Shown: piece after piece, positions 1-64,000 of the stretch | How the letters are laid out: every line of letters begins with the position of its first letter | Position numbering within the stretch: the first letter of the stretch is position 1 | IMG/VR virus record: IMGVR_UViG_2706794671_000006 | Strand: one strand, 5' to 3' | DNA length: 64,000 bases | From: a virus | Taxonomy: Duplodnaviria; Heunggongvirae; Uroviricota; Caudoviricetes | Position numbers and translations under genes: made by a program | The notes under the pieces: generated by a model | What the model was told of the DNA's origin: nothing | What the model saw: only the letters and a program-made list of their open reading frames with translations | Database searches by the model: none

Positions 1-56
1 AGGGACAGCTGATAGAAACAGAAGCCACTGGAGCACCTCAAAAACACCATCATACA

Positions 57-518
57 CTAAATCAGTAAGTTGGCAGCATCACCGCCACTTTCCAGTTCTT
101 CCACCCAGGCCTGCGGGACACTGAAATCGAGACGAAAAACCCCGATATCCCAGGTATAGCTCCCACCCTGAACAAGTTGCTCAAATGTTAAACATTGCTT
201 ACCGCTGGCGAAGTTATCGCTATTAATGCCTAACCGCTTGATAACTTCTCTTGATAAACATGTTTCTTGCGGGTTGTCTTTAACAATAATCTCATATTTC
301 CCGCGCCATTGCTTATTGACATAAATATCGATGTCATACTGCCCCGGTAAGGGTTGATTATCATCAAGACGAATATTTGCAACCTGCTGGTCTTTCATTC
401 CACCTATCATAAAATGGGTATCAAAGGTTTCTTCAGCTGCATAAGCTTCAATGCCGAGCAATAACGCTACGATTGCTGATGCAAGTGGGGTCATTCTCAA
501 CATAGGCAGCTCCTGCAA
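57..518 (-). CDS. yehB: fimbrial outer-membrane usher, N-terminal 153 aa only (premature TAG; probable pseudogene or frameshift)
   Basis: Starts immediately after the chaperone gene in a subunit-chaperone-usher operon next to yehE-mrp-metG; ushers are ~800 aa but this frame stops at 57-59. Symbol assigned by gene order only. Confidence 0.5.
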   Translation of the reverse strand: MQELPMLRMTPLASAIVALLLGIEAYAAEETFDTHFMIGGMKDQQVANIRLDDNQPLPGQYDIDIYVNKQWRGKYEIIVKDNPQETCLSREVIKRLGINSDNFASGKQCLTFEQLVQGGSYTWDIGVFRLDFSVPQAWVEELESGGDAANLLI

Positions 519-1193
519 TTAAATTTTGTCACTAATATAGTTGCCATGGTCATCGATAATGGTCAGATGCCAGTTATTTGCATTATTACTTTTGACATTA
601 ACACTCTGACTTTCTAAGGGGGCAATCATAATAGTTTCATAATTGACTTTGACATTATTAGCTTTGACATCCGAAATCGTCACCCAATTAGCTGAGTCAT
701 TTTTTATCACCAAACCATTGCCACTGCGATTTACCAGCAATTTTTTAAATGTCGCTTTATTTACCGGAGCAATACCCGCTGGTCGGTAAAACAACTTAAT
801 TCTGTTTTGCATCGCAAACTTCAGTGCATTCTTACCTTCTTGCTCTGGACTATTTGGTGGAATATCCAGAACATTCAGATAAAAAATGCTTTCTTTATTA
901 GTGGGCAGTTTATTCGGCATAATTTTGATTTTTACTTGCTGCCCGGAATTTGCCCCTATTTTTGCCACTGGTGGCGTTAACATGAAAGGAACCTGAATTT
1001 TTTCTGGTGGTAATGACGTATCGCCATCATCAATCCACGCCTGCAGCAGCGAAGAACGGTTTCCCTGGTTCATCAACTGCACCATCACTTCTTTATTTTC
1101 TGCCGGGTAAATAATGCGCGTCCCGTAGATAACAATTCCGGCATGTGCAGGAAGGACCATAGAAAAAATGAGTAAAGATAATAATCCTTTCAT
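519..1193 (-). CDS. yehC: fimbrial periplasmic chaperone (PapD-like)
   Basis: Signal peptide MKGLLSLLIFSMVLPAHA, chaperone-like sequence; start moved to internal ATG (1193) preceded by AAGAGG RBS. Confidence 0.8.
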   Translation of the reverse strand: MKGLLSLLIFSMVLPAHAGIVIYGTRIIYPAENKEVMVQLMNQGNRSSLLQAWIDDGDTSLPPEKIQVPFMLTPPVAKIGANSGQQVKIKIMPNKLPTNKESIFYLNVLDIPPNSPEQEGKNALKFAMQNRIKLFYRPAGIAPVNKATFKKLLVNRSGNGLVIKNDSANWVTISDVKANNVKVNYETIMIAPLESQSVNVKSNNANNWHLTIIDDHGNYISDKI

Positions 1194-1215
1194 TTTAATG
1201 CCTCTTAAATTAAAA

Positions 1216-1237
1216 GGCCGCCATGGGATAGCGGCCA
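1216..1237 (-). terminator. GC hairpin (GGCCGC...GCGGCC) between fimbrial subunit and chaperone genes, attenuator-like
   Basis: Inverted repeat followed by T-run on the minus strand, directly 3' of the major subunit gene. Confidence 0.35.
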
Positions 1238-1272
1238 TGTTTATTACCTGGAGAAACTTACAATTTTATTTA

Positions 1273-1815
1273 TTAATCCTGCGCCACACGCATAACCAGA
1301 GAAGATAACACATCACCTGATTGCACTGAGTTATCTGTCAGTTTCAGGTATTTTGCTTTAAACGGAATAGCATATTGACCTTCCGCTGTTTTATAACTCT
1401 CAATGTTAAAAGGTGCAGAAACATCCAGGACATCGCTGTTATCACCTAAATAGAGATAGTAACCCACGGTATCGTTGCTACTGGCTATCGCCTTATCGTT
1501 ACCGGTTATTTTATCGTTGGTAATCAACGAGAGTTTTACACCAGCAACTTCTTTCGGGCAGCTAATTTTTAACATGCTGCTGGTTACACCGACTGCATCA
1601 TCATAGGTAGAATATTTAGCTTTACCTTCAAAGACAGTGGTTGGTACAGTCGGCATATTAATACTTACTGAATCACCACCCGCTTCGAATTTACACGGAG
1701 ATTCTGCAATATTCCCCTTAATAGTTAATGTTCCGGTATCAACGTCTGCAGCAAATACTCCAGCGCTCATAAAAAAAGAAGAAAAGACAGCGGCAGCAAT
1801 AATTGAACGTTTCAT
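1273..1815 (-). CDS. yehD: fimbrial major subunit
   Basis: 180 aa, signal peptide, fimbrial subunit-like sequence, first gene of the operon. Confidence 0.8.
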   Translation of the reverse strand: MKRSIIAAAVFSSFFMSAGVFAADVDTGTLTIKGNIAESPCKFEAGGDSVSINMPTVPTTVFEGKAKYSTYDDAVGVTSSMLKISCPKEVAGVKLSLITNDKITGNDKAIASSNDTVGYYLYLGDNSDVLDVSAPFNIESYKTAEGQYAIPFKAKYLKLTDNSVQSGDVLSSLVMRVAQD

Positions 1816-2057
1816 AATATGTTCCTTAATAAAATTTTTTTTTGGTTGTTAAGAGTCTGTATCTCTTGGAAACAAATTTCTCACATCAAAAAAGTTACCG
1901 CAATGTAAACACATTGTTTTATTTATTTGAAACAAATTAACCATTGCAATATAAATACAACAAATATTTAAGAGTATTAACTATTTATCGCATCTATCAA
2001 TTAATGTAGATTTATGTAAATGGTATTGTTGATATCAATAAAAATCAGGTTGCCAAA

Positions 2058-2339
2058 TTAATCGTAGCGATTTAACACGATTCGACGTTTGCTATCGCTA
2101 CCTGCAACAACCACTTCTGTCGTTACACCTTTGACGGGCGAAGAAAACAGATGACGGGTGTCAACATTATACGTTAACTGACCACAATGCGGTTGAGGTT
2201 GACCATTAACCATAGCCATACTGCATGTTGGGGGACTGATCCTGCCATTAATCGCTAATGTGGCAGTCTCTGAAGAGAATGCGGGAGAAGCCAATCCATA
2301 GGCAAGAAAAATAATTCCTGACAGCCAATACTTATTCAT
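2058..2339 (-). CDS. yehE: small secreted protein, YehE-like
   Basis: 93 aa with signal peptide, located between fimbrial operon and mrp as in the yeh locus. Confidence 0.5.
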   Translation of the reverse strand: MNKYWLSGIIFLAYGLASPAFSSETATLAINGRISPPTCSMAMVNGQPQPHCGQLTYNVDTRHLFSSPVKGVTTEVVVAGSDSKRRIVLNRYD

Positions 2340-2583
2340 TGAAGGTTATGCCTGGATAGAATGAGTGCATAACAAACTATAGCTGTACATCCACTACACA
2401 GCCACGAAGGATGATAATGAAGCATTGCCTGTATGATCAATCGACTTTGTAGAGTTTCGGACGAAGGTCCGCAGAATATTCGCAGTATTAAATAAGTGTT
2501 CATTAATGCGGCAAAAACTAATACACCGCATCAATGTAACATCTCTGCGGTGTATGAAGAATAACCAGAATGGTTAATAGGCG

Positions 2584-3693
2584 TTAGACCGCGCGGAAGG
2601 AAATCTCGCCTGGAATGACTTCACCCTGCCAGTAGAGCTGAGCTGCAACGCGGTCAGCCAGCTGGCGGTAGATAGCGGTAAATTCGCTCTCCGGACGGCT
2701 GATAACCGTTGGCGTGCCTTTATCGAGATCCTCACGTAAGGAGATGTGTAACGGCATCTGCCCCAGCAGCTGTGTGTGGTATTTTTCAGCCAGTTTCTCT
2801 GCACCACCGGTACCGAAAATCGGTTCATGGTGACCACAGTTACTGCAAATATGCACACTCATGTTCTCGACAATACCAAGCACCGGAACCTCGACTTTCT
2901 CGAACATCACAATGCCTTTTTTCGCATCGATCAAAGCGATGTCCTGCGGGGTGGTGACCACGACTGCACCAGTTACTGGAATGTTTTGCGCCAGCGTCAA
3001 TTGAATGTCACCGGTGCCTGGCGGCATATCAAGCACCAGATAGTCGAGATCCGGCCACAAGGTTTCCTGCAACATCTGCATTAACGCCTTGCTCGCCATC
3101 GGTCCACGCCACACCATCGCATTGTCGTCAGTGACCAGATAACCAATTGAATTGGTTGCCAGGCCATGAGACATAATCGGTGCCATATGGGTACCGTCCG
3201 GCGAAGTTGGACGCTGATTTTCTGCGCCCAGCATGGTGGGAATTGATGGGCCGTAGATATCGGCGTCCAGAATGCCGACTTTCGCCCCTTCCGCCGCCAG
3301 TGCCAGCGCCAGGTTTACCGCCGTGGAGGATTTACCCACGCCGCCTTTACCGGAACTGACCGCAATGATGTTCTTCACACCATTAATACCCGGCTGATTC
3401 TTCACGCGTTTTAAGGTGGCGATATTGTGCGACAGTTTCCAGTCGATAGCTTTCGCCCCGGTGATACGCAGCAGTTCGGCGCTACATTGCTCTTTTAACT
3501 CTTCAAACGCGCTATGCCAGACGAATGGCATAACCAGTTCCACATGCAACGTGTCGTCCATCCAGGCGACATGGTGCAACGCGTTCAGCGTGGTGAGGTT
3601 ATGCTTCAGGGTTGGGTGCTGAAAATTGGCCAGTGTCCCGGCGACCATTGCGCGCAAGGCTTCTGGTGATTTGGCCTGGGATTGTTCGTTCAT
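2584..3693 (-). CDS. apbC: Fe-S cluster carrier ATPase Mrp/ApbC
   Basis: Walker A SSGKGGVGKSS, CxxC motif (CSNCGHH); start set at MNEQ with AAGGAG RBS. Confidence 0.9.
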   Translation of the reverse strand: MNEQSQAKSPEALRAMVAGTLANFQHPTLKHNLTTLNALHHVAWMDDTLHVELVMPFVWHSAFEELKEQCSAELLRITGAKAIDWKLSHNIATLKRVKNQPGINGVKNIIAVSSGKGGVGKSSTAVNLALALAAEGAKVGILDADIYGPSIPTMLGAENQRPTSPDGTHMAPIMSHGLATNSIGYLVTDDNAMVWRGPMASKALMQMLQETLWPDLDYLVLDMPPGTGDIQLTLAQNIPVTGAVVVTTPQDIALIDAKKGIVMFEKVEVPVLGIVENMSVHICSNCGHHEPIFGTGGAEKLAEKYHTQLLGQMPLHISLREDLDKGTPTVISRPESEFTAIYRQLADRVAAQLYWQGEVIPGEISFRAV

Positions 3694-3824
3694 CCCGACT
3701 CCTTTTTTGTATAGATAAACCATCAGCTGATAGTTTACCTGAAGAATATAGAGAAGTACTTACTTAACATTTTCCCATTTGGTACTATCTAACCCCTTTT
3801 CACTATTAAGAAGTAATGCCTACT

Positions 3825-6220
3825 ATGACTCAAGTCGCGAAGAAAATTCTGGTGACGTGCGCACTGCCGTACGCTAACGGCTCAATCCACCTCGGCCATA
3901 TGCTGGAGCACATCCAGGCTGATGTCTGGGTTCGTTACCAGCGAATGCGCGGCCACGAGGTTAATTTCATCTGTGCCGACGATGCCCACGGTACGCCAAT
4001 CATGCTGAAAGCACAGCAGCTTGGTATCACACCGGAACAGATGATTGGCGAAATGAGTCAGGAACATCAGACTGATTTCGCAGGCTTTAACATCAGCTAT
4101 GACAACTATCACTCGACGCACAGCGAAGAGAACCGTCAGTTGTCCGAGCTTATCTACTCTCGCCTGAAAGAAAACGGTTTTATTAAAAACCGCACCATCT
4201 CACAGCTGTACGATCCGGAAAAATGCATGTTCCTGCCGGACCGTTTTGTAAAAGGCACCTGCCCGAAATGTAAATCCCCGGATCAATACGGCGATAACTG
4301 CGAAGTCTGCGGCGCGACCTACAGCCCGACTGAACTGATCGAGCCGAAATCGGTGGTTTCTGGCGCTACGCCGGTAATGCGTGATTCTGAACNNNNNNNN
4401 NNNNNNNNNNNNNAATGAGTCAGGAGCATCAGACTGATTTCGCAGGCTTTAACATCAGCTATGACAACTATCACTCGACGCACAGCGAAGAGAACCGCCA
4501 GTTGTCAGAACTTATCTACTCTCGCCTGAAAGAGAACGGTTTTATTAAAAACCGCACCATCTCTCAGCTGTACGATCCGGAAAAAGGCATGTTCCTGCCG
4601 GACCGTTTTGTGAAAGGCACCTGCCCGAAATGTAAATCCCCGGATCAATACGGCGATAACTGCGAAGTCTGCGGCGCGACCTACAGCCCGACTGAATTGA
4701 TCGAGCCGAAATCGGTGGTTTCTGGCGCTACGCCGGTAATGCGTGATTCTGAACACTTCTTCTTTGATCTGCCCTCTTTCAGCGAAATGTTGCAGGCATG
4801 GACCCGCAGCGGTGCGTTGCAGGAGCAGGTGGCAAATAAAATGCAGGAGTGGTTTGAATCTGGCCTGCAACAGTGGGATATCTCCCGCGACGCCCCTTAC
4901 TTCGGTTTTGAAATTCCGAACGCGCCGGGCAAATATTTCTACGTCTGGCTGGACGCGCCGATTGGCTACATGGGTTCTTTCAAGAATCTGTGCGACAAGC
5001 GCGGCGACAGCGTAAGCTTCGACGAATACTGGAAGAAAGACTCCACCGCCGAGCTGTACCACTTCATCGGCAAAGATATCGTTTACTTCCACAGTCTGTT
5101 CTGGCCTGCCATGCTGGAAGGCAGCAACTTCCGCAAGCCGACCAACCTGTTTGTTCACGGCTATGTGACGGTGAACGGCGCGAAGATGTCCAAGTCTCGC
5201 GGCACCTTTATTAAAGCCAGCACCTGGCTGAATCATTTTGACGCTGACAGCCTGCGTTACTACTACACTGCGAAACTCTCTTCGCGCATTGATGATATCG
5301 ATCTCAACCTGGAAGATTTCGTTCAGCGCGTGAATGCCGATATCGTGAACAAAGTGGTTAACCTGGCCTCCCGTAATGCAGGCTTTATCAACAAGCGTTT
5401 TGACGGCGTGCTGACAAGCGAACTGGCTGACCCGCAACTGTACAAAACCTTTACTGATGCCGCTGAAGTGATTGGCGAAGCATGGGAAAGCCGCGAATTT
5501 GGTAAAGCTATCCGTGAAATCATGGCATTGGCTGACCTGGCTAATCGCTATGTCGATGAACAGGCTCCGTGGGTGGTGGCGAAGCAGGAAGGTCGCGATG
5601 CAGATCTGCAGGCGATTTGCTCTATGGGCATTAACCTGTTCCGCGTGCTGATGACGTACCTGAAACCGGTACTGCCGAAACTGACTGAACGTGCAGAAGC
5701 ATTCCTGAATACAGAACTGACCTGGGATGGTATCCAGCAACCGCTTCTGGGCCATAAAGTGAATCCGTTCAAGGCACTGTATAACCGTATCGATATGAAA
5801 CTGGTGGAAGCACTGGTGGAAGCATCCAAAGAAGAAGTGAAAGCCACAGCTGCACCGGTAACTGGCCCACTGGCTGACGAACCGATTCAGGAAACCATCA
5901 CCTTTGACGACTTCGCCAAAGTTGACCTGCGTGTGGCGCTGATTGAAAACGCGGAGTTTGTCGAAGGTTCTGACAAACTGCTTCGCCTGACGCTGGATCT
6001 CGGTGGTGAAAAGCGTAATGTCTTCTCAGGCATCCGTTCCGCTTATCCAGATCCACAGGCACTGATTGGTCGTCACACCATTATGGTGGCTAACCTGGCA
6101 CCACGTAAAATGCGCTTCGGTATCTCTGAAGGCATGGTGATGGCTGCCGGTCCTGGCGGGAAAGATATCTTCCTGTTAAGCCCGGATGCTGGTGCTAAAC
6201 CTGGCCACCAGGTTAAGTAA
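3825..6220 (+). CDS. metG: methionyl-tRNA synthetase, frame interrupted by scaffold gap and duplicated flank
   Basis: HLGH motif (SIHLGHM), KMSKS motif, zinc knuckle CPKC...CEVC, C-terminal tRNA-binding domain; ORF track splits it at the N run. Confidence 0.9.
4052..4754. repeat. ~340 bp of metG present on both sides of the gap (approx 4052-4392 and 4414-4754), ~97% identical
   Basis: Both flanks encode [18 protein letters not shown]...PVMRDSE; 9 nucleotide differences, 8 synonymous, 1 Cys/Gly (EKC vs EKG). Confidence 0.85.
4393..4413. other. run of 21 N (assembly/scaffold gap) inside metG
   Basis: Literal n characters in the sequence. Confidence 0.99.
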
Positions 6221-6240
6221 TTAAACAACCTCTCTTCGCA

Positions 6241-6267
6241 ATGCCCGGCAACACGCCGGGCATTTTC
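6241..6267 (+). terminator. rho-independent terminator of metG
   Basis: ATGCCCGGC-AACAC-GCCGGGCAT hairpin followed by TTTTC, 20 nt after the metG stop. Confidence 0.7.
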
Positions 6268-6353
6268 ATATAGACACAATCCCTCCTGATTTACACAATC
6301 CCTAAAACAATTTGTTTTCTACCTTTTGTTGATTGAGATAATAAGCCACATAA

Positions 6354-6369
6354 GAAAACAACTTGTTTT
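6354..6369 (+). promoter_or_regulatory. motif A palindrome GAAAACAAcTTGTTTT upstream of first element gene (second copy at ~6304-6319)
   Basis: Near-perfect inverted repeat AAACAA-N-TTGTTT, 13 nt before the ATG at 6382. Confidence 0.45.
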
Positions 6370-6381
6370 GGAGTAGTTGAA

Positions 6382-6681
6382 ATGTTGAACATTACCCAAG
6401 CCTACCAGGTGGCATTGATCAGTTCATCTCATACATCAGAGGAAGATGCTCGCCGATTCATGATCGCAAGCAATGAGCTGGATTGGGTTTCACAAATTGA
6501 GTACGGTTGCATTGTCCACGCCGGGTTACAGGACGATGACTGGAAAGATGAGTTGCGTCGATATGGTATATCCGAGGGTGCGATTGCGAACATTCAGAAA
6601 GTACTTGATGTAGGCTTTAACTCTGTACATTTTGATTGTGGCGCACCGGTCGTTGAAGGGCTTGAGTGCTGGCAATGGTAA
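6382..6681 (+). CDS. hypothetical protein (first gene of mobile element)
   Basis: 99 aa ORF with GGAG RBS; no recognisable domain. Confidence 0.55.
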   Translation: MLNITQAYQVALISSSHTSEEDARRFMIASNELDWVSQIEYGCIVHAGLQDDDWKDELRRYGISEGAIANIQKVLDVGFNSVHFDCGAPVVEGLECWQW

Positions 6682-6717
6682 TCCGGCAATCGCTTCATAC
6701 TAGATAACGGAGAATTT

Positions 6718-6903
6718 ATGCTTAAAGAAGACTCATATCTACTAAAGGCGCTTGAAATGAGTGGCGTTGAACCTACAGTGAAAAACGCTCACGATATCTA
6801 CCTTCAGTTTTCGACAGAGCTGAAACAGCTCATAAATAAATATGGAGTGAACGACTCCAGCGTCAAAGCCATGATAGATGATGAATTAGACCATCTCATC
6901 TAA
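6718..6903 (+). CDS. hypothetical small protein
   Basis: 61 aa ORF with ACGGAG RBS. Confidence 0.5.
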   Translation: MLKEDSYLLKALEMSGVEPTVKNAHDIYLQFSTELKQLINKYGVNDSSVKAMIDDELDHLI

Positions 6904-6959
6904 TCAAACCGTTGATAATGGCGGTCACAATTTGATTCTTTTCTATAAGAACCCGTTGA

Positions 6960-7800
6960 TCGCCACTACTACCCTCCCATACCAGCAATCACATCATTAA
7001 ATATCAATAGGTTATGGTTGTTTATACCAATAAGAAAACAACTAAATAACAGATCAACGAAACATCAACGCTTTCTCCCGATTTGGTCTAAAAAATTGAC
7101 GTTATCACACATCACTTCTTATACCCGTAATTCTACGCAGCAGATAGCGCCACAGCGTCCAAATTTCACCACAGACGACTCAACACACTACCAACAAAAA
7201 CACACGCTCAAAATCGCTCCCGTTGCGTTACACAACCATATAAACAACTTATTTTCAGGCATAACAAAACAACCAAATAACACATATGCCATTACCCAAA
7301 ACAACCAACCTCTTTATGGCAGGCTACCGAAAAGACCCACCTCTTCTCCCCAGGCTACCGGACAACCAACCTAACTTTCACAGGCAATCCGAAAACATTC
7401 ATACGCGCGATACCCACGACACGCCATTACCCAAACAGCGAAGAAACACCTGAACCGCTGAAACCCTAACGAAGCCTGTAACCGCAAGGTTTCTCTCAAT
7501 CCCAAAAGACACGAAACATAACAATCACGGGAAACGCCATTACCCAATACACGAATAACTACAAAAGCCTTCACACACTCCAGACAAACAACTCAAACAC
7601 AATAACGAAAGCAATCGCCCACCTGCCATTACTCCATACACGGAGAAGAACAATCACCAAAACGACGAGAACACCCCCATAGAAGAACCACCGCAAAACT
7701 AACGAAACCACATACACCGACAGAGAAAACAACACACCCAATTCACCAACAGAAATAGTCGCCGTATAGAACATTCTGGAAGGAGTGAGCATTAACGCCT
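6960..7800. other. AC-rich (G/T-poor on plus strand) non-coding tract with iterated CGCCATTACCCAA and CAGGCTACCG motifs
   Basis: Extreme strand composition skew read directly; ORFs called here have no RBS and low-complexity translations. Confidence 0.6.
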
Positions 7801-7871
7801 ATAGAGAGGTTGAGACAGATAAAACACAACATGTATAGCGAAGAAGCCAGGTATGTATAAGTGGAGAGGGA

Positions 7872-7896
7872 AGGAGGTGTGTCGCCTCCTTTTTCG
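7872..7896 (+). terminator. terminator-like hairpin after AC-rich tract
   Basis: AGGAGG-TGTGTCG-CCTCCT followed by TTTTCG. Confidence 0.45.
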
Positions 7897-8444
7897 TATT
7901 TATTCAACATCTTACCATCACCCCCCGTAACACCCCTACGGTCAGCCTTCGGTCCATACAGAGAAAAGGTTGCATACGCTACAGAAACGGCTGGGGATTT
8001 TCAGGGAAACGGTCGAGTTGCCTGTGTGGATTTCGGGAAAAGGCTCGATGCCGGTTCTGGAACGGCGGCGTACCGGTATAGCGAGAGAGTTGCAGCTACC
8101 CACCTGTAATGTGCGGGAAGAAGAGAGGCGCTCACGTGCAGGCTGACTTGCTTACCGCTGGATTCCCTCTGAATGCCAGATACAGCGTAATTGTGCCAGA
8201 CAGCCAGCGGGTCACAATCGATTTCAGTAGGTTTTCGGGGAGAGGATTATTCTACCCACCAGCCCCGCGGCGCGCGTAGAGCAGAATATCGTAAATACTG
8301 GCTCTCGTGTCGTTCCCGGATATTCACTGCCCAGCCTGGCTTTCCCGACATAAAATCCTTTTTCGCCTTTATCTTATTGCGATAATAACACCAACAAGTA
8401 AACAGCATATTTAGACGTTATAGAAACGAAGTGAGGATGAAGAG

Positions 8445-8663
8445 ATGATTAAGATGCCTGTGACGGTTGAGGTGTGGGGCGTGGATTCCCTGGCTGAGTG
8501 TCTGGATGCAGTGGGGCCGGAGTTGTACCGCAAGTTGTGGTCGTTCGTCCCGGCAGAAGGGGAATCGCCCAAAGGGAAGGATATCTGGCACCTGCTGAGT
8601 GAAGATGAAAAGCGGGAGCTGGTGGGCGCGGTACACAGCGAGTTCCCGGACGACCAAGATTAA
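8445..8663 (+). CDS. hypothetical acidic small protein
   Basis: 72 aa, GAGGA RBS 8 nt upstream, terminator follows. Confidence 0.6.
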   Translation: MIKMPVTVEVWGVDSLAECLDAVGPELYRKLWSFVPAEGESPKGKDIWHLLSEDEKRELVGAVHSEFPDDQD

Positions 8664-8669
8664 GAGTGA

Positions 8670-8693
8670 GGCCACCAGCACGGTGGCTTTTGT
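8670..8693 (+). terminator. rho-independent terminator
   Basis: GCCACC-AGCAC-GGTGGC + TTTTGT. Confidence 0.6.
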
Positions 8694-8726
8694 CGCTATT
8701 AACCTCGGGGCAGCGCAGCACCGTAA

Positions 8727-8790
8727 CGATATACTTTGTGGCCGTTTTCTTACTGGTATTGTTTACGTAATTCAGAAAACAACATGTTTA
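8727..8790 (+). promoter_or_regulatory. ~60 bp promoter-like segment, copy 1 (TTGTGGCCG...TATTGTTTACG + degenerate motif A)
   Basis: Near-identical to 9228-9285; contains -35/-10-like hexamers. Confidence 0.4.
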
Positions 8791-8801
8791 AGGATTGCTT
8801 T

Positions 8802-9131
8802 ATGTTTGCAAATATCGACATCAACCAAATTAAGAAATTGACTCAAAAAGAGTTTGACCAGTTTTATGAGCTGGAAGGTTGGTCTTCCACTCTGATTAAT
8901 TCAAGATGGGTGCTGGAGCTGATGACTCGTGATGACGCACCTGCTTTGATGATTTGCGACATGGGTGAAGATGCTGACTTTATGGATATGAGCGAATTTT
9001 GTGTGGACACATACAACCGCAGCCAGAAGTACTACTTCACATGCGATAGCGAAAATGACGTGATTTCTAAGGTCTATCTTCACCTCGTCCAGCATTGGGA
9101 CGTTCAGGACTTCCTTGCGATATTCGCGTAA
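8802..9131 (+). CDS. hypothetical protein
   Basis: Start moved to MFANIDIN with AAGGA RBS; 109 aa. Confidence 0.55.
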   Translation: MFANIDINQIKKLTQKEFDQFYELEGWSSTLINSRWVLELMTRDDAPALMICDMGEDADFMDMSEFCVDTYNRSQKYYFTCDSENDVISKVYLHLVQHWDVQDFLAIFA

Positions 9132-9227
9132 GCCCAACCAAAGCCAGCATTGCTGGCTTAACTTCATCTGTAGCCGCAGGGAAGAACCTGCATATCGCTC
9201 ATGCGCCTGATCAATATGCTTTGTAGC

Positions 9228-9285
9228 CGTTTTCTTACTGGTATTATTTACGCCATTGAGAAAACAAGTTGTTTACGGAGTTGTG
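9228..9285 (+). promoter_or_regulatory. ~60 bp promoter-like segment, copy 2, ending in motif A GAAAACAAGTTGTTTAC
   Basis: Direct repeat of 8727-8790; motif A abuts the ACGGAG RBS of the next gene. Confidence 0.4.
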
Positions 9286-9597
9286 ATGAAAAAATCATTG
9301 GTTCTTGGTCTGGACAAAGACCAGAAGAGAAAAGAGAAGCCTGCACTGGTTGCTCAATTAACTTTGCTGGACATCGTTGCCAATGGAACCTCTATTCGTC
9401 TGTTCCGTGAAACAGCGGTGTCTTTCGATAAAAACACCTTTACTCGTTATGTAATGAATGTTCGTCGCCAGCGTGGAAAAGGCTGGATGGCATTTCAAAG
9501 AATGTGGCCGGAACATCAGCTCGAACTGGCTTTGATGGAAGTTAACCGCGTGGCCCAGCAAGAGATTCAGAGAGCATCAGTGATGGCAATAGCCTGA
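9286..9597 (+). CDS. hypothetical basic protein
   Basis: Start at MKKSLVLG with ACGGAG RBS; terminator follows. Confidence 0.6.
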   Translation: MKKSLVLGLDKDQKRKEKPALVAQLTLLDIVANGTSIRLFRETAVSFDKNTFTRYVMNVRRQRGKGWMAFQRMWPEHQLELALMEVNRVAQQEIQRASVMAIA

Positions 9598-9633
9598 TAA
9601 TGTGCAAGTGGTAATTAGTCGACAGTACGACAG

Positions 9634-9659
9634 CCCCGCCATCCTTACGGGGTTTTTTT
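9634..9659 (+). terminator. rho-independent terminator
   Basis: CCCCG-CCATCCTTA-CGGGG followed by TTTTTTT. Confidence 0.7.
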
Positions 9660-9723
9660 GTATTGTAAGTACATACCTATGTCTATAAAATAGAAAAATA
9701 ACCAAGACACTATGGAGAGTGAT

Positions 9724-10119
9724 ATGAGCGTTAAACGAGAAAACCTGACAGTTGATGTCTACTATGCTTCAGAAAGCGCCGAAGGTAAGAATGTAGCTAA
9801 AATCACCGTCGTTACGTACAACACCGAAACTGGAACTGAAGTTCAGGCAAGTACTATTGTGCGTAAAGGAGATACATCAGGCGGGGAATATGAGGCGCAA
9901 TATCAGTCCATTTTTGATGCAACGGACCCGTTGTTGTTGAAAATTGAAAGTTACTTCCGTAAGGTGAATAAAGAGGTGTTTGAAACCATGATGAATATGG
10001 TTAACACCGTATTCGCTTCCAGTCTGAACACTAACACTACCTGGATTGGTCAGTATGGTCTGCGCATTACCTCCGGCATTCCTGCTGACACCTTAATCCC
10101 TGAAAGCGTATTCGCTTAA
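9724..10119 (+). CDS. hypothetical protein
   Basis: Start set at MSVKREN (GGAGAG RBS); 131 aa. Confidence 0.55.
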   Translation: MSVKRENLTVDVYYASESAEGKNVAKITVVTYNTETGTEVQASTIVRKGDTSGGEYEAQYQSIFDATDPLLLKIESYFRKVNKEVFETMMNMVNTVFASSLNTNTTWIGQYGLRITSGIPADTLIPESVFA

Positions 10120-10128
10120 TCCTCTTTG

Positions 10129-10156
10129 AATGGCGCGTAAACCGCGCCATTTTCTT
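10129..10156 (+). terminator. rho-independent terminator
   Basis: ATGGCGCG-TAAAC-CGCGCCAT followed by TTTCTT. Confidence 0.6.
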
Positions 10157-10165
10157 ATGCCCGAT

Positions 10166-10181
10166 AACAATTTGTTTTCTG
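10166..10181 (+). promoter_or_regulatory. motif A (TAACAATTTGTTTTCT)
   Basis: Palindrome family member ~58 nt upstream of the 10238 start. Confidence 0.4.
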
Positions 10182-10237
10182 CCTTATCTGATTTGTGAAA
10201 ATGCTTTCACTGAAAGCAACTTGATAAGGAAACCATC

Positions 10238-10612
10238 ATGGGACTTGATATCTACATTGAGACGCAACCAAAAAACGATCTGAATAACGATGCATCCAGA
10301 AAGAAGGTTGCTTACTTCCGTAAGTTCAATGCTCTCTTTGGGTGGATGGAACGCAACGTAGGTGAAGTCAAAAATTGTGAGCTTTTAGAATTAACGATGA
10401 ATGACATTTGTGCTCTGAAAGCTCATTTGATGCACATGAACGAAAGTAACTGCGAAGAGTACTTACCTACCTGTGAAGGTTTTTTCTTCGGCAGTCAGGA
10501 GTACGATGAAGGGTACTGGCATGACGTGGGGGAGTTGAAAAAACTTGTGGAAGAGCTGATTAAGAACCACGACTTTCACAATAACAGACTGACCTTCTGC
10601 GCCTGGTGGTAA
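10238..10612 (+). CDS. hypothetical Cys-containing protein
   Basis: 124 aa ORF. Confidence 0.55.
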   Translation: MGLDIYIETQPKNDLNNDASRKKVAYFRKFNALFGWMERNVGEVKNCELLELTMNDICALKAHLMHMNESNCEEYLPTCEGFFFGSQEYDEGYWHDVGELKKLVEELIKNHDFHNNRLTFCAWW

Positions 10613-10614
10613 AT

Positions 10615-10758
10615 ATGGGCGATTTCAAGAAACGCCTGAAGGAAAGAGCCGAGATAGTCAGAAAGCAAAACGCCTCTTCTGTCATCAGATACGCAAGGCA
10701 GTTTAGTCGCAACAACAAATCAGTTGAGGAAAAGATCCTTAGCGTAATCGGTCGATAA
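10615..10758 (+). CDS. hypothetical 47-aa basic peptide (below ORF-track cutoff)
   Basis: ATG 3 nt after upstream stop, in-frame to TAA; hairpin follows. No clear RBS. Confidence 0.3.
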   Translation: MGDFKKRLKERAEIVRKQNASSVIRYARQFSRNNKSVEEKILSVIGR

Positions 10759-10927
10759 TTATTAAGGCCACCACTGCTGGTGGCCTTAAATGACCATCCT
10801 GTTTCCCGCAGGCTAAAAACACCAACCTCTTACCTCCAGGCAACCGACAAACCCACCTGTTCCCGTCCGGCTACCGCAACTTTCCACTTTGACGCCTTAT
10901 TCGTACAACGATAATTAACGCCAACAA

Positions 10928-10943
10928 GAAAACAATTTGTTAT
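10928..10943 (+). promoter_or_regulatory. motif A (GAAAACAATTTGTTAT)
   Basis: 20 nt upstream of the 10963 start, just before AAGGAA RBS. Confidence 0.45.
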
Positions 10944-10962
10944 TTACGATAAGGAATTAATC

Positions 10963-11445
10963 ATGAATTTTATCGCTACTGTAAACGCACCCGCACATGG
11001 CAATATCGCTGTAACGTTCTCTGACATTGAAAAACGAGTACTTGGTGCATGGCGCGACAATGAGACGGTAGAACTGTCAGCACAAGAAAAATGCATTATT
11101 GCACGCGACATCATTGGCAATCGTCGTTACTCGCGGGTATTTGAGAAAGCGTATGTGGTAAATTCTGGATTCGGAACGTTCGTCTTTCCGGTGCGCTCCG
11201 GGCGATTCTGCCAGTCCAAGCTGATTGAGTTCGCTACGCAGATTTCTGTCTGGATTAAAACTCAATCGTCGTTCAAATTTTCCGACGATGAAGCAGTATC
11301 GCAGGGGATGCGGATCGCCAACAATGCAATTAAATGCAAAAACATTACGTATACCGCTGGCGTTGATACATGGAAACTGTTTTGCGCTAACTTTATGCTG
11401 AATGTATACGCAAGCAACCGCATCCACATCCTTGATGGCGTGTAA
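10963..11445 (+). CDS. hypothetical protein
   Basis: 160 aa ORF; last gene of the rightward early block. Confidence 0.55.
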   Translation: MNFIATVNAPAHGNIAVTFSDIEKRVLGAWRDNETVELSAQEKCIIARDIIGNRRYSRVFEKAYVVNSGFGTFVFPVRSGRFCQSKLIEFATQISVWIKTQSSFKFSDDEAVSQGMRIANNAIKCKNITYTAGVDTWKLFCANFMLNVYASNRIHILDGV

Positions 11446-12060
11446 CTGAGAAGAGGGCCAGTAACGGCCCTTTCTCTATAGCCACCAGATGCCGCAGGGA
11501 AATTTTCAGAAACGGCGAGGAACGTATTCATGAACCGACGGGGAACGGCCAGGATTTTTTCGGGAAACGGCTGCATTCGCCTTTATGTAGAAAAAACATC
11601 GGGAAGCTGGTGGAATCCAACCAGCGGTTGTCGGACAGGTGAGCGGGGAAAATTATGATGACTTTCGTCGCCTGAGACATCCAGATTTCTTTCGTAGCGT
11701 AATCGCATACGTGATTAAGTGGTGTGATTATGTGAAAAATCACGCGCACATAATACGCGAGCGGATACGGAACAAAACAAAATGCCGATCCGCGCCGACA
11801 AATAAACGCGGATCACATAGCAAGACTAAAAGCCAATGATTAACCATACTCTATAGCGCAATATAACGTGTTTTAAGCGCGTTAATGTGTTAAGTAATGG
11901 GTATGTACTGACAAGGATATAAAAGCGCGTCTATGGCGTTATTTTGGCGCTTATTTTTATGTTGTTGGAGTGAGTTAAAGACAATAAAAACGCGCCATCA
12001 TTGGCGCGTTATGGTAGGTGTATTGGAAACGAAAAAAGCGCCCATAGTGGGCGCTCGATT

Positions 12061-12291
12061 TTATTTGTGTAAACTGATTTTAAATCCCATTTCGACAAAC
12101 GCTTTTAACATTAAAAATATATCAGCGTCGTTCACGTCTGCTTTTTTTCGCTCCTGGTCGCTCAATAAGTCAATTTTGCGCGTCGTTTCATCTATAAGCT
12201 CGACTGCGCGCCCAGCGTAACCAGCGATCCCAGCGATGCGATTAACATAATATTCATTATGGACGTTAACGCCAGCGATAAGAACAAACAT
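12061..12291 (-). CDS. hypothetical protein
   Basis: 76 aa ORF in AT-rich minus-strand cluster; hairpin GCGCCCATAGTGGGCGC directly 3'. Confidence 0.45.
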   Translation of the reverse strand: MFVLIAGVNVHNEYYVNRIAGIAGYAGRAVELIDETTRKIDLLSDQERKKADVNDADIFLMLKAFVEMGFKISLHK

Positions 12292-12312
12292 GATTAAGCT
12301 CCTTAAAAAAAA

Positions 12313-12516
12313 TTAAATAGAATTTTGAAGTTTTCCGATTAATGCGCTTAAACGTAAGTATTCACGTTTGCGCTTGCAATCTCGCTTGCTGTTAAGCAAA
12401 TCAGAAAACGTAAAATTTAATTGGTCGCGTTGCGCGATCAAATCATCGATTAATTCTAGTTTATAAGCGCGATACTTTGCGCGATATTCCGCGCGGATCT
12501 TGTCATAGCTGACCAT
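12313..12516 (-). CDS. hypothetical basic small protein
   Basis: Start set at MVSYDK with AAGGAG RBS; 67 aa. Confidence 0.45.
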   Translation of the reverse strand: MVSYDKIRAEYRAKYRAYKLELIDDLIAQRDQLNFTFSDLLNSKRDCKRKREYLRLSALIGKLQNSI

Positions 12517-12564
12517 CTTTAAAGCTCCTTTAAAGCGCCCACTATGGGCGCTTAATTCCATTAA

Positions 12565-13215
12565 TTACGCTTTGAAAGCGTCAGCTAAATAATTGTAGAA
12601 ATCATTTTTAATGAAGCGATATTGCTGAGTACCAGCTTTTGCGATCCCAGCTCCTTTGACTTTTTCAACAAGTCCAAGACGTTCGCAAAGATTGATCAAC
12701 TGGTTGGCTTGAGTATAGCCAGCGTCCAATTTAATCTCACACGCTTTTTTAGCTTCATTCATTAAATCGAAAACAGCGCCATTGGTGAACGTGTCGATCT
12801 CGTCGTTAATCATATCGATTAAAGCAAATACACGAGATCCAGACATATCAGCGATGGAATAAACGCATTTACCAGATTTAATTGATTTAACCAGATAAAC
12901 CAGTTTTTCCAGTGAATAACTATTAGTCATTGCATCACGGAAAAATACTTCTGGCGCTTGTTTGCTTGCTTTAATCGCATAGTAGAAAACAGAGCATAAT
13001 TTTTCGTCTTCTACTGCGTTTACGACGTTGTTGATGAAGTAAGCAAGTTTAGTGGTCGCAGCTTGCATATTTGCTTTGTCTGCTTTAGTGTGCGTACCAT
13101 TTTTATAATGTTCGTTATATGTTTGAGTTGCCAGATCTGCTTTTTCGCGCAGTTCGTCGGATACAATAGATGCAGCTTCAATGATGGACTTTTTAGAAAT
13201 GATAATGTTAGCCAT
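12565..13215 (-). CDS. hypothetical protein
   Basis: 216 aa ORF, AT-rich codon usage distinct from neighbours. Confidence 0.55.
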   Translation of the reverse strand: MANIIISKKSIIEAASIVSDELREKADLATQTYNEHYKNGTHTKADKANMQAATTKLAYFINNVVNAVEDEKLCSVFYYAIKASKQAPEVFFRDAMTNSYSLEKLVYLVKSIKSGKCVYSIADMSGSRVFALIDMINDEIDTFTNGAVFDLMNEAKKACEIKLDAGYTQANQLINLCERLGLVEKVKGAGIAKAGTQQYRFIKNDFYNYLADAFKA

Positions 13216-13512
13216 GATTTTATTCCTTAGTATAAATATTAAAATTTAACTCAAGAAAGAAAGTGTTTTGCACTCGTTCCTGATGCGTTCAATTATCGAT
13301 ACGCGAAAAAAGATTGCAAGTGTTTTTTTAAGTTTTTTTGCAGGGATGAAAGTCCTAGAAATAAATGTTAGATCGTCGAGGGTGTTCCCTAAATAAATAA
13401 TCGATTCCGGCTTTAGACCTTATATATTTATACGGGGTAGAATTGAAAGAGTATAAAATGAATGGCATGTAAAATAATAACCGGACTTAGCCGGTTATTA
13501 CCCTTATAGAAA

Positions 13513-14034
13513 TTAAAACGGAAGGATTCGTTCAACCCAATCGAAGAAAATAAGTATTTTTCTACCGTCTTCCAACTTAAGTGTGACTAGACAGGCGTCA
13601 ACGCCATCTGACGTTCCCTCAATTTCGCGACCGTCTGCCATGTAGACCCTTATAGATTTGCCGTTTTGGTAAGCCTGACGACATATCTTAAAAAAGTCAC
13701 GACGTGATGGCTGATTAACCATCTGTTCATTGTTTAGCGTTAGTCGACCTGTGAATGAAGTGTCAACCTCTTCTATGCCCGACTCAATTGTGCTAATGCG
13801 CTCAAGAGGGAGCCTTATACGATTTGTGTTGCTAAGCGGATCTGGTGTGAGGTTCAGCTTATTTCTTGCGCTCAATAGCCCGTAGACATACATGCAAAAC
13901 ACTTGGCCGTCTTCGAGAGTGACTCTTACAGGAAATTTTGCACTCCGCCAGAAGAGCAAGGTACGTTCAGCATGTTCGTAGTCTCGCGGCCATACTTCAG
14001 CCGGTATGCCGTAGGTGATGTCCAATGTTCTCAT
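13513..14034 (-). CDS. hypothetical cytoplasmic protein, translationally coupled to upstream secreted-protein gene
   Basis: 173 aa; ATGA start/stop overlap with 14031-14624. Confidence 0.55.
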   Translation of the reverse strand: MRTLDITYGIPAEVWPRDYEHAERTLLFWRSAKFPVRVTLEDGQVFCMYVYGLLSARNKLNLTPDPLSNTNRIRLPLERISTIESGIEEVDTSFTGRLTLNNEQMVNQPSRRDFFKICRQAYQNGKSIRVYMADGREIEGTSDGVDACLVTLKLEDGRKILIFFDWVERILPF

Positions 14035-14624
14035 TCTGATACTCTTAGAGGTGTTTTCAGCAACCCAAATTTAAATTCTTTGTTACCAACGACAAAGAAG
14101 GGAACCTCAACATAGATTTTTTTATCGACGGATTTAGAGTTCGCTGTTTTCTGTATGTCACGAACGATACGTTTTGAGGTATTTTCATCGATAAACAATA
14201 CCTTTCCACTTGTATTCCCTTCAGCCTTGGCGTAAGTAACGATAGGCTCTTCATTGCCAACCCTAATGTTTACTTGGCAACCTGTTGTAGCCATTTCATC
14301 ACAGTAAAGTGTGCCGTCTTGAACTTCCAAAACAATTCCAGATGGCTTCATGGCTTCGTCAGAGCTTACATTAACGTTTTCTGGTACAGCGGTTCCGTTA
14401 ATTTGCAACCGTAATCTTTCTTTTCCTGCATTAAGTATTGTTTCTTCTGCGTTATCTGAGAATCTGAACCAGACTGGTTGAATCAGACCTCGTGATTCGT
14501 ATTTTAGTACGTCTTCAGAAGTATACATGCTGTACGTTTTTTGCATGTCGGAGACGATATCTGACAACGCATTGGCGGAAAATGACGAGAGGTATATACA
14601 AGCAAGAAGTAACGAACGTTTCAT
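14031..14624 (-). CDS. predicted secreted/periplasmic protein (Sec signal peptide, ANA cleavage motif)
   Basis: N-terminus MKRSLLLACIYLSSFSANA-LSD; 197 aa. Confidence 0.6.
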   Translation of the reverse strand: MKRSLLLACIYLSSFSANALSDIVSDMQKTYSMYTSEDVLKYESRGLIQPVWFRFSDNAEETILNAGKERLRLQINGTAVPENVNVSSDEAMKPSGIVLEVQDGTLYCDEMATTGCQVNIRVGNEEPIVTYAKAEGNTSGKVLFIDENTSKRIVRDIQKTANSKSVDKKIYVEVPFFVVGNKEFKFGLLKTPLRVSE

Positions 14625-14805
14625 TTTTATACAGCGATTATTGCAAAGTAGAATTATAAATATCCAATAGTCTCAAACGATAAGTTTTCAACTGTAAATA
14701 GCAGACGTGTTTTCTCTAAAAGCTGTGCGGCAAAGGCGTTGTTGCCGCACTCTGTCTATTAGCTCTTCAAGTCTGGCAATTCTGAAATTGACTAAGAATC
14801 CAATA

Positions 14806-15084
14806 TTACGGCAGTTTGCTTAGAATTTGCTCTAAATCTTCCTTTGTCATATTAGAGTTCTCATAGATGCGCATGATTTTCTCACGAGCCTTAGCAGAGA
14901 CTCCAACGGCAGATGAAACTTTGTCAAATTCAGCCATCGTCATCGTCTCCAGAATGGTATTGATAACTTCAGCCTTAGACATTTTGATGTTTTTTTCTTT
15001 TAGTTTCATTTGAAACTTTCCAAGTTTGTCATTGGCCTTATCGGACAATGCCACCTGACAATAAGTTGTTTTCTTTTCGCTCAT
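14806..15084 (-). CDS. hypothetical small protein downstream of helicase
   Basis: 92 aa ORF starting 3 nt after the helicase stop. Confidence 0.5.
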   Translation of the reverse strand: MSEKKTTYCQVALSDKANDKLGKFQMKLKEKNIKMSKAEVINTILETMTMAEFDKVSSAVGVSAKAREKIMRIYENSNMTKEDLEQILSKLP

Positions 15085-15086
15085 AA

Positions 15087-16646
15087 CTAATCTCGTTTCA
15101 GAACTCCAAAATCGAATGCGCCATCAATAGGCAATACACCTTCTGCAAAGCCAGGTGTGGTGTCGATGATGTGTTTTCGCTCATAAGAGTGAGACAACAG
15201 GTATTTGTTGCTAATGTCAATGAAATCAGTGATAAAACACACGTTTGCCTGATTCTTCTTGGCTCGTAAGCCACGACCGACACGCTGCCTCATTTCAACT
15301 TCTGCTTTCCCACCACCAGCAAGAATGACCGCACCAACGCTTGGCACATCAACACCGACATCCAGAATAGTCGAGCCTATTAAAACATCTATTTCTCCAG
15401 ACGCTAAACTGTTCAGCTTTGCTTGCCTTGTCGCCTGGTTAGATTCCCCATAGATGAAGTCAACTCTAAGGCCGGACTCTTTCATCATTTCCATCAGGAT
15501 TTGCCCGTGGCGTTTAAGGCGAACCAGAGTCATACAATTGAGAGAATGTTGCTTATAGAGCAATGCTTCGCGCACAATGGCCTCGTTACGTCCCAAATTA
15601 TACACGATCCCCAACTGATAAGCCTTTTGGTAGGCGGTGCTCATACCAACTCTAAAATTGAGGTGTTTGTTGGCAAGTTCGGCCTTGATTCTGGCCTCGT
15701 CTGGCTTGTAGGCAACTTTATGATAAAGGAAGTACGGCTTTGCCAGAATGCCTCGATCAATCAGATACTTTTCTGTGACTTTAATTTCAATTCGCCCGGC
15801 CACCGCCATCAGGCGCATGTTGGCTTCCGTCGAATCCTTCATGAACGGCGTGGCTGTAAGCGCCAGACGATAGTCTGCGTTCACACATAATCTGGCGATG
15901 TCATAGAAATTTGAGCCTGAAGACTCATGCGCCTCTTCCAGAATAAGAAGAGAGACACTTGAAAGGAAGCGTTTCACCAACTCCCGACGTTTGAGGTGGT
16001 AGCTTTTCTTATCTGGTGTTGCATCGCGTGGTGGTTCTTCGAGGAAACTTGCAAGAGTTTGAACTGTAGCGACGTTGATATGTCGTGATACCTGGAACTC
16101 ACCCGAGCCAATGACTCCAACCTTTTGGTCTTTTAACCACGGTTCGCCATTTTTGGCGCGGTAGTCGATGGATCTCTGGAAGTTTTCGGCCATTTGAAAC
16201 ATCAGAACAGAGCGGGTTGTTAAAAATAATGTCATTCGACCGATACGTGCAGCTGCTTTGCAGGCAACGTTAGATTTCCCGCCACCAGTAGCGATCTGCG
16301 CAATCATCATTCCCTCTCGAACCAGTGTTTCCACAGTCTGATCCTGATACGCATAATCAGGATTGTATGGGAATGGGTTAACCGCCGGATTTGGTTTACC
16401 AAGCGCCGGGGCTTTGTCTTTGCGGATATGAACACATTTGATGCCCGCCTTGTTCAAATTAGCCGCCACGGGCTTGGCAAAGCCAGCAGGGAACGAGTTT
16501 TTGCTCCAGTTGAACATTGTGCTTGTGCCCTTCCAGTCGCCAGCCTCGACTTCGTAGCTCAACATTTGCTGCACCAGTTGCTTTACCTTGTCATCTGCGC
16601 CAGAAATAAGCGCATTTACTGCGTTAGATACAATCCGAACAGTCAT
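15087..16646 (-). CDS. SF2 DExH-box helicase
   Basis: Motif I ATGGGKSNVA, motif II LEEAHE, motif III TATP, motif VI QRVGRGLRA. Confidence 0.8.
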   Translation of the reverse strand: MTVRIVSNAVNALISGADDKVKQLVQQMLSYEVEAGDWKGTSTMFNWSKNSFPAGFAKPVAANLNKAGIKCVHIRKDKAPALGKPNPAVNPFPYNPDYAYQDQTVETLVREGMMIAQIATGGGKSNVACKAAARIGRMTLFLTTRSVLMFQMAENFQRSIDYRAKNGEPWLKDQKVGVIGSGEFQVSRHINVATVQTLASFLEEPPRDATPDKKSYHLKRRELVKRFLSSVSLLILEEAHESSGSNFYDIARLCVNADYRLALTATPFMKDSTEANMRLMAVAGRIEIKVTEKYLIDRGILAKPYFLYHKVAYKPDEARIKAELANKHLNFRVGMSTAYQKAYQLGIVYNLGRNEAIVREALLYKQHSLNCMTLVRLKRHGQILMEMMKESGLRVDFIYGESNQATRQAKLNSLASGEIDVLIGSTILDVGVDVPSVGAVILAGGGKAEVEMRQRVGRGLRAKKNQANVCFITDFIDISNKYLLSHSYERKHIIDTTPGFAEGVLPIDGAFDFGVLKRD

Positions 16647-16692
16647 AAACCTCTTTCCTTAGTGCCTTTTGTATGTTATTTGGCTATTATAA

Positions 16693-16710
16693 TAAGTAAG
16701 TGATTACTTA
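16693..16710 (+). promoter_or_regulatory. motif B palindrome TAAGTAA-GTGA-TTACTTA in divergent promoter region
   Basis: Perfect 7-bp arms; sits between the divergently transcribed helicase and ParB-like genes. Confidence 0.45.
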
Positions 16711-17409
16711 GTGGATTGTAGCAATAAAATGGACGTAAAAATCACGATTTTGCAGGTTGATGTTGCCAACCTTCGCCCGAATACCTGGAACACCAATTCG
16801 GTTGGTGCGCAGAATTTCGAAAAACTGAAAGGTTCTATCGAAAAATTGGGCTTTTTTAAGCCAATTTTGGCTCGTGAACTTGAAGATGGATTTTTTGAAA
16901 TCCTCGGCGGCGAACATCGCTGGCGTGCCGCTATTGAGCAAGGAATTTCAACGGTTCCAGTGCTTTCTGTGGGCAAAATTAGCGATGTCGTAGCTAAACA
17001 GATGTCACTGGTGGACAACGAGCGATACGGTGAAGACGACCAAATCGCATTGCAACGCTTCATTGAAGAAATTCAGTCAGAACTTGACTATCAACTGTCT
17101 GAAATCGCCCCGTATGACGACGAAATCTCGATGGTTTTAGCAAAAGAGGCGGCAATCGACCTTGAAGCACTGGAGGCGTTGTCTCGTGGTAGTGATGAGC
17201 CTGTCGATACCGACAAACGAGAGAAAACCGAACGTGTCGGTGCGGAACATCAGACCATGCGCTTCAAAGTAACCTTCGATGCGTCAGATCGCGTTGCAGA
17301 AACCATAAAAAACATCATCAAAGACCAGGCAATTAATACTGGCAATGAAATGGAAAACGCTGGTGAGGCTCTAGTGTGGCTGGTCGACTACTACAAGGAG
17401 CGTATGTAA
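16711..17409 (+). CDS. ParB/Srx-like nuclease-domain protein
   Basis: ParB box-like LGGEHRWRAAIEQGISTVPV; acidic C-terminal half. Start (GTG 16711 or ATG 16729) uncertain. Confidence 0.7.
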   Translation: MDCSNKMDVKITILQVDVANLRPNTWNTNSVGAQNFEKLKGSIEKLGFFKPILARELEDGFFEILGGEHRWRAAIEQGISTVPVLSVGKISDVVAKQMSLVDNERYGEDDQIALQRFIEEIQSELDYQLSEIAPYDDEISMVLAKEAAIDLEALEALSRGSDEPVDTDKREKTERVGAEHQTMRFKVTFDASDRVAETIKNIIKDQAINTGNEMENAGEALVWLVDYYKERM

Positions 17410-18077
17410 TGACCAAAAAGTTTGAAATCGTATATCGCGACCCGGCAGATCTTATTCCCTATGAGATGAATGCCAAAAAGCATGATGAACAGCAGATCAG
17501 AGATCTGGCCGCAGCCATTAAAAAGCGCGGATTTGACCAGCCAATTACGGTCGATAAGAACGACGTAATTATTACTGGCCACGGCCGCCGTGAGGCTGCA
17601 ATTTTTGCTGGACTTGAGCGTGTACCGGTTATTGTTCGCGATGATCTCAGTGATGACGAGGTTCGTGCGAAGCGCCTTGAAGATAACCGACTTGCCAGCA
17701 TTGATTACGATGCAATTAAGCTACAGAAAGAGCTTGAGTCGCTTGTTCTGGACGATATCGAGGTTTTCGGCTTTGAAGAGCGTGAGTTGAATGTTCTCGT
17801 TGGCAGTATGACAGAAGAAATGGACACCGACTCGCTAGTTATCGATCTTAGCGAAGAAACTAAACGACAGAAGGATGAACACACCGAGATCAGTCGTGAA
17901 GTTGCAGCGGAAGAAGTACGTGTTGTCGACGTATTGGGCTTTAAAACTCTCCCTGCTGGCTCTGCCATTGTTGTTGGTGATTTGCTTGCCCATATGGAAG
18001 AAATGACGGGAGAAAGCGGGGTAGACGCATTTGTGGCATATGCGGAGAAGATCTCTTCCGGGGAGATGGCTGCATGA
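17409..18077 (+). CDS. second ParB/Srx-like domain protein
   Basis: ITGHGRREAAIFAGLERVPVIV motif; TAATG overlap with upstream gene. Confidence 0.65.
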   Translation: MTKKFEIVYRDPADLIPYEMNAKKHDEQQIRDLAAAIKKRGFDQPITVDKNDVIITGHGRREAAIFAGLERVPVIVRDDLSDDEVRAKRLEDNRLASIDYDAIKLQKELESLVLDDIEVFGFEERELNVLVGSMTEEMDTDSLVIDLSEETKRQKDEHTEISREVAAEEVRVVDVLGFKTLPAGSAIVVGDLLAHMEEMTGESGVDAFVAYAEKISSGEMAA

Positions 18078-18739
18078 GCAAATACAACATCAACGTATCG
18101 TTTCAGACACGCGTAAATAAAACCACGCGCACGTTGGAAATCGCTGAGTCGTTCGGGCTTGGCCTGGACGAAAAAGAGTGGACGCTTTACGACAATCTGG
18201 AGCTGGAAGTGAAGCAGGGCGATGTGGTGTACATCACCGGCCAATCCGGTTCCGGCAAATCCGTTGTGCTGCGCGAGTTGCAACGACAGATGAAGGATGA
18301 AGGGCTGTCTGTAGCCTCCATCGATGATTTTACCTTCGATAATGAGGTTAACGTCATCGATCAGTTGGGCAAAACGACCAGCGATGCGCTTGGGTTGTTA
18401 TCTATGGCTGGTCTGAACGATGCATATCTGTTTGTTCGCAAGCCTTCTGAAATGTCAGACGGCCAGAAATATCGTCTCAAGATTGCCAAACTGATTGAGT
18501 CAGGCGCTAAAGTGTGGGCTGCTGACGAGTTCGGTGCTGTTCTAGACCGTGTAACCGCTCAGGTTGTGGCATCTAACCTCCAGCGTGCCGCTCGAAAGGT
18601 TGGTGCGACGGTAATGGTGGCGACGACTCACGAAGACCTGAAGAACGCGCTGCGCCCGGATATGCAGATCACCAAGCACTACAAAGAACGCGTGAAGGTG
18701 GAATATCACAATGGTAGTCATGATGAGGTCCATTTATGA
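18074..18739 (+). CDS. small P-loop ATPase with ABC-like signature
   Basis: Walker A GQSGSGKS, signature-like SDGQKYRL, Walker B VWAADEF. Confidence 0.6.
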   Translation: MSKYNINVSFQTRVNKTTRTLEIAESFGLGLDEKEWTLYDNLELEVKQGDVVYITGQSGSGKSVVLRELQRQMKDEGLSVASIDDFTFDNEVNVIDQLGKTTSDALGLLSMAGLNDAYLFVRKPSEMSDGQKYRLKIAKLIESGAKVWAADEFGAVLDRVTAQVVASNLQRAARKVGATVMVATTHEDLKNALRPDMQITKHYKERVKVEYHNGSHDEVHL

Positions 18740-19626
18740 CGGACATCATCATTAAACGCTACCGCCCTGAAGAGTTTCCGCGTCATCTGGACTTTCTGGA
18801 GCGAATGACTGTTACAAAGGGAACTGTAGAGGACTGGCACGCTCTTAAGTCGCTTCACTACAAAACAGACGGCAAACCTTTCGCGCCAACTTACTATCGC
18901 TGCGAACTTGATGATCGTCTGGTGGGCGTCGTGGTTATGGCTTACCCGAAACTACTGTTGGCACCTCGCCACCGCATGTTTCCTAAGTTGAAACCAACCA
19001 CTAATACCACCGTGGCTAACCAGTACTGGGGTCGGTACGTGAATAACAACTTTGCGGTGATCAGTCGCTCAGTTGTGGATACTCAGTATCGTGGCGTAGG
19101 CGTCTCTTATCGAATGATTAACCTGGTTAGCAGGATGCATGACCGGCCAATCATTGAGATCCAGTCCTCGATGAGCAAATACAATCCCTTCGCCATGAAA
19201 GCAGGGTTTAAGTTCATCCGCCCTGAGCGACCGAAGAGCTATGAAAGTGCACTGCGTGTATTCCAGCGCCATTTCCGTTCCGACACGGGTGATAACGAGG
19301 CGATCGTCAAAGAGTTGTTCGCAATGAGCGAGTCTCGTCGTCGCCGTGCACTGCGTGATCTGGTGGCGGACTACCACAAGAACAGTTCCCTGGCAAAAGC
19401 TGGGCGGAATCGTGGCACGACGATTCAGGACATTGCCGACAGTCTGGTGGACGAGGCCAGCATTGTGAAGCTGCTCAAGGACATTCACAACCTGAGCTTT
19501 ACGTCTCCGTTGTATGGTGTGTATCGAAACCCTGACTTTGGTCGTCGACTGCCTGACACGCTGCCATTGCTGGCATTCGACAAACAACCTTTGGATAAAC
19601 CGTTAGAAATTGCTTTACCGGCATAA
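18736..19626 (+). CDS. GNAT-like acetyltransferase-domain protein
   Basis: Motif-A-like VVDTQYRGVGVSYRMINLV; fold not verifiable by eye. Confidence 0.4.
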   Translation: MTDIIIKRYRPEEFPRHLDFLERMTVTKGTVEDWHALKSLHYKTDGKPFAPTYYRCELDDRLVGVVVMAYPKLLLAPRHRMFPKLKPTTNTTVANQYWGRYVNNNFAVISRSVVDTQYRGVGVSYRMINLVSRMHDRPIIEIQSSMSKYNPFAMKAGFKFIRPERPKSYESALRVFQRHFRSDTGDNEAIVKELFAMSESRRRRALRDLVADYHKNSSLAKAGRNRGTTIQDIADSLVDEASIVKLLKDIHNLSFTSPLYGVYRNPDFGRRLPDTLPLLAFDKQPLDKPLEIALPA

Positions 19627-19635
19627 GGATTTGCC

Positions 19636-19902
19636 ATGACGTTAACCGATAAACAAAAGGACATCATCAAAACGCTCAATCTCGGTTATGAGCGAGGTCA
19701 TCTACTTGACCTGGACGAATTGCTTGAAGTTTTGCCGTACAAGACAACCAAGCAAAGTATCCAGTTCTCAATTCGCGCTCTGATAAAAAAGGGGCTGGTG
19801 GAGAAAGGGCATACGCGCCAACGCAGTGACAATCGCTATCACCGCCGAACTCTTGGGTTAACCACTTTAGGTCGAGCCAAAGCGAAGTTACTGGTGATGT
19901 AA
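19636..19902 (+). CDS. hypothetical small protein (possible winged-helix)
   Basis: 88 aa ORF; weak HTH-like segment. Confidence 0.4.
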   Translation: MTLTDKQKDIIKTLNLGYERGHLLDLDELLEVLPYKTTKQSIQFSIRALIKKGLVEKGHTRQRSDNRYHRRTLGLTTLGRAKAKLLVM

Positions 19903-19933
19903 TCGGTCTGGGAGCTTATTTAAAGACCTGCAT

Positions 19934-19981
19934 CTGTATATATAAATAATAAGTAACTTATTAAATATATACGGAAGCAGG
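19934..19981 (+). repeat. ~47 bp direct repeat, copy 1 (TGTATATATAAATAATAAGTAACTTATTAAATATATACGGAAGCAGG)
   Basis: Near-identical copy at ~50815-50862; contains palindrome AATAAGT-A-ACTTATT and TATAAATA. Confidence 0.75.
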
Positions 19982-20016
19982 CTTCGTAAGACATGCCAGA
20001 CCTAATTAAACACCCC

Positions 20017-20059
20017 AGAAAACAAGTTGGTTAGCAGATGCAGTAAACAAGTTGTTTTA
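20017..20059 (+). promoter_or_regulatory. two adjacent motif A copies (GAAAACAAGTTGGTT and TAAACAAGTTGTTTT) upstream of terminase operon
   Basis: Followed by hairpin AGAGCGC-ATGGAC-GCGCTCT and the AGAGGGA RBS of the 20098 gene. Confidence 0.45.
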
Positions 20060-20097
20060 GAGCGCATGGACGCGCTCTGTGTGTTTTAGAGGGATCT

Positions 20098-20730
20098 ATG
20101 ACGGTCGAAAAAGACGAGGTAAAAACTCGCCTGACACCAGCGGAGTGGGCCGAAGCTGAAGCCAAATGGACGTCAGGCGAATATACACTCTCAAAGCTGG
20201 AGGAAGAGTACGGCATTCGTCGTGAAACACTCTCCAGACATTTCAAAAAGCGAGGATTAGAGAAAGGCGCGGACTCTGTTGGGAAGATGGTTCGTGAGTC
20301 TCTTAAATCTGACGCAGAGCTTCGCGCTAAAGCCCGTGCGGAAAAGATAGAAGAACGTCGTACACGTTATGACGGCTGGGCGTATGCGTTGGGGCAGATG
20401 GTGATGGTCGAAGTCACTACGGCCAAACGTGAGGGTAAGCCTTTAGGGGCGATTGAGGATTCTCTCAAGAGCTTACAGAGAGCCAGTAATACCCTTGCAA
20501 AATGCTTTGAAGTTTCGTCCAAAGCATTGGGCATGGATCATGCGGAAAATGACGAGGAAGAAATTCCGAACCTGGTATTTGGTGAGCTTACGCCTTCCCA
20601 GGTGGCGAAATTACGTCAGGAAGACGACGAGCCTGAAATCATCGATGACGAATTGCTTGAGACGTTGGAAGAAGAAGCTCTAAGCGAATTTGATGCGACA
20701 GATGATGGAAGTGAAGGGGAGGACAAATAA
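20098..20730 (+). CDS. terminase small subunit (putative)
   Basis: 210 aa, N-terminal HTH-like segment, acidic C-terminus, immediately upstream of large terminase. Confidence 0.5.
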   Translation: MTVEKDEVKTRLTPAEWAEAEAKWTSGEYTLSKLEEEYGIRRETLSRHFKKRGLEKGADSVGKMVRESLKSDAELRAKARAEKIEERRTRYDGWAYALGQMVMVEVTTAKREGKPLGAIEDSLKSLQRASNTLAKCFEVSSKALGMDHAENDEEEIPNLVFGELTPSQVAKLRQEDDEPEIIDDELLETLEEEALSEFDATDDGSEGEDK

Positions 20731-21986
20731 TGGCAATCCCGTCCTCGCTCAGTCTTGTGCAACTGCATTCTGGACAGATGAAAGTCTTCCAGTCTCCGCA
20801 TCGATTTAAAGTTGTTTGTGCTGGTCGACGCTGGGGAAAATCCCGGTTGTCGATCTCCACTATTATTCGTGCGGCGGCAAAGGAAAAAAAGCAAAGGGTC
20901 TGGTATGTCGCTCCTACTTACCAGATGGCTCGCCAGATTTTGTGGGACGATCTACAGGAAGTTCTGCCTCGTAAGTGGGTTAGGAAAAAGAACGACACCA
21001 CGATGACAATCGTGTTGAAGAACGGTTCGGAGATCGCCCTCAAAGGTGCTGATAAGCCTGACACTCTGCGCGGCGTAGCGTTGCATTTTGTAGTGCTTGA
21101 TGAATTTCAGGATATGAAGGCTGACACCTGGTACAAGGTGTTACGACCTACTCTTTCATCGACACGCGGCGGTGCACTGATCATTGGTACGCCAAAAGGC
21201 TTCTCGGAATTTCACAAACTGTGGACTATAGGCCAGAACGTAGAGCTGCAAAGAAAGGGACAGTGGAAGAGCTGGCAGTTTGTAACTGCCGATTCTCCGT
21301 TTGTACCTACGGCGGAAATTGAAGCTGCTAAGAACGATATGGACCCCAAATCGTTCGCTCAGGAGTACCTGGCCAGCTTTGAGAACATGTCCGGGCGCGT
21401 TTACTACCCGTTCGATCGTAACGTGCATGTAAAACCGCTTCAGTTCAACCCTCGGTTGCCTATATGGGTAGGGCAGGACTTCAACATTGACCCGATGTCT
21501 TCAGTAATTTTGCAACCTCAGCCAAATGGTGAGCTATGGGCAATTGATGAATTGGTGCTCTTTTCCTCTAACACGGCAGAAGTTTGTGATGAGCTTGAGA
21601 GACGCTTCTGGCGCTGGAAATCACAGGTAACGGTATTTCCAGATCCGGCAGGTGCTTATCGCCAACATGCTCGTGGGGAGTCTGACGTAGACATATTCAA
21701 AGAGAAGGGATTCTTACGTGTCGATTATTCGAAAAAGCACCCGCCAATTGCGGATCGTGTTAATGCTGTTAACCGAATGCTGATGTCCGCATCTGGAGAT
21801 ATCCGGCTGTATATCGATCCGAAGTGCAAGCATTTGATTGATTCACTGGAAAAAGTCATCTACAAGCCTGGAACACGAGATATGGATAAGACAGGTGGCA
21901 TTGAGCATAGTGCAGACGCATTGGGCTATCCAGTACATCGTAGGTATCCAGTCAAAAACCGTGTTATTCTTGGTGGTTCTCGATAG
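20730..21986 (+). CDS. terminase large subunit
   Basis: Walker A-like CAGRRWGKS, Walker B VVLDEFQD, C-terminal nuclease-like region. Confidence 0.85.
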   Translation: MAIPSSLSLVQLHSGQMKVFQSPHRFKVVCAGRRWGKSRLSISTIIRAAAKEKKQRVWYVAPTYQMARQILWDDLQEVLPRKWVRKKNDTTMTIVLKNGSEIALKGADKPDTLRGVALHFVVLDEFQDMKADTWYKVLRPTLSSTRGGALIIGTPKGFSEFHKLWTIGQNVELQRKGQWKSWQFVTADSPFVPTAEIEAAKNDMDPKSFAQEYLASFENMSGRVYYPFDRNVHVKPLQFNPRLPIWVGQDFNIDPMSSVILQPQPNGELWAIDELVLFSSNTAEVCDELERRFWRWKSQVTVFPDPAGAYRQHARGESDVDIFKEKGFLRVDYSKKHPPIADRVNAVNRMLMSASGDIRLYIDPKCKHLIDSLEKVIYKPGTRDMDKTGGIEHSADALGYPVHRRYPVKNRVILGGSR

Positions 21987-22004
21987 GTAAGTAATTATCT
22001 AAGG
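21982..22004 (+). promoter_or_regulatory. motif B (GATAGGTAAGTAATTATCTAAGG) between terminase and portal genes
   Basis: Overlaps the terminase stop codon; 9 nt before the portal ATG. Confidence 0.4.
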
Positions 22005-22012
22005 TTATTCAA

Positions 22013-23587
22013 ATGGATTTGAACGACAAACAAATTAAGGATCTGGTGGCGCGACGCCACCCGGAATACGAAAAGAAAAAAGAACATTGGGACTTCCTCG
22101 CCAGCACTTACGCTGGCGGGCGTGGTTGGTTTACAGACAATATCTTTCGTTACTTTAAAGAGGGAGATCAGGAGTTTAAGGAGCGTGTTGAGCGTGCCTA
22201 TCGCTTCAACCACACTCGTGAGGTGGTAAACCTCATCAACAAATATCTCTTTAAAGAAGACATTCATAGAAATATCGAAGAGGCACCAGAGCAGATCCGC
22301 AATTTCTGGAAACGTGCGACTCGCCAGAATGCCTCTATTGACTCATTTATGGCCGCCATTGATTTGCAGTCGTCTATTTACGGTCGCATATGGGTTGTTG
22401 TCGATAGCACGATGAGTGGTGATGTTGAGTCAGTAGCTGACGAGAAAAAGAAAGATGCTCGCGCCTACGCCTACTGGATTTCACCTCAGCAAATGCTGGA
22501 TGTGGCATGGGACGACGACGGGAATATGTTGTGGGCGTTAATTGTGGAAGTCGCTCGTGATGACGCAGATCCTTTTACTTCTACAGGTCAGGAATACCAA
22601 CGTTATCGTCTGTGGACACAAAACGAGTGGTATCTGTTCCGTGAGGAAGTGAAGAAGGGCGCTGGTGGAGCAGGTCGCCGTCAGGCAAAAGTTATTTTAG
22701 AGGATAGCGGTGAGCATAATCTCGGCGTAGTTCCTGTGTTTCCTGTTGATTGTATTGGAGAAAGTGAATCACCGTATTTCAGCCCATCGTTGATCGATGA
22801 TATCGCTTATCTTGATCGTGCGGTTGCAAACTATCTGTCAAACCTTGATGCCATTATTCAGGATCAGACATTTAGCCAGTTGGCTATACCGGTACAGTCG
22901 CTTTTACCTGGTGATGAAAACCACACTAAAGTGCTTGAAATGGGCACAAAGCGAGTCTTCACCTACGATTCTGAAGGTGGAAACCAGCCGTTTTATCTGT
23001 CACCAGACCCGAAACAAGCTCAGATGATCATCACTACGATTAAGACGGTGATTAACGAAATCTACCATTCAGTTGGTGTAGCTGGTGAGCGAACGAAGCA
23101 GGACAACGCACAGGGAATCGATAATTCATCTGGTGCCGCAAAAATGTATGACTTCCAGCGTGTAAATAGCTTGCTTGTCACAAAAGCAGAGCGTCTGGAA
23201 AGGGCTGAACGCCAAATCATGCTACTGGTTGCGAAATGGATGGGGGTAGATCTGGACGAAGACCACTCTTTAATTGCGTATCCAGAAAGTTTCGATATTC
23301 GTGGCCTTACTGATGAATTTTCTGTTGCCGAGAAACTGTCATTACTTCAGGCACCGGACTCTGTACGTCGTCACCAGATGGAAATGCTTATTGAGAAGAT
23401 TTTCCCGAACATTACTGAGGCGATGAAAAAGGAATTTGATAAAGATCTCTTGAATTTTCCTCCAAAAAATGATCTAAATACCCTTGAAAATAAGTCAGTA
23501 CTTACTTATGATCGTGGTGCAGCCCAAGAAAGCGGGCAAGATCAACCCCGAGGGAATGGGGACTCATCTACTCAAGAGAACGAGTGA
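22013..23587 (+). CDS. portal protein (putative)
   Basis: 524 aa, directly after large terminase. Confidence 0.6.
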   Translation: MDLNDKQIKDLVARRHPEYEKKKEHWDFLASTYAGGRGWFTDNIFRYFKEGDQEFKERVERAYRFNHTREVVNLINKYLFKEDIHRNIEEAPEQIRNFWKRATRQNASIDSFMAAIDLQSSIYGRIWVVVDSTMSGDVESVADEKKKDARAYAYWISPQQMLDVAWDDDGNMLWALIVEVARDDADPFTSTGQEYQRYRLWTQNEWYLFREEVKKGAGGAGRRQAKVILEDSGEHNLGVVPVFPVDCIGESESPYFSPSLIDDIAYLDRAVANYLSNLDAIIQDQTFSQLAIPVQSLLPGDENHTKVLEMGTKRVFTYDSEGGNQPFYLSPDPKQAQMIITTIKTVINEIYHSVGVAGERTKQDNAQGIDNSSGAAKMYDFQRVNSLLVTKAERLERAERQIMLLVAKWMGVDLDEDHSLIAYPESFDIRGLTDEFSVAEKLSLLQAPDSVRRHQMEMLIEKIFPNITEAMKKEFDKDLLNFPPKNDLNTLENKSVLTYDRGAAQESGQDQPRGNGDSSTQENE

Positions 23588-23608
23588 TAAGTAACAAAAG
23601 GAATTTTT

Positions 23609-24496
23609 ATGAATCTGTGGCAAATGCTTTTGGCCCGTCGTGGTCTGATGGATGTCGCTGAAGCGCATGAGCGTGGAGGCGCTGGCGGTGTAGCTGCTGA
23701 TAATGAGCAGAGCACACAAGATCCTGACAAACAGGGTGAACAAAAAGAGCAGCCGAAGGGCGATGACGAATACGCTGGCATGACTCAGGAAGAGTTACTG
23801 GCCGAACTTCGTAAAACCAAGAAAGCTGGTGCTGAACTGCTGAAGGAGAACATGAAGCGCAAAGAGAAAGAGCGCACATTGGCCGATCAGCTTGCTCAGT
23901 ACGGTGATATCGACCCGGCGCGTGCTCGCCAGCTTTTAGAAGCTGAACAGGCCGCAGAAAATGCACGTCGTGAGGCGGAGCAAGCTGAACTGGAGCGTCG
24001 TGGTGAGTTCGATGCTGTTAAAAAACAGATGATCGAAGCACACCAGGCAGAGCTGGCACAGCGTGACGAACGTTATACAGCACTGGAAAGTGAAAACGCA
24101 TCACTGAAATCTCAATTAGTCGAGATGACCGTGGGCGCTTCCTTCAGTAACTCTCTCTTCCTACGTGACAAAGTTCTGATGACCCCGGCAAAAGCCCGCG
24201 TGATCTACGGTTCTCATTTTGAAGTGGGTGAAGACGGTAGCGTAGTGGGTTATGACAAACCGGCAGGTCATAAAGAACGAGCTGTTCTGGTTGACGGTGA
24301 AGGTAAGCCGTTGCCGTTTGAATCCGCGATTGAACGCATTGTGCGGGCAGATCCGGAAGCTGACGCATTGATGCGTAGCGAAGCCAAGCAGGGTGTAGGC
24401 TCACATTCCAAATCGACCTACACAATATCCCAACCGAAGAACAAGTCGACTATGGATAAGTTGACCTCTGGTCTTGGGAAAATTGGACTTAAGTAA
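23609..24496 (+). CDS. scaffolding protein (putative)
   Basis: Glu/Ala/Lys-rich coiled-coil protein between portal and capsid genes. Confidence 0.5.
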   Translation: MNLWQMLLARRGLMDVAEAHERGGAGGVAADNEQSTQDPDKQGEQKEQPKGDDEYAGMTQEELLAELRKTKKAGAELLKENMKRKEKERTLADQLAQYGDIDPARARQLLEAEQAAENARREAEQAELERRGEFDAVKKQMIEAHQAELAQRDERYTALESENASLKSQLVEMTVGASFSNSLFLRDKVLMTPAKARVIYGSHFEVGEDGSVVGYDKPAGHKERAVLVDGEGKPLPFESAIERIVRADPEADALMRSEAKQGVGSHSKSTYTISQPKNKSTMDKLTSGLGKIGLK

Positions 24497-24521
24497 CATC
24501 TAAATCAAAGGGAATTGATAG

Positions 24522-25442
24522 ATGCCATTACTGCGTGAAGAAGCTGAAAAGCTATCCAATAATGAACTTGAACAGGGTGTGATCGAAACTATCATCGATC
24601 GCGATGACCTGTTTGCGATTCTGCCTTTTATGAAGATTAACTCGAAGGCATATCTTTATAATCGCGAAGCAACGCTTAGTGAAGCGACCTTTATTGATGT
24701 AAACGATACTATTGCGGAAGGCGCAGCAACATTCAGCGAACATGTTGCAAAACTGCGTATTCTGGCTGGTGACGTTGACGTTGATAAATTCTTGGCAACA
24801 ACTATGTCCGATACTAACAATCAGTTGGCTGTTCAGGTTCGCCAGAAAGTGAAAGGTCTGGCTCGTGCATTCCGTCGAAATCTGATCTTGGGTAATTCTG
24901 AAACTAATACCAAAGCGTTTGATGGTATTCCGCGTCTGATGCACAAAGATCAGAAGATCGACATTGCTGGTGCATCTATGACTTTCTCTATGTTCGACGA
25001 GCTGGTCGATGCGGTGAAAGATTTGGGCGCTGACTGCATCATGATGCGTTCAGAGCACCTGCGTGCTTACCGTGCGCTGCTGCGTACAGTAAACGTAGGC
25101 CCGTCTGAAATCATGATGGAGAACTTCGGTCGTCCTATGCTGTGCCATAATGGTATTCCATTTATTGTTAACGACTTCATTCCTAAAAATGGGGTTAAAG
25201 TTACTGAAGGTTCAGAGCAGAAAACGGAAGGCCAGGAAGGTACTGCTAACATTTATTGTCTGCATTTGTCAGAAGAAAATGGTCTTACCGGTCTGTATGG
25301 CGGTGACAATGCTGGTATCGTTGTGGAGAACATTGGCACGGTACAGAATAAAGATGCAGTACGTACTCGTGTGAAATGGTACTGCTCTCTGGCGAATAAG
25401 CACGATAAGGCTATCGCTGCACTGAACAATGTAAAAATTTAA
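24522..25442 (+). CDS. major capsid protein (putative)
   Basis: 306 aa after scaffold gene, followed by strong terminator. Confidence 0.55.
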   Translation: MPLLREEAEKLSNNELEQGVIETIIDRDDLFAILPFMKINSKAYLYNREATLSEATFIDVNDTIAEGAATFSEHVAKLRILAGDVDVDKFLATTMSDTNNQLAVQVRQKVKGLARAFRRNLILGNSETNTKAFDGIPRLMHKDQKIDIAGASMTFSMFDELVDAVKDLGADCIMMRSEHLRAYRALLRTVNVGPSEIMMENFGRPMLCHNGIPFIVNDFIPKNGVKVTEGSEQKTEGQEGTANIYCLHLSEENGLTGLYGGDNAGIVVENIGTVQNKDAVRTRVKWYCSLANKHDKAIAALNNVKI

Positions 25443-25450
25443 CTAAAACA

Positions 25451-25470
25451 ATAGGTATGTAATTACCTAT
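25451..25470 (+). promoter_or_regulatory. motif B palindrome ATAGGTA-TGTAAT-TACCTAT
   Basis: Perfect 7-bp arms directly after capsid stop. Confidence 0.45.
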
Positions 25471-25476
25471 GCTTAA

Positions 25477-25502
25477 GGGTGGGCTATACGCCCACCCTTT
25501 TT
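25477..25502 (+). terminator. rho-independent terminator after capsid gene
   Basis: GGGTGGGC-TATAC-GCCCACCC followed by TTTTT. Confidence 0.75.
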
Positions 25503-25539
25503 GTAGGTTTTAAATATGCCTGTATAGCGAGAAAGCGTA

Positions 25540-25974
25540 ATGAAACCAGCAAAAATTCGTTTATTGGAACCGCAATTTTCTGATTATTCGGGAATGTTGT
25601 GTGGAGTTAAGTTTGAGAATGGGGTATCCGTTTCCGAGTTACCTTTTATCGACCAGCAGAGGATTTGTGCATCAATGCGCGCATCAACTGTTGAGGGTAA
25701 AAACGTTTCTCCATCTGCTGCATATGGCGAACGTAATGATCTGAACGTAGATCAGATTGTTGAGCCATCAGCACCTGACATTGTTCCAATGAAGCGCGGA
25801 ACGGCAGATGAACCAGCTAAACCAATTCAAACTTTCACACGGGAAGAACTGGAGTCAATTGCTGATAGTGAGGGTATTGCCGGTTTACGTTCAATTGGGA
25901 ATAAGATTGGTGTTAAGGCGAAAGGAATTGTCGAAATGATTGACGGCATCCTGAAAGCACAAGGCGGTGAGTAA
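25540..25974 (+). CDS. hypothetical head-associated protein
   Basis: 144 aa; position between capsid and connector genes. Confidence 0.45.
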   Translation: MKPAKIRLLEPQFSDYSGMLCGVKFENGVSVSELPFIDQQRICASMRASTVEGKNVSPSAAYGERNDLNVDQIVEPSAPDIVPMKRGTADEPAKPIQTFTREELESIADSEGIAGLRSIGNKIGVKAKGIVEMIDGILKAQGGE

Positions 25975-26807
25975 TGGCGCAGATCGACTCGTATCGTAGC
26001 GGTGAAGCTGTTTCTCTTTCATTTGCCTTCAACGTGCTGGATATCGAATCTGCCACCTACACAGTAAAGGACAGCACCGGGGCTATTCTCGTTGATGGCG
26101 AGCCGCTAGAAATTACCAGCGGTCAAATGTCGATTCCGGTTGTCGTGTCGGCTGAATATAACCAGCTCTCTGAGAAAGAGCGAGATCTGCGGTACGTCAT
26201 TGTGAAGGCTGTTGCATCGGGCCTGACGCATGAAGAGCGTCAAATGTATGTTCTGCTGAATACTTTTGAACTGTCGATACCAGAACAGTCGTTTGCAACT
26301 GTCGCTGATGCTCAAATGCAGGCGATCGATATGCTGAATGGGGACACTTTGCTGTCGGATGGTGAAGGCTTAATGCGCAAGCGTCTCATTGAGGCTACAA
26401 GACGTATTAAAACTTTACCGTTCTCAATCCGCAAAATTCTACGTATCGACTTTGACCGATACGATCGCCCTCAAAATATGCTGAATGTGTATGACATTCC
26501 GTGGGGAGCAGATGGAGCGTACCGGCATGATTTAGTCGATTGGGAAAAGATTACTCAGGAGAAGTTTGAAGAGTTCCCTGACTACTTCAAAGAAGCGTTA
26601 ATGCTAGCCGTTGTTAATGAAGCGTGTGAGATAGCAAATGGCAATGATATCGTCGCAGCACGAGAGGATGGCATTTTGTCAGAATCTATCGGTGAAACTA
26701 CCAACATGTATCGTACCGGTAAATCAGCAAACGTGCATGTTGCTCGCAGCACCTGGCGTTTACTGATCCGTTATATAGACAATCGTATGATTGTCCGACG
26801 TTCGTAA
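25974..26807 (+). CDS. hypothetical protein (head-tail connector region)
   Basis: 277 aa; synteny only. Confidence 0.45.
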   Translation: MAQIDSYRSGEAVSLSFAFNVLDIESATYTVKDSTGAILVDGEPLEITSGQMSIPVVVSAEYNQLSEKERDLRYVIVKAVASGLTHEERQMYVLLNTFELSIPEQSFATVADAQMQAIDMLNGDTLLSDGEGLMRKRLIEATRRIKTLPFSIRKILRIDFDRYDRPQNMLNVYDIPWGADGAYRHDLVDWEKITQEKFEEFPDYFKEALMLAVVNEACEIANGNDIVAAREDGILSESIGETTNMYRTGKSANVHVARSTWRLLIRYIDNRMIVRRS

Positions 26808-26878
26808 TGTCTTTCTCATTATTTGGTTTTGGAAGCAATAGTTTTGGCTGGCAATGAGATCGACAACAGGGAGAGAGC

Positions 26879-27223
26879 GTGAATATTTCATGGCAAACAG
26901 AAATTGCGATCTACCGCTTTGGCACAAAGAACGTCTACGGTGAAGCGCAATTGCAGTTCGTCAGGAAGACGAATGTAGGTGTAGTTAAATTCGAACAGAG
27001 TAATGAGAAATCGTCAGTTCGTGCTGATAGCTCTGGTAGTCGTGGCAAGGCGAGTCTGGAGCTGTTTGATGCTGTGTTAGTTGTTCCTTTGGAATCGGCT
27101 GTAGAACTTGATGATGTACTGATCCTTGAAGGTCAAAAATTAAAGGTGTCCAGTGTTCATCGCCGCTGGGGGCTACGAGGAAGACCTGGGCATCTTGAAG
27201 TAGGGGCGAATATATGGGTCTGA
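26879..27223 (+). CDS. hypothetical head-tail joining protein
   Basis: GTG start with GGGAGAGAG RBS; synteny only. Confidence 0.4.
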   Translation: MNISWQTEIAIYRFGTKNVYGEAQLQFVRKTNVGVVKFEQSNEKSSVRADSSGSRGKASLELFDAVLVVPLESAVELDDVLILEGQKLKVSSVHRRWGLRGRPGHLEVGANIWV

Positions 27224-27687
27224 AATACGATGCGCATCAGTTCAAACGTGCGGGGAATAGACTCAACAACAGCCAGAAAGCATTTAAGCGATATCTTATT
27301 CGGGACATGGAAAAGCTGGCGCGTTTGGTTGAGCGCCTCAGCCGTGCAATGGCCCCGCTGGAAACCGGATCTCTGGAGACAGCCATCTTTGCTAGGGTGA
27401 TTAAAGAAGGTTATTCAGGGCTGCGCATTGAGCTTTCTGTGTCTGGGGCAAAGCCACGTCAGGGGCATCCTGGCGTAGAAGTAGGTGACTATGCTAAGTA
27501 CATGGAGCTGGGCAAATACCGTCTCGGTTATCTTTCTCGAATGAAGAACGTGACAAACCCACCAATTGAAGGTGTAAAACCTCGTGTTGGTCCACACTTT
27601 CTGGAAAGAGCGGTGGAAATTAGCGAGAAGCAGTTCTCCGAAGCGATTCTTGAGGCTGCCAAAAAAGCCGGGTTTACGAGAGGTTAA
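27214..27687 (+). CDS. hypothetical neck/tail-completion protein
   Basis: Overlaps upstream gene by 10 nt; synteny only. Confidence 0.4.
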   Translation: MGLKYDAHQFKRAGNRLNNSQKAFKRYLIRDMEKLARLVERLSRAMAPLETGSLETAIFARVIKEGYSGLRIELSVSGAKPRQGHPGVEVGDYAKYMELGKYRLGYLSRMKNVTNPPIEGVKPRVGPHFLERAVEISEKQFSEAILEAAKKAGFTRG

Positions 27688-27688
27688 T

Positions 27689-28072
27689 GTGTTTATTGAA
27701 GCATTTGCAAATTTGATGCAGAAGGCAAAGATTGGCACGGTAGGGACAGACATTTTCTGTCATTACTTACCTGCCTATGTCAAATCCGGTGTCCTGCTTA
27801 TTAACCCAAATACCGGTATCAGTATCGATCATGAGTTACAGGGCTTTTATCATGAGTCGTTCACAATCATTGTGCGTGGCTCGTCAATTACAACGACTAT
27901 TGAGAAAGCGCGTAAGATCATTGATATGTTTCCCGTAGAGGAAACGGAATCTGGAGAGGTCTATTTTCGACTTGTACGGCCTATGGCTATGCCTGTCGTT
28001 TATCCGAAAAATGATGGATCGTTAATAGAAGCCGGTATTCCAGTTGAATTTGCTGGCTATTTATTGAATTAA
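27689..28072 (+). CDS. hypothetical tail-proximal protein
   Basis: Start set at GTG 27689 after GAGAGG RBS (track ORF begins earlier at 27584, overlapping upstream gene). Confidence 0.4.
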   Translation: MFIEAFANLMQKAKIGTVGTDIFCHYLPAYVKSGVLLINPNTGISIDHELQGFYHESFTIIVRGSSITTTIEKARKIIDMFPVEETESGEVYFRLVRPMAMPVVYPKNDGSLIEAGIPVEFAGYLLN

Positions 28073-28075
28073 ATA

Positions 28076-28100
28076 AATAGGTAAGTATATACTTAAATAT
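28076..28100 (+). promoter_or_regulatory. motif B (AATAGGTAAGTATATACTTAAATAT; palindrome TAAGTAT-ATACTTA)
   Basis: Intergenic, ~45 nt before the major tail protein ATG. Confidence 0.45.
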
Positions 28101-28145
28101 AGCGCAATGAATGCGTGAAATTAACGGAAAAAGGAGTTTCCATCA

Positions 28146-28883
28146 ATGTCTAATACCCATGTAAAAAACATCAAGCTTGGTGCCTGCAAGGTATCATTTG
28201 GTGGTGTGGATCTGGGTTACACCAAAGGTGGTGTTCAGGTTGAAGTAGCCACTGAAACGCTTAAAGTTACAGTCGATCAACAAGGTCAGACAGTAATCTC
28301 TGAATTGGTTCAGGGGCGTAACATTACCATTACCGCACCTCTGGCCGAGTCTGTGCTCAAAAACATGGTCGATCTTATGCCTGGTTCTACTTTGAGCGAA
28401 GATGACAACTCCGTCACCATCACATCTGCACAGGGCGTAAATCTGATCAACGTGGCGAAGGAACTCGTCCTGACACCGCAGGACACCACCGACTATGTGT
28501 TGACGCTCCCGAAAGCGGCAACCGCTGGCAACTTCACTATGTCCTACCAGTCTGATGATGTACGTGTGTTCTCTGTTCAGTTCAACGCGTACCCTGATGA
28601 TGAGGGGGTTCTTGGCAAAATGAGTGGCCCAAAACCGGTGAAAAACGTGACGATTACACCTGAATCTCCGAGTGTAAAGGTCGGGGCGACAGTTCAACTG
28701 ACTGCTAATTTCACCCCAGATGATGTAGTTGATAAAACAGGCGTATGGTCATCTGATAATAAAAAAGCCACTGTTGATCACACTGGTCTTGTGCGTGGTG
28801 TGGAACAAGGTTCTGCAAACATATCATTCACCAGCAATAGCGGTAGCAAGAAAGTAACCAAATTAGTGACGGTTAATCAATAA
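28146..28883 (+). CDS. major tail protein with C-terminal Ig-like (Big_2-type) domain
   Basis: C-terminal VTITPESPSVKVGATVQLTANFTPDDVVDKTGVWSSDNKKATVD...ANISFTS resembles Big_2; lies upstream of chaperone and tape measure genes. Confidence 0.75.
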   Translation: MSNTHVKNIKLGACKVSFGGVDLGYTKGGVQVEVATETLKVTVDQQGQTVISELVQGRNITITAPLAESVLKNMVDLMPGSTLSEDDNSVTITSAQGVNLINVAKELVLTPQDTTDYVLTLPKAATAGNFTMSYQSDDVRVFSVQFNAYPDDEGVLGKMSGPKPVKNVTITPESPSVKVGATVQLTANFTPDDVVDKTGVWSSDNKKATVDHTGLVRGVEQGSANISFTSNSGSKKVTKLVTVNQ

Positions 28884-28950
28884 TCAAGCAACTTATTAAT
28901 CTATAAATTGAGGCTCATGATGGGCCTCTCTTTTAAAAGGATTTTAACAA

Positions 28951-29268
28951 ATGACAAAATTACTCGATCTCGACTCCATCCTACCTCCTAAAAAAAGTGT
29001 CAAATTTGGCGGCCAGGAATATCCCATCGTTGAAATGACGGTAGGTCTGTTCGTTTCCATTAAGCAGATGGAAGGTAAAGATCTGACCAATATGTCTCCT
29101 GTTGAGCAAGTGACAGCTTATGCAGATCTGGTTCGCAAGGTTATCCCTTCAGTGCCCGACGAAGTTCTTGAAAAACTGACTGTTCCGCAACTTCAGCAGA
29201 TCTTCACCTTCGCTATGGAAGTGATTGATGAAGAAAACGAAAAAGCGGCTGGCGAAGGGGCAAAGTAA
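28951..29268 (+). CDS. tail assembly chaperone (lambda G-like)
   Basis: 105 aa acidic protein directly upstream of tape measure gene. Confidence 0.5.
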   Translation: MTKLLDLDSILPPKKSVKFGGQEYPIVEMTVGLFVSIKQMEGKDLTNMSPVEQVTAYADLVRKVIPSVPDEVLEKLTVPQLQQIFTFAMEVIDEENEKAAGEGAK

Positions 29269-29348
29269 TTTCCCGCGATGAATCCGGGACAAGGACCGTC
29301 TCAATAGATCTCGGATTCTATTTCAGTCGTATAGTTGCTCACTACGCC

Positions 29349-29618
29349 GTGTCGCCGTTAGAACTACTGAACATCCCTCTCACGATGTTCTGGATGCTCA
29401 GTCGCAACATCGACCGTCTACGTGCGGAAGAGGATGTCCGCAACCTGCAAGTCGCTCGCGCTGCTCAGGCAGATGGCGAGGGCGTGAAGGCGTTCATGGA
29501 GGGTTTGCAACTCAGGATTGGAAGACCAGTCGTAACAGATAAAGTCTACGATCCAAGCCAGGATAGGGCAGACCCTGACGCCAAAGAGCAACTGATGCAA
29601 ATATTTGGCAGAGGATGA
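29349..29618 (+). CDS. -1 frame ORF between chaperone and tape measure (possible GT-type frameshift extension)
   Basis: Frame is -1 relative to 28951-29268 and open from ~29232; overlaps start of tape measure gene. No canonical slippery heptamer found. Confidence 0.3.
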   Translation: MSPLELLNIPLTMFWMLSRNIDRLRAEEDVRNLQVARAAQADGEGVKAFMEGLQLRIGRPVVTDKVYDPSQDRADPDAKEQLMQIFGRG

Positions 29619-32600
29619 CAAGGGAATGTCACAAAACGTAGAGTTTATCCTGTCGCTGGAAGACAAACAGTTTACAGCGTCAATCGATCGTGCGGGAAAA
29701 CTGCTTACTCGATTTGGTGAGCAGGTAACAAAGCCTGCTCAAAAAATCCAAACCTTTGAACGCTCTTTGGGTTCGGTCGCCCGTATCATTGGCGTTCTGG
29801 AAAGCAAGCTCGATTCTACGGCAGATAAACTACAGGATGTAGCTGTCGGTTTTGAGCTTGCTTCAGATGCTACGCGTAAAATGCGTGGCAACATCACCAG
29901 CCTCAATTCTGGTCTTAAAGCTCTGATTGAGCGCGTCGATACGACAACTTCTTCAGTAGATAAACTCACCGCGTCATTACGTAAAGTGCAATCAGAGCTA
30001 AATGATTTCTCTGACTGGGCGACCTATGCAAGCAAAAGCGCAAGCCGTTTTGGTACGGAGGTCAAAGAAGCCTCTGCGTCCGTGAGTGGCATGAATACGC
30101 GCCTTAACACCACGACGAAGCGACTCAGTAATTGGGGTGTGACAACAAGCCAGGCTGCCGAGGGACTAAAAAAAGTTCGTGAGCAGATGGACGAAGTTAT
30201 CGGACGTCAGCAACTCATTAACAAGCCTGTACGCGTTCGCACATCAGGAAGCGGAAATGGTGGGGGTAGCGGTGGACGTGGTGGTTACTCTTGGCATATC
30301 GGTAAAAATAACGAAGGCAGTATGTTCTCTGGCCTTCGTGGCAACATTTTCCTGCTTGGTGAGATCGGAGATGCTGCAAGAACCGTCACCAGTATCATGT
30401 TTGGTTGGCAGAAGCCTATTATTGAAGCTGCGGCCGAAATGGAACGTATGCGGGTGATGCTTCGAGGGTTGAATAAGGAGAAGTCCAACCCGGGCCAGGC
30501 TGCCGCTGATGATATGAAGTACATCGTAGACATGGCTCAAAATGCGCCGTTCGCGATGCAGGCGTTAACAGACTCCTTCGTGAAGTTTCGTTCTGCTGGC
30601 TTAGATCCAACCGATGGTTCTCTGAAGGCGCTGGTGGACTCCGTTGCTCGTTTTGGTGGTAATAGTGAGCTGTTGAAACGTGCGGCTGTGGCCGTTCAGC
30701 AGATGTCCGGTAAGGGCGTCGTGTCAATGGAAGAGCTACGTCAGCAATTAGGTGAAGCCGTTCCTAACGCGATGCAGGCAATGGCGGACGCAGCAGGCAT
30801 CACTATGGGGGAACTGACTAAAGCCGTTGCCAGCGGTACGGTTGAGGCAAAACAGGCGTTGTCTCTGATGTTTGTTGGTCTGCGTGCGGAGAATGAGAAC
30901 GCAGCGAAAGACATGATGCAAACCTACACAGGTGCGCTGGCGCAACTTCAGACGTCATTCACGTTATTTGCTGATCGGGTTGGTCAGGCCGGATATCTGG
31001 ATTCTCTATCGAAGGGGATGAAAGAACTGGCTTCAATCATGAATAGCGCCGAAGGGATTTCGTTTGCCAATTCTTTAGGTTCGGGGTTAACGACGGCAAT
31101 CGATGGGTTGCGTCAGCTTGCTCAATGGTTAGCAAAGAACCAAGAGCTGGTAATTAATCTCGGTAAGGTCGTGGCCGCGATGGTTGCGTTCAAACTGATG
31201 CGAGCAGGGATCATGGGAGTAGTTGGCGCAGGCAGCAAGATGGTTAGCACCTTTGCCACGATGGCGACCGCCATACAGACTCCATTTAACCTCGGCGCTA
31301 CAGCAGTAACTCGATTCAATCGTGCGGCACGTATGGGGCTGGCTCCGATCCCCTCTCTTATTTTCGCCATCCGTGGGGCGATTACGGGGCTTAAAGGCGC
31401 TTTTGCTGGATTAACGGCGTTCATTGCAGCAAATCCTATAGGGGCAGCATTTACAGTTGCCACTGTAGCTGTTGCTGGCCTAATCACGTACATGACCATG
31501 CTCCGCAGCGAAACTTCAAAGGTCGTTGACGAGATTAGGAAAATACCAGAGGCGATGACGGCGGCCAAACGTGCACAAATGGCCGACCGCGCAGAAAAGC
31601 TCGAAAAGCAGATTCTTGCTGATCAACGAGCATTAAAAACTGGTGAGGGTGTTAATTACGTATCTAACTCTGCCGGTGTTATTACTCACAAAGAGTCGAA
31701 GGCTGACATCGAAGCACGCCTGAAAAAAAATCAGGAAGAGTATCAAAAGATAACCGGCACGATAGCTCTTGGTGACGGCGCTGTAGCAAAGCGTTTGGCT
31801 AAAGAGGCTGCCGAATCTCAGATTGAGAAAATTCGAGCGGAAAACCAGATTTTCGCGGCAACATTCGTGAAAGCCCGGCAGGAGGCTCTGGATAAGATCC
31901 AGAAAATCAATGATGACGGTTCACTTTCAGATGACGAAAAGAACAAGCTATTGGCACCGTTACGTGAAACGGTAAACAAAAGCTATCTGGAGCCTGCGCA
32001 AAAACTGGTTGATTCATTTTCTTCTCGTAAGAATGCTACCGAGAAGCAAATAGCGACTCTTAATGATCAGCTTGAAAAAGCCAAAAAGGATGGAAATACC
32101 GAGCAAATCCAGAAACTGCAAGGCAGTATCCGTGGTTATCAGGAGCATTTGGAAGCCGTTGCTCAGGAACTGACACAGGCAGAGTTCGAGAGAGATAACG
32201 CGGCCAAAACTGGTAAGGGCGTAATGTCAAACCAGGGGACTGTTCTTGGGTTAGGTACAACTGATAAAGCTGCTCAGAAGGCGCTGGCGCAATATATGCG
32301 AAACCAGATGGATTCTGCGACTTATCAACGTACTTTGCCTGACGGCACTCCGATGATGGACTTCGAAGGTAAGCCGATTATTGGGCCTAAACAACTCAAG
32401 ACGCAGCTTAATTTGCAGAAAGCATCCAGTGCCAGCTCTCTGGAGAAAATGAGCGATGAAGAGCGTGCCGCAGCCATTGCCGCACTGACTAAAGCTCGTG
32501 AACAGGATGCCGCAGCCGCCGAGAAAGCAGCCCAACGATCAGCTAATGCCTCGCAGCGTGCGGCCAAGAAAGAACAGACAGCGCAACAGAAACTGGCAGC

Positions 32601-34182
32601 CGGATACCAGAAGGCTCTGGATAAAGCCGATCAGCTTATGGGGCAAATGGGTGAAAGCTCTAAGGCTACGGTATCGTTTGATCAGTCTCTTCGCGATACA
32701 ACGAAATCGCTGACAGATTTGGCTAATGCGGTTCCTAACGAGTTCATCACTCAAGAGATGATCGACAAGGCGAAAAAACGTCTTGAAGACCTCAAAAATG
32801 CGACACCTGAATATCGCGAGATGTTTAATCGCCGCAATGTTGAGCAGATGATCTCCACCTGGGCACCGGAGTCGGATTCCATTATTAGTGCTGGCTATAC
32901 GCCGTCTCGTGAAGAGAAAGTTGCTGATTTCGAAGACACCTACAACCGCAATCTCAAAGCGTTGATAGAACTTCGTGATAAGGCGTCTGATCCTAAAGTT
33001 GTGGCGCTTTATACAAAGAAAATCAATCAACTGATTGCTGCTGGCAATACCGCGCTTATTAAAGAGACGGGGACTGCGACGCAGAAGTTGGCACTGGAAT
33101 ACGAAAACCTGGCAGAGCAGATCGAAAGCACCTGGACTGATTTGTTTAGTGGCTTAACTGATGTCCTGACTGATTTCGTTATTAACGGGAAGATGAGTTT
33201 CTCCAGCCTATCTCAGTCCATTTTGAAAGATATCACCAATATGGTCGTGAAGTCGCAAATCACGCTGCCTCTAATGAACATGTTGGGGATGGGAACCACC
33301 GCAGCTGGTAGTTCACAGAGTGGTAATTTGCTGACCGGGGTTGCTTCCGCCGTTGCCAATCAAGGGGTACGAATGGGCAACACTGTTAACGGCGACAAGT
33401 CGGTAGGAGAAGCCACGAAGGAGACGTCCAGTTCGGTAACTGGATTAGGGCAAACAACACAGCAGACCACCAGCGCAATTGGCACTGCAACAAATGCGAT
33501 TGGTAGCTGGGTATCAGGGCTATTTGATAGCACTGAAGCCAAAGATGCCGAGACAAAAGCCGTGAAGGACTCCATCTTCTCGATGCAGAACCTCAGCTCT
33601 GTTACCGGCGCGCTGTCTGCCGCGTTTGCAATGCTTGGAGCTAATGCTTCCGGCTCTGGTAATAAGTGGTTGAGTTTTGGAGCAACGGTTGCATCTGGTC
33701 TTGTTTCAGCTTGGGCTGGCGGTGGTTTCGACAGCTTGACATCAAGCTCTGCTAAAACCGCAACCAGCAGTGTGGCTGACGGAACTAAAGGCATTCCTGC
33801 AATCCCGAAGTTTGCAAATGGAGGAATATTCGGAAAAGACGGCGTGATCCCGCTCCGGGCATACCAGAAAGGCGGTATTGCTAACTCGCCTCAATTAGCG
33901 TTGTTTGGGGAAGGTTCTATGAATGAGGCGTATGTTCCATTGCCTGATGGCCGAACAATCCCTGTAACGCTCAGTACCGATGGTATGAGTGGAGGCGGAA
34001 ATGTTCTTTCTCCTGTATCAATTGAGATCAACGTCCATAGTGACGGTAGCACAACTGAATCCGGCGATACAGAAAGCATATGGAACAATGCCGCTCAACG
34101 GATGAAAGCAATCGCGCTTGAGACTATCGCTCAAGAGAAACGCCCTGGCGGATCACTCAACCCAAACACTCAACGTAACTAA
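29605..34182 (+). CDS. tail tape measure protein
   Basis: 1525 aa, coiled-coil rich with central hydrophobic segments, downstream of chaperone genes. Confidence 0.8.
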   Translation: MAEDDKGMSQNVEFILSLEDKQFTASIDRAGKLLTRFGEQVTKPAQKIQTFERSLGSVARIIGVLESKLDSTADKLQDVAVGFELASDATRKMRGNITSLNSGLKALIERVDTTTSSVDKLTASLRKVQSELNDFSDWATYASKSASRFGTEVKEASASVSGMNTRLNTTTKRLSNWGVTTSQAAEGLKKVREQMDEVIGRQQLINKPVRVRTSGSGNGGGSGGRGGYSWHIGKNNEGSMFSGLRGNIFLLGEIGDAARTVTSIMFGWQKPIIEAAAEMERMRVMLRGLNKEKSNPGQAAADDMKYIVDMAQNAPFAMQALTDSFVKFRSAGLDPTDGSLKALVDSVARFGGNSELLKRAAVAVQQMSGKGVVSMEELRQQLGEAVPNAMQAMADAAGITMGELTKAVASGTVEAKQALSLMFVGLRAENENAAKDMMQTYTGALAQLQTSFTLFADRVGQAGYLDSLSKGMKELASIMNSAEGISFANSLGSGLTTAIDGLRQLAQWLAKNQELVINLGKVVAAMVAFKLMRAGIMGVVGAGSKMVSTFATMATAIQTPFNLGATAVTRFNRAARMGLAPIPSLIFAIRGAITGLKGAFAGLTAFIAANPIGAAFTVATVAVAGLITYMTMLRSETSKVVDEIRKIPEAMTAAKRAQMADRAEKLEKQILADQRALKTGEGVNYVSNSAGVITHKESKADIEARLKKNQEEYQKITGTIALGDGAVAKRLAKEAAESQIEKIRAENQIFAATFVKARQEALDKIQKINDDGSLSDDEKNKLLAPLRETVNKSYLEPAQKLVDSFSSRKNATEKQIATLNDQLEKAKKDGNTEQIQKLQGSIRGYQEHLEAVAQELTQAEFERDNAAKTGKGVMSNQGTVLGLGTTDKAAQKALAQYMRNQMDSATYQRTLPDGTPMMDFEGKPIIGPKQLKTQLNLQKASSASSLEKMSDEERAAAIAALTKAREQDAAAAEKAAQRSANASQRAAKKEQTAQQKLAAGYQKALDKADQLMGQMGESSKATVSFDQSLRDTTKSLTDLANAVPNEFITQEMIDKAKKRLEDLKNATPEYREMFNRRNVEQMISTWAPESDSIISAGYTPSREEKVADFEDTYNRNLKALIELRDKASDPKVVALYTKKINQLIAAGNTALIKETGTATQKLALEYENLAEQIESTWTDLFSGLTDVLTDFVINGKMSFSSLSQSILKDITNMVVKSQITLPLMNMLGMGTTAAGSSQSGNLLTGVASAVANQGVRMGNTVNGDKSVGEATKETSSSVTGLGQTTQQTTSAIGTATNAIGSWVSGLFDSTEAKDAETKAVKDSIFSMQNLSSVTGALSAAFAMLGANASGSGNKWLSFGATVASGLVSAWAGGGFDSLTSSSAKTATSSVADGTKGIPAIPKFANGGIFGKDGVIPLRAYQKGGIANSPQLALFGEGSMNEAYVPLPDGRTIPVTLSTDGMSGGGNVLSPVSIEINVHSDGSTTESGDTESIWNNAAQRMKAIALETIAQEKRPGGSLNPNTQRN

Positions 34183-34224
34183 CTATCGACTGCCCCGGTC
34201 GGGGCAGTCTCACAAGGATGTGAG

Positions 34225-34560
34225 ATGGAAAGACAAACGTTTAATTGGTATCCAGATTACGAATCTGAAAAGAGCGTAAAACCGAATGTAACGGTACTTA
34301 ATTTTGGTGATGACTACGAGCAGCGACAGGCTCAAGGTCTTAATCGTATTAAAGAAGAATGGTCGTTAACCTTTACCAGATCATACAACGAAATTAATGC
34401 AATCGATGACTTCCTTACTGAGCGATCAGGTGTTGAATCGTTCTATTGGGTTAATCCAAGAGGCAAGCAGATTGTAGTTGTATGTGACAGTCATACGGTC
34501 AAGAGATATCAGGGGTACTGTGTCTTAACTGCTACATTCAGACAAGTATTTGAGGCTTAA
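34225..34560 (+). CDS. minor tail protein (lambda M-like)
   Basis: 111 aa, first gene after tape measure. Confidence 0.6.
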   Translation: MERQTFNWYPDYESEKSVKPNVTVLNFGDDYEQRQAQGLNRIKEEWSLTFTRSYNEINAIDDFLTERSGVESFYWVNPRGKQIVVVCDSHTVKRYQGYCVLTATFRQVFEA

Positions 34561-34597
34561 GTATCTGGATAAGTAAGTACTAATTTACTATCATTGT

Positions 34598-34620
34598 GGC
34601 GCTGACAGGATGTCAGCGCC
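34598..34620 (+). other. perfect 10-bp-stem hairpin GGCGCTGACA-GGA-TGTCAGCGCC enclosing the track ATG at 34610
   Basis: Read directly; preceded by motif B-like GGATAAGTAAGTAC at ~34567-34590. Confidence 0.6.
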
Positions 34621-34642
34621 TACTTATTTCAAGGATGAAACA

Positions 34643-35341
34643 ATGGGAATTAAAGCTGATATTCAGAGCTTATCTCCCTCTGCACTCATTGAGTTGTTCG
34701 TACTGGATATGTCGAACACAACTTCAGGGGGGAAGCTATTCTTCCACGCCGGAACAAACGAACTGATGCAACCGGTCGTCTGGCAAGGAGTGACATACGA
34801 GCCGTGGCCAATCAAAGCATCAGGCTTTGACAAAACTGGCCAGGGAACGTTGCCACGTCCAAAAATTCAGGTATCGAACTTTGCCGGAACCGTCTCTGCG
34901 GAAGTTCAGGCGAACGACGATCTTGTTGGCTGCCGCATTATTCGCAAGATGACGCTGGCTCGCTTCCTCGATGCCGTTAATTTTAAAGACGGCAACCCAA
35001 CAGCAGATCCAAACCAACATTTCCCGGATGAAATGTGGTTTATCGAACAGAAAACTCTCGAAACTCATCAGGTTGTCGAGTTTGAATTGTCCAGTGTGTT
35101 CGATTTGATGGGGGTACAACTGCCGTATCGTCAGATCATTAAAAACACCTGCCCGTGGAAATACCGAGGGCCAGAATGCGGCTATACCGGTCCATATTTC
35201 GACAAAAATAACCAGCAGACGTCTATGTCTGGTGCGGATTACTGCACAAAACGTTATGACGCCTGTAATGCGCGTCGGAATTATTTTGCCGACGGTGTGA
35301 TCCATTTTGGTGGATTTATTGGAGCTACGCGGTATGGGTAA
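34643..35341 (+). CDS. minor tail protein (lambda L-like)
   Basis: Cys-rich C-terminal half (CPWKYRGPECGYTG...); start moved to MGIKADIQ (AAGGA RBS) because the upstream ATG lies inside a hairpin. Confidence 0.65.
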   Translation: MGIKADIQSLSPSALIELFVLDMSNTTSGGKLFFHAGTNELMQPVVWQGVTYEPWPIKASGFDKTGQGTLPRPKIQVSNFAGTVSAEVQANDDLVGCRIIRKMTLARFLDAVNFKDGNPTADPNQHFPDEMWFIEQKTLETHQVVEFELSSVFDLMGVQLPYRQIIKNTCPWKYRGPECGYTGPYFDKNNQQTSMSGADYCTKRYDACNARRNYFADGVIHFGGFIGATRYG

Positions 35342-36131
35342 TAAAGCAATCCCTGAGCTTGGCTCTGACGTTATGCAGCAAATCTATCTCTGCGCCATAA
35401 ATCGCTACCCTAATGAAGCGTGTGGCTTTCTGGTTAGAACTAATGGCGACAAATATCGCTTTATGGAAGCGCGGAATGTTTCGGAGAACCCGCAGAACAC
35501 TTTTGTAATGCACGTTGACGACATTATGGCGGCTGAGGATGCGGGTGATGTTATCGCAATCTGGCATTCACATACTGATGAATCAGCAGAAGCATCTGAT
35601 GCCGATCGTGCAGGCTGCGAAGCGACGGAAGTTCCGTGGATGATTCTGGCTATTCGCAAGAATGTTGAGGGAGATGCCCCTTTCCATTTTAGCGAGATGA
35701 ATGTGATCACACCTGATGGTTTCGAAATGCCATACCTGTGCAGACCGTATGTATTTGGCGTATTCGATTGCTGGATGTTGTGTCGGGACTATTTGAAGCG
35801 TGAGTTTAACGTCGAACTAAACCCGAACGCACACCTGCATATTCCATCGTGGTACACCGGCGATAACGACATTCTCGACCAGAACTACCGAAACGAAGGA
35901 TTGGTACGGCTTGCGCCCGGAACAGAACCTCAACGTGGGGACGTCTTCTTTATCCAATACGGAAAAATGCCTGACCACTGTGCGGTTTATATCGGCGATG
36001 GAATGATTCTTCATCACCAGATCGACCGCCTTAGTTGTCGTGCTTATTACGGCGGGATGTATCAGAAACATACGACGCATCACTTGCGTCACAGAGACTT
36101 GCTCAAGGGAGATGAGACGTGTCTGAGTTAG
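35307..36131 (+). CDS. tail assembly protein (lambda K-like; JAMM/MPN + NlpC/P60 domains)
   Basis: JAMM motif IWHSHTDESAEASDAD; NlpC/P60-like Cys in FDCWMLCRDY. Start uncertain. Confidence 0.8.
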   Translation: MVDLLELRGMGNKAIPELGSDVMQQIYLCAINRYPNEACGFLVRTNGDKYRFMEARNVSENPQNTFVMHVDDIMAAEDAGDVIAIWHSHTDESAEASDADRAGCEATEVPWMILAIRKNVEGDAPFHFSEMNVITPDGFEMPYLCRPYVFGVFDCWMLCRDYLKREFNVELNPNAHLHIPSWYTGDNDILDQNYRNEGLVRLAPGTEPQRGDVFFIQYGKMPDHCAVYIGDGMILHHQIDRLSCRAYYGGMYQKHTTHHLRHRDLLKGDETCLS

Positions 36132-36712
36132 TTCATGTGCAGCTTGGCGGCCCTATGGCCAAACATTTTGGCCGCCACTGGCATCTAAAGGTGCGCAATA
36201 CAAAACAGGCTCTGGATTTAATTGAGGCCAATAAGCCTGGTTTTAAAGCATGGATGAAGCGCAATATCAAAACCTATGACAGATACCACATCCAGATCAC
36301 CAATAAACAGGGCCACAAGTGGTCTGTGGACGAGAGTGAATATCAGATGATGGGGCAGTCTGACAACATTGCCAAAATCCGCATTACCCCTGTTCCGCGA
36401 GGAAGCGGCGGATCTGCTTTTGGGTGGTTTCAGACGGTAGTAGGGGCCGCTTTGTTGGTTGTATCGGCGGTAATGATGCCCGCTCTTGCCCCTCTCGGTT
36501 TGTCACTGATGATGGGCGGTATAGCGCAAATCATATCTCCGCAAGCCACTAACGAAAGTGTGAGGCAGGCGGATAACTCGAACTCTTATTACTTTGATGG
36601 ACCTCAAAACACAACAAACCAGGGGAACCCTGTACAGCTTATCTATGGCGAGGAAATTTTAGTTGGCTCACAGGTCGTGAGTTCTTCTATCACCATCGAC
36701 CAGCTTATGTAA
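36119..36712 (+). CDS. tail assembly protein (lambda I-like)
   Basis: 197 aa with hydrophobic C-terminal half, between K-like and J-like genes. Confidence 0.65.
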   Translation: MSELVHVQLGGPMAKHFGRHWHLKVRNTKQALDLIEANKPGFKAWMKRNIKTYDRYHIQITNKQGHKWSVDESEYQMMGQSDNIAKIRITPVPRGSGGSAFGWFQTVVGAALLVVSAVMMPALAPLGLSLMMGGIAQIISPQATNESVRQADNSNSYYFDGPQNTTNQGNPVQLIYGEEILVGSQVVSSSITIDQLM

Positions 36713-36722
36713 TCAAGGATTT

Positions 36723-39700
36723 TTGGACATGGAACAGTTCAAGAAGAAAAAGTTACCTCTATTAATTGCAGGTTCTGGTGGCAAAAAAAGTAGCAAAAGC
36801 TCTAGTCGCACACCAGTTGAAGCAGACGATACCGTAAATTCTCGTGCTATGGCCTCTATTCTCGATCTTCTTGGAGAAGGCGTAATTGGCGGCTTGGTAA
36901 ATGGCGCAAGATCTATTTTTGTCGACGATTTGCCCATAGTAAATGAAGACGGCTCTTCAAACTTTAGCGGAATTTCATGGGATTTTCGAGACGGCTCGCA
37001 AGACCAGACACCAATGTCTGGCTTTGATTTCGTCGAAACACCTAAATCGATCAATATCCAACTAAAGAAATCGCATTATGTGACGGTTTCAATAGATAAC
37101 GATGAGGCCGATCGTGTTCGAGTCATCATGAAGTTCCCTTCTCTGCGAAGAATAGACCAAAAAACGGGTGATACAAACGGCACTACCGTTGAGTATAAGT
37201 TCCAGATCTCAAATGGAGATTCAACATTTGTAGATGTGGTCGCAGAAGGTGAAAAAAACGTTGGTATTAAGTTAACAGCGAAGAAAACCGGTGCTTATTA
37301 TCGTAGTTATGAGCTGAAGTTACCCAAGCCAGGTCGGGCATACAGTGTTCGAGTAGTTCGTATTACTGATGATAACAGCGGTCAGTATCTTTATAACGAT
37401 ACATGGGTGGACTCAATCGGTGAGATCGTTGATACACCGATGAACTACCCAAACTCTGCGTTGGTGGGACTGAAGGTTAATTCTGAGCAGTTTGGCGGCT
37501 CTATGCCTTCTCGTTCCTATCTGGTGCGGGGATTAAAAATTCGCGTACCATCAAACTACAACGAGGCTAGCAACACTTATGATGGCGTATGGGATGGCTC
37601 TTTTAAGCTGTTGTCATCTTCAAACCCTGCGTGGATTCTCTTCGACTTGCTTACCAATTCTCGATATGGGCTTGGTCAGTATGTGTCGGAATCTATGATT
37701 GATCTCGGCCAACTGTACCAGATCGGTCGATATTGTGACGAAGAGGTTGATGATGGCTTTGGTGGTAAAGAGAAACGCTTTGCAATCAATACGCAGATCA
37801 CCAGTAGACAGGATGCATACCGACTAATTCAGGATATTGCCGGTGCATTCCGCGGCATGGTGTTTTGGGCTGGTGGCATGGTTAACATCATGCAGGATAG
37901 CCCATCAGATCCAGTAATGATGTTTACCAACTCGAACGTCAAAGATGGATTGTTTACCTATAAAGGTTCTGCGCGTAAAGATCGCCCATCCGTTGCGCTC
38001 GTAACCTACAACAACAAGGAGGACGGTTATAAGCAAAACATTGAGTACGTTGAAGATCAGGACGCAATGCGCCGTTATGGTGAGCGTAAAACAGAAGTCG
38101 TAGCATTTGGATGTACAAGCCGAGGCCAGGCTCACCGAGTTGGTTTGTGGCTTTTGTATACCGCCAGAATGGAGTCGGATGTAATTACATTTACTGCCGG
38201 TTTAGACGCCTCATTTCTGATGCCCGGTGAAACCGTTCTGATTCAGAACAAATATCGTGCAGGTAAACGTAACTCCGGTCGAATTGTGGAGTTTACCAAA
38301 AACAGCATCACTCTCGATGCGCCTGTGTCGTTAGCTAAAAGCGGCAGCTTTATTCGGATATTGAATCAGGAAGGCAAAATCGTTGAACGCGATGTTCTTG
38401 AAACTGGCGAAAACATAACAAAGGTTACGTTTTCAAAAGCTCTGTCGTCAGCGGAAACGCCTGTTTTGAACGGTGTATGGACAATCACAGAACCAGATCT
38501 CGAACCTATGCGCGTTCGCATCGTTAACATCGCTCAGGGGGAAACGTCGGGTAGCTTTGACATCACCGCTGTTGAGAACAATCCGTCTAAATATGAGGCA
38601 ATCGACAATGGTGCAACGCTTATCCCGCAGAATACGACGGTATTGGACCCGACTTACTCCAAGCCGTCTAATTTGCAAATCACCGAAGGGACTTATCTCT
38701 CAAGCCCAGGCAACCTGTCAGTAAAACTGACTGCAACATGGGAAGGGAAATCTCCAGAGTATTGGATCAGTTGGCGACGTTCTGATGAAAACAATGTATC
38801 GAACTGGCAATCGGCACGTGTAACCGAAGAGCAATACGAAATCGTTAATGTCGCGGAGAATGGACGCTACGACTTCCAACTGTATGCGGTTTCATTCAAC
38901 GGTAAAAAAACAGAGATTATCAGTACCGTTTATCAGGTGCTGGGCACAATGACACCGCCGGATGCACCAACGTCATTAACGGCCGTTGGAGACTATCGTA
39001 ATGTGATACTGAATTGGGTTAATCCAGATTCGGTAGACCTTGATCACATTAATGTTTACGCATCCCAGACCAACAATCTGGATACGGCGAAACTGATCGC
39101 AGAGTCTGCAAGCACCACCTTTACACATTCTGGTCTTGGGGATAGTGAAACTTGGTATTACTGGGTTAGATCAGCAAATAAGCGTGGCATGTTGAGTCGC
39201 CCAAACTCAAATCTTGGTACAGAGGCCACAACGCGAGATGTTCTTTCATTTTTAGCCAATAAAATTACCTCGTCAGAACTTGGCCAGGCTTTAAATGAGG
39301 AAATTGACAGTAAGGCTTCTCAACAAGCTGTTGATGAAATCAATAATCATATCGATCAGAGCGTCGAATCTCTGGAAGGTGAAATTTCCGCATTAAATAA
39401 GGAGCTAACGAGTAGTATCGATGAGTTCAAAACATCGTTTACTGAACGCAGCGAGACACTGGAGAATGCGCAAAGCGAGCTTAGAACGGAAGTTTCTAGC
39501 ACTCGGGAAAAAGTAGATGATGCATTACGACAAGTTGAAAATTCAAATGCAGCACTTATTGAACTACGTAATACAGTATCAAAACAAGGTGATTCTGTTG
39601 CTGGTGTCGTAGAAGCAGCAAATGCGGCACTTGAAAATGCATCATCTTTAATTGCCGAAGAGCGTAAAGTTCGTGCACAAGCAGATCTAGCGAATGCTAA

Positions 39701-41435
39701 AAAGATAGAAACGATGAGATCATCGGTTGATGAAAGTGTTGCGGCTGTAGAAGAAATGCGGAGAACGGTTGCTGAGGTAGGAAGAGTAAGTTCAGAAATC
39801 ACAACTAATCTTGAAGCCATTTCTAAGACAAATATCGATCTTGCGTTGCGGCAGGACGAAGATCAGCACAGACAGCTGGTAAATAACGCGAAAATTGCCA
39901 CGACTCAAAAGATTCTTGTCGATGATGTGTCAGCAATGGCGTCTAAGGTTGAAGAGATACGAGCCGAGATTGGTGACAACATTCGAGCATCTATTCTCGA
40001 AGAAGCGACAGCCAGAACTGATGGTGATAATGCGTTAGCCAATCGTGTGACACAATTACAGAGTAAATTTGAAGGTGATATCAGTGCCGCAATAAGGACC
40101 GAACAATCTGCAAGAGCATCGGCCAATGAGACTCTTTCAAAGCAGATCACACAACTGGAGTCTAAAGTAAATACTGATATTTCAACCGCTATTAGAGAAG
40201 AGCAACAAACAAGAGCAACGCAAGATGAAGCATTATCAAGGCAAATAACTCAACTTCAAACAAAAGTTAATAACGATATATCTGCTGCTATTAAAAGTGA
40301 GCAACAAGCGCGAGTTAGCGGCGATTCAGCGTTATCCACACAAATTAATCAATTGCAGGCAAAAGTAGATGATGACATATCAGCTGCTATTAATGAGGAA
40401 AGAGAAGCCAGAGCATCAGGCGATAGTGCACTATCAAGAGAAGTTAGTAGTTTAAAAACAAAAACAGGTAAAGACATTGCAGCGGCGGTAGCAGTTGAAA
40501 CCAAAGCAAGAACTGACGCTAACGATGCATTATCCAGACAAATTTCTTCTCTTACTACGAGGGCTAATAATCTTCAGTCCTCGATAGAGCGAGAATCGAC
40601 ATCTCGTACAAGTCAGGATTCTGCCATTGCAAAAGACTTGGCAAGTTTTAAAACAAAAACTGCTAAGGATATAAGTGCAGCTGTTGCGGTTGAAACTCAA
40701 GCAAGAGCTGCCGCTGATACCGCATTGACGTCGCAGATTAACTCACTAAAGACACAAACAGGTAAAGATATAAAGGCTGCTGTAGCAGAAGAGACGAAAG
40801 CCAGAACTGATGCTGATGCAGCGCTTTCGACAAGGGTAACTAATCTCCAGTCGCAAACAACAAATTATATCAATGCAGCGATTACGTCAGAGTCAAAGGC
40901 CAGAACAAGTGCAGACAACGCTCTAGGAAAACGAATTGATACACTGAAAGCGTCTGTAGATGGAAATGTTGCCGTTATTCAGCAGCAGGCTTCTGCTATA
41001 GCTGACGCTAATAGAAAAGTATCAACCTCGTACACATTGAAGATGGAAACTTCAACGAGTGGTGGGCAGAAGTATGTAGCGGGCATTGCGCTGGGTATTG
41101 ATACAACGGGGCTTTCTCAGTTTTTGGTGCGGGCAGATCGATTTGGTTTGGTCAACAATGTTAATGGGAAGATCACAACGCCATTTGTTATCGAAAACAG
41201 CGTTGCGTATATGAACGGTGCTTATATCAAAGATGGCACTATCACAAACGCAAAGGTAGGTGACTTACAATCAACAAACTTCGTAAGAGGACGAGCCGGA
41301 TGGAGATTTGGCAAAAACGGAACGCTTGAGATTAACGGTAACAGTGGAGGAAATGGGAGATTAGTTATCAATGGGCAGAGAATCGACGTTTACGACGACA
41401 ATAATGTACTCAGGGTAAGAATTGGTCGACTTTGA
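36723..41435 (+). CDS. tail tip / host-specificity protein (lambda J-like) with long C-terminal coiled-coil repeat region
   Basis: 1570 aa; position after I-like gene; TTG start per track. Confidence 0.75.
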   Translation: MDMEQFKKKKLPLLIAGSGGKKSSKSSSRTPVEADDTVNSRAMASILDLLGEGVIGGLVNGARSIFVDDLPIVNEDGSSNFSGISWDFRDGSQDQTPMSGFDFVETPKSINIQLKKSHYVTVSIDNDEADRVRVIMKFPSLRRIDQKTGDTNGTTVEYKFQISNGDSTFVDVVAEGEKNVGIKLTAKKTGAYYRSYELKLPKPGRAYSVRVVRITDDNSGQYLYNDTWVDSIGEIVDTPMNYPNSALVGLKVNSEQFGGSMPSRSYLVRGLKIRVPSNYNEASNTYDGVWDGSFKLLSSSNPAWILFDLLTNSRYGLGQYVSESMIDLGQLYQIGRYCDEEVDDGFGGKEKRFAINTQITSRQDAYRLIQDIAGAFRGMVFWAGGMVNIMQDSPSDPVMMFTNSNVKDGLFTYKGSARKDRPSVALVTYNNKEDGYKQNIEYVEDQDAMRRYGERKTEVVAFGCTSRGQAHRVGLWLLYTARMESDVITFTAGLDASFLMPGETVLIQNKYRAGKRNSGRIVEFTKNSITLDAPVSLAKSGSFIRILNQEGKIVERDVLETGENITKVTFSKALSSAETPVLNGVWTITEPDLEPMRVRIVNIAQGETSGSFDITAVENNPSKYEAIDNGATLIPQNTTVLDPTYSKPSNLQITEGTYLSSPGNLSVKLTATWEGKSPEYWISWRRSDENNVSNWQSARVTEEQYEIVNVAENGRYDFQLYAVSFNGKKTEIISTVYQVLGTMTPPDAPTSLTAVGDYRNVILNWVNPDSVDLDHINVYASQTNNLDTAKLIAESASTTFTHSGLGDSETWYYWVRSANKRGMLSRPNSNLGTEATTRDVLSFLANKITSSELGQALNEEIDSKASQQAVDEINNHIDQSVESLEGEISALNKELTSSIDEFKTSFTERSETLENAQSELRTEVSSTREKVDDALRQVENSNAALIELRNTVSKQGDSVAGVVEAANAALENASSLIAEERKVRAQADLANAKKIETMRSSVDESVAAVEEMRRTVAEVGRVSSEITTNLEAISKTNIDLALRQDEDQHRQLVNNAKIATTQKILVDDVSAMASKVEEIRAEIGDNIRASILEEATARTDGDNALANRVTQLQSKFEGDISAAIRTEQSARASANETLSKQITQLESKVNTDISTAIREEQQTRATQDEALSRQITQLQTKVNNDISAAIKSEQQARVSGDSALSTQINQLQAKVDDDISAAINEEREARASGDSALSREVSSLKTKTGKDIAAAVAVETKARTDANDALSRQISSLTTRANNLQSSIERESTSRTSQDSAIAKDLASFKTKTAKDISAAVAVETQARAAADTALTSQINSLKTQTGKDIKAAVAEETKARTDADAALSTRVTNLQSQTTNYINAAITSESKARTSADNALGKRIDTLKASVDGNVAVIQQQASAIADANRKVSTSYTLKMETSTSGGQKYVAGIALGIDTTGLSQFLVRADRFGLVNNVNGKITTPFVIENSVAYMNGAYIKDGTITNAKVGDLQSTNFVRGRAGWRFGKNGTLEINGNSGGNGRLVINGQRIDVYDDNNVLRVRIGRL
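39900..40950 (+). repeat. tandem ~99-nt (33-codon) repeats inside the J-like gene
   Basis: Protein repeats of the form DISAAI..EQ.ARA..D.ALS.QI..L..KV recur ~9 times. Confidence 0.6.
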
Positions 41436-41464
41436 TTATGGAAAAAAATATTTTTATCGATAAT

Positions 41465-41507
41465 AATAGGTAGTTACATACTTAATGGTGGGCAAGGATA
41501 GCCCACC
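41465..41507 (+). promoter_or_regulatory. motif B (AATAGGTAGTTACATACTTA) followed by GC hairpin GGTGGGC-AAGGATA-GCCCACC upstream of tail fibre gene
   Basis: Same composite arrangement as after the capsid gene; AAGGAG RBS follows. Confidence 0.45.
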
Positions 41508-41529
41508 TGATTAAAGGAGCAGATTCAAC

Positions 41530-44500
41530 ATGTGGTACAGGGAAGGTACTATCACATTTACACAAGGCAGCAATACTCTGGTTGGTGCTGGGACAGCATG
41601 GAACGTTACGGCCAATGGTGTGTTGCCTGGCATGATTGTCGTCGCACCTGATAATAAATTGTATGAAATTAAAAGCGTAACAAATGACACAACCTTAACG
41701 TTGGTTGAAAACTATACTGGTGAAACGCAAAGTGATATACCATGTAGGATCATCACTACCTACGAAGGAGATTTGACACAGTTTAGTGCGAGATTTACGG
41801 CTCTTTTATCACGAATGTCTGGTGATGCAAAAACAGTTCGAAATTGGTTAACTGCCGTAGATGAAGTTACTCTTGAGCGAGAAGATGGCACTAATGTTAA
41901 TGTAAAACCTCTTTCTAAGATTATCGCGGAGCATAATAAGCACGTAGAATGGTATGAAAATAATACTAACGCAATTAATTCCGCAGGAGATAAAGCAAAA
42001 CAGGCTGCGGCCAGTGCGTCGGCTGCGGCGAAGAGTGCGAATCTAGCAAGCAGTAAGGCTACTCAGGCATCTAATAGTGCGTTGGATGCTACAGCGTCTA
42101 AAAATGCAGCAAATAAAAGTGCATCAAGTGCTAAAGCATCAGAAACAAGTGCTTTAGAGGCGAAGAACGCAGCTGCAATTTCTGCATCAACAGCTTCCAC
42201 TAAGGCAACAGAAGCCACAAGTTCGGCTAATGCTGCGTTGGTCTCTAAAGAGGCTGCAAAATTATCTGAAATGAATGCTGCTTCTGGTGCTGGCAGTGCA
42301 TCAACTTCTGCAAATCAGGCTAGAGAGTCGGCAAGGTCTGCGAAGACATCCGCTAATCAGGCTTCAACTTATGCGTCTGCTGCTAGAGCTTCGAAGGATG
42401 AAGCTAGCCGAAAGTCTGCTGAAGCCTCAACTAGTGCTAGTAACGCATCATCGAAATCAGCTGAATCTGCGGCTAAAGCAGAAGAAGCAAAGCAAAGCCA
42501 AACATCAGCACTTGCATCGGCAGAGCGTGCAGAGATAGCTGCTACTAGAGCAGAAAGAGCTTTGTCAGCGATATCATTACATGATGCCAGTTTGACTATG
42601 AAGGGTATTGTCAAATTAAGCAGTGAGACGAGCAGTTCGTCAGAAGAATTTGCAGCAACACCAAAAGCAGTAAAGGCTGCGTTTGATCTTGCTAAATCAA
42701 AATATACTGCAAATGACGCGACAACTTCACAAAAAGGGCTGGTTCAATTAAGTAGCGATACAAATAACGCCTCTGAATCATTGGCCGCAACAACAAAAGC
42801 GGTTAAAAGTGTAAAGGATCTTGCTGATAGAAAAGCAGCAATCAACAGCCCAGCATTTACTGGCACACCAACGGCACCAACGGCGACTCAAGGCACTAAT
42901 AATACGCAAATTGCCACAACTGCTTATGTAAGAGAAGCGATCTCAGGTCTTGTAGGATCATCACCTGAAGCGCTTGATACTCTTAATGAGTTGGCAAGGG
43001 CTTTGGGTGATGATCCCGATTTTGCCACAACAATGACGAACAAGTTGGCCACAAAACAACCTCTTGATGCTACGCTGACTGCACTGGCTGGACTAACAAC
43101 AGCCGCTAATAAACTTCCTTATTTTACAGGGAATGATACAGCTGGATTAGCAACAATAACTTCTGTTGGTCGAGATATTCTTTCTAAAGCAAGTGTACAG
43201 GCGATTATTCAGTATCTTGGATTGAAGGAAAATGGAACAAGTGGCGATAAAATACCTTTATTGAGTACAGCCAATACATGGAGTGCAAAGCAAACATTTA
43301 GTAATGGTCTTGCAGGCTCACTTAACGGAAATTCCGATACCGCAACAAAATTAAAAGCAGCACGAAAAATTGGCGGAGTACCGTTTGATGGTTCATCAGA
43401 TATAAATCTACCAGGTGTAAACTCAACAGGAACTCAGAGTACTAGTGGAAACGCTGCCTCTGCCACTAAGTTAGCAACACCTCGTTCAATTGGTGGAATG
43501 TTATTTGACGGCACTGCAAATATTGACTTACCAGGCGTTAACAAGGTTGGAAATCAGAGTACAACAGGTAATGCAGGGAGCGCAACGAGACTGCAAACGG
43601 CAAGAACAATAGGTGGGGTATCGTTTAATGGCACTGCAAATATTGACTTACCTGGTGTCAATAAAGCTGGAAATCAGAACACGTCAGGTAATGCTGCAAC
43701 GGCGACAAAACTTGCAACGGCACGAAAAATAAATGGGGTCAGTTTTGATGGCTCAAAGAATATAAGCATCACGCCAAAACAACTAGGTGCAGCAAAATAT
43801 GTTGCTAATCTTGCTACGGGGAATACTCAAGAGTGGACAACTGCACAATTTGTCGCATGGTTAAATTCACAAGGGGCATTTGATGCAACTCAGTGGAGCA
43901 CACGTTGTAGCTGGTCTTATGGTAGTAACTGTTATATAGGAAATGCATCAACGGGATGTGGAGTTATACCTCTTGCTGGTTCTGTTATTGAGGTGTTTTC
44001 AACCGGTACAAGTAATTACACTATACGCATTACAACACCTTCAACATCTGGAGGTGCATCTGGTGCTGTTCTTAATAGTGAGTTTATTTATACATACAAC
44101 GGCGATAACTATAGCCCAACATGGCGTCGTAATTACAGTTCTCAAAATAAACCAACGGCTTCAGAGATAGGCGCCCTTGCCTCAAATGGAAATGCAGTTT
44201 CGGCTACGAAACTGAAAACAGCGAGAAATATAGGGGGGGTATCGTTTGATGGTACAGCGAATATAGATTTACCAGGCGTTAACAAAGCTGGAAATCAGAA
44301 CACATCAGGTAATGCTGCAACAGCTACTAAATTAAAAACATCAAGAACAATAGGTGGAGTATCATTTGATGGTAGCGCAAACATTAATCTTCCAGGTGTG
44401 AATACGTCAGGAAATCAGAATACATCTGGTAACGCAGCATCAGCAACTAAGCTACAAACAGCACGTACTATAAATGGAGTAAGTTTCGACGGAACAAAAA

Positions 44501-44901
44501 ATATTAGTATAAGTGCCGCTCAAATTGGTGCTTTGCCTATCGGTGGGGGTACGATAACAGGTAATTTGACTGTAAATGGAAATGGCTCATTTAATGATGT
44601 TCAGATCCGCTCAGATAAGCGTAACAAGCGTAATCTGGTAAAGCTAGATAATGCGTTAGATCGTTTGGAGGCACTTACTGGTTATCTTTATGAAATCCAA
44701 CTCTCTGATGATAGTTGGAAAACGTCAGTTGGTTTAATTGCTCAGGATGCACAAAAAGCATTGTCTGAACTGGTAACTGAAGACACAGACGTTATATCTG
44801 GTGAAAAACGTCTGTGTCTTAACTACAACGGCATAATTGCATTGTTAGTCGAGGGCTTTAAAACACTTCGTCATGAGATTAAAGAACTTCGGGAGAAGTA
44901 A
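41530..44901 (+). CDS. tail fibre protein with C-terminal intramolecular chaperone (peptidase S74-like) domain
   Basis: Ala/Ser-rich region, six to seven ~38-aa repeats (ATKL.TAR.IGGVSFDG..NI.LPGVN..GNQ.TSGNAA), C-terminal RSDKRNKRNLVKLDNALDRLEALTGYLYEIQ. Confidence 0.75.
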   Translation: MWYREGTITFTQGSNTLVGAGTAWNVTANGVLPGMIVVAPDNKLYEIKSVTNDTTLTLVENYTGETQSDIPCRIITTYEGDLTQFSARFTALLSRMSGDAKTVRNWLTAVDEVTLEREDGTNVNVKPLSKIIAEHNKHVEWYENNTNAINSAGDKAKQAAASASAAAKSANLASSKATQASNSALDATASKNAANKSASSAKASETSALEAKNAAAISASTASTKATEATSSANAALVSKEAAKLSEMNAASGAGSASTSANQARESARSAKTSANQASTYASAARASKDEASRKSAEASTSASNASSKSAESAAKAEEAKQSQTSALASAERAEIAATRAERALSAISLHDASLTMKGIVKLSSETSSSSEEFAATPKAVKAAFDLAKSKYTANDATTSQKGLVQLSSDTNNASESLAATTKAVKSVKDLADRKAAINSPAFTGTPTAPTATQGTNNTQIATTAYVREAISGLVGSSPEALDTLNELARALGDDPDFATTMTNKLATKQPLDATLTALAGLTTAANKLPYFTGNDTAGLATITSVGRDILSKASVQAIIQYLGLKENGTSGDKIPLLSTANTWSAKQTFSNGLAGSLNGNSDTATKLKAARKIGGVPFDGSSDINLPGVNSTGTQSTSGNAASATKLATPRSIGGMLFDGTANIDLPGVNKVGNQSTTGNAGSATRLQTARTIGGVSFNGTANIDLPGVNKAGNQNTSGNAATATKLATARKINGVSFDGSKNISITPKQLGAAKYVANLATGNTQEWTTAQFVAWLNSQGAFDATQWSTRCSWSYGSNCYIGNASTGCGVIPLAGSVIEVFSTGTSNYTIRITTPSTSGGASGAVLNSEFIYTYNGDNYSPTWRRNYSSQNKPTASEIGALASNGNAVSATKLKTARNIGGVSFDGTANIDLPGVNKAGNQNTSGNAATATKLKTSRTIGGVSFDGSANINLPGVNTSGNQNTSGNAASATKLQTARTINGVSFDGTKNISISAAQIGALPIGGGTITGNLTVNGNGSFNDVQIRSDKRNKRNLVKLDNALDRLEALTGYLYEIQLSDDSWKTSVGLIAQDAQKALSELVTEDTDVISGEKRLCLNYNGIIALLVEGFKTLRHEIKELREK

Positions 44902-44986
44902 ACGACAGCTGTTGGAGTTTCTGGTTTCTACTGAATTTAAATTGTGGGGGTGATACTCACCCCACGCATTCAAAAGGAGGGGTAAA

Positions 44987-45499
44987 ATGGGGGTAGCGTC
45001 GGGATGGGTCGGTTCTTCGGCTAAGAGCGAAACGGGCGAACAATGGATGAGCGCTGCGGGTACTAAGTTAGGATTGGGTAAACCTTTTATGATGAGTCAA
45101 ATGGTGGGACGATCTATGGGCTGTAAAATTGCAACCGCTTACTATAAAGGGAATCCTCCTGATAAAGTCGAAAACTGGGGGGCTGTAGGTTCAGATTGGC
45201 CATTGGCTGAAAAGAACCAAGGTACAATTGCTGGTGCTTCGAGCTGTGGTTTAGGTCGTTTAGTGGGGATCGTGCTTACGCAAGCTCACTACGTTCCAGG
45301 TTTACCGCCCACTGGGGGTTTATACATCGCAGGGGGAAGGGCAAGCAATATTACAGTAACAGTTGGTGGAGTCTCACAAGTTTTTACTTACAATAGTGTT
45401 ATTAACGGTTTTCACTATTACTGGCAAGGAACACCTAGTTCGGCCTTTATAACGGCAATGAAAAGGACGGGGGTTACACAAGATTTGAAAATTAGTTAA
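44987..45499 (+). CDS. hypothetical Gly-rich protein downstream of tail fibre
   Basis: 170 aa ORF; no recognisable motif. Confidence 0.5.
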   Translation: MGVASGWVGSSAKSETGEQWMSAAGTKLGLGKPFMMSQMVGRSMGCKIATAYYKGNPPDKVENWGAVGSDWPLAEKNQGTIAGASSCGLGRLVGIVLTQAHYVPGLPPTGGLYIAGGRASNITVTVGGVSQVFTYNSVINGFHYYWQGTPSSAFITAMKRTGVTQDLKIS

Positions 45500-45596
45500 A
45501 ATATAAAAGGTTATATATTATTTAAATTTCAGTTGATATTTAAATTACATAAAATTATGTAAGGGGATATTAAAATAGATTGCTCATGGAGGAAGC

Positions 45597-45920
45597 ATGG
45601 CTAATGACGTAGGAGGCGTCACTCATGATCAGGTTGAGAGAATAGCTAAAATTGTCGCCAGAGAAGTTGTTGGTAAATTAGGAAAAGAAATCAGAGAGGA
45701 GATAGTTCATGAGGTTCATGAGCAGTTGAAAAACTATTTTGGTGACATGACTCCGGCTCAACACAGTATTCAACATTCCAATCTGGATAAACTACTTAAT
45801 AGGTTAGATTCGATCTCAAGCGGCTTCTTTGGAGGCATTATTTCTAAAGTGACGTCGTTTATTATAACCGCACTAATTTTAGGATTAGCCGCATATGGCG
45901 TAAAAAATGGACTGCAATAA
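45597..45920 (+). CDS. hypothetical membrane protein (holin candidate)
   Basis: 107 aa with single C-terminal TM segment; sits before lysis genes after an AT-rich spacer. Confidence 0.4.
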   Translation: MANDVGGVTHDQVERIAKIVAREVVGKLGKEIREEIVHEVHEQLKNYFGDMTPAQHSIQHSNLDKLLNRLDSISSGFFGGIISKVTSFIITALILGLAAYGVKNGLQ

Positions 45921-45933
45921 CAGGAGAACAAGG

Positions 45934-46626
45934 ATGAAGACTCCGAGAGGCATTCGTAATAATAACCCCGGTAATCTTGATAAAGGATCACCGTGGCAAG
46001 GTCTGGTTGCGAATCCAGACGAACCTCGCTTTTGCACGTTTAAAGACCCTGTTTGGGGTATTCGTGCTCTGGCAGTGACTCTAATTACCTACCACGATAA
46101 ACGTCGCGCCAAAGACGGCTCAAGTATTGATACCATTCGCGAAGTTATTGAACGTTGGGCACCGCCGAATGAAAACAACACTGACACCTACATTAATGAG
46201 GTGTCTAAAGCTGTTGGTGTAACCGCAGACATGATCATCGATCTGCATGATTACGACATCCTTCGACCTTTGGTTGAGGCAATCATTCGCCATGAGAATG
46301 GGCGAGGTCCGCTAAAAACGCTGAACACCTGGTATGCGGCAGAAGTTATTGAGGAAGGTCTGCGTCGAGCTGGAGTCGTTAAGCCGGTGAAAACCGTGAA
46401 GGCTGTTCCTGTAACTAAAGAAACAGCAGGCGCAACTGTTACAGCAGGTATTGGTCTGGCGCAGCTGGCCGATGTTATGCCGCAGGTTTCCGCTGCTATG
46501 GATAAAGCACAAGGTCATATCTCTAGTGGGGATACAGTACGCATCATCTTCGGTATTGCCACTATTGTTGTGGCAGGATTCATTGCCTGGTCGCAGGTAA
46601 GAAAACACCAGAAAGGGATGGCCTAA
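45934..46626 (+). CDS. putative lysis protein / endolysin-like with C-terminal membrane anchor
   Basis: Start set at MKTPRG (AGGAG RBS); C-terminal TM IIFGIATIVVAGFIAW; directly upstream of spanins. Catalytic class not identified. Confidence 0.4.
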   Translation: MKTPRGIRNNNPGNLDKGSPWQGLVANPDEPRFCTFKDPVWGIRALAVTLITYHDKRRAKDGSSIDTIREVIERWAPPNENNTDTYINEVSKAVGVTADMIIDLHDYDILRPLVEAIIRHENGRGPLKTLNTWYAAEVIEEGLRRAGVVKPVKTVKAVPVTKETAGATVTAGIGLAQLADVMPQVSAAMDKAQGHISSGDTVRIIFGIATIVVAGFIAWSQVRKHQKGMA

Positions 46627-46627
46627 T

Positions 46628-46879
46628 ATGCTAGGTAGCCTGATGATAAAGCTAAAAGTTGCTTTGATTACTCTGGCTGCCGTTCTTTTCGTTCTGGTCG
46701 GCGCTTACACGATGGGCGGAAATGCGGCGCGACGAGCAATGGAAGAGAAGGCAAAACAGGAAGACAGGAAACGACTTCAAAGCACAGTGGATGTCAAAAA
46801 TGAAACACTTGATGAGTTACGGCGCAAAGATGCTTCTACTGTTCATCATGAGTTGCACAATAAGTGGTTGCGTGATTAA
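46628..46879 (+). CDS. i-spanin (Rz-like)
   Basis: 83 aa, N-terminal TM then charged coiled-coil. Confidence 0.55.
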   Translation: MLGSLMIKLKVALITLAAVLFVLVGAYTMGGNAARRAMEEKAKQEDRKRLQSTVDVKNETLDELRRKDASTVHHELHNKWLRD

Positions 46880-47030
46880 GCCTCAATCCTCTGGTGTGCT
46901 TTTCTGCGATGCGGCTACACCGCTATACATCAGCCGTGATGATCTCATGACCGAAGAGACTGAAAGGGAAGTACTTTTTCACAATATGATAGGGGAGCGA
47001 TTGTGTGGATGGGGCAGAAAAGTGCCATAA
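46800..47030 (+). CDS. o-spanin lipoprotein (Rz1-like), overlapping the i-spanin gene in another frame
   Basis: MKHLMSYGAKMLLLFIMSCTISGC with lipobox-like ISGC; start within track ORF 46722-47030 uncertain. Confidence 0.5.
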   Translation: MKHLMSYGAKMLLLFIMSCTISGCVIKPQSSGVLFCDAATPLYISRDDLMTEETEREVLFHNMIGERLCGWGRKVP

Positions 47031-47204
47031 TAAAAGCGGAATTTTCTAACATAAAATTTGCATATTATTAGAGCACAAGGTAGATTTGAAGCATGGATGT
47101 CAAGTAAATCATACCTTGTTTTAATAAATCGACGCATACTCGTAGCCTCTAAACCGACAAGGTCGCCGCTATGACATAAAGTTATTACCGGCTAAGGTGG
47201 AAAC

Positions 47205-47603
47205 ATGCATACTGCGCTTAACGCATCTCGTTCTATTCAGACGATAAGAGACTGTACCAAGATGATCGCATCGGTTCCGTTGCGGCATTGGAATGACTCG
47301 CTCCAAATTCGTGAAATGAACAAACCGGGTATGCTTAAGGATCAGCGTTTCATCGTTAACCTTAAAAGTGACGTTGAAGAAGGCAAGTTTACCATCAAAT
47401 TGTTTGCAGAAATGATGGTGCTCAACAATCGGTTACGTTTTCTTGTTAAGCCAGAAAAACAGTTTCCCGATGTTGTGCGTTGTGAACAGGATGCTTTCTA
47501 TGAGATTGAAAGCAAAATAGCTAAATTTATCAAAGATAAATACCGCGTAGATGTTAAAATAGCGAAACTGGATTCATCTACGGATATGCGGCTTGCTAAC
47601 TAA
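47205..47603 (+). CDS. hypothetical protein (first gene of two-gene operon)
   Basis: 132 aa; stop TAA immediately followed by next ATG. Confidence 0.55.
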   Translation: MHTALNASRSIQTIRDCTKMIASVPLRHWNDSLQIREMNKPGMLKDQRFIVNLKSDVEEGKFTIKLFAEMMVLNNRLRFLVKPEKQFPDVVRCEQDAFYEIESKIAKFIKDKYRVDVKIAKLDSSTDMRLAN

Positions 47604-48380
47604 ATGTCACCATCATTCATAGCAGAGTATTCAAAAGTACTGTCTGATTTCCCTGAATGTGAAGCAAGAGAGAAAATCAGAGTTGGCTACATGGTTAACT
47701 CTGATTTTTCTGTTTTACGGCTCACAGAGTGGTCCTTGATCGGGTCTAATTATGATTACTGTTTGACAGTGTCATTTGTAGGCGACCCTGATGCAGATTG
47801 GCTTCAAGAACATGCAATGGATCTTGACGAGCAGGGGCATTCAGAAGAAGAGATAGTTCATAGTGTTCGTGAATTAGTTGGTGATGAGCAAGAAGATGAT
47901 GACGGCATTCAGATCGCCAGGTTCGTCTACAAACGATTCCAGTTTCGCTCACAAAAAGGCTCTCACCTTGGGGTCCAGATTAAAGGGGCATTTGTAACCC
48001 CTTCAAAGGAACAAAAGGGACTTGCTAGAAGAGTTTACAATTTTCTTCTCAATTGGCATGACCATGTAGTATGTGATGACCATCAGACGGTTTACGGTGC
48101 CAGAATTTGGGCTGTAGGTATGCTTTTGGTCGGTCGTGTCCAAATCTATGACAATTTAAATAAAGAATTTATAGATGTCCTTGTTGAAGGTGGTATTGGG
48201 CAGAATGGCGTCAAACCGTGGGATGCGCTGCTATTGAACAGCGAGGCTCAGTTACGTCACTGGAACCCTATGGCTGTCAGCATAGACCCATCTAGTCAGA
48301 TTCTCACCATCATCTCCAAAGAAGACCGCCACATTGAAGTGGGCGTTACAACATTTGATGCCAGGTCTACCAACCACTAA
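47604..48380 (+). CDS. hypothetical protein
   Basis: 258 aa; acidic central region; terminator follows. Confidence 0.55.
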   Translation: MSPSFIAEYSKVLSDFPECEAREKIRVGYMVNSDFSVLRLTEWSLIGSNYDYCLTVSFVGDPDADWLQEHAMDLDEQGHSEEEIVHSVRELVGDEQEDDDGIQIARFVYKRFQFRSQKGSHLGVQIKGAFVTPSKEQKGLARRVYNFLLNWHDHVVCDDHQTVYGARIWAVGMLLVGRVQIYDNLNKEFIDVLVEGGIGQNGVKPWDALLLNSEAQLRHWNPMAVSIDPSSQILTIISKEDRHIEVGVTTFDARSTNH

Positions 48381-48388
48381 TTCCTAAA

Positions 48389-48410
48389 CCCGCTACGGCG
48401 GGTTTTTTGT
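48389..48410 (+). terminator. rho-independent terminator
   Basis: CCCGC-TACG-GCGGG followed by TTTTTTG. Confidence 0.75.
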
Positions 48411-48491
48411 TATTAAGTCCTTACCAAATCTATGTACCTATCATTAAACCTTTACACAGCAGCCGTAGGCATTTAGGCTATATCACATATA

Positions 48492-48509
48492 AGAAAACAA
48501 GTTGTTTCA
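48492..48509 (+). promoter_or_regulatory. motif A (AGAAAACAAGTTGTTTCA, perfect AAACAA-G-TTGTTT) upstream of parA
   Basis: ~34 nt before parA ATG. Confidence 0.5.
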
Positions 48510-48542
48510 GACAATAATAATAGACGCAAAGGAAACTCTCCA

Positions 48543-49211
48543 ATGACCAAGATCTTTGTGGTTGGCGGCACAAAGGGCGGGCCTGGCAAATCCACCGTTG
48601 CCCAGCAAATTGCCGTTTGCCTGAAAGTCAAAAAGAAGAAGAAGGTTTATATTACCGATATAGATATTCAGCGCACGACAACGAGCTGGTGTGAAGACCG
48701 TCGACAGAACGAAGACCTTGAGCTGATTCCTTTTGCATACGTTCAGGATGACATCATTAAGCACCTAAAATCGCTTCAGGGTAGAGCTGAGTTTGTAGTG
48801 GTAGATGCTGGTGGCTTCGACTCCGAAATTCAGCGACAAGCGATGCTGATGGCTGACGTTATCATTATCCCGCTGCGTCCTAAGCGTCGTGATTTGAAAT
48901 CTTTACGTGACATCGATCCTATTATCGACAATGTTCGCAATGTAAACGATAAAGTGAAGGTCCGCGCGGTAATGAACCAGTGCCCGGCTTTGCCATCACA
49001 AGTGTCTCGCATTCTGGCGGCTAAAGAGATTGTTGAGACGTTTGGCATCGAGTCTGCGCCAGTCAATCTATATAACCGCAACGTCTATGATGATGCGGAA
49101 GAGTCTGGTCGTTCTATCTTTGAAATGACCGGTAGCGAGCGCGACAAAAAGGCGGAAGCCGAGTTTGAAGAATTTGTAGATTATCTGTTGAGTCTGGAGG
49201 AAGAAGAATAA
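48543..49211 (+). CDS. parA: ParA-family partition ATPase
   Basis: Deviant Walker A GGTKGGPGKST, ParA/MinD-like layout, 222 aa. Confidence 0.85.
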   Translation: MTKIFVVGGTKGGPGKSTVAQQIAVCLKVKKKKKVYITDIDIQRTTTSWCEDRRQNEDLELIPFAYVQDDIIKHLKSLQGRAEFVVVDAGGFDSEIQRQAMLMADVIIIPLRPKRRDLKSLRDIDPIIDNVRNVNDKVKVRAVMNQCPALPSQVSRILAAKEIVETFGIESAPVNLYNRNVYDDAEESGRSIFEMTGSERDKKAEAEFEEFVDYLLSLEEEE

Positions 49212-49570
49212 TGTCCATGAAAATGGGTGACCTAGCAAAGCGCAAAGAGTCTGATGCACCGGCTAAGAACACAACTCCTTTGCGCCAACCAGTCAGACCA
49301 CAGGGACGCCCGACTCGTGGCAAAGAGAAAATTAAAAGCCGCACAATGTCACTGGAGGACGAATACTTCGAACTGCTGGAGATGATGAAGTTCATCCCTC
49401 GCTTCGAGAAATTCACCCGCTCTGATGTGATTCGTGCTGCTATTTTCCATCTGGCAGAGAAGTCACCGCAGGAAATCGAGGACATCGTGAAGCTTAACGA
49501 GGCGATCACTGCTGCCGATGTCACGATGCGTACCGATGAAATTAAACGCGAGTTAATGAAGAAAGGTTGA
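49211..49570 (+). CDS. small partition adaptor protein (ParG/ParB-like, putative)
   Basis: 119 aa basic N-terminus, TAATG overlap with parA. Confidence 0.45.
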   Translation: MSMKMGDLAKRKESDAPAKNTTPLRQPVRPQGRPTRGKEKIKSRTMSLEDEYFELLEMMKFIPRFEKFTRSDVIRAAIFHLAEKSPQEIEDIVKLNEAITAADVTMRTDEIKRELMKKG

Positions 49571-49630
49571 TATAAATCTCTAAGGCTGGTCTGCATTGGA
49601 CAGCCTTAGAAATATTTCGTTCTATGAAAG

Positions 49631-50704
49631 CTATTCGTAGTTAAGCTCACCGAACAGACTGAACATCAAGTCACCATCCAAAATTTCAAAGGGCAACTCA
49701 ACATACTCATCCTTATGTCTCGGAATTGCATTGCCGTCGTTAGGGGCATTCTTGGTATAACCTTTTACATGTTTACCGTTTTCTTTTGTATACGGCAGCA
49801 CGACAATTCGACCGTGATTTTTTGAAATGATAGTTCCTTCTTTCCAGAGCGTATTGCCTCTTGAGGTGGTTTCGCTTTCGCTAGCAACTTTAACACTCCA
49901 ACCTACCTGATTTTTGTCCTCAAACCAGAAAACAAAGTTGCCAACAACCAGTACCTTTTGCCCATTCCTGAGAGCTTCATCCAGCATTCTTTTTACGCTG
50001 GCGAGTTGCAGTAACCGGTTAGCACGCGGCAGAAGCATTGAGCGAATAGTCGCTTTTGTTTTTCCCCAATGTGCAGCACCTGATAAACCAAAACCTCTGG
50101 CTATGCGTTCTTGGTAGCAGATCTTCGCTGTCTTAGCTTTGTTGTTATATGAACATTCCCAAGTGTTAGGAGCAACGAGTTGAAGTGAAACTTGGAATTT
50201 GGGAAGAAAAACAAAATGTAAGTAAGGCATCTCGCTTAGCACGTCAAAAAGGGGTTGACGCAAAGTTTCGTAATCTGGGTTAATTATTAACTCATTTAAT
50301 GTCACTCGCGGATCGTTGGCGTGTGCCTTAATTGCTTCGTTGAGCATTATATACTCTTCATCCATGAGACGTGATTTGGCTTTGAGTGCTTTGTCAACTT
50401 TCAAACGCAATGACTTCTTTTGAAACATAGATAGAGGAAGTTTTTCAATGTCAAAGCTCACGTTTTTATTCAGCTCTAATGCCGCTTTTCTTGCTTCAGG
50501 ATAGTTATCGTAGTCGTCATCAACAGCGTGGTTTGGCATACCACGATCAACATATCGCCGATACCAAGCAAGGGTTCCATCATTACGGAGTTTCAGACAG
50601 AACATCGACCATTTATTCCGTTCATATTTAGGCTGAGGCCAAAAAGCCAGTTCGGGAAGGCCATATCCTGGAAGTCTATTCATGCGCATGGTGACAATAT
50701 CCAC
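49631..50704 (-). CDS. hypothetical 357-aa protein (orphan minus-strand gene)
   Basis: Long ORF, no recognisable motif; only minus-strand gene in the late/replication half. Confidence 0.55.
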   Translation of the reverse strand: MDIVTMRMNRLPGYGLPELAFWPQPKYERNKWSMFCLKLRNDGTLAWYRRYVDRGMPNHAVDDDYDNYPEARKAALELNKNVSFDIEKLPLSMFQKKSLRLKVDKALKAKSRLMDEEYIMLNEAIKAHANDPRVTLNELIINPDYETLRQPLFDVLSEMPYLHFVFLPKFQVSLQLVAPNTWECSYNNKAKTAKICYQERIARGFGLSGAAHWGKTKATIRSMLLPRANRLLQLASVKRMLDEALRNGQKVLVVGNFVFWFEDKNQVGWSVKVASESETTSRGNTLWKEGTIISKNHGRIVVLPYTKENGKHVKGYTKNAPNDGNAIPRHKDEYVELPFEILDGDLMFSLFGELNYE

Positions 50705-50814
50705 GAGGCTAAAACACTAATTCTAACATGATCTCCCTTGATAAATCTGTCAATGACATAGCATCTGGAGTTGGAGTCAAATTATGTTGTTCTTGGTATC
50801 CATTAGGAGCCTGT

Positions 50815-50862
50815 TTCTGTATATAAATAATAAGTAACTTATTAAATATATACGGAAGCAGG
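50815..50862 (+). repeat. ~47 bp direct repeat, copy 2
   Basis: Matches 19934-19981 except a 2-nt TA difference; followed by palindrome GTCTTTT-AAAAGAC. Confidence 0.75.
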
Positions 50863-50945
50863 TCTTTTAAAAGACACCACCAGAACAACTCCCTTCCGTT
50901 TTCACTTCCAAAAACTGACACCAGTCGCTATCATCCGTCCATTGT

Positions 50946-50959
50946 GATAAGTAAGTAAC
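50946..50959 (+). promoter_or_regulatory. motif B (GATAAGTAAGTAAC) upstream of 50970 gene
   Basis: Family B half-site ~10 nt before GTG start. Confidence 0.35.
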
Positions 50960-50969
50960 TACCTACCAG

Positions 50970-51719
50970 GTGAGCCACATGAGCCAAATCTTTTTCGATA
51001 CCATCGACAACGACCAGTACGACTTCATGACAGAGTGGAATACCGCTGTTATGGACAAGTGGGTCGCTGAAAACATTGGTTTGTCGCGCTGTAAAGACGA
51101 GGCTGAACTCTTCGAGACGAAGTGGTTTGATTACCGAGACATGCATCCTCTTATGGCCACCTGTCTGTTTACGGAGGCATACAAACGTCAGTACTCAAAT
51201 ATCATGCTGACGCACGGTCGCGAACACTTTGAAACAGCTCCGTTCACCACCGGGTTAAAACGCCTGCCTTATCAGGAGTTGTCGACTGCCAATAAAACGT
51301 CTCTATGGAAAGCACGCCAGTTTGCTGACCGCTATTGCTGCTCATACGACTACTTTATCTCCACCGTTCTTTCCGCAGCTGCACGACGGCTGTGGGACAA
51401 GCTGCCGCGCCCACAGCATTTGTGGCAGCCAGAGCTGGTTGAGATATTCGAAGAGAAATTAGCCAGACGCGCAACAACCCGTCTGGATGACTCTCTTGTT
51501 AGCTTTAAGCATATGGGAGACATGCAGTTCAACCCGATTCAGGAAAGCTATTTTGAGTGGATTCTGGAGTGTTTGCGCACCATCCCTCGCAGCAAGCGCA
51601 TACGCGCAATTTTCTCCGCTATCTGGCTAATGGAAATCGTTCCAGAGCGCCTTATTTCCGCCCACTTTCCAGAAGAACTGGAAGAAGCACGGCGGTTTAT
51701 TGATCCCCTATCTAATTAA
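50970..51719 (+). CDS. hypothetical protein upstream of helicase (possible loader/initiator)
   Basis: 249 aa, GTG start per track; context only. Confidence 0.45.
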   Translation: MSHMSQIFFDTIDNDQYDFMTEWNTAVMDKWVAENIGLSRCKDEAELFETKWFDYRDMHPLMATCLFTEAYKRQYSNIMLTHGREHFETAPFTTGLKRLPYQELSTANKTSLWKARQFADRYCCSYDYFISTVLSAAARRLWDKLPRPQHLWQPELVEIFEEKLARRATTRLDDSLVSFKHMGDMQFNPIQESYFEWILECLRTIPRSKRIRAIFSAIWLMEIVPERLISAHFPEELEEARRFIDPLSN

Positions 51720-51728
51720 CTAATACTA

Positions 51729-51746
51729 GAAAACAATTTGTTTAAA
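51729..51746 (+). promoter_or_regulatory. motif A (AGAAAACAATTTGTTTAA) upstream of helicase gene
   Basis: 18 nt before ATG, directly before AAGGAAAG RBS. Confidence 0.5.
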
Positions 51747-51762
51747 AAACAAAGGAAAGCAC

Positions 51763-53103
51763 ATGACAGAACTTTGCCATACAGGACGCGGGCTGTCCGA
51801 AGAGTTTGATGAAGATTTCCAGAACAGACTGACGGCATATTTTTGTCGTGATCACGAGTTTCTTACTCGTGCGGGAGATCTGGTTGTGCCTAGCCAATTT
51901 GCCAATGCGGCCAATGCCATATTGGTTAATATGGTTTCGGGCTATTACCGTATGTACAAGAGCGCGCCCTCTTCATCTGCAATTCTGGATATGCTTAAGC
52001 GTGCGAAACGCGATAAGACTATCCGTGAGGAACTATTCGCCGATGTTGTTGCTGCGTTTAAGCGCATTCTTGCAGAAAAATTGTCCGATACCTCGTACAT
52101 GGTTGACCAGGTATCAACCTTCGCAAAAAGTGTAGCGTTTGATGATGCTCTGATTAAGGCTGCTGAACTGAAAGAGAAAGGCGACTTTCAGGGAGCGATG
52201 GCAATCATGGCTAAGGTTCAGCAGATTGGATCGAACGAAGCGACCGGAATCTATGACTACTACACCTCCGCAAGTGAGCGATTGAAAGCGCGTGAATATG
52301 AGGCTTCAGAGGAGTATGTGCCAAACAGCATTACAACTGGACTCCCTCTGCTCGATAGGTTGCTGTACCAAAAAGGCTGGGCGAAGCGTGAAATGGTGCT
52401 CTTCATGGGGTTCGCTAAATCCGGTAAATCGACCGCAATGGGTGAGTTTTCCATAAACGCAACGCTTGCTGGCTACAATGTTCTGTATCTCTCGCTGGAG
52501 GTTCACACCACCATTTTATCCGACCGTTTTGATGCAAGATTGTCGGAGACAGAAATGTCCAAGCTGGTGGAACGGCGCGATGAGGTTCATCGTAAGTTGG
52601 CAGAGTTGGGAGCCACGAAGGGGATTGGTAGTTTGTGGGTGGTTGAGCGTCCGTCAGGAAGTATGTCACCGGCAGATCTGGACCGTATGCTTAACAGCAT
52701 GAAAGCCAACGGCATGGTGCCTGACATGGTTGTTGTCGACTACGCAGATTTGATGCGTGCCAGTTATGACCTTCGTGATGATCGCGCCAACATTCGTAGT
52801 ATCTACACCGATTTACGTGCTCTTTATGACAAGCATAACGTTGCTGGGATCACGGCATCGCAGACAAACCGTGAAGGTGGCGCGTCAGAAGTTGCCACAA
52901 TGATGCACGCTGCCGACAACATCGAAAAAGTACGTATTGCTGACCTGGTAATAACGATCAACAAAACCGAAGAAGAAGAAGCGAAAGGAGAGGCTCGTCT
53001 CTACTTTGCTGGTTCACGTAACCAGCAGGGAGGGATCAGCATTCGCGTTAAACAAAACCTCGAACAAATGCGCTTCATTGAGCGAATCTTAGACGTTACC
53101 TAA
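51763..53103 (+). CDS. DnaB-family replicative helicase
   Basis: C-terminal RecA-like domain with Walker A GFAKSGKST and Walker B VVVDYADLM; 446 aa. Confidence 0.8.
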   Translation: MTELCHTGRGLSEEFDEDFQNRLTAYFCRDHEFLTRAGDLVVPSQFANAANAILVNMVSGYYRMYKSAPSSSAILDMLKRAKRDKTIREELFADVVAAFKRILAEKLSDTSYMVDQVSTFAKSVAFDDALIKAAELKEKGDFQGAMAIMAKVQQIGSNEATGIYDYYTSASERLKAREYEASEEYVPNSITTGLPLLDRLLYQKGWAKREMVLFMGFAKSGKSTAMGEFSINATLAGYNVLYLSLEVHTTILSDRFDARLSETEMSKLVERRDEVHRKLAELGATKGIGSLWVVERPSGSMSPADLDRMLNSMKANGMVPDMVVVDYADLMRASYDLRDDRANIRSIYTDLRALYDKHNVAGITASQTNREGGASEVATMMHAADNIEKVRIADLVITINKTEEEEAKGEARLYFAGSRNQQGGISIRVKQNLEQMRFIERILDVT

Positions 53104-53107
53104 AAAA

Positions 53108-53132
53108 TAAGCGTGGAGAACACCTCCACGCT
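53108..53132 (+). other. hairpin GCGTGGAG-AACAC-CTCCACGC directly after helicase stop, overlapping the track start of primase ORF
   Basis: Perfect 8-bp stem read directly; suggests the primase start is further downstream. Confidence 0.5.
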
Positions 53133-53184
53133 TGATTCATTGGTGAAACAACTTTTCTTTTGCCAAACCACAAAAGAAAAACAC

Positions 53185-54366
53185 ATGAGCCTTTATGTTA
53201 TATCAACATTTAGATTGGTCACAATATTGCCTGTTAAAAGTGGAATTATCGTGAGCGAGCTGAAAGAGCTAATTGCCGAATTAGATTTTGAACAATGGTT
53301 GGATACTGAAGGTATCGTTTATCGACGTGGAGGCGTGAGTACTCGCGGTCGTGAAGTGAATATCAAGGAGTGTCCGGTATGCGGCAGCTCCAACTGGAAG
53401 GTATATTTCAATCTGACCAGTGGCGTCGGCAAATGCTTCGCTGGTGATCATCCCGAAGAGATTCAGTTCAATAAGCTGGTCTTCCTCAAGCACTACAGCG
53501 GTAAATCACGACGACAGTTCGAGGAATATGTGCAGAACGCTCTTCTTTCCCAGGGGTGGGCACCAAAGAAAGAAGAGCTAGTGCTTGCAAGCACAGTCGA
53601 GTTAGAGGGGCCAGTTGCACTCCCTCGTCATTACGAGCTTCCTATAGATGGCCGTCTTCCAGATTATCTGGTTGAACGAAACATATCACCTGAAATGGCA
53701 AAGTATTTTGACCTACGATACTGCGTCGAAGGCAAGCACGCTTATGTAGATCCGTATACAGATCAGGTAAAAGGGCAGATATTCGATATGCGAATACTGA
53801 TACCGGTTTACGATCTGGATGGGGTAATGAAGACATTTCAGGGACGAGACATTACCGGTACAGCAGAACGCCGCTACCTCTTTCCTATGCAGCTTCCAGC
53901 TTCAGGTAAATTTCTCTACAACGGCCATAATGCAGTCGGCAAACAGACTGTAGTTGTCTGTGAGGGTGCGTTCGATGTTATGGGGGTCAAACGAGCTATT
54001 TTCGACGAAGAAACATTACGTGATTACGTGGAGCCAATAGGAACGTTCGGGATGCATCTATCTGGCAACACCACTCAGGATGCAGAAGATCAGTTGGGCG
54101 CGTTCCTGACGCTCAAGGCGCGTGGATTACGTAATGTGATCATGATGTGGGATAGTGAAAAGCAAGCTATACGCAACACGATGGCCGCAGCCAGGCGACT
54201 GACCAGTATCGGTCTTAATGTCAAAGTTGCGTGTTTGGGTGAGGAAGGACTCGACCCGGGCGGTGCAACGCCAGAACAAATTATCAAAGCCTATTATCGG
54301 GCAAAACCGTATACCAAACAGTTGGAGTTGCAAAGCAAGGTTTTGGGCATTAAGGCTCTATCATAA
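53185..54366 (+). CDS. DNA primase (zinc-ribbon + TOPRIM)
   Basis: CPVCGSSNWKVYFNLTSGVGKCFAGDH zinc-binding motif; TOPRIM-like VVVCEGAFDVMG. Start uncertain (ATG 53185 or GTG ~53251). Confidence 0.7.
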   Translation: MSLYVISTFRLVTILPVKSGIIVSELKELIAELDFEQWLDTEGIVYRRGGVSTRGREVNIKECPVCGSSNWKVYFNLTSGVGKCFAGDHPEEIQFNKLVFLKHYSGKSRRQFEEYVQNALLSQGWAPKKEELVLASTVELEGPVALPRHYELPIDGRLPDYLVERNISPEMAKYFDLRYCVEGKHAYVDPYTDQVKGQIFDMRILIPVYDLDGVMKTFQGRDITGTAERRYLFPMQLPASGKFLYNGHNAVGKQTVVVCEGAFDVMGVKRAIFDEETLRDYVEPIGTFGMHLSGNTTQDAEDQLGAFLTLKARGLRNVIMMWDSEKQAIRNTMAAARRLTSIGLNVKVACLGEEGLDPGGATPEQIIKAYYRAKPYTKQLELQSKVLGIKALS

Positions 54367-54380
54367 CAATCACCTTTAAA

Positions 54381-54400
54381 ATAAGTAGATGATTACTTAT
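54381..54400 (+). promoter_or_regulatory. motif B palindrome ATAAGTA-GATGAT-TACTTAT
   Basis: Perfect 7-bp arms ~40 nt before the 54442 ATG. Confidence 0.45.
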
Positions 54401-54441
54401 CTTTCTGTGAGAATACTTTCATCTGTTAGCTAGGAGTTGGT

Positions 54442-55218
54442 ATGAAAGACGAAATTCAGAAATTAGCCTGCGACATCATTGATAAAACTGGTTTAGAAAT
54501 CAGCGAGAGCAATCGACTAGACATCATTGAAAAAGCGGTAAAAACAGCAATGGATCATATCGCCACTCGTTTGGTCGAGATCCCGCTACCGGGGCTACCT
54601 TATCTGAAGGTTAAGTTACACGTATGGGGTGAACCTTCTTGTGCACGACGTTCTGCATTAGTTGTTTTTATTAGCAAAGAAAACCCGCTCAGTCTTAAAG
54701 TGCAGGTTGGAGCATGGCTTGATGGCAGAGTGATCTACACAAATACCGTTTTTTGTCTTTCAAACGACGAAACTATTGAAGCGGCCATTCAAGAAGCAGT
54801 TCTAGCAATGCGCAGCAGCGGTTTGATGAAGAATAACTACGAAGAGTACTTGCGTTCGATAAGTGGTGAAAAGACATTATCTCTGAAAGCAGATTTCGTT
54901 ACCCCGAAAAATCTGTTGGAAGTCTTGCTTAATAAAGGGGCTAATGATGCCGTAAATGTAATCAGAGAGAGTGAGTATGCGTCTCTTTGCGACATGTGCA
55001 AAAGCCAGTTGGATCTGGTGCATATCGTTATTGATGCTGGGAAGGCATGTGATGGCGTAATGGCGGAATTTGCTTGGAAGGTGGTCAGGATTGCTAACGA
55101 ATTACCGATGATAGAGCAAGAGGCTAAATCATACGCCACCAATCATGTCACAGAGCTTCTTGCCCCCTATCGCTTAGAAAGCAATCAGCGCAAGATGATT
55201 AGCTGGGGAAGTTGGTAA
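54442..55218 (+). CDS. hypothetical protein
   Basis: 258 aa ORF with GGAG RBS. Confidence 0.55.
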   Translation: MKDEIQKLACDIIDKTGLEISESNRLDIIEKAVKTAMDHIATRLVEIPLPGLPYLKVKLHVWGEPSCARRSALVVFISKENPLSLKVQVGAWLDGRVIYTNTVFCLSNDETIEAAIQEAVLAMRSSGLMKNNYEEYLRSISGEKTLSLKADFVTPKNLLEVLLNKGANDAVNVIRESEYASLCDMCKSQLDLVHIVIDAGKACDGVMAEFAWKVVRIANELPMIEQEAKSYATNHVTELLAPYRLESNQRKMISWGSW

Positions 55219-55250
55219 TCTCTCCGCGCGTCGTTTTTTACGCAAATAAC

Positions 55251-55273
55251 GATAGGTAAGTACAAGATTATTT
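55251..55273 (+). promoter_or_regulatory. motif B (GATAGGTAAGTACAAGATTATTT)
   Basis: Immediately upstream of the 55274 ATG. Confidence 0.4.
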
Positions 55274-55756
55274 ATGGCGGTAGTTGTGAAAGCTGATTTG
55301 TCAAAAATCCCCTCTATTTCAGGAAATAATGGTTATTCACTTCGTTGTGAGGAAGTAAAGATAAACGGTGAGTCGGCATATTGCAGCTACTCCGTTTGCC
55401 AGCACACCATTCTTGCCTTCAAAGAAAACCGTCTTCCTCGAACTTCATTCCAGTCGTGCGCAACCGCTATCAAAGCAGGCAAATGCAAGGCGTTAAAAAT
55501 GATGGTTGAAGAGATTCGTAAAGGAGAATCTCTGTATTTCGAAGATATGACCGCGCTCATTAAGGAGGTTGAAGAACGGAATAAACAAGCCAGAACTTTA
55601 AAACGAAAACGTGACAGTGTAACGATTAATAGCATGGTTAAGAAGAGCACCACATCACAAACAGCGATCACTGACGTGTATGCGGCGTTGCTTGAAGAAA
55701 CAACAAAAGAAACACATGAGCAAATCGATCAACATATGGAGGTAAAACAACAATGA
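55274..55756 (+). CDS. hypothetical Cys-rich protein
   Basis: 160 aa, five Cys in N-terminal 70 residues. Confidence 0.5.
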   Translation: MAVVVKADLSKIPSISGNNGYSLRCEEVKINGESAYCSYSVCQHTILAFKENRLPRTSFQSCATAIKAGKCKALKMMVEEIRKGESLYFEDMTALIKEVEERNKQARTLKRKRDSVTINSMVKKSTTSQTAITDVYAALLEETTKETHEQIDQHMEVKQQ

Positions 55757-57075
55757 AAAAGTTGATCGCACTTAAGCATAAGCTGGACGAAATGAAAGCT
55801 ATGGGAACCAATGCAAAAAAAGAGGCATTGGCCAACATGGATGACTTCGAGCAAAGCATGGTTTCATTGATGCTCAACCCTTTCATCCGTTTTGGGGTAA
55901 AGAAATACAAAGTGGCAGAGCCGCTTAGTGAGTCCATCCCAAGTGACGAAAAAGCCATTGATGTACTGAATAAGCTGGCCTCTCGCGAGCTAACGGGGAA
56001 CGCAGCAATAGCAGCTGTTGAGTCTATCGTGGCGTCAATGTGCGCCGATGGGCAGGACGTGTTCCGTCGTTTCCTCTTAAAAGACCCGAAAGCAGGTGTT
56101 GGGATTAGCCTATGCAACAAGGTTTTTGAAAATCCCATTCCGAAATTCGAGGTGCAGCTGGCGTCACCGTATAAAGAAAAAGGCGACAAATACCCCTTCA
56201 AGCCAAATCCTAAAGCAAAATGGCCGATGATTGGCAGTCTTAAGCTCGATGGTTTGCGAGTAATTTGCGAGGTTATTGTTGACGAGGAAGAGGTTAACTT
56301 CCTTTCTCGTACTGGTAATCCAATCACGTCTCTCGATCACCTAAAGCCAGCAATGCTAGAATTAGGCAAACTTTCAGGCCACAAACACATCTTCTTCGAT
56401 GGTGAAGGAACTGCCGGTTCATTTAACCAGTCCGTATCTGCATTGCGCAAAAAGAACGTGCAGGCAATTGGCGCTATTTATCATGTTTTCGACTTCTTCC
56501 TACCGGAATGGCGAGCACAGGCTAAATCCAAAGAGTATGCAAAGACAGGTATGAAGCTGAAAGAGCGCCTGGCTATGCTGGTGGCGTTGTTTAAAAACGA
56601 TCGCAGTGAAGGCTACACACAAGACATTCACCTGCATCCGTTCTATATCATCCATAGCCACGAAGACTTCATCGAACGCTTCATGAAACGCCTGGACGAT
56701 AACGAAGAAGGGGAGATGGGCAAAGATCCGAACTCTGTTTACGAGTTTAAACGTACCCGCAGCTGGTGGAAGTTAAAAGACGAAGATTCAGAAGATGGTG
56801 AAATTATCGATTTTGAGCCGGGCGACCCGGACTCTGGTTTTGCCAACACGCTTGGAAAAATAGTTATTCGTCTTGAAAACGGCGTCATCGTTCGTGCGAG
56901 CGGCATTAAGCATAAATATCTGGACGAGATCTGGAACAACAAAGAGAAGTACCGTGGTCGTATTGTCGAGGTTCATTGTCACGAGAAAACACCTGATGGC
57001 AGCTTACGCCACCCACGACTGAAATGGCCGCGTTGCTTACGCGATACCGAAGATCGAATCGGAGATAAAGAATGA
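55753..57075 (+). CDS. ATP-dependent DNA ligase
   Basis: Adenylation motif I SLKLDGLRV (KxDG), FDGE motif; 440 aa. Confidence 0.8.
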   Translation: MKKLIALKHKLDEMKAMGTNAKKEALANMDDFEQSMVSLMLNPFIRFGVKKYKVAEPLSESIPSDEKAIDVLNKLASRELTGNAAIAAVESIVASMCADGQDVFRRFLLKDPKAGVGISLCNKVFENPIPKFEVQLASPYKEKGDKYPFKPNPKAKWPMIGSLKLDGLRVICEVIVDEEEVNFLSRTGNPITSLDHLKPAMLELGKLSGHKHIFFDGEGTAGSFNQSVSALRKKNVQAIGAIYHVFDFFLPEWRAQAKSKEYAKTGMKLKERLAMLVALFKNDRSEGYTQDIHLHPFYIIHSHEDFIERFMKRLDDNEEGEMGKDPNSVYEFKRTRSWWKLKDEDSEDGEIIDFEPGDPDSGFANTLGKIVIRLENGVIVRASGIKHKYLDEIWNNKEKYRGRIVEVHCHEKTPDGSLRHPRLKWPRCLRDTEDRIGDKE

Positions 57076-57287
57076 TCGTATTAAGTAAACGGGAGAAAGA
57101 AACGCTTCATGAAATAAGTAAGTGGCCGGAGTTCCCTCAGTACTGGAAGCCTAAAACGCGAGCTAATTTAGAGCGTTTAGGGTTGGTTGCAAACATTTCG
57201 GAAACGTGGTGCTCAGCCAACTACCAGTTAACTGATAAAGGGAAAGTATTGCTACAGCAATTAGTAGAATCAGGAGTGTTAAAATGA
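57072..57287 (+). CDS. hypothetical small protein
   Basis: 71 aa, ATGA overlap with ligase stop. Confidence 0.45.
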   Translation: MIVLSKREKETLHEISKWPEFPQYWKPKTRANLERLGLVANISETWCSANYQLTDKGKVLLQQLVESGVLK

Positions 57288-57436
57288 TTCCATACATCTC
57301 ATTAGCTTTTATTGGTGGCTTCCTTATCGGCTTCGGCATCTGTCGTGATTTAATTAAGCAGGAACTTAAAACCAAAACACTGTGCATCGGAAAGCGTGTG
57401 TATCGGGTAGTTCATGAAACAAAGGTTAGAAAATGA
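57284..57436 (+). CDS. 50-aa membrane peptide (below ORF-track cutoff)
   Basis: MIPYISLAFIGGFLIGFGIC...; ATGA overlaps at both ends link it to flanking genes. Confidence 0.35.
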   Translation: MIPYISLAFIGGFLIGFGICRDLIKQELKTKTLCIGKRVYRVVHETKVRK

Positions 57437-57723
57437 GCAATTTAACTTCTTGGGACTGGTGGTTGGCCACCTATTTCTTAGCGGTCGGAGTCGCATTCGC
57501 CTTTTACGTAGGTCAGTTAGTCGTAAAACTGTTGCTGATTAAATTTGCTAGTCATAAACGTATCGATGATGGTCTGTGGCGTCTTGGCACCCTGGTGGAA
57601 ACTCGCTACGGGCAACTTAAGGAGAACGAAACCATTACTATCCAAGCGAAACGATTCACTGCCACCATCACAAGAACACCTAGTCGTAGAGTGGCCTTGA
57701 TCAAAAAAGTCACAACCGAATAA
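57433..57723 (+). CDS. small membrane protein
   Basis: 96 aa with N-terminal TM segment WWLATYFLAVGVAFAFYVG. Confidence 0.45.
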   Translation: MSNLTSWDWWLATYFLAVGVAFAFYVGQLVVKLLLIKFASHKRIDDGLWRLGTLVETRYGQLKENETITIQAKRFTATITRTPSRRVALIKKVTTE

Positions 57724-57732
57724 AAACATATC

Positions 57733-57754
57733 GATAAGTATTTACTTACTTATC
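57733..57754 (+). promoter_or_regulatory. motif B palindrome GATAAGTA-TTTACT-TACTTATC
   Basis: Perfect 8-bp arms directly after the last CDS before the tRNA region. Confidence 0.45.
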
Positions 57755-57759
57755 CTTTG

Positions 57760-58480
57760 TGTATAAGATGACTTTGTTTTCGTTGAGATGCGACTGTTTG
57801 AACTTAAATACAAGTGCAAACGAAGAAGTCTATCTGGCAGTAGCCTAATAAGCCAAACACCAGCGAGGTCAGTTTCCAGCCTCGTTACCGAAATGGGACA
57901 CACTGAGCGAGTGTGATTGCAGAACGCAGGAGGGAACACTCATGTTCCCTCCGATGAAGTAACAGAATGGGCGGTCGGTATATTTTCAACTCCATATGAC
58001 TCCCGGATTCTTAGCCACTGACCGCCCATTCTGTTACGTCATTTTGTTCAATTATGTCGTTTATACTGGGTTAAAAAGCGGCGACGTAGCCCGGCTGGTA
58101 TGGTTAGCCAGCACACAACGTTGAGGCCATTACATTTTTATCAATTCTAAGGTTCTATTCACAGAGATACCGGCGAGCGTTGATATGTAACATGTTGGGC
58201 AAACATTCAATCGGAGTAGTGGCCTCAACGTTGTGAAGACAGGATTGTTGTGTAGGTTTAACCACTTTTCCACAACAAATGATTCCATACATCACATTGT
58301 ATAAATTACAAAGTAGGTGCTGTCCTCAGAAACATCATCTACTTAAAGATTTTGCCTTCTATTGAGAGAAGTCGAAAGCGTCTGACACTAACGAAAAGTG
58401 CAAGTAGCGGTGCGTTTCCTGGCAGAAACTAACACCGCCGCGATTGGCACTGTTGAGTAATAAATACTGGCAGTGCCGAA
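57760..58480 (+). other. non-coding region with multiple long-range inverted repeats upstream of tRNA cluster
   Basis: Stems GGAGGGAACA/TGTTCCCTCC, CAGAATGGGCGGTC...GACCGCCCATTCTG (~44-nt loop), AACGTTGAGGCCA...TGGCCTCAACGTT (~80-nt loop), GGCACTG...CAGTGCC. Confidence 0.5.
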
Positions 58481-58482
58481 TT

Positions 58483-58557
58483 GATGGTGTAGCTCAGCGG
58501 TAGAGCAGTTGGCTGTTAACCAATTGGTCGGTGGTTCGAATCCACCCACCATCGCCA
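58483..58557 (+). tRNA. tRNA-Asn (anticodon GTT)
   Basis: Manual fold: acceptor GATGGTG/CACCATC, anticodon loop CTGTTAA, T-arm GGTGG-TTCGAAT-CCACC, 3' GCCA. Confidence 0.8.
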
Positions 58558-58562
58558 ATTTA

Positions 58563-58649
58563 GGGGAGTTAGTCCGTAGAGGTAGCGGGGTAGACTGTAA
58601 ATCTACTGTCATTGCGACTCGGGTGGTTCGACTCTATCACTCCCCACCA
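58563..58649 (+). tRNA. tRNA-Tyr (anticodon GTA), type II with long variable arm
   Basis: Acceptor GGGGAGT/ACTCCCC, anticodon stem GTAGA/TCTAC with loop CTGTAAA, T-loop TTCGACT, 3' ACCA. Confidence 0.75.
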
Positions 58650-58653
58650 AATT

Positions 58654-58729
58654 GCCGATTTAGCTCAGTTGGTAGAGCAGTCGCTTTGTAAGCGAATGGT
58701 CATCGGTTCGATCCCGTTAATCGGCACCA
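58654..58729 (+). tRNA. tRNA-Thr (anticodon TGT)
   Basis: Acceptor GCCGATT/AATCGGC, D-arm GCTCAGTTGGTAGAGC, anticodon loop TTTGTAA, T-loop TTCGATC, 3' ACCA. Confidence 0.75.
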
Positions 58730-58734
58730 ACATA

Positions 58735-59215
58735 ATATTGAGAACATTGGCGTAACGGGGTCATATCCCAATCTATGAATAAATGTTGCGTTGCCGCGTG
58801 ACAACCAGTGTTCTCAACATTGTGGTGAATGCACAGGCTGATGTGCCGCAACTACAGTAGTGCGCGCTTTGCGGGGCTTGCTACAACCCTGTGTCGGAGA
58901 TCAGCGCCGACCATCACAATTTGGCTCTCTTGCAACAGCATAACGCTGAAATATGTCCAACCTGGTGCGGCCTGTTCACCCGCCGTTAGCTCCACGAAAC
59001 GGAGCGCACAACAGGTAAGAACATTTTCAGAGTTCGACTCTCTGAGTTGCCATTCGTGGTGGCACGCGAGACGTGAATGCTCTTTCCGTTGTGGTTGATG
59101 CGCAGACTGATGCGCGGAAAGAAATGCCCCAGCGACACACGAGGCGAGTTCACACACTGCAATGCAGTCAGTAGCCGGGGTCGCTAAGCCGGAGATCAGT
59201 ACCGGTAACCACAAC
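58735..59215 (+). other. ~480 nt highly structured non-coding spacer between tRNA-Thr and tRNA-Ser
   Basis: Multiple hairpins (GCACAGGCTGATGTGCC, GCGCAGACTGATGCGCG, GCTCC-ACGAAAC-GGAGC) and a T-loop-like CAGAG-TTCGACT-CTCTG without acceptor stem. Confidence 0.4.
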
Positions 59216-59219
59216 GACT

Positions 59220-59306
59220 GGAGAGTAGGGAGCATGGTGCTCAAGCGGTCTTGAAAACCGTCCCATTGCGCAAGCGATGATGGTTCGATTCCATTACTCT
59301 CCGCCA
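59220..59306 (+). tRNA. tRNA-Ser (anticodon TGA), type II; unusual D-arm
   Basis: Acceptor GGAGAGT/ACTCTCC, anticodon loop CTTGAAA, T-loop TTCGATT, 3' GCCA; D-arm GAGC-ATGGT-GCTC is non-canonical. Confidence 0.6.
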
Positions 59307-59308
59307 GA

Positions 59309-59386
59309 CACAGCGTTGAGCGGTTTGGCCTTTTAATCAACTCGATTAAGACTCCGCTAACATAAACCAGACCGCTCAACGCTGTG
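59309..59386 (+). repeat. perfect 16-17 bp inverted repeat (CACAGCGTTGAGCGGT / ACCGCTCAACGCTGTG) with ~46-nt spacer immediately 3' of tRNA-Ser
   Basis: Read directly; spacer contains GGCCTTTT. Confidence 0.7.
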
Positions 59387-59531
59387 TGTGAAATTCCACA
59401 TATTTTACACATATCCATTTACGCAATTTTTATTGTTCTTTCATACATTACTCTTATATTTTATTGTCGTTTTTTAACTGCTAAAATCGATACGATTTTA
59501 GCTAAAGTTTATCGTTAAAGGAGTAACGATT

Positions 59532-61445
59532 ATGTCATTCATTGACTATGATATTTTGTCAGCATCATCAAGCAAAGAGCTTAGAGAAAAACTTGCGGAG
59601 AAAATCGCAGAGGGTTGGCAACCTTTCGAGTCACCAAACATTGTTGAACCAAGTAAGGGCGGACCAAATGCGTACAATCAAGCAATTGTGCGATCTGGTG
59701 ATTTATCACAATTGCCCACACCGGTATCAAATGAAGATGAAGAGCCTGACTATTATTATGTAGTTACTATCGCAGGTCAATCCAACTCAATGTCATACGG
59801 CGAAGGACTGCCTATGCCAAAAACTTTTGATCGGCCACATCCTCGCGTAAAACAGTTAGCTCGACGCAGCAATATTAAACCAGGTGGTTTTGCCTGTAAG
59901 TACAATGAAATAATTCCCGCTGATCACTGTCTTCATGATGTACAAGACATGACTAAATTCAAGCATCCAAAAGCAAACGACTCTGAATATGGATGTGTTG
60001 GTCAGGGACTACACATTGGCAAAAAACTATTACCATTCATTCCAGCAAACGCAGGTATTTTGCTCGTTCCTTGCGGAAGAGGTGGTTCTGGTTTCACTGT
60101 TACAGGCTCTGAAGGCCAATATTATGAAGAGTCAGGTGCAATCGAATCATCTTTAAAATGGGGATTAAATACTCCTTTGTATAAGGATATTGTAGCCAGA
60201 ACAAAAGCGGCCTTAAGTAAAAACAAAAAGAATGTATTTCTTGGTGTTGTCTGGATGCAAGGCGAAGCTGATTTGGCAACTGGCAAGTACTCGCAGCATA
60301 ACGAACTGTTCCTCAAGATGGTCGAAGGTTTCAGAAAAGAGCTATCTCAATACGACGCACAATGTGTTTTCGGAAGTGCTGCAAATGTACCCTGGATTTG
60401 TGGCGATACGACCCACTGGTGGAAAAACAAATATCCAAAACAGTACGAAATTGTTTATGGTGGTTATAAGGGAAAAACCTCACAAGCAATTTATTTCGTT
60501 CCATTCATGAAAGATGAGAATGATAATAACGTATTAACCAATAGCCCTACAGATGATCCAGACATCACATCTATTGGCTATTATGGTTCCGGTCATCGCA
60601 AGGATAATAAAACATGGACTTCCGAGAGTAGAGAGAGTCATTTTGGTTCATGGCAGCGACGCGGAATAATATCTGATCGTCTCGCAACTGCGCTGCTTGC
60701 ACATTCAGCGAAATCATCTGCTTTTGTGAATGGCGTTACAGGTGAGATTATTAAACAAGAACAACCTACTCAACCTAAAAATGACAACATTGTCACAACT
60801 CCAACCCCGCGAACGGTTATTTCCTTAACTGGAGCTGGTGGTGATGTCGCTACTGAACAAGGATGGACTGTAACTGGTGCAAATATTCAGTCAGTTGAAA
60901 ACGGAAAAGCAATTGCTTTAACTAAAGCGGTTTCCAACGAAACTTGGACGATCAGTAAAGCTACTGACATAGCACAGGCTCTTCTTGAGAATGGAGGTAA
61001 ATTACTTTGTAAGTTTAAATTATCTGGAAACCCTGATCCAAAAAAAGCTAAGTTTGGCTTTGGTATATATTACAAAACCAGTAAACCTGTTGCTGACGAT
61101 ATATCATTCGACGGTACTGGGAGCCTGTTTCTGGCTAACTTCTTCCTTCAAACAATTGGAGGCAAGTTGAACATTATGATGCACAGGACAGGCAATAATC
61201 GAAATGTTCAGATAGACTCATATGGTGACTACGACAACAATTGGCACACTCTTGAGTTGCAATATGAGAAAGGCACAGGAACTGTAATTCCCGTTCTCGA
61301 TGGCAAGGCGGGGAGTAAATTCAAGCTGGTTAAAGACAATATTGCTCTTGGTGATGAGGCTTTTGTTTTAACAGATATAACAAACAACCAAACTCATGAT
61401 CTTGCTATCGAAACACTTACCATTAGCATCAACAACCCAACCTAA
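59532..61445 (+). CDS. SGNH/GDSL-type carbohydrate esterase with C-terminal lectin-like domain (putative)
   Basis: Block I VVTIAGQSNSMSYG; VVWMQGEAD block; beta-rich C-terminal ~230 aa. Confidence 0.5.
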   Translation: MSFIDYDILSASSSKELREKLAEKIAEGWQPFESPNIVEPSKGGPNAYNQAIVRSGDLSQLPTPVSNEDEEPDYYYVVTIAGQSNSMSYGEGLPMPKTFDRPHPRVKQLARRSNIKPGGFACKYNEIIPADHCLHDVQDMTKFKHPKANDSEYGCVGQGLHIGKKLLPFIPANAGILLVPCGRGGSGFTVTGSEGQYYEESGAIESSLKWGLNTPLYKDIVARTKAALSKNKKNVFLGVVWMQGEADLATGKYSQHNELFLKMVEGFRKELSQYDAQCVFGSAANVPWICGDTTHWWKNKYPKQYEIVYGGYKGKTSQAIYFVPFMKDENDNNVLTNSPTDDPDITSIGYYGSGHRKDNKTWTSESRESHFGSWQRRGIISDRLATALLAHSAKSSAFVNGVTGEIIKQEQPTQPKNDNIVTTPTPRTVISLTGAGGDVATEQGWTVTGANIQSVENGKAIALTKAVSNETWTISKATDIAQALLENGGKLLCKFKLSGNPDPKKAKFGFGIYYKTSKPVADDISFDGTGSLFLANFFLQTIGGKLNIMMHRTGNNRNVQIDSYGDYDNNWHTLELQYEKGTGTVIPVLDGKAGSKFKLVKDNIALGDEAFVLTDITNNQTHDLAIETLTISINNPT

Positions 61446-61522
61446 CACAAAGTAACAGCCAGGCATGAAATTGCCTGGCTTCATATCGAATCAAATATTT
61501 AAAACTAGCTCTACAGAAAAAA

Positions 61523-61553
61523 ATGATTCCATACTCTTTAGGTATGGAATCAT
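61523..61553 (+). other. 12-bp perfect inverted repeat ATGATTCCATAC / GTATGGAATCAT upstream of recombinase gene
   Basis: Read directly; followed by TTTCC. Confidence 0.5.
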
Positions 61554-61652
61554 TTTCCGCATGAAAGATTTTAGCTTGATTCCAAAAGAATCAATGCCTA
61601 ATATACTGGTTACTTATACAGGTGATCAGCGTAACTAGGTGAATGCCAATAA

Positions 61653-62756
61653 ATGAAAAATAGCTTTGACAGAGCACGCGCAGCAGAAAACACCTCAAAA
61701 GAGGCAATTGAGTATCTCGAAAGAGCATCTCAAATGCAGGCCATTATGATCTCACAGATCAACAATAACATGATATTCTCGGACGCATTCATGTTATTCA
61801 CTCGCTTATCTCTGCTGATAACCAGACGTCGGCCAGAGATCGCTGTTCATTGTATTTTGATACATGTTTTGCCGCACATTGCTGATGTAAAAGTAAGTGA
61901 CATTAATAGGTTCATGGTTAACCAACTGGTCAACCCTCTAATATTGGATGGCAAAATTGTTATGGGCCGCCGCGTTTTCTCTCTGATGAAGCAGTTCCTT
62001 AGCTGGTGCGCCTTCCAGGGGATGATAGACGTGTCACCGTTAAACGATATGTCACTAAACAAAGTTGCCGGTGGCGCAAAGCCCACACCTCGCGAGCGGA
62101 AGCTGACCGACGCAGAGGTATGGGTGTTCTGGAATATATGGGACTACTTCAATGTGTGCGCTGGTACAAAATGGGCGGCCAGGCTATGTCTTGTATCAGC
62201 AAGACGACCTGACGAAGTACTGAGGGCTAAAAAAAGTGAGTTCAATCTTAAGCGTGGAGTTTGGAATCAAGGCAAGAGAAACAAGTCAGCACGTGAGCAT
62301 TCGCTACCTTTAAGCACATTAATGCGCACATGCATTGAAGAGTTGTTCGAATACGGTAAAGACAGCCAGTGGCTCGTGCCTTCGAATAAAAAAATCGGGA
62401 AAGACCTTCCTATGTCTAAAGTGGCAATAGCCCAGGCATTACGTCGTATTCTGGAACGACCAGAACTGATGGAGCTTGCGCCATTTACACCCCGAGATTT
62501 GCGCCGTACTGCGCGTAGTTACTTCCCAGCATTAGGCATAAGCCAGGAGGTATCACGCAAAATAATGAACCACAGTCTTGAGGGGATAGATCGGGTCTAC
62601 GACCGGCACGATTATATGGACGAGATGCGAGACGCCTTAGAAAGTTTCTCAACGTACATCGCATCAATCGTAGAGCAACCGGATTTAGACGAAATTGACC
62701 ACAAATTCAAGGGAGATCGTCTATCAACAGAGCTTATTCGTCTAAATTTTTCATAG
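61653..62756 (+). CDS. int: tyrosine recombinase / integrase
   Basis: C-terminal catalytic signature PRDLRRTARSYF...MNHSLEGIDRVYDRHDY; start uncertain. Confidence 0.75.
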   Translation: MKNSFDRARAAENTSKEAIEYLERASQMQAIMISQINNNMIFSDAFMLFTRLSLLITRRRPEIAVHCILIHVLPHIADVKVSDINRFMVNQLVNPLILDGKIVMGRRVFSLMKQFLSWCAFQGMIDVSPLNDMSLNKVAGGAKPTPRERKLTDAEVWVFWNIWDYFNVCAGTKWAARLCLVSARRPDEVLRAKKSEFNLKRGVWNQGKRNKSAREHSLPLSTLMRTCIEELFEYGKDSQWLVPSNKKIGKDLPMSKVAIAQALRRILERPELMELAPFTPRDLRRTARSYFPALGISQEVSRKIMNHSLEGIDRVYDRHDYMDEMRDALESFSTYIASIVEQPDLDEIDHKFKGDRLSTELIRLNFS

Positions 62757-63137
62757 AGACTTTATGGCCTCAACAACCTTTTGTGATGCGCCTTTCTCTT
62801 TACCGAATCGCTCGTTATATGCAGCAAGAACCTGTTTTTCGTCCTCGTTAAGAGGAGCGGTACCTTCTTTGTATAAAAATGCTGCGAGTTCAGGTTGGCG
62901 TTCTTCCAGCACCATCATCATAAGACGACTTGGCTCAATACCCAGCGCCAACGCCAGCGGACGAACCTTATCGATAGGCAAAGGAATTTTACCACTTTTA
63001 ATTAAAGAAAGGTTGTTGGCATTTTTATAACCAATAAGTCTGGCTATTTGGGCCTGACTCATAGGTGAGGATTCAATCAGCCCTGCGATAAAAGCAGCAT
63101 AGCGACTTTCTATAAATTCAATGTTTTTGTCAGACAT
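62751..63137 (-). CDS. XRE-family helix-turn-helix regulator (repressor candidate)
   Basis: HTH-like segment SQAQIARLIGYKNANNLSLIKSG; convergent with int, divergent from downstream AT-rich region. Confidence 0.6.
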   Translation of the reverse strand: MSDKNIEFIESRYAAFIAGLIESSPMSQAQIARLIGYKNANNLSLIKSGKIPLPIDKVRPLALALGIEPSRLMMMVLEERQPELAAFLYKEGTAPLNEDEKQVLAAYNERFGKEKGASQKVVEAIKSL

Positions 63138-63384
63138 TATTGCGACCTTTGCGCGTTAAACTCTCTGGTAAGTGCTTACCGATATTACATCAAAGGTTAG
63201 GGTTGTAAAGATATAATCATTTTTTCTACAGGCACAAATATTAACCAATCAGCATTCATTAATGGAGAAAAACGACTAATAACATGTAACAAAACTAACT
63301 CAGATATGATATAGATAAGTTCAATTATGATATAAGATTTAATAGTACTCCCTACCATATTTTAAGTTAGAATGGATTGATTGA

Positions 63385-63597
63385 ATGAAAACAACTATTT
63401 CCAGCCTAATCACTCTTGAGATCGGACACGTTGAAAAATTAGCTGATGAATGTGTAGCTGACATTCTCACCGAATTACCAAATGAGCAGATTCAGGTTGG
63501 TATGCATGACGCAACAGCCTTTATATTCCTACTTAATAACAAACGCTTCACGCTTATCAATACCGGCTCTGGCTCTTTAGCCGTCAGAACCTGTTAA
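63385..63597 (+). CDS. hypothetical small protein
   Basis: 70 aa ORF after AT-rich divergent region. Confidence 0.4.
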   Translation: MKTTISSLITLEIGHVEKLADECVADILTELPNEQIQVGMHDATAFIFLLNNKRFTLINTGSGSLAVRTC

Positions 63598-63664
63598 CCC
63601 CTCTGCTACCTGCGCGAATGGCTTAGTTCCCTGTTCGCGCAGTGCTACATTAAACACACTAGTA

Positions 63665-63680
63665 AATAATTTGTTTTCAT
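63665..63680 (+). promoter_or_regulatory. motif A (AATAATTTGTTTTCAT)
   Basis: 16 nt before the 63696 ATG, followed by AAAGGA RBS. Confidence 0.4.
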
Positions 63681-63695
63681 AACAAAGGATTAGCC

Positions 63696-64000
63696 ATGTC
63701 TAAAAAACGTTCCATCAAAGAGGTTCAGGACTTCCGTGACAGTGTAAAACGAGTAGTCGCTCTCCTTTCAGGTAAAAACATCCCTGTTGCAGAACGAGGA
63801 GACGACGCTTATGTACGCTATAACGATGATGGAGAGCCAATTCTCGTAAACATCCCATCAATTCCGGATAACGCAACACCGGCATTGATGAATGCTGTGC
63901 GCGGATTTCTCGATCATGAGGTTGCTCTCATTTTGTTTACCGATATTCGTGTCTCCAACAAAATGAGAGAAAAAGGACGCGTTCCTTCCCGGTCACTATG
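63696..64000 (+). CDS. hypothetical protein, 3' end beyond window
   Basis: ATG with AAAGGA RBS; frame open to window end. Confidence 0.5.
   Translation, partial: MSKKRSIKEVQDFRDSVKRVVALLSGKNIPVAERGDDAYVRYNDDGEPILVNIPSIPDNATPALMNAVRGFLDHEVALILFTDIRVSNKMREKGRVPSRSL

Follow-up and report, generated by a model that had tools for sequence, protein, structure and literature searches.

A conserved phage RNA with a tmRNA-type tag frame and a 5′ domain complementary to host tmRNA

The window is a 64,000 nt stretch of DNA from an SSU5-like phage-plasmid. Between positions 57760 and 59390 it has no credible gene besides four tRNAs and is densely structured. ARAGORN and Rfam place tRNA-Asn(GUU) at 58483-58557, tRNA-Tyr(GUA) at 58563-58649, tRNA-Thr(UGU) at 58654-58729 and tRNA-Ser(UGA) at 59220-59306. 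These genes, and the RNA features described below, are on the plus strand. Folding relative to shuffled sequences gave z = −9.5 for 57725-58482 and z = −10 for 59300-59420, but only z = −1.5 for 58727-59222. For this last segment, the case for structure is comparative rather than energetic. An Rfam E-value scan of 57000-60000 against 4227 families returned tRNAs and noise only, with no intron, ribozyme or riboswitch. The intron or ribozyme remnants suggested in a first-pass annotation were therefore not recovered.

The stems named in that annotation were all found, and the majority are longer than stated. The 10 bp hairpin (57929-57938/57943-57952) was accurately described, with 100% complementarity. 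This element (57929-57952) is a short version of the "m4" hairpin; its stem is wholly different in SSU5, Klebsiella and L028-type relatives, yet the hairpin is kept, with several compensatory pairs. What had been called a 14 bp stem is the long hairpin I1 (57954-58042), whose 26-nt arms (57954-57979/58017-58042) are 92% complementary. Similarly, the stem given as 13 bp exists with 20-nt arms (58114-58133/58216-58235) and 82 nt between them. This is long hairpin I3 (58114-58235; stem CACAACGUUGAGGCC.../...GGCCUCAACGUUGUG). Two smaller conserved hairpins lie between I1 and I3 (58052-58061/58080-58089 and 58094-58099/58107-58112). A variable structured spacer (58236-58482), comprising several hairpins and conserved only among close E. 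coli-type relatives, continues up to tRNA-Asn. The structures proposed in the first-pass annotation are both conserved and covarying in relatives. I1 reads CGAGAU/AUCUCG in L028-type relatives and CAGAAU/AUUCUG in the window, GCUGGY/RCCAGC changes to GCUGAC/GUCAGC in the smaller hairpins, and I3 has compensatory changes at three stem pairs (GGCC/GGCC segment). The inverted repeat 3′ of tRNA-Ser is real but larger than the 16-17 bp reported. Its 24-nt arms (59305-59328/59367-59390) form hairpin I2 (59305-59390), at the edge of the conserved block. A terminator scan of 59305-59395 found no site; the sequence after the stem is GUGUGAAAUUCC and, because it has no T-run, I2 is not an intrinsic terminator.

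Downstream of tRNA-Thr, hairpin I4 (58728-58827; CAACAUAAUAUUGAGAACAUUGG/CCAGUGUUCUCAACAUUGUGGUG) is common to the P1 ban leader. The hairpins with GCTGATG and ACTGATG loops are one module in two copies (58809-58851 and 59078-59120). Two copies of a tRNA-shaped module, m5, cover 58820-58919 and 59087-59216. In copy 1, the closing stem is UUGUGGUG/CAUCACAA, with a D-like hairpin at 58831-58846 (loop GGCUGA) and a T-like hairpin at 58893-58911 (loop AGAUCAGCG). Copy 2 has stem CGUUGUGGUU/AACCACAACG, a D-like hairpin at 59100-59115 (loop GACUGA) and a T-like hairpin at 59188-59206 (loop AGAUCAGUA). Compensatory variants occur in all three helices among 12-16 distinct copies. The loops of copy 1 can pair, GCUGA with UCAGC, and this contact covaries, being ACUGA/UCAGU in copy 2. 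Klebsiella phage 6991 is ~90% identical to m5 copy 2 over the conserved ends. We rejected a GATC/Dam significance for the AGAUCAG loops; many m5 copies read AGUUCAG. Between the m5 copies, the hairpin GCUCC-ACGAAAC-GGAGC (58989-59005) has a loop that reads as complementary to block 1 of the 5′ domain described below. Its stem covaries (GCCCC-ACGAAAC-GGGGC in relatives, L084). Module m4 (59007-59094) has a long stem, CACAACAGGUAAGAACAUU/AAUGCUCUUUCCGUUGUG, around a T-arm-like element (59028-59044), where the T-loop-like CAGAG-TTCGACT-CTCTG had rightly been noticed. In T1-like and lambdoid phages, the m4 stem is also found beside tag modules and m5 modules.

The idea that degenerate tRNAs are present holds in part. 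There are tRNA-derived or tRNA-shaped pieces, but neither ARAGORN nor Rfam calls m4 or m5 as tRNA, and their acceptor-like stems read as having no G3:U70 and no encoded CCA. The tRNA-shaped modules and long hairpins recur in the P1 ban leader and in the late leaders of lambdoid phages. An m5-like stretch of P1 scores 33 bits against STnc100 (RF02076), for which the threshold is 47.

Recombination breakpoints fall at hairpin stems, as does the edge of a cargo hot-spot. Positions 58738-59028 correspond to the P1 sequence between trnT and tciA (291 nt, 93% identical). One relative (L013) is without exactly 59014-59218, and cassette breakpoints fall at direct CACAAC repeats. In Y. pestis pG8786, the 3′ arm of I3 has the I2 form (CAACGCUGUG); this plasmid has no tRNAs here, and caf1R comes next. 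At the 3′ end of I2, homology to relatives is lost and variable cargo begins. The I2 stem is identical in E. coli-type and Klebsiella-type plasmids, the loop differs, and there is no covariation. By eye, I2 has no attC-type consensus; CACAAC/GTTGTG resembles the attC core without fitting it. Breakpoints at CACAAC repeats fit homologous recombination and an attC/MITE-type element equally well. The proposal of a recombination site thus survives in that several hairpin stems lie at insertion, deletion or recombination junctions, while a recombinase-site role for the hairpin after tRNA-Ser is unsupported. Cassette exchange at common hairpin stems would explain the near-identical patches shared by the tRNA regions of unrelated phages.

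The first 180 nt, a tag-template module antisense to host tmRNA, are the region's most informative feature. Positions 57776-57927 correspond to a conserved RNA with a tmRNA-type tag frame, a closing helix and two pseudoknots, and no tRNA-like domain. The frame (57816-57851; GCA AAC GAA GAA GUC UAU CUG GCA GUA GCC UAA UAA) is internal and has no start codon. It begins with a resume-like GCA, has 10 codons and a hydrophobic Ala-rich C-terminus, and ends in a double stop. The product, ANEEVYLAVA-stop-stop, is closely like the E. coli tmRNA tag ANDENYALAA-stop-stop. Relatives provide 26 distinct nucleotide versions and 14 distinct peptides, which fit AN[DE]x x[YF]LAVA, ..LMAA or ..MVAA; the stop alternates between TAA, TAG and TGA. 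Entropy is 0.77 at codon position 3, compared with 0.39 and 0.40 at positions 1 and 2. Synonymous changes make up 46% of single-nucleotide codon differences in the tag frame, and 6% and 22% in the other two frames. Such mainly third-position, synonymous variation, with interchange of stops, is evidence for a frame that varies as if translated. Two other ORFs were set aside. For the +1 frame (MQT...WQ-stop), the synonymous share is the 6% given above. A longer ORF could open at an upstream TTG in phase with the tag, but SSU5 does not conserve the spacing (13 nt vs 12).

An A-rich linker (57800-57815), in which positions −4 and −5 are A (57812) and C (57811), leads up to the resume-like codon; in most relatives, GCA is preceded by U A A A U. 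In E. coli tmRNA, the frame is set chiefly by A86, a U85C change is tolerated, and pseudoknot 1 as well as the tag can be replaced (PMC2481249). A57812 occupies the same position as A86. By the rule from PMC2481249, the linker has the upstream sequence expected for frame setting; the A at −4 and the 11-12 nt linker after pseudoknot 1 both agree with the E. coli rules.

The end of the tag frame is closed by a helix (57834-57863; CUGG 57834-57837/CCAG 57860-57863), the analogue of tmRNA helix 5. This is 100% paired and shows a G-C to A-U compensatory change in LMAA-type relatives. Pseudoknot A (57864-57898) comprises stem 1 (57864-57868/57880-57884) and stem 2 (UUCCA 57874-57878/UGGGA 57894-57898). 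In 21 diverse relatives, pairing in both stems is 100%, and 3 + 2 pairs are compensatory; SSU5-type variants of stem 2 align as UUCCA/UGGAA and CUCCA/UGGAG. A pseudoknot B-like element follows (57899-57927). Its stem 1 (CACACU 57899-57904/AGUGUG 57910-57915) is 100% paired with 2 compensatory pairs. A possible stem 2 (GCG 57907-57909/CGC 57925-57927) is weak in the window type but clear in compact relatives (GCCC/GGGC, GCCCAC/GUGGGC, GCCCUGA/UCAGGGC, GACGGGAG/CUCCCGUC). Overall, 98.5% of cells in the tag-module helices are paired and 9 of 22 pairs have compensatory changes. None of 500 shuffles equalled this, and slid controls were 31-44% paired. Covariance model R1, built without any SSU5-type sequence, has a sole match in the window (57804-57944, 74.9 bits, E = 7e-14). 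We conclude that the two downstream pseudoknots are strongly supported predictions. No upstream PK1-like pseudoknot was found, and candidate 5′-domain helices, as we read them, do not covary. One such helix, CUUUGCGG/CCACAAAG, was rejected; variants in S5, P1 and L103 do not support pairing.

Upstream of the RNA is a promoter-like stretch (57741-57767), consisting of TTTACT (57741-57746), a 15 nt spacer and TATAAG (57762-57767). The latter ends ~8 nt before the conserved 5′ motif of the RNA. Relatives have a −10-like hexamer in the same place, which in SSU5-likes is TATAAG, TATGAT or TATAGT. T1-like phages have TTGACA-17-TAGATT, and Felix-like phages TTGACA..TATAGT, at the head of the tag module. 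In several lineages a promoter-like sequence directly precedes the 5′ motif of the module. Since a consensus promoter scan reported no site at 57741-57767, here we only infer a promoter role.

The 5′ antisense domain (57776-57799) contains block 1 (GUUUUCGUUG, 57776-57785) and block 2 (UGCGACUGUUU, 57789-57799). E. coli K-12 tmRNA was the host partner in our pairing computations. RNAduplex pairs block 1 with nt 95-104 and block 2 with nt 82-92, forming helices of 10 and 11 bp. Altogether, the predicted window-type duplex covers tmRNA nt 81-105: the linker, UAGUC, the resume codon and codons 1-5. Its energy is unexceptional, being equalled by 9 of 150 shuffles. For the compact types, the paired tmRNA segment is nt 54-107, with energies of −42 to −46 kcal/mol; their shuffles gave −27 to −35 kcal/mol, and 0 of 150 equalled the observed value. 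The tmRNA target site is the same in all lineages. Each of the 80 distinct 5′ domains contains UUUUCG and GCGAYU-like blocks, whose variants are for the most part compatible with wobble pairing. When the phage RNA is instead paired with its own tag region, the duplex is far weaker (−11 to −25 kcal/mol), the medians being −35 kcal/mol for host tmRNA vs −16 for self. The complementarity is conserved, and exceeds self-pairing and, in the compact types, chance. We conclude that the 5′ blocks match host tmRNA in collinear antisense order, over a segment that starts at pseudoknot 1 or the linker and takes in the first tag codons.

When nested structure was included, cofolding gave a modest net gain for the hybrid (−2 to −13 kcal/mol) and, for S5 and EC6, was no better than controls with a shuffled 5′ domain. 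A host-covariation prediction for Erwinia failed: block 2 of Erwinia phage Omen (GCUUCUAUUUUU) predicts AAUAGAAGCAAA in the host tmRNA, and no Erwinia genome has AAUAGAAGCAAA at the expected place. Ribosomes could unwind the duplex and read the host tag. Inverted duplication of ssrA-like DNA could also have left the complementarity as a relic.

Is the phage RNA a tmRNA? ARAGORN found none in the window and RF00023 had no match there. The best tmRNA-family match in the window was to beta_tmRNA (17.3 bits, threshold 84), and relatives scored 28 bits against RF04321 (gathering threshold 47). No score passed an Rfam tmRNA gathering threshold, and the sub-threshold matches are confined to the tag region. 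In the RF04321 alignment, a 118-nt acceptor segment is replaced by 5 nt in the phage RNA. The tRNA-like domain of one-piece tmRNA (7 bp acceptor stem, T-arm, G3:U70, 3′ CCA) is absent, so the phage RNA is not a canonical tmRNA. Nor does it have the permuted arrangement, with an acceptor piece upstream in one gene and the pieces base-paired. Default ARAGORN runs on 134 loci gave no credible tmRNA; a single low-quality call (L117) spans flanking tRNAs. Relaxed "permuted tmRNA" calls were discarded, their domain assignments being arbitrary. So was the T-arm and ACCA ending the unit of Klebsiella phage 6991 (L006), which is the 3′ half of a deleted or truncated tRNA-Met gene.

We found the tag module in at least 8 phage lineages. 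Of 5426 complete E. coli genomes, 656 (12%) have it, and it is never annotated there. The module is absent from the first-pass annotation of the window. The frame was seen in the window, SSU5, pMT1 and P1, and also in Kuttervirus, Felixounavirus, Mooglevirus, Schitoviridae, Drexlerviridae, Buchananvirus, Kolesnikvirus and Chaseviridae. In P1, the module lies just after the dicF-like region. The region is located in tRNA clusters, or where lambdoid phages have their tRNAs. Our literature search of open-access papers and preprints found no prior description of such a phage RNA.

Given a 5′ end complementary to host tmRNA, the phage may rewrite the host degradation tag. Our best reading of the sequence evidence, which we judge about as likely as not, is that the phage RNA attaches to host tmRNA and offers a phage tag template. 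Briefly, annealing would mask the resume codon and tag template of the host. The antiparallel geometry of the duplex would make the phage strand leave it beside host pseudoknot 1. It would then supply its own A-rich linker, resume codon and tag frame, while the alanyl-tRNA-like domain of the host, with SmpB, would still rescue stalled ribosomes. Rescued ribosomes would append ...LAVA, ...LMAA or ...MVAA in place of ...ALAA, and the altered tag would change the fate of rescued proteins. In its general form, we advance the proposal tentatively and incline slightly against it: many enterobacterial phages and phage-plasmids may encode a "tag-swap" RNA that makes host tmRNA a chimeric two-piece tmRNA, with the ClpXP degron ...ALAA replaced by ...LAVA. 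This would cover P1, SSU5/pMT1/pHCM2-like, Felix O1-like, Vi01-like, T1-like and N4-like phages and lambdoid prophages. The whole region may be one late or accessory RNA operon of tRNAs, tRNA-shaped modules and long hairpins with a trans-acting tmRNA "coding piece" at its head, an arrangement that we prefer to its rivals and judge about as likely as not. Within that transcript, m4, m5 and I1-I4 would be folded spacers or tRNA-like punctuation or stability elements. The shared stems (CACAAC...GUUGUG) would be points of homologous recombination that shuffle tRNA and RNA cassettes between phages and delimit the cargo hot-spot.

The same antisense complementarity would suit an inhibitor or decoy, which pairs with host tmRNA or titrates SmpB or S1, so blocking trans-translation with its own frame unused. 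There is precedent for inhibitory partial tmRNAs acting on the host system: the phage DS6A molecule, which has a tRNA-like domain only, inhibits tmRNA (PMC4131195; PMC11915505). We consider this explanation unlikely here. A pure antisense RNA needs no reading frame, whereas the frame has synonymous-biased variation, all three stops interchange, and the A at −4 and the AND..Y/F residues are kept.

Alternatively, the phage could encode an autonomous two-piece tmRNA, with m5 or a neighbouring tRNA or tRNA-like gene, not host tmRNA, as acceptor. Consistent with this, m5 has an acceptor-like stem, D- and T-like hairpins, a covarying loop-loop contact and a variable insert at the place of the anticodon arm. 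Furthermore, m4/m5 or tRNAs come after the tag module in many phages, and the weak Rfam matches are to permuted tmRNA models. However, we found no m5 alongside the tag module at the loci of Kuttervirus, Felix-like phages, Mooglevirus or the N4-like S5. The S5 unit ends in a terminator and has no tRNA within 2.5 kb. These observations, the lack of G3:U70 and encoded CCA in m4 and m5, and the failure to see conserved pairing between tag RNA and m5, make such an arrangement improbable.

We find it very improbable that the module is a decaying ssrA fragment, with the remainder being tRNA-precursor processing structure (RNase P, E and III sites, stabilising hairpins) and recombination scars. The location in tRNA clusters or the lambdoid tRNA place, the hairpin stems at indel junctions and the invariant, non-covarying I2 stem are as expected of a relic. 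But a relic would not last across 656 E. coli genomes and no fewer than 8 phage lineages while two pseudoknots underwent compensatory change, nor keep an intact frame with stop-codon turnover and its own promoter-like signals. BLAST found no similarity of the tag module to host ssrA; hence, any capture must be ancient and the module maintained since. Minus-strand protein coding is scarcely credible: P1 annotation lists Upl and Plp as minus-strand proteins, and a 188-aa ORF (58852-59418) matches PHROG families 14500 and 7444, but the only PHROG matches of the region are these P1 Upl/Plp ORF families, the 18 sites that differ between P1 and the window in the Upl frame (4 synonymous, 14 non-synonymous; 1/8/9 at codon positions 1/2/3) are not protein-like, P1 homology ends inside plp, the ORF runs antisense across tRNA-Ser, Pfam matches none of the internal ORFs and the plus strand shows RNA covariation. 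The first-pass view that the region has no convincing ORF is borne out, and P1 upl/plp would be reassigned to non-coding RNA.

Trans-translation is the main ribosome-rescue path of bacteria, and several phages depend on it. If the tag-swap proposal is true, phages would directly control the tag written on rescued proteins, a previously unrecognised viral way of reprogramming bacterial protein quality control. Carriers of the module include model and medical elements: P1, the Y. pestis pMT1-type plasmid, SSU5-like Salmonella plasmids and 12% of complete E. coli genomes. Standard tagging reporters would put the idea to a direct test.

Like E. coli ssrA (RF00023), the phage RNA has an A at −4 and a 10-codon tag that begins GCA AAC GA and ends in a double stop. 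In both tags, residues 3-4 are acidic or amide, residue 6 is aromatic and the C-terminus is hydrophobic and A-rich. Both RNAs also have a helix over the stops and downstream pseudoknots. Unlike ssrA, the phage RNA has no acceptor stem, T-arm, G3:U70, CCA or pseudoknot 1; the pseudoknot sequences are unrelated and the tag ends LAVA, LMAA or MVAA. AgvB and AsxR of EHEC are reportedly prophage base-pairing anti-sRNAs that target host non-coding RNAs. The phage RNA similarly has a conserved 5′ region antisense to an abundant host regulatory RNA, but the target is tmRNA and a translatable template is predicted. T4 "species 1 and 2" are stable RNAs encoded inside the phage tRNA cluster. These, and the P1 ban-operon leader (dicF-like region, trnA, trnT and "upl/plp", the homologous stretch being annotated as two minus-strand proteins), are likewise structured non-tRNA RNAs co-located, and probably co-transcribed, with phage tRNAs. 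In the two-piece permuted tmRNAs of Alpha- and Betaproteobacteria and Cyanobacteria (RF01849, RF01850, RF01851, RF04321), a coding piece with the resume codon and tag frame is base-paired to a separate acceptor piece. The phage RNA gives no Rfam signal beyond sub-threshold matches to these models, and the RF04321 consensus ...CAUAAAUGCAAACGAUAAC is nearly identical to the linker and first codons of that RNA. In contrast, the phage coding piece has no encoded acceptor, and its complementary partner is the one-piece tmRNA of the host. Two-piece tmRNAs pair at helix 2, whereas the phage RNA pairs with the linker and tag region of its partner. In 2014, plasmids and viruses in RefSeq were searched exhaustively for ssrA, which was present in mycobacteriophages only (PMC4131195). 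The tmRNAs of mycobacteriophages (Bxz1, Cali, Catera and others) and Bacillus phage G are likewise phage genes that intervene in trans-translation. Those of Bxz1, Cali, Catera and G are complete and that of DS6A is the tRNA-like half; the RNA in the window is the opposite half, a template and pseudoknots with an antisense anchor.

The region around the four tRNA genes (57760-59390) is densely structured. The first-pass annotation had remarked on this and every stem it described is present, most being longer than stated. Folding of 57725-58482 lies far beyond that of shuffled sequences (z = -9.5), and the hairpin following tRNA-Ser gives z = -10. The stretch from tRNA-Thr to tRNA-Ser reaches only z = -1.5. 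The accompanying suggestion of degenerate tRNAs, processing sites, regulatory RNAs, intron or ribozyme remnants, or a recombination site was generic, and right only in part. The specific content, a tag-template module with antisense complementarity to host tmRNA, is new.

A weak beta_tmRNA match in the Rfam scan (57797-57899, E = 0.012), together with reading of the sequence, pointed to positions 57816-57851. Here, the plus strand carries GCA AAC GAA GAA GUC UAU CUG GCA GUA GCC UAA UAA, a frame without a start codon that specifies ANEEVYLAVA and two stops. For comparison, the E. coli tmRNA tag, verified on the sequence, is ANDENYALAA and two stops. The sequence 5' of the phage frame is A-rich with A at -4. 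This is the position of A86, the chief frame determinant of E. coli tmRNA (PMC2481249). The same frame was found in SSU5, Y. pestis pG8786 (pMT1-type), and Klebsiella and Enterobacter plasmids; in P1, it directly follows the 'dicF-like region'. Other carriers are T1-like Klebsiella phages, Buchananvirus, lambdoid prophages, Kuttervirus, Felixounavirus, Mooglevirus, Kolesnikvirus, N4-like Schitovirus, Cronobacter Drexlervirus and Chaseviridae. Tag peptides in these relatives include ANEDTYLAVA, ANDNQYLAVA, ANDNTFLAVA, ANDNVFLAVA, ANDEQFLAVA, ANDDVVLMAA, ANDDLMMVAA, ANDAQFLAVA and ANDSEMRVAA. The frame has 26 distinct nucleotide versions, and in these the third codon position is twice as variable as the first two. 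Synonymous changes make up 46% of single-nucleotide codon differences, compared to 6% and 22% in the two alternative frames; TAA, TAG and TGA all serve as stop codon. Together, these three properties are the signature expected of a translated frame.

To describe the surrounding module (57776-57927), we tested five helices in 21 diverse relatives: the closing helix at the frame end, a small inner helix inside it, both stems of a first pseudoknot and stem 1 of a second. Briefly, 98.5% of cells were paired, with compensatory changes in 9 of 22 pairs. None of 500 column shuffles reached the observed result and slid controls were 31-44% paired. In the second pseudoknot, stem 2 has four mutually complementary variants among relatives. 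A covariance model built from the 21 sequences, none of SSU5 type, found a sole match in the 64 kb window (57804-57944, 74.9 bits, E = 7e-14). In the SSU5-type RNA, the module is followed by a 10 bp hairpin, the long hairpins I1 (57954-58042) and I3 (58114-58235), and two smaller hairpins. Downstream of the module, compensatory changes occur in 14 of 95 predicted pairs, a count from only six sequences; the 10 bp hairpin differs wholly in stem sequence among relatives. Of 5426 complete E. coli genomes, 656 carry the module, at 704 places in all; RefSeq gives these either no annotation or 'hypothetical protein'.

Run with defaults on 134 loci, ARAGORN called no credible tmRNA. The Rfam tmRNA models matched only the tag region, below threshold, and the best were those of permuted (two-piece) families. 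A candidate T-arm with ACCA in one phage was rejected as a truncated tRNA-Met. Because it is without the tRNA-like domain that defines membership, the tag module is not a canonical tmRNA. Separately, in Kutterviruses (PhiSH19, ~1343-1496 of locus L014; 2462-2525 of locus L017) an oversized tRNA-like gene of ~135-150 nt lies directly 3' of the module. This has a T-arm and a ...CUCCA end, is labelled 'tRNA-OTHER' in phage rabagast and is not called by ARAGORN.

The best-conserved motif of the tag RNA is the 5' (U)AGUUUUCGU. We compared 5' domains with E. coli K-12 ssrA using RNAduplex, and the whole domain is collinear antisense to the tmRNA. AGUUUUCGU pairs with tmRNA nt 98-106 (codons 3-6), GCGACU with nt 86-91 (AGUC and bases 1-2 of the resume codon) and a U-run with the tmRNA A-run. 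Two more segments pair with pseudoknot 1 of the tmRNA: UUGCGG, opposite its 3' strand (CCGCAA), and CUGACC, opposite an internal GGUUGG. In compact types (T1-like, lambdoid, P1, Kuttervirus and S5) the duplex has an energy of -41 to -46 kcal/mol, against -27 to -35 for shuffled sequences. For 6991 and P1, the two compact types given 150 shuffles, none reached the observed energy. In the window and Felix types, the target is only the single-stranded part of the tmRNA (nt 81-105). The window duplex consists of 10 and 11 bp helices (57776-57785 and 57789-57799) at -27.8 kcal/mol, an energy that is unexceptional alone (matched by 9 of 150 shuffles). Each of the 80 distinct 5' domains has both blocks, with freely varying segments in between. 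Variants within blocks are mostly C-to-U or A-to-G, preserving pairing to a fixed partner. Pairing of the 5' domain with the tag RNA's own tag region is much weaker than the host duplex. A hairpin elsewhere in the array, GCUCC-ACGAAAC-GGAGC (58989-59005), resembles the tmRNA target site; its loop is complementary to the 5' motif UUUCGU, and one relative has a covarying stem (GCCCC/GGGGC). The hairpin may act as a contact site or an internal competitor.

From an antiparallel duplex such as this, the phage strand is predicted to exit beside host pseudoknot 1. The exit point would be exactly the start of the host's own 11-nt linker. From here, the phage strand would run on through a linker and resume codon of its own. 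The result would be akin to a two-piece tmRNA, taking its alanyl-tRNA-like domain from the host and its template from the phage. We give roughly even odds to such a phage RNA-host tmRNA hybrid presenting the phage tag template. Two observations argue against it. First, the gain in nested cofolding is modest (net -2 to -13 kcal/mol) and two lineages do no better than shuffled controls. Second, block 2 is divergent (GCUUCUAUUUUU) in the ANDAQFLAVA module of Erwinia phage Omen (365-445 of locus L141), and its complement is absent from the Erwinia genomes scanned, contrary to the prediction of host covariation. The Omen lineage may pair more weakly or have another target. Alternatively, the antisense domain could make the RNA a pure inhibitor or decoy of host tmRNA, which we consider unlikely. 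An autonomous system using phage tRNA-like pieces is more doubtful still; in the N4-like phage S5 the unit is closed by a terminator with no tRNA nearby. That the tag module is a relic seems the least probable of these alternatives.

The region belongs to an SSU5-like phage-plasmid, and is shared with Escherichia phage CMS-2020a (97.7% identity to 57700-59420) and a Shigella sonnei plasmid (100% identity to 57725-58482). DNA ligase and small conserved phage ORFs lie upstream on the same strand. Directly 3' of the RNA array, 59532-61445 encodes a protein of 637 aa (PHROG 143) that carries DUF1737, DUF6645 and a SASA (sialate O-acetylesterase-like) domain. ARAGORN and Rfam agree on tRNA-Asn, tRNA-Tyr, tRNA-Thr and tRNA-Ser. 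A Pfam search of the region's internal ORFs gave no matches, and a minus-strand 188-aa ORF matches only PHROG families equivalent to the annotated Upl/Plp of P1. Between P1 and the window, the Upl frame has 4 synonymous and 14 non-synonymous differences, equal at codon positions 2 and 3, a pattern that is not protein-like. Furthermore, P1 homology ends within plp. Hence, we read the region as plus-strand, non-coding sequence. From the Upl-frame pattern, plp and upl are also probably spurious annotations in P1, as are PHROGs 14500 and 7444. In P1 (2237-2806 of locus L002; 69472-70041 of NC_005856) plp and upl overlap, in antisense, two conserved RNA modules, m4 and m5.

These modules fall between tRNA-Thr and tRNA-Ser, an interval of cassettes common to other phages. 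Positions 58738-59028 are 93% identical to the P1 ban-operon leader, and 58982-59114 resemble lambdoid Klebsiella, Enterobacter and Cronobacter phages, between Q or tRNAs and the holin gene. The recurring module m4 (59007-59094) is a long stem, CACAACAGGUAAG.../...CUUUCCGUUGUG, with variable inserts, some of them D-armless and tRNA-like. The orphan T-loop-like hairpin picked out earlier is one such insert. The recurring module m5 (58820-58919 and 59087-59216) is tRNA-shaped: it has an acceptor-like stem and two hairpins, one D-like and one T-like. The hairpin loops are able to pair (GCUGA/UCAGC), covarying in copy 2 as ACUGA/UCAGU, and the helices of m5 have compensatory variants. T1-like phages and lambdoid prophages share the order promoter or tR' terminator, m4, tag module, m4, m5, tRNAs or terminator. 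This order would place all three modules in a single transcription unit. The Salmonella sRNA STnc100 (RF02076) gave matches below its threshold of 47 bits on m5-like stretches (L002 2845-2964, 33 bits; L007 2712-2790, 26 bits) and may belong to the same module family. Near arrays, we also observed two known prophage RNAs, IsrJ after the Q gene of phage CobraSix (L004 1393-1466, 62.6 bits) and int-alpA RNA in an IMG/VR prophage contig (L029 264-330, 43.7 bits).

Differences between relatives and the window take the form of whole cassettes, which end at direct CACAAC repeats. One relative (L013) is without 59014-59218, and Cyrano is without tRNA-Tyr and 58737-59207. Hairpins I2 (59305-59390) and I3 have a common stem, CACA(A/G)CGUUGAG. 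In Y. pestis pG8786 (L009 2290-3224) the I3 hairpin has the 3' arm of I2 and the tRNAs are missing. The F1 capsule locus (caf1 operon; caf1R, caf1M) starts directly after this hybrid hairpin. Its start here, and the missing tRNA block, suggest that this virulence locus lies at a recombination point of the RNA array. Between the window and E. coli relatives, homology stops exactly at the 3' end of I2. From 59391 onward, SSU5-like elements vary in cargo: the site encodes the SASA-esterase-like protein in the window, AbiGi in one plasmid (L010) and a YafO toxin-antitoxin pair in another (L012); Cyrano has an integrase ~1.7 kb downstream. Plasmids of E. coli and Klebsiella have the same I2 stem but different loops; the stem is conserved by sequence, not covariation. 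No T-run follows I2, and a terminator scan detected no site there.

In a 2014 survey of tmRNAs, as in that of 2025, phage tmRNAs are named only in mycobacteriophages and Bacillus phage G (PMC4131195, PMC11915505). The later survey counts 79 phage sequences, unnamed (PMC11915505). We found no earlier description of the tag module in open-access papers or preprints. What is new is a module that has the tag template of a tmRNA but no tRNA-like domain, is antisense-complementary to host tmRNA and lies inside a modular array of tRNA-like RNAs. Its closest functional likeness would be the coding piece of a two-piece tmRNA.

Follow-up and report, generated by a model that had tools for sequence, protein, structure and literature searches.

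Four tRNA genes and a recurrent two-domain RNA module in the non-coding island of an SSU5-type phage-plasmid

Why does a temperate phage-plasmid carry four tRNA genes, and what lies in the gap that separates the last of them from the other three? The window, by which we mean the whole 64-kb stretch of DNA analysed here, is an SSU5-type phage-plasmid of E. coli and is 99% identical to p09EL50. Its nucleotide identity is 97-99% to p09EL50, CMS-2020a and Cyrano, and 77.7% to SSU5. The tRNA genes lie in a non-coding RNA island of 1.8 kb (57.72-59.53 kb, + strand), which runs in the same direction as the replication genes upstream of it. With a probability of about 0.7, we read this island as the source of a polycistronic precursor containing four decoding tRNAs and three modules of the STnc100/PasD superfamily, organised as a mosaic cassette array. 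The tRNAs were already known; new here are the structured modules in the gap and in the leader.

The tRNA genes and their surroundings

ARAGORN calls four tRNA genes in the whole window and no others, each of them on the + strand: tRNA-Asn (anticodon GUU, 58483..58557), tRNA-Tyr (GUA, 58563..58649), tRNA-Thr (UGU, 58654..58729) and tRNA-Ser (UGA, 59220..59306). An earlier note, made from the sequence alone, had folded the same four genes by hand, and its coordinates match these calls exactly. The spacing it described was also confirmed, with three genes lying 4-5 nt apart and tRNA-Ser 490 nt further downstream. All four genes encode CCA. With the general Rfam tRNA model (RF00005, gathering score 29 bits), tRNA-Asn (G73) reaches 75.4 bits, tRNA-Thr (G1-C72, C2-G71) 66.2 bits and the class II tRNA-Tyr, which has a long variable arm and A73, 38.7 bits. 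The phage-type tRNA-Ser (A8, G73, long variable arm) does not exceed the gathering score.

The four tRNAs belong to lineages that are common to phages, including P1, P7, D6 and rV5-like, T5-like and T4-like phages. The tRNA-Tyr is about 91% identical to trnY of rV5-like phages and is absent from the relatives Cyrano and SSU5. Identity to the isoacceptors of E. coli K-12 amounts to 64.5% for Asn (asnT), 67.8% for Tyr (tyrU), 79.2% for Thr (thrU) and 63.9% for Ser, and the best chromosomal match of the Asn-Tyr-Thr block is about 83%. A host origin of the tRNAs, which the earlier note had named among the findings that would speak against its view, is ruled out by these values. RefSeq annotates all four tRNAs in p09EL50. 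The cluster is ordinary for a phage and is already annotated in near-identical plasmids; taken alone, it is one more temperate-phage case of tRNAs for over-used codons and changes nothing.

The island is mosaic and its content varies between close relatives. SSU5 carries only the tRNA-Asn as cargo, and Cyrano has Asn-Thr-Ser without the spacer. Among 5,426 complete E. coli genomes, only 4 contain the arrangement Asn-Tyr-Thr, two modules and Ser with at least 80% query coverage. Conservation with most relatives stops at about 59386, and a long, near-perfect hairpin directly 3' of tRNA-Ser (59305..59390, + strand) marks the 3' boundary of the conserved island. This hairpin corresponds to inverted repeat I1 (92% complementary), has 24-bp arms and a 38-nt loop with a second hairpin inside, carries no U-tract, and folds with -46.6 kcal/mol (z = -10.0). 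At the 5' end of the island, a leader segment on the + strand (57770..57880; GACTTTG...TGCAAACGAAGAA...CTGGCAGTAGCCTAA.AAGCCAAACACCAG) is homologous to the leader of the P1 ban operon and to a Klebsiella T1-like phage in a three-way alignment. Its matches in Rfam are limited to sub-threshold, tmRNA-like ones. A promoter scan of 57000-59700 returned no promoter-like or consensus site.

A two-domain RNA module in the gap and the leader

The 490-nt gap, which the earlier note passed over as empty, holds conserved structured RNA modules. Together, the gap and the upstream leader contain three copies of an unannotated module with two domains. The first domain, S1, is a long covarying hairpin enclosing a variable insert, and the second, S2, consists of an outer stem enclosing a second variable insert, which is flanked by two conserved hairpins. 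All copies described in the following are on the + strand.

The S1 domain of module 2 (58728..58827; inverted repeat I2) has arms at 58728-58750 and 58805-58827, and its 54-nt insert contains an anticodon-arm-like hairpin (GGG-GTCATAT-CCC). It folds with -36.3 kcal/mol (z = -4.83) and is 93% identical to the P1 copy. The S2 domain of this module, unit A (58817..58922), shows the outer stem TTGTGGTG/CATCACAA, the trinucleotide AAT and two hairpins, GCACA-GGCTGA-TGTGC and, after an insert of 45 nt, GTCGG-AGATCAGCG-CCGAC; it is followed by TTTGGCTCTC... Module 3 is preceded by two hairpins, GGTGCGGCCTGTTCACCCGCC and GCTCCACGAAACGGAGC (S0, 58960..59006), a segment that is also found in front of many other modules, namely in ES2, CobraSix, P1 and many viral contigs. 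Its S1 domain (59007..59093) reads CACAAC-AGGT-AAGAACATTT ... GAATGCTCTT-TCC-GTTGTG, and a partner search found 9/10 pairs at the canonical position. The insert carries a T-arm-like hairpin (CAGAG-TTCGACT-CTCTG, 59028-59044), and the domain includes direct repeat D4 to the tRNA 3' ends. Unit B, the S2 domain of module 3 (59086..59217), has the outer stem GTTGTGGTT/AACCACAAC, GAT in place of AAT, and the hairpins GCGCA-GACTGA-TGCGC and GCCGG-AGATCAGTA-CCGGT, separated by a 72-nt insert (fold z = -2.05). It ends 5 nt 5' of tRNA-Ser.

Units A and B differ in a compensatory manner. Block HMMs detect unit A with E = 1.4e-11 and 1.5e-6 and unit B with E = 2.2e-12 and 1.1e-8, and over the whole 64 kb they are significant only at 58805-58919 and 59074-59215. 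With the S2 covariance model, unit A, which is a seed member, scores 81.4 bits and unit B 81.8 bits. The remaining copy, module 1 (58114..58276), is degenerate and comprises a CACAAC anchor, S1 and a reduced S2. Its S1 helix (CAACGTTGAGGCCATTAC...GTAGTGGCCTCAACGTTG, 58116-58233) encloses an insert of about 80 nt and forms 20/22 pairs in a structural scan. The S2 covariance model gave no match in module 1 at E<=1, and we infer the reduced S2 part from its flanking motifs, GTTGTG (58230-58235) and CCACAAC (58270-58276).

The module is a real RNA structure on the + strand. Each of 33 distinct S1 strands has a complement of 9-10/10 positions at the same anchored site, and 90.8% of the cells are paired versus 32-51% in a slid register. 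Fifteen pairs are changed on both sides, and 0/500 shuffles scored as high. Many of the pairs are G-U, which points to the strand of the tRNAs. Moreover, the outer stem of S2 is compensated in lambda (GTTGTGCTG/CAGCACAAC) as well as in P1 copy 4 (GTTGCGGTG/CACCGCAAC), and the 3' half, although the pattern used for searching did not include it, is present as well in nearly all 98 distinct units. Throughout, the scaffold is near-invariant and the inserts are hypervariable. The loops of the two S2 hairpins (GCTGA/TCAGC) are strikingly complementary to each other and might form a kissing loop, for which one compensated variant stands against 2-3 uncompensated lineages.

Could the modules be devoid of any RNA function? 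They would then be recombination scars or decayed tRNAs that were spread recently as cassettes, and the true genes of the gap would be plp and upl, which the P1 reference genome annotates as hypothetical proteins on the opposite strand of the module region. We regard this as highly improbable. It is true that the inserts often hold T-arm- or anticodon-arm-like hairpins, suggesting tRNA remnants, that the mosaic island differs between close relatives, and that the whole spacer does not fold better than shuffled sequences (z = -1.3) and is not significant on either strand, only sub-domains being so. The upl frame is also open in the window, antisense across module 2, and has PHROG matches; these families are of unknown function, and only Upl-like ORF calls over the same DNA are hit in them. 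However, recent spread cannot explain covariation in which dozens of S1 sequences pair at the same position, nor the compensated S2 stems, and the G-U pairs specify the strand opposite to plp and upl. In the window plp is not intact, of 18 nucleotide differences within the upl frame at least 11 are non-synonymous, PGAP calls no CDS at this place in p09EL50, and the spacer ORFs have no Pfam match. In addition, STnc100 and PasD, the relatives of S2 discussed below, are experimentally detected RNAs. We reject the spacer ORFs as coding, as they lack a Pfam match and their substitution pattern is not coding-like, and consider the plp/upl annotation of the P1 ban leader to be a mis-annotation.

Other identities were considered for the spacer. 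A hammerhead ribozyme, suggested by the motif CTGATG, was dismissed because the sequence has neither the invariant A9 nor the junction context. The anti-sRNAs AgvB and AsxR are another kind of RNA, 51-60 nt long and convergent to the late operon, with only CACAACA in common. A DNA element of the integron attC or MITE type, to which the GTTGTGG/CCACAAC ends could point, is disfavoured since the stems covary and G-U pairs mark one strand. A permissive Rfam search of the window spacer, covering ribozymes, GOLLD/ROOL, YrlA, tmRNA, DicF and rtT, gave nothing relevant, and a full-text literature search with the module motif sequence gave no paper.

Distribution, relatives and possible fate of the module

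The module is carried by at least 120 viral contigs and about 1,160 E. coli genomes, and it is present in the ban leader of P1 and in the late leader of lambda. In more than a thousand E. coli genomes, annotation pipelines leave this sequence blank. In 13-14 of the 120 viral contigs, tRNA genes occur at a distance of up to about 1 kb from the module, and in every case their strand is that of the module. The module is the constant part; the tRNAs form an optional cargo, co-oriented with it, that varies between relatives. The same layout is found in P1 downstream of the mapped promoter Pban, where the ban operon (trnA/trnT/trnI) also has the order Asn(GUU)-Thr(UGU) and, after it, the spacer modules seen here. 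Other temperate enterobacterial phages and phage-plasmids resemble the window in having the same tRNA lineages in a non-coding stretch by replicative-helicase or ligase genes; P7 has an identical tRNA-Ser, and D6 and the tRNA-Asn of SSU5 fall in the same group. Unit B is 82% identical to a copy in Cronobacter phage ES2, which is sited between Q and the lysis genes.

The S2 domain is related to STnc100, and via STnc100 to PasD, as indicated by reciprocal covariance-model matches. The Rfam model of STnc100 (RF02076) matches P1 copy 4 with the same architecture at 33.4 bits (E = 6.6e-6; gathering threshold 47 bits), and it has no match in 57800-59700 of the window at E<=10; the S2 copies of the window stay below every curated Rfam threshold. 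When the Rfam models were run on lambda, P1, ZC2 and CobraSix, only sub-threshold noise was obtained except for STnc100 in P1 copy 4 and isrJ in CobraSix. Conversely, an S2 model seeded without STnc100 matches 7/7 genuine STnc100 loci over their full length, keeping every helix in register, at modest scores of 16-26 bits whose E-values come from a shortened calibration. The S2 model gives 20.9 bits for lambda and 37.9 bits for P1 copy 4. STnc100 and PasD are Hfq-dependent prophage sRNAs that were verified by RIL-seq and Northern blots and have many RIL-seq partners. They lie between Q and the holin gene and combine a conserved structure with differing seeds.

STnc100 and S2 share an outer stem of 7-9 bp followed by AAU, then a hairpin on the 5' side, a middle part that varies and, abutting the outer stem, the 3' hairpin CCGG(G)...(C)CCGG. 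Their niche is also shared, between Q/tR' and the lysis genes and often after a tRNA-Arg. In contrast, the window copies differ in the sequences of their hairpins, whose loops are complementary to each other, are preceded by an S1 domain, and sit in a phage-plasmid tRNA operon instead of a lambdoid late region. STnc100 loci end in a Rho-independent terminator (GCCCCTCTCCGGAGGGGCTTTT), whereas the window copies have none, and a terminator scan found no + strand site in the spacer. Hfq binding and an sRNA function may therefore be lacking in the S2 domains of the window. The link to STnc100 and PasD would place these poorly understood prophage sRNAs in a much larger family and provide them with a second conserved domain, a logic of scaffold plus variable insert, and a possible biogenesis through tRNA processing.

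The island is probably transcribed into one polycistronic precursor from the + strand, which host tRNA-processing enzymes would cut into four tRNAs and several structured modules. RNase P is expected to act at the tRNA 5' ends, and RNase E together with exonucleases at the 3' ends, with CCA already encoded. Two stable hairpins directly 5' of tRNA-Asn (58404..58479, + strand) would be part of the pre-tRNA leader; the fold of 58380-58482 has -37.5 kcal/mol and z = -4.05, with 0/200 shuffles as stable. Release of a functional RNA from such a precursor would resemble the E. coli 3'ETS-leuZ sponge, an sRNA reportedly described by Lalaouna and colleagues in 2015 as being released from a tRNA precursor spacer. 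The likeness is by analogy, in that tRNA-processing enzymes would cut a functional RNA out of a polycistronic pre-tRNA; there is no kinship in sequence or structure to the window modules. Because S2 shares a superfamily with Hfq-dependent base-pairing sRNAs, the variable inserts are likely to be functional, target-specifying parts. The island itself is a mosaic array of cassettes that are exchanged horizontally.

Alternatively, S1 and S2 might be cis-acting processing or stability elements, either tRNA-like or directing RNase III or RNase E, and not trans-acting sRNAs. In this case, the modules would punctuate a long untranslated transcript and shield the downstream RNA (the late mRNAs of lambda, the ban mRNA of P1, tRNA-Ser in the window) from 5'-end-dependent decay after upstream cleavage. 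Their position fits such a role: S1 starts within a few nt of the terminator tR' in lambda and of a tRNA 3' end in P1 (trnT) and in the window (tRNA-Thr), and S2 ends 4-10 nt 5' of a tRNA in the window, L009 and ZC2. S1 is moreover a nearly perfect duplex of 17-22 bp, which is the size of an RNase III substrate, S2 is cloverleaf-like with an outer stem that abuts the 3' hairpin in the manner of an acceptor/T stack, and the terminator typical of Hfq sRNAs is absent from the window copies. On the other hand, hypervariable inserts on an almost invariant scaffold are left unexplained, as is the trans action of relatives with many RIL-seq partners. We take this alternative seriously, but the odds are against it.

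A further proposal, tentative and slightly less probable still, extends the view of a precursor with modules of the STnc100/PasD superfamily. S1 and S2 might constitute a single, very widespread and so far unrecognised modular family of phage RNAs whose scaffold displays the hypervariable inserts as exchangeable payloads and is excised by the host tRNA-processing machinery. STnc100, PasD, the late leader of lambda and the P1 region annotated as plp/upl would all be members of such a family. The near-invariant scaffold would be compactly folded, possibly with an elbow formed by a kissing loop and with a GTTGTGG strand that can switch; the payloads would be seeds of sRNAs or else imitate tRNA arms and rRNA helices, and the units would be excised from tRNA-containing or late-operon transcripts. 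If true, phages would use these plug-and-play RNA cassettes to manipulate the regulation of the host or as decoys for defences that target RNA, tRNAs being one kind of cargo in the same array. The ideas on the module are directly testable in lambda and P1, the best-studied phages.

tRNA supply and the class of the tRNA-Ser

The identity elements of the corresponding host tRNAs are retained in all four, and hence host synthetases should charge them. Following the E. coli tRNA identity rules, which supply the synthetase determinants, an alignment to K-12 shows GUU and G73 in tRNA-Asn; GUA, A73 and the long variable arm in tRNA-Tyr; G1-C72, C2-G71 and GU at positions 35-36 in tRNA-Thr; and G1 G2 A3, G73 and the long variable arm in tRNA-Ser. 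The tRNAs would then add decoding capacity, with Ser(UGA) and Thr(UGU) matching codons that the element over-uses. Compared with a K-12 sample of only about 22,000 codons from self-called ORFs, the codons TCA (2.1x), TCT (2.2x), ACA (1.7x) and ACT (1.5x) rank among the most enriched in the window. The Asn codons are weakly enriched (1.2x) and the Tyr codons are not (TAT 0.9x, TAC 1.2x). Thus, of the adjustment to codon usage suggested in the earlier note, a codon-supply role is supported for tRNA-Ser and tRNA-Thr (1.5-2.2x), with a weak signal for tRNA-Asn and none for tRNA-Tyr.

The gain from tRNA-Asn, and above all from tRNA-Tyr, might rather lie in a buffer against tRNA depletion. In the strongest form of this counter-defence idea, which goes back to the earlier note, the tRNAs, notably Tyr(GUA) and Asn(GUU), would be kept mainly to replace host tRNAs cleaved or depleted by anticodon nucleases or retron effectors, so that the lytic cycle could be completed, or the phage-plasmid maintained, in hosts that carry such defences. 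We consider this main purpose rather unlikely. Codon supply leaves the tRNA-Tyr unexplained, its codons not being enriched; the gene is present or absent among close relatives, as would be expected of an accessory trait, and the anticodon stems are unlike those of the host. However, the codons with the strongest enrichment are those read by Ser and Thr, as plain codon supply predicts, and the set Asn, Thr, Arg-UCU, Ile/Met-CAU and Ser-UGA recurs across phages. Most of the codons read by this recurrent set end in A and are rare in E. coli. Neither a system that targets tRNAs nor a trigger was identified.

The anticodon loops also argue against resistance through loop mutation. They are the same as in K-12 for Asn (CTGTTAA), Tyr (CTGTAAA) and Ser, and the loop of tRNA-Thr (TTTGTAA versus CTTGTAA in the host) differs only at position 32. 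The nuclease-resistant variants envisaged earlier thus find no indication here. A precedent for counter-defence is the tRNA-Tyr of T5, which rescues the phage from retron-Eco7 PtuAB purely via promoter-dependent supply; the E. coli tRNA-Tyr also rescues when a phage promoter drives it (PMC11555353). The tRNA-Lys of T5 is reported to neutralise PARIS (PMC11464382). Like T5, the window encodes a tRNA-Tyr(GUA) distinct from the host gene within a tRNA-rich region. Unlike T5, which is lytic, the element is a temperate phage-plasmid, and neither a strong promoter was detected nor a cognate defence identified. By analogy, extra supply that offsets tRNA depletion is possible, most plausibly for tRNA-Tyr.

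The tRNA-Ser differs in its architecture. The unusual D-arm reported in the earlier note (GAGC-ATGGT-GCTC) was read correctly. It is the conserved hallmark of a widespread lineage of phage tRNA-Ser, and the nuclease resistance proposed for it found no support. Across five phage lineages, the D-stem has 4-5 bp with a GG loop of 3-5 nt and covaries fully. The variable arm has 6 bp. The best model of the clan is tRNA-Sec, with 44.6 bits against a gathering score of 47, a near-match due to the D-arm and the acceptor geometry. The failure with the general tRNA model is likewise attributed to the compact, Sec-like D-arm and to a possible 8/4 geometry of acceptor and T-stem. A selenocysteine or suppressor tRNA was rejected, since its anticodon, UGA, decodes serine codons of the type UCN and is not UCA.

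These properties fit the published class of (8/4) tRNA-Ser, or allo-tRNAs, which Mukai et al. 2017 reported in bacteriophage tRNA clusters. In this class (PMC5389517), the 12-bp acceptor branch is split into 8 + 4 instead of 7 + 5 bp, and its members have a Sec-like D-arm with a longer stem and a loop of tetraloop size, a long V-arm, G73 or U73, and a serine anticodon. The passages of that paper considered here do not name the enterobacterial-phage lineage (P7, rV5, T5-like, T4-like). The long V-arm, G73, the serine anticodon and the compact D-stem-loop are all shared by the window gene, in which an 8-bp acceptor with a 4-bp T-stem is possible. RNAalifold returned this fold for six sequences, a 7/5 fold with a G49-U65 wobble being equally possible; the eighth acceptor pair, A8-U, is invariant in five phage sequences, so the two geometries are indistinguishable. 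The gene is 100% identical to that of P7 and about 90% identical to trnS of rV5, and its lineage was found in 351 phage records.

A two-domain RNA module around the tRNA genes

What our analysis adds to the tRNA cluster is its setting: the genes lie within a widespread RNA module that is unannotated, supported by covariation, related to the prophage sRNAs STnc100 and PasD, and also present in lambda and P1. The 490-nt gap between tRNA-Thr and tRNA-Ser holds two copies of one unit (unit A, 58817-58922; unit B, 59086-59217) with a shared architecture and compensatory differences. When only the 5' half of the unit was used as query, matches were found in at least 120 viral contigs. Although it lay outside the search pattern, the 3' half AAGCCGGAGATCAGCACCGGCCACCACAAC follows in nearly all of 98 distinct units among the matches listed; the insert between the halves (30-110 nt) is completely different from contig to contig. 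A second conserved domain lies upstream of the unit.

The consensus of the whole module reads CACAAC-AGGT-AAGAGCATTG (insert 1) CAGTGCTCTT-TCC-GTTGTGGTG-AAT-GCGCA-GGCTGA-TGCGC (insert 2), followed by AA-GCCGG-AGATCAGCA-CCGGC-CACCACAAC. Its first domain, S1, is the helix AAGAGCATTG/CAGTGCTCTT, lengthened by CACAAC/GTTGTG, and the second, S2, consists of the outer stem GTTGTGGTG/CACCACAAC enclosing two hairpins. Each of 33 distinct S1 3' strands has a complement of 9-10 out of 10 positions at the same place, directly after the CACAAC anchor. When 56 sequences were aligned without gaps after splicing at the anchor, 90.8% of cells were paired, against 32-51% with slid partners, and both sides had changed in 15 pairs, which none of 500 shuffles reached. 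G-U pairs are frequent, and the structured strand is therefore that of the tRNAs. In this set of 56, the search pattern itself dictated the 5' strand of the S2 outer stem; clean compensation of that stem is found in the independent copies of lambda (GTTGTGCTG/CAGCACAAC) and P1 copy 4 (GTTGCGGTG/CACCGCAAC) and in unit B of the window (GTTGTGGTT/AACCACAAC).

GTTGTGG has two mutually exclusive partners, CACAAC upstream and CCACAAC downstream, and either pairing is conserved. The loops of the two S2 hairpins are complementary in unit A (GCTGA/TCAGC, 58837-58841 and 58903-58907) and have changed together in unit B (ACTGA/TCAGT, 59107-59111 and 59198-59202), which suggests a possible kissing-loop contact; covariation at the loops is thin, with only one compensated type, G-U pairs and a few mismatches over the 56 sequences.

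Matches to the block HMM in the window fall inside the island only. Module 1 (58114-58276), a degenerate copy, lies upstream of tRNA-Asn, module 2 (58728-58922) in the Thr-Ser gap, and module 3 (59007-59217) ends 5 nt before tRNA-Ser; these and a leader segment (57770-57880) common to P1 and a Klebsiella phage are all on the + strand.

Distribution and relation to known RNAs

In the ban operon of P1 (NC_005856), Pban and a leader are followed by S1, by trnA (Asn) and trnT (Thr), and by three more modules. Two hypothetical genes, plp and upl, are annotated antisense to three S1/S2 modules with covariation support (L002, our P1 segment, 2237-2806; record 69472-70041). A protein-coding reading of this region could draw on PHROG matches, which are Upl-type ORF calls over the same DNA. 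A Pfam search with the spacer ORFs gave no match. The window has no intact plp, and at least 11 amino-acid changes go with the 18 nucleotide differences in its upl frame, which are mostly non-synonymous. Judged from these comparisons, both annotations are probably spurious. In lambda (NC_001416), a module with an intact S1 hairpin and the compensated S2 outer stem starts 8 nt past the late-leader terminator tR', between tR' and gene S (L126, our lambda segment, 990-1144; record 44789-44943), in a region without annotation. Cronobacter phage ES2 and Enterobacter phage CobraSix carry it between a Q-like antiterminator gene and the lysis genes, and T1-like Klebsiella phages upstream of a tRNA-like sequence. 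CobraSix (L005) also has an isrJ-family sRNA (393-466; 62.6 bits, above the gathering score) just past the Q-like gene and 5' of tRNA-Arg and the S1/S2 module; it is another sRNA in the late-leader niche of the modules.

The module is found in about 1,160 of 5,426 E. coli genomes, with no annotated feature beneath, and is almost confined to Enterobacterales among species-representative genomes. Among the matches listed, most copies have no tRNA; a tRNA within about 1 kb was found in 13-14 of the 120 viral contigs, in every case on the strand of the module. The anticodons that recur are Asn-GTT, Thr-TGT, Arg-TCT, CAT, Tyr-GTA and Ser.

No Rfam family matched the window copies, even at E<=10. 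The STnc100 model (RF02076) matches P1 copy 4 with 33.4 bits (E = 6.6e-6), below its gathering score of 47, and its consensus has the S2 architecture of outer stem, AAU, 5' hairpin, variable middle and 3' hairpin; the latter (CCGGG...CCCGG) adjoins the outer stem, as in S2. A published primer sequence (PMC12370729) led to genuine STnc100 loci of the form CATGGTG-AAT-CCCC..GGGG-variable-CCGGGAGGCACCCGG-CACCATG, which often follow a tRNA-Arg(UCU). A covariance model seeded with S2 units only, excluding STnc100 and P1 copy 4, aligned end to end with seven of seven STnc100 loci (16-26 bits, E = 3e-4 to 0.045) and scored lambda at 20.9, P1 copy 4 at 37.9 and CobraSix at 46.4 bits. STnc100 and PasD have been described as structurally homologous prophage sRNAs with different seed regions, adjoining Q and holin genes (bioRxiv 10.64898/2026.05.13.724894), and Northern blot and RIL-seq have confirmed PasD as an Hfq-dependent sRNA (PMC8550237). 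Given these matches and the shared architecture, S2 is best filed as a divergent branch of the STnc100/PasD superfamily, below the Rfam threshold for membership; unlike STnc100, the S2 copies of the window have no 3' terminator.

The module edges carry conserved motifs, CACAACA at the 5' edge and CCACAAC at the 3' edge (in module 3 of the window, 59007-59013 and 59208-59214). CACAACA is the target consensus of the GcvB R1 seed and is used by the phage anti-sRNA AgvB to sponge GcvB (PMC4104026). The match may be coincidental, since the motif has a pairing partner within the module in GTTGTGG. AgvB and AsxR were considered as relatives and rejected; they are different RNAs that have only the CACAACA motif in common with the module.

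The tRNA genes and the element that carries them

Over the 64-kb window ARAGORN calls four tRNA genes and no others, each on the + strand and matching the positions of the earlier note: tRNA-Asn (gtt, 58483-58557), tRNA-Tyr (gta, 58563-58649), tRNA-Thr (tgt, 58654-58729) and tRNA-Ser (tga, 59220-59306). All encode the 3' CCA. The general tRNA model of Rfam supports Asn (75.4 bits), Thr (66.2) and Tyr (38.7) and does not accept tRNA-Ser, whose best Rfam match is tRNA-Sec (44.6 bits; gathering score 47). Host genes carried by chance can be dismissed, with identities to the K-12 isoacceptors of 64.5% (Asn), 67.8% (Tyr), 79.2% (Thr) and 63.9% (Ser) and a best chromosomal match of about 83% for the Asn-Tyr-Thr block. 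By sequence, the four belong to lineages circulating among unrelated phages: those of Asn and Thr are present in P1, tRNA-Tyr and tRNA-Ser are about 91% identical to counterparts in rV5-like lytic phages, and tRNA-Ser is 100% identical to an unannotated P7 copy and 74-78% to the tRNA-Ser of T5-like and T4-like Klebsiella phages, its lineage comprising 351 phage records in total.

The unusual D-arm that had been folded by hand for tRNA-Ser is correct. It has a stem of 4-5 bp and a loop of 3-5 nt containing GG; it is conserved, and the stem covaries fully over five phage lineages (GAGC/GCTC, TGCTC/GAGCA, GCTA/TAGC, GTCA/TGAC). In the RNAalifold structure the acceptor has 8 bp and the T-stem 4 bp, but the eighth acceptor pair is invariant, so that 8/4 and 7/5 are not distinguished. 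Mukai et al. (PMC5389517) report an (8/4) tRNA-Ser class from bacteriophage tRNA clusters; the Sec-like D-stem-loop, long V-arm and G73 described there are present here too. Nothing in the sequence favours the nuclease-resistant variants proposed earlier: the anticodon loops equal those of the host except at Thr position 32. Alignment to K-12 shows that the identity elements expected for E. coli synthetases under established rules are kept.

Codon adjustment, also put forward before, holds for part of the cluster. When 42 long window ORFs (15,539 codons) were set against three K-12 regions, represented by 58 long ORFs (21,986 codons), we found TCT (2.2x) and TCA (2.1x), read by tRNA-Ser(UGA), and ACA (1.7x) and ACT (1.5x), read by tRNA-Thr(UGU), among the most enriched codons. 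Asn codons reached 1.2x and Tyr codons 0.9-1.2x. Codon supply is thus a good explanation for Ser and Thr, a weak one for Asn and none for Tyr. A documented alternative is extra tRNA supply against tRNA-depleting defences: rescue of phage from retron Eco7 PtuAB by a T5-type tRNA-Tyr depends on the promoter, and over-expressed host tRNA-Tyr rescues as well (PMC11555353). This reading may hold for Tyr, since some close relatives carry tRNA-Tyr and others do not.

Across the island and its flanks, identity is 99% both to plasmid p09EL50 of E. coli O104:H4 and to "phage CMS-2020a". For the adjoining helicase-ligase block it is 97-98% to the E. coli phages CMS-2020a, Cyrano and PhiR41_1, and 77.7% to SSU5, a Salmonella phage. 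Judged by these identities, the window is an SSU5-type phage-plasmid. A run of 21 N (4393-4413) marks masked or undetermined bases. The RefSeq record of p09EL50 annotates all four tRNAs and calls no CDS across the region matching 57.7-59.5 kb; the cluster is real, but ordinary and already in public annotation. Of 5,426 complete E. coli genomes, 775 contain a variant of the island, nearly always plasmid-borne, and only four the exact arrangement (at least 80% of the query covered). The cargo of this locus differs between SSU5-type phage-plasmids: SSU5 (L285) has tRNA-Asn only, Cyrano (L286) Asn-Thr-Ser without the spacer, and the viral contig L009 Arg(TCT)-Tyr-Thr-spacer-Ser plus a distal Met(CAT). 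What stays constant is the module, with the tRNAs as exchangeable cargo. In Cyrano, an antisense "hypothetical protein" is called over the tRNAs.

Possible working and further structures

Transcription of the island would run rightward, starting at a promoter near 57.75 kb or reading through from the replication genes; a scan of the island region found no consensus promoter. P1 uses Pban for its ban operon. RNase P would process the precursor at the tRNA 5' ends, and RNase E and exonucleases at the 3' ends, releasing four chargeable tRNAs and S1/S2 RNAs. The tRNAs would raise the capacity for decoding UCA/UCU and ACA/ACU; for Asn and Tyr they may act as a supply buffer. By analogy with STnc100 and PasD, the S2 units may act through their variable inserts. 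The modules may also serve in cis as punctuation for processing or stability, which is compatible with an sRNA-like role of S2.

Several other structures were observed. A long-range inverted repeat without other module features, CAACGGTTCCAGTGCTTTC ... TGAAGCACTGGAGGCGTTG (16949-17181; 17 of 19 pairs, about 190 nt apart), came from the scan for S1-like hairpins. Two very stable hairpins (58404-58479, z = -4.05) lie directly 5' of tRNA-Asn, outside the S1/S2 consensus. A near-perfect 24-bp hairpin (59305-59390; -46.6 kcal/mol, z = -10), with a 38-nt loop holding a second small hairpin, begins inside the CCA of tRNA-Ser and lacks a U-tract. The island homology of most relatives stops at about 59386, and the hairpin therefore marks the edge of the cassette; processing, atypical termination or a recombination boundary could each account for it. 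T-arm-like hairpins (GGTTCGAnTCC) are frequent in insert 1 of S1 (window 59028-59044; L002 about 2320-2338; and L008, L074, L090 and L109), and insert 1 of module 2 has an anticodon-arm-like GGG-GTCATAT-CCC (CAU) hairpin (58757-58770); these are either decayed tRNA genes or tRNA-arm mimics. A recurrent insert 2 (...AGCTAGATGGTGAGGTAATGGCTCACCATGGCGACGA...; L121, L123, L039, L045, L053 and L055) agrees with nt 254-282 of E. coli 16S rRNA in 25 of 29 positions (E = 0.001), suggesting that the scaffold displays a mimic of an rRNA helix or a captured fragment.

Follow-up and report, generated by a model that had tools for sequence, protein, structure and literature searches.

The closest described relatives of the protein reported here are the NanS-p esterases of Stx and other lambdoid prophages, for example Z1466/L0105 of 933W and vb_24B_21/gp84 of phi24B, which share the domain order DUF1737-SASA-DUF6645 and range in length from 613 to 664 aa. 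Two publications (PMC8065619, PMC8319020) give O-acetylated sialic acid, free or mucin-bound, as the demonstrated substrate of NanS-p, describe every tested allele of EDL933 and O104:H4 as an active Neu5,9Ac2 esterase, and report that NanS-p alleles enable cells to grow on Neu5,9Ac2 and remove O-acetyl groups from mucin glycans. In the Stx phages VT2-Sakai and YYZ-2008, which were compared here, the NanS-p gene is located in the Q-dependent late operon, between stx and the lysis genes. The related E. coli enzyme NanS, whose structure is available as 3PT5, has a Ser-His active site lacking the Block V Asp and displays the SASA-type QGE oxyanion arrangement. NanS is a chromosomal, single-domain protein of about 330 aa belonging to the nan regulon and possesses neither a DUF1737 nor a lectin-like domain.

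A second point of reference is provided by the SSU5-group phage-plasmids (pHCM2, pSLy3, pECOH89 and pWPMR2-like elements), which carry cargo in a variable region by tRNA loci and the integrase; insertions near tRNA loci have been noted for the group (bioRxiv 10.1101/2025.09.12.675607). The sequence analysed here, referred to as the window, is a stretch of 64,000 nucleotides belonging to a SSU5-type phage-plasmid of about 108-110 kb. It matches p09EL50 of E. coli O104:H4 and plasmids of S. sonnei, and we infer that it is identical with pWPMR2. Its cargo is likewise found by the tRNA loci and integrase, but it encodes a glycan-modifying enzyme instead of a resistance, toxin-antitoxin or defence function. 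The analysis presented below indicates that this cargo is likely to be a sialate O-acetylesterase of the NanS-p type, whose gene alone makes up an accessory cassette (a "moron") on a SSU5-type phage-plasmid of E. coli/Shigella.

The esterase gene and its cargo slot

The open reading frame in question (59532..61445, + strand) is intact, begins with ATG and encodes 637 aa followed by a stop codon, exactly as given in a preliminary description made from the sequence. The protein matches PHROG 143 over residues 1-636 of its 637 (E = 4e-270), a family of 351 phage records the majority of which are from Stx phages. A scan of the protein against NCBIfam gave no match, so a curated equivalog name is absent, and the PADLOC scan, also without a match, does not tie the gene to defence systems. 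Judged from its sequence, the protein is a full-length homologue and diverged copy of the already characterised NanS-p, and the biochemistry of the enzyme is expected to be ordinary.

The gene forms the sole content of a variable 2.1-kb cassette (59391..61521), the limits of which were set by the points at which blastn alignments to Cyrano, pIso00225_02 and pLH09-a-C break off. To its left lies tRNA-Ser(TGA) (59220..59306, + strand; ARAGORN and the RefSeq annotation of p09EL50), the last member of the tRNA cluster, and to its right a tyrosine recombinase/integrase (61653..62756, + strand; PHROG 1, E = 5e-46, and RefSeq), a conserved backbone gene found in every relative examined. Such a location between tRNA cluster and recombinase had been proposed previously. 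The breakpoints are sharp, with relatives being ~96% identical in the flanks, and close phage-plasmid relatives do not possess the cassette. Its GC content is 39.7%, compared to 44-45% in the flanks. In relatives, the same slot is occupied by CTX-M/ISEcp1, AbiGi, YafO, glutaredoxin or hypothetical genes. When the surroundings of the cassette were searched for att-like sequences and direct repeats, nothing beyond a chance match of 6 bp emerged, and an Rfam scan of 57.6-61.8 kb returned four tRNAs and nothing else.

The gene had also been credited with hairpin terminators of its own, which holds in part. A GC-rich hairpin within the cassette (61457..61480), 12 nt past the stop codon and called on the - strand by the terminator scan (-17.7 kcal/mol, z = -5.3), is a possible terminator. 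The other two hairpins belong to the phage-plasmid backbone. One is located just after tRNA-Ser at the left edge of the slot (59305..59390, inverted repeat I1; 24-nt arms, -46.6 kcal/mol, z = -8.6) and is kept in relatives lacking the esterase. The second, comprised of an A-run, stem and T-run, precedes the integrase and closes the slot on its right side (61520..61556, inverted repeat I3; 15-nt arms with 100% complementarity, -19.5 kcal/mol) and is also kept in relatives. A strong U-tract on the + strand is absent from all three of these flanking hairpins.

With regard to expression, a Shine-Dalgarno sequence, AAGGAG, was read from the sequence at 59518..59523 (+ strand), 8 nt before the ATG. 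It is situated within an 85-nt leader (59447..59531, + strand) which is conserved together with the ORF in a diverged allele, L007, that occupies the same slot. Similarity to L007 begins at 59447 by blastn, with the L007 sequence upstream of that point being unrelated, and the leader is likely to contain signals for expression of the gene itself. A promoter scan upstream of the esterase gene found no sigma-70 consensus promoter on the + strand. Unlike in the Stx phages, the gene is a stand-alone cassette located between tRNA cluster and integrase, and is not part of a late operon.

Comparison of the two alleles gave a dN/dS of 0.078 at a dS of 0.73, with values of 0.04 to 0.09 in each domain, indicating strong purifying selection. 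This bears on whether the gene could be a neutral or decaying passenger having no present function in the phage-plasmid. It is a rare cargo, being carried by eight PLSDB plasmids and by four of 5426 complete E. coli genomes, and in several members of the cluster that lie on full-length contigs of the phage-plasmid the copy is truncated, which may mean that the gene is decaying in part of the isolates or that the assemblies are faulty. However, in addition to the selection acting on it, the frame of 637 codons is intact behind a strong ribosome-binding site, the catalytic motifs are all retained, and at least 1000 contigs of S. sonnei carry the identical sequence. A passenger role is considered extremely unlikely on these grounds. 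Carriers of the gene include E. coli O104:H4 2009EL-2050 and very many isolates of Shigella sonnei.

Domain organization and active site

Three domains were identified. The preliminary description had recognised the esterase and lectin-like domains, but overlooked the N-terminal DUF1737 domain (aa 1-56; 59532..59699, + strand), which in gp84 of phi24B is the capsid-binding domain. It was identified by its match to Pfam PF08410 at aa 6-54 (E = 1.3e-6; 28.6 bits, the cutoff being 24) and from the structural model. Its predicted fold is one helix plus three strands (E5-11, H14-26, E30-38, E47-54), at a moderate pLDDT of 54-79, in keeping with the DUF1737 fold, in which a helix is combined with three antiparallel strands. 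Identity to the N-termini of other NanS-p proteins was 34-47% for this domain.

The SASA/SGNH esterase domain follows (aa 72-389; 59745..60698, + strand), delimited by phmmer alignment to 3PT5 and by motif positions. Pfam PF03629 (SASA) matches aa 80-285 with 43.6 bits, relative to a gathering cutoff of 24.8, and phmmer aligns aa 67-389 with NanS 3PT5 at E = 6e-116 with an identity of 55% over 320 aa. These values lie far beyond chance and bear out the earlier proposal of a sialate-type O-acetylesterase. The domain is nearer to that of phage NanS-p (59-67% identity) than to NanS (56%).

The SASA signature has been described as GQSN with a Ser nucleophile and the neighbouring Gln facing the oxyanion hole (PMC9487903), while PMC10792757, which sets out the NanS motif blocks, places the catalytic His in R-x-S-H and gives the usual Block V Asp as missing. 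The SGNH block I signature reported in the preliminary description, VTIAGQSNSMSYG, is present and contains GQSNS (aa 82-86), including Gln83 and Ser84 (codon 59781-59783). Block II, RGGSGF (aa 183-188), retains its glycine and aligns with RGGSAF of NanS (120-125), and block III, MQGEAD (aa 242-247, with QGE at aa 243-245), aligns with MQGEFD (178-183). RESH (aa 367-370) aligns with R298-S-S-H301 of NanS, the codon of His370 being 60639-60641. All four NanS motif blocks are kept and are invariant in 26 homologues, Arg367 and His370 included, so the catalytic residues on which the esterase reading depends are all present on alignment. The aligned motifs identify Ser84 as the predicted nucleophile, Gln83 as the residue predicted to lie in the oxyanion hole and His370 as the predicted base, with the Block V Asp absent as in NanS. 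The assignment of the active site was made from the 55% identity to crystal structure 3PT5 and not from AlphaFold geometry, as the full-length AlphaFold model, built from a 24-sequence alignment, has a mean pLDDT of 66 and leaves aa 56-158 unmodelled.

A low-complexity linker rich in Pro, Thr and Gln (aa 390-440; 60699..60851, + strand) was recognised from pLDDT and dN/dS. Its pLDDT is <50 at aa 395-424 and its dN/dS of 0.23 is the top value among the segments. The linker has no similarity to other NanS-p linkers.

The C-terminal domain (aa 441-637; 60852..61442, + strand) is a lectin-like jelly-roll (DUF6645), assigned from Pfam PF20350 and from the sequence and fold of the solved NanS-p domain 6YP6. 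PF20350 matches aa 485-600 (E = 4.5e-15), similarity to 6YP6 by sequence is at E = 1.5e-26, and Foldseek superimposes the two with a target-normalised TM of 0.88 and an rmsd of 2.0 A over 221 columns. In the model, the C-terminal ~200 aa form beta structure throughout, with a pLDDT there of ~85, in agreement with the beta-rich, lectin-like C-terminus described previously. The top two results of the fold search were 3PT5 and 6YP6, and the next folds for the C-terminal domain after 6YP6 were ConA-like lectins, the lectin domain of V. cholerae sialidase among them. The jelly-roll domain is presumed to be a carbohydrate-binding module. Aromatic residues of a proposed carbohydrate site have been named for vb_24B_21, these being Y510, Y515, Y540 and F611 (PMC10462455). 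They align with F508, Y513, F538 and L606, respectively, meaning that three of the four stay aromatic, two of them with Phe in place of Tyr, while the fourth is lost, a point that counts against the NanS-p reading, and NanS-p of YYZ-2008 has an aromatic-residue pattern matching that of the window protein. Searching the window in all six frames revealed neither a second DUF1737 nor a lectin-domain paralogue.

No signal peptide or membrane segment was found on direct reading of the sequence, the N-terminus (MSFIDYDILSASSSKELREKLAEKIAEGWQPF) being polar without a hydrophobic core. The window protein has in common with NanS-p the four SGNH/SASA motif blocks, the 6YP6 jelly-roll fold and the lack of a signal peptide, as well as the host genus, Escherichia/Shigella. 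Its identity to other NanS-p is 46-52% overall, with 27-47% in the N-terminal, 59-67% in the esterase and 28-44% in the C-terminal domain. It represents a deep sister lineage to all other sampled NanS-p, and this variant was found in the tRNA-Ser/integrase slot only.

Predicted substrate and site of action

By analogy to the characterised NanS-p enzymes, the most likely function of the esterase would be O-acetyl removal from Neu5,9Ac2 on mucin. Following these homologues, its targets would be the 7/8/9-O-acetyl groups of Neu5,9Ac2 and similar sialic acids, present either in intestinal mucin or as free sugar, with the jelly-roll domain directing it to glycans. Sialidases could then release the deacetylated Neu5Ac for breakdown by the Nan pathway of the host, which would benefit the carrier bacterium. 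Given the levels of identity of the esterase and C-terminal domains to tested NanS-p, the specificity of the window variant could differ. Having no signal peptide, the enzyme would probably reach its substrate only upon lytic-cycle lysis of a fraction of the population, or on virions by way of DUF1737.

Phage-tail SGNH esterases that deacetylate surface polysaccharides exist, and the preliminary description had proposed a role of this type, in which a surface polysaccharide of the bacterium, such as O-antigen or capsule, would be deacetylated (O-acetylated polysialic acid was considered here as well), resulting in receptor change, lysogenic conversion or exclusion, or in which the protein would serve as a virion depolymerase. 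The presence of defence-type cargo such as AbiGi in the same slot of relatives is consistent with this, and a review has suggested that NanS-p might act on acetylated LPS, thereby aiding adsorption (PMC8065619). However, a protein without signal peptide or membrane segment would leave a lysogen unable to remodel its own surface with the esterase, PADLOC gave no match, and the nearest characterised enzymes are specific for sialic acid. Nor is there any similarity to tail fibre or tailspike adaptors, the sole tail PHROG match being marginal (E = 4e-4) and confined to 84 aa within the esterase core. The tail module extends over 28.1-45.5 kb, with its end at 45499, so that the gene lies ~14 kb beyond the last tail gene, a separation from the tail module which had been pointed out before. 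The action on surface polysaccharide is thus very unlikely, and deacetylation of O-antigen or capsule for receptor modification, conversion or exclusion is not the best supported reading of a family whose substrate is sialic acid. The tailspike/depolymerase and O-antigen-conversion readings were rejected, there being no signal peptide, no tail link and sialic-acid-specific relatives.

The part of the earlier proposal concerning association with the virion gained unexpected backing from phi24B, in which NanS-p has been shown by a 2026 preprint to dock on the capsid via DUF1737, as a head decoration and not as a tail depolymerase (bioRxiv 10.64898/2026.04.10.717836). Were the window protein to behave like gp84, its DUF1737 would bind the centres of capsid hexons and virions would carry the esterase-lectin module, which might be cleaved later. 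The module could then aid adhesion to, or movement in, O-acetylated mucus, with the phage and not the lysogen as main beneficiary. The domain is present, its predicted helix and three strands are as in the capsid-bound phi24B domain, and its dN/dS of 0.075 (five non-synonymous against 14 synonymous changes) indicates purifying selection, which argues for a retained function. The lack of a signal peptide would also leave the esterase available in the cytoplasm while heads assemble.

Several observations stand against this. The major head protein of the window belongs to phrog_212 (306 aa) and has no detectable similarity (E = 0.35) to the phi24B-type head protein phrog_334 (404 aa, VT2-Sakai), so capsid docking is not inferable by homology. 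Tyr42, the "tooth" of gp84 that is inserted in the hexon pore, has Lys42 as its counterpart in the alignment, where the anchor loop is also 2 aa longer, and the proposed SSP cleavage motifs of gp84 are missing; neither capsid anchor nor SSP motifs of phi24B are therefore conserved. In addition, most close relatives build the same capsid without an esterase gene, the gene is ~34 kb from the head genes, and the evidence for docking in phi24B comes from one preprint. Docking of the gp84 type is consequently judged improbable for this phage-plasmid, and it is similarly doubtful that display on the capsid, with the phage profiting in mucus, is what the module provides. Association with the virion thus has a precedent on the phi24B capsid, but nothing links the window protein to the tail, and capsid display is unsupported here. 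The preferred reading remains that of a NanS-p-type enzyme acting on sialic acids.

The esterase as cargo of SSU5-type phage-plasmids

Up to now, NanS-p has been regarded as characteristic of the lambdoid prophages of pathogenic E. coli, chiefly those of the Stx type. The locus described here shows that an extrachromosomal SSU5-type phage-plasmid can be a vehicle for this three-domain enzyme as well, in a slot that is a hot spot otherwise gathering resistance, toxin-antitoxin and abortive-infection genes. If active, the esterase would be a candidate for a factor promoting fitness in the gut, carried by an element that is usually called cryptic. The text of the phage-plasmid survey makes no mention of esterase, NanS or sialic. 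The SSU5-type phage-plasmid clade of extensively drug-resistant Shigella sonnei was described in a recent survey as prevalent and yet devoid of genes for resistance or defence.

The locus also represents a natural test case of the ability of DUF1737 to attach an enzyme to a capsid of another kind. As this domain has been kept by selection on a siphovirus with a head protein of different descent from the phi24B one, it could be a general binder of HK97 hexons, mobile between unrelated phages together with an enzymatic payload. Separately, the diverged NanS-p could be the characteristic, perhaps sole, accessory cargo of the highly conserved SSU5-type phage-plasmid whose spread has accompanied that of epidemic, extensively drug-resistant Shigella sonnei. 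That one or other of these broader proposals applies is speculative and rather unlikely. Were it such a cargo, the esterase could explain the retention of the phage-plasmid, either by making the O-acetylated sialic acids of colonic or rectal mucus available as a nutrient or by tethering virions to mucus.

The esterase gene and its protein family

The open reading frame at 59532–61445 on the plus strand was recovered in the ORF list exactly as the preliminary description had it, with 637 codons and an ATG that is the first start codon past the upstream stop; the sequence AAGGAG occurs 8 nt 5' of this ATG. Three Pfam domains were identified above the curated cutoffs, namely DUF1737 (aa 6–54), SASA (aa 80–285) and DUF6645 (aa 485–600), and the match to PHROG 143, the family of prophage-encoded sialate O-acetylesterases (NanS-p), spans the whole protein (E = 4e-270). 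Full-length homologs were found by tblastn in 351 phage records, nearly all of Stx-converting or other lambdoid phages of E. coli and Shigella, in which the gene is annotated as yjhS, nanS or SASA esterase. The AlphaFold model is poor at aa 56–158, but it is not needed for the esterase core, which was judged instead from its 55% identity to a crystal structure (NanS). Residues 67–389 match this NanS structure (3PT5; E = 6e-116), and residues 441–634 match the crystallized C-terminal domain of phi24B NanS-p (6YP6; E = 1.5e-26). A fold search with the model gave the same top two entries as sequence comparison with solved structures, with 6YP6 at a TM of 0.88 and rmsd of 2.0 Å, and the next folds were concanavalin-type lectins (botulinum toxin binding domains, calreticulin, ERGIC-53); the sialic-acid-binding domain of V. 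cholerae sialidase was also among the lectin-type matches. Together, the full-length homologs and the domain and structure matches identify the window protein as a NanS-p homolog. The earlier reading of an SGNH esterase joined to a lectin-like domain was thus correct in both parts, but had missed the N-terminal DUF1737 and the family identity.

In NanS, the conserved blocks are GQSNA (17–21), RGGSAF (120–125), MQGEFD (178–183) and R298-x-S-H301, with a main-chain oxygen in place of the usual Asp in Block V (PMC10792757). The Gln of GQSN and the (H)QGE motif form the signature separating SASA enzymes from other SGNH hydrolases (PMC9487903). The counterparts in the window protein are GQSNS (aa 82–86, with Ser84), which lies in the Block I peptide already picked out from the sequence, RGGSGF (aa 183–188), MQGEAD (aa 242–247) and RESH (aa 367–370, with His370), all invariant across an alignment of 26 homologs. 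No catalytic residue is absent, which would have counted against the esterase reading, and the active site is complete.

As had been noted, the gene is situated between a four-tRNA cluster (Asn, Tyr, Thr, Ser), ending at 59306, and a tyrosine recombinase gene (61653–62756). The terminase, portal, scaffold and major head protein genes occupy 20.7–25.4 kb, and those for the major tail protein, tape measure, J-like central fiber, side fiber and adhesin 28.1–45.5 kb, placing the esterase approximately 14 kb past the tail module, away from it as first described. Its surroundings are replication and recombination genes, comprising a DnaB-like helicase, an ATP-dependent ligase, the integrase and, further along, DnaE. 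A divergent HTH regulator overlaps the 3' end of the integrase (61653–63137), and past these, downstream in L001, the backbone encodes a CobT-like protein, an AAA ATPase and DnaE (Pol III alpha) at full length; such a replication set is unusual in a temperate phage. This integrase may have a dimer resolvase or cargo-capture role. Within the tape measure (1525 aa; 29605–34182), aa 261–549 match the endolysin PHROG phrog_1768 (E = 3e-41) and may represent a peptidoglycan-degrading domain.

The phage-plasmid and its cargo slot

The region 55700–63200 is 100% identical to the 108-kb S. sonnei plasmid LR213459.1, and over the esterase gene the window is 99.9% identical to Escherichia phage CMS-2020a, whose 109-kb record carries no annotation. 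Carriers of the gene are non-mobilizable plasmids, mostly of 107–110 kb (one record is 66.5 kb), including p09EL50 of E. coli O104:H4 2009EL-2050 and five S. sonnei plasmids; the gene is present in four of 5426 complete E. coli genomes, plasmid-borne each time. The backbone belongs to the SSU5 phage-plasmid group (PMC3486847), with phage Cyrano at ~96%, SSU5 at ~78%, and pHCM2-like and pMT1-like relatives. In close relatives without the esterase the flanks are 93–99% identical, with breakpoints at ~59387–59395 and 61521, and the slot between them holds other genes: a hypothetical gene, a glutaredoxin and another hypothetical gene in Cyrano; two hypothetical genes and GrxA in pIso00225_02; an AbiGi-family gene, hypothetical genes and GrxA in pLH09-a-C; and a YafO toxin or ISEcp1-CTX-M-55 in others. 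Given these sharp breakpoints and differing contents, the esterase is the only gene in a cargo cassette of 2.1 kb, located at a recombination hot spot beside the integrase. The GC content of the cassette is 39.7%, against 44–45% for the flanks.

The gene had also been credited with its own hairpin terminators, which is only partly justified. The hairpin at 61457–61480 (−17.7 kcal/mol) lies within the cassette, whereas those at 59305–59390 (−46.6 kcal/mol, z = −8.6) and 61520–61556 (−19.5 kcal/mol) belong to the backbone and bracket the slot in all relatives, and on the plus strand a good U-run is missing after all three. A hairpin at 58728–58827 (−37.8 kcal/mol, z = −4.4) resembles that at 59305–59390; they follow tRNA-Thr and tRNA-Ser, respectively, each beginning within the final one or two bases of the tRNA gene, their arms share ...TTGAG.../...CTCAAC..TGTG motifs, and both are conserved in relatives. 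Neither has an Rfam match; they could act in tRNA processing, in termination or as a recombination site.

The tRNA cluster (58483–59306) has 89–95% identity to the tRNA regions of P1, P7, D6 and RCS47-type phage-plasmids, which show no wider relationship to SSU5, and the tRNA set differs among relatives (Cyrano has Asn, Thr and Ser, without Tyr), suggesting that tRNA modules are exchanged between phage-plasmid groups. The 490-bp non-coding spacer between tRNA-Thr and tRNA-Ser (58730–59219) contains a 25-nt imperfect direct repeat (58895–58919 and 59190–59214), its second copy just upstream of tRNA-Ser; the part at 58737–59077 is missing in relatives, and the spacer may be what is left of a tRNA unit that was lost or duplicated. 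The AT-rich cassette leader (59428–59472) carries a 14-nt direct repeat, TTTTATTGTTCTTT and TTTTATTGTCGTTT, 31 bp apart, which could be a promoter or operator element; only the second copy falls within the 85 nt conserved in a diverged allele.

Lineage and selection

The window protein shares 27–47% identity with other NanS-p in the N-terminal domain, 59–67% in the esterase and 28–44% in the C-terminal domain, and its esterase domain is 56% identical to chromosomal NanS, whereas the other sampled NanS-p esterase domains share at least 66% among themselves (median 72%). In a neighbor-joining tree of 27 esterase domains, rooted on NanS and built without bootstrap, it forms with the diverged variant P0002 a deep sister to all other NanS-p. 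A search of 5.8 billion proteins placed in this variant nothing beyond P0002 and the 127 members of its own 90% cluster, and one exact esterase sequence occurs on at least 1000 S. sonnei contigs. Several cluster members are truncated (276–553 aa) though their contigs are ~109 kb, the size of complete phage-plasmids; the truncations reflect either frameshifts that have made the gene a pseudogene in some isolates or errors of long-read assembly.

The P0002 gene sits in the same slot of a related element, with 89% protein and 85% DNA identity to the window esterase. Codon by codon, this one pairwise comparison gave dN/dS = 0.078 overall (dS = 0.73), the segments ranging from 0.039 in the esterase through 0.075 in DUF1737 and 0.086 in the C-terminal domain to 0.23 in the linker; all three domains are thus kept by selection in the phage-plasmid context. 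The two alleles share only the 85-nt leader and the ORF (59447–61452), further upstream sequence being unrelated, which delimits the mobile unit. Because of this limited extent, and because dS far exceeds the ~8% divergence of the adjacent backbone on the integrase side, it is suggested that the alleles entered, or were swapped into, the slot independently. The cassette would then have a history distinct from and older than that of its flanks, consistent with repeated exchange at the hot spot.

Predicted function and significance

Every NanS-p allele tested from EDL933 and O104:H4 is an active Neu5,9Ac2 esterase; these enzymes enable growth on Neu5,9Ac2 and strip mucin glycans of mono-, di- and tri-O-acetyl groups, and their C-terminal jelly roll has been proposed as a carbohydrate-binding module (PMC8065619; PMC8319020; PMC10462455). 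Since these family members are active, the window enzyme would be expected to have the same Neu5,9Ac2 esterase chemistry; we infer its substrate and host benefit by analogy. A signal peptide is absent when the sequence is read by eye, and lysis would thus be the likely route by which the enzyme reaches its substrate. The same lack of an export signal makes remodeling of surface polysaccharide by the lysogen, as originally envisaged, unlikely, and the tail depolymerase form of that proposal has neither location nor homology in its favor; the esterase also has no defence-system match. A review has raised, as speculation, NanS-p action on acetylated LPS during adsorption (PMC8065619), but overall we consider a surface-polysaccharide role highly improbable.

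Capsid display is a live but minor alternative. The phi24B NanS-p (gp84) is reported to decorate the capsid, its DUF1737 forming hexamers in the central pore of face-centre hexons with Tyr42 as anchor, and the enzyme part is subsequently cleaved off (2026 preprint, bioRxiv 10.64898/2026.04.10.717836). Purifying selection on DUF1737 keeps such display of the window esterase in consideration; however, the residue aligned with Tyr42 is Lys42, within a longer loop, the SSP motifs of gp84 are absent, the head protein (phrog_212) has no sequence relationship to the phi24B type (phrog_334; E = 0.35), and most relatives have the same capsid yet lack the esterase gene.

This enzyme family is already known, as are its structure and activity, and in automated annotation copies of the gene already appear as DUF6645/DUF1737 or "9-O-acetyl-N-acetylneuraminic acid deacetylase." The terms esterase, NanS and sialic are all missing from the text of a large 2025 survey on phage-plasmids of the SSU5 group, which describes a highly conserved pWPMR2-like clade, without resistance or defence genes, prevalent in XDR, MSM-associated S. 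sonnei (bioRxiv 10.1101/2025.09.12.675607). It is plausible that this clade is the window element, given the identity to an S. sonnei plasmid and the number of S. sonnei contigs. That the esterase is a meaningful colonization factor or a transferable capsid-display module seems doubtful; what is new here is its vehicle, an SSU5-type phage-plasmid, and its lineage.
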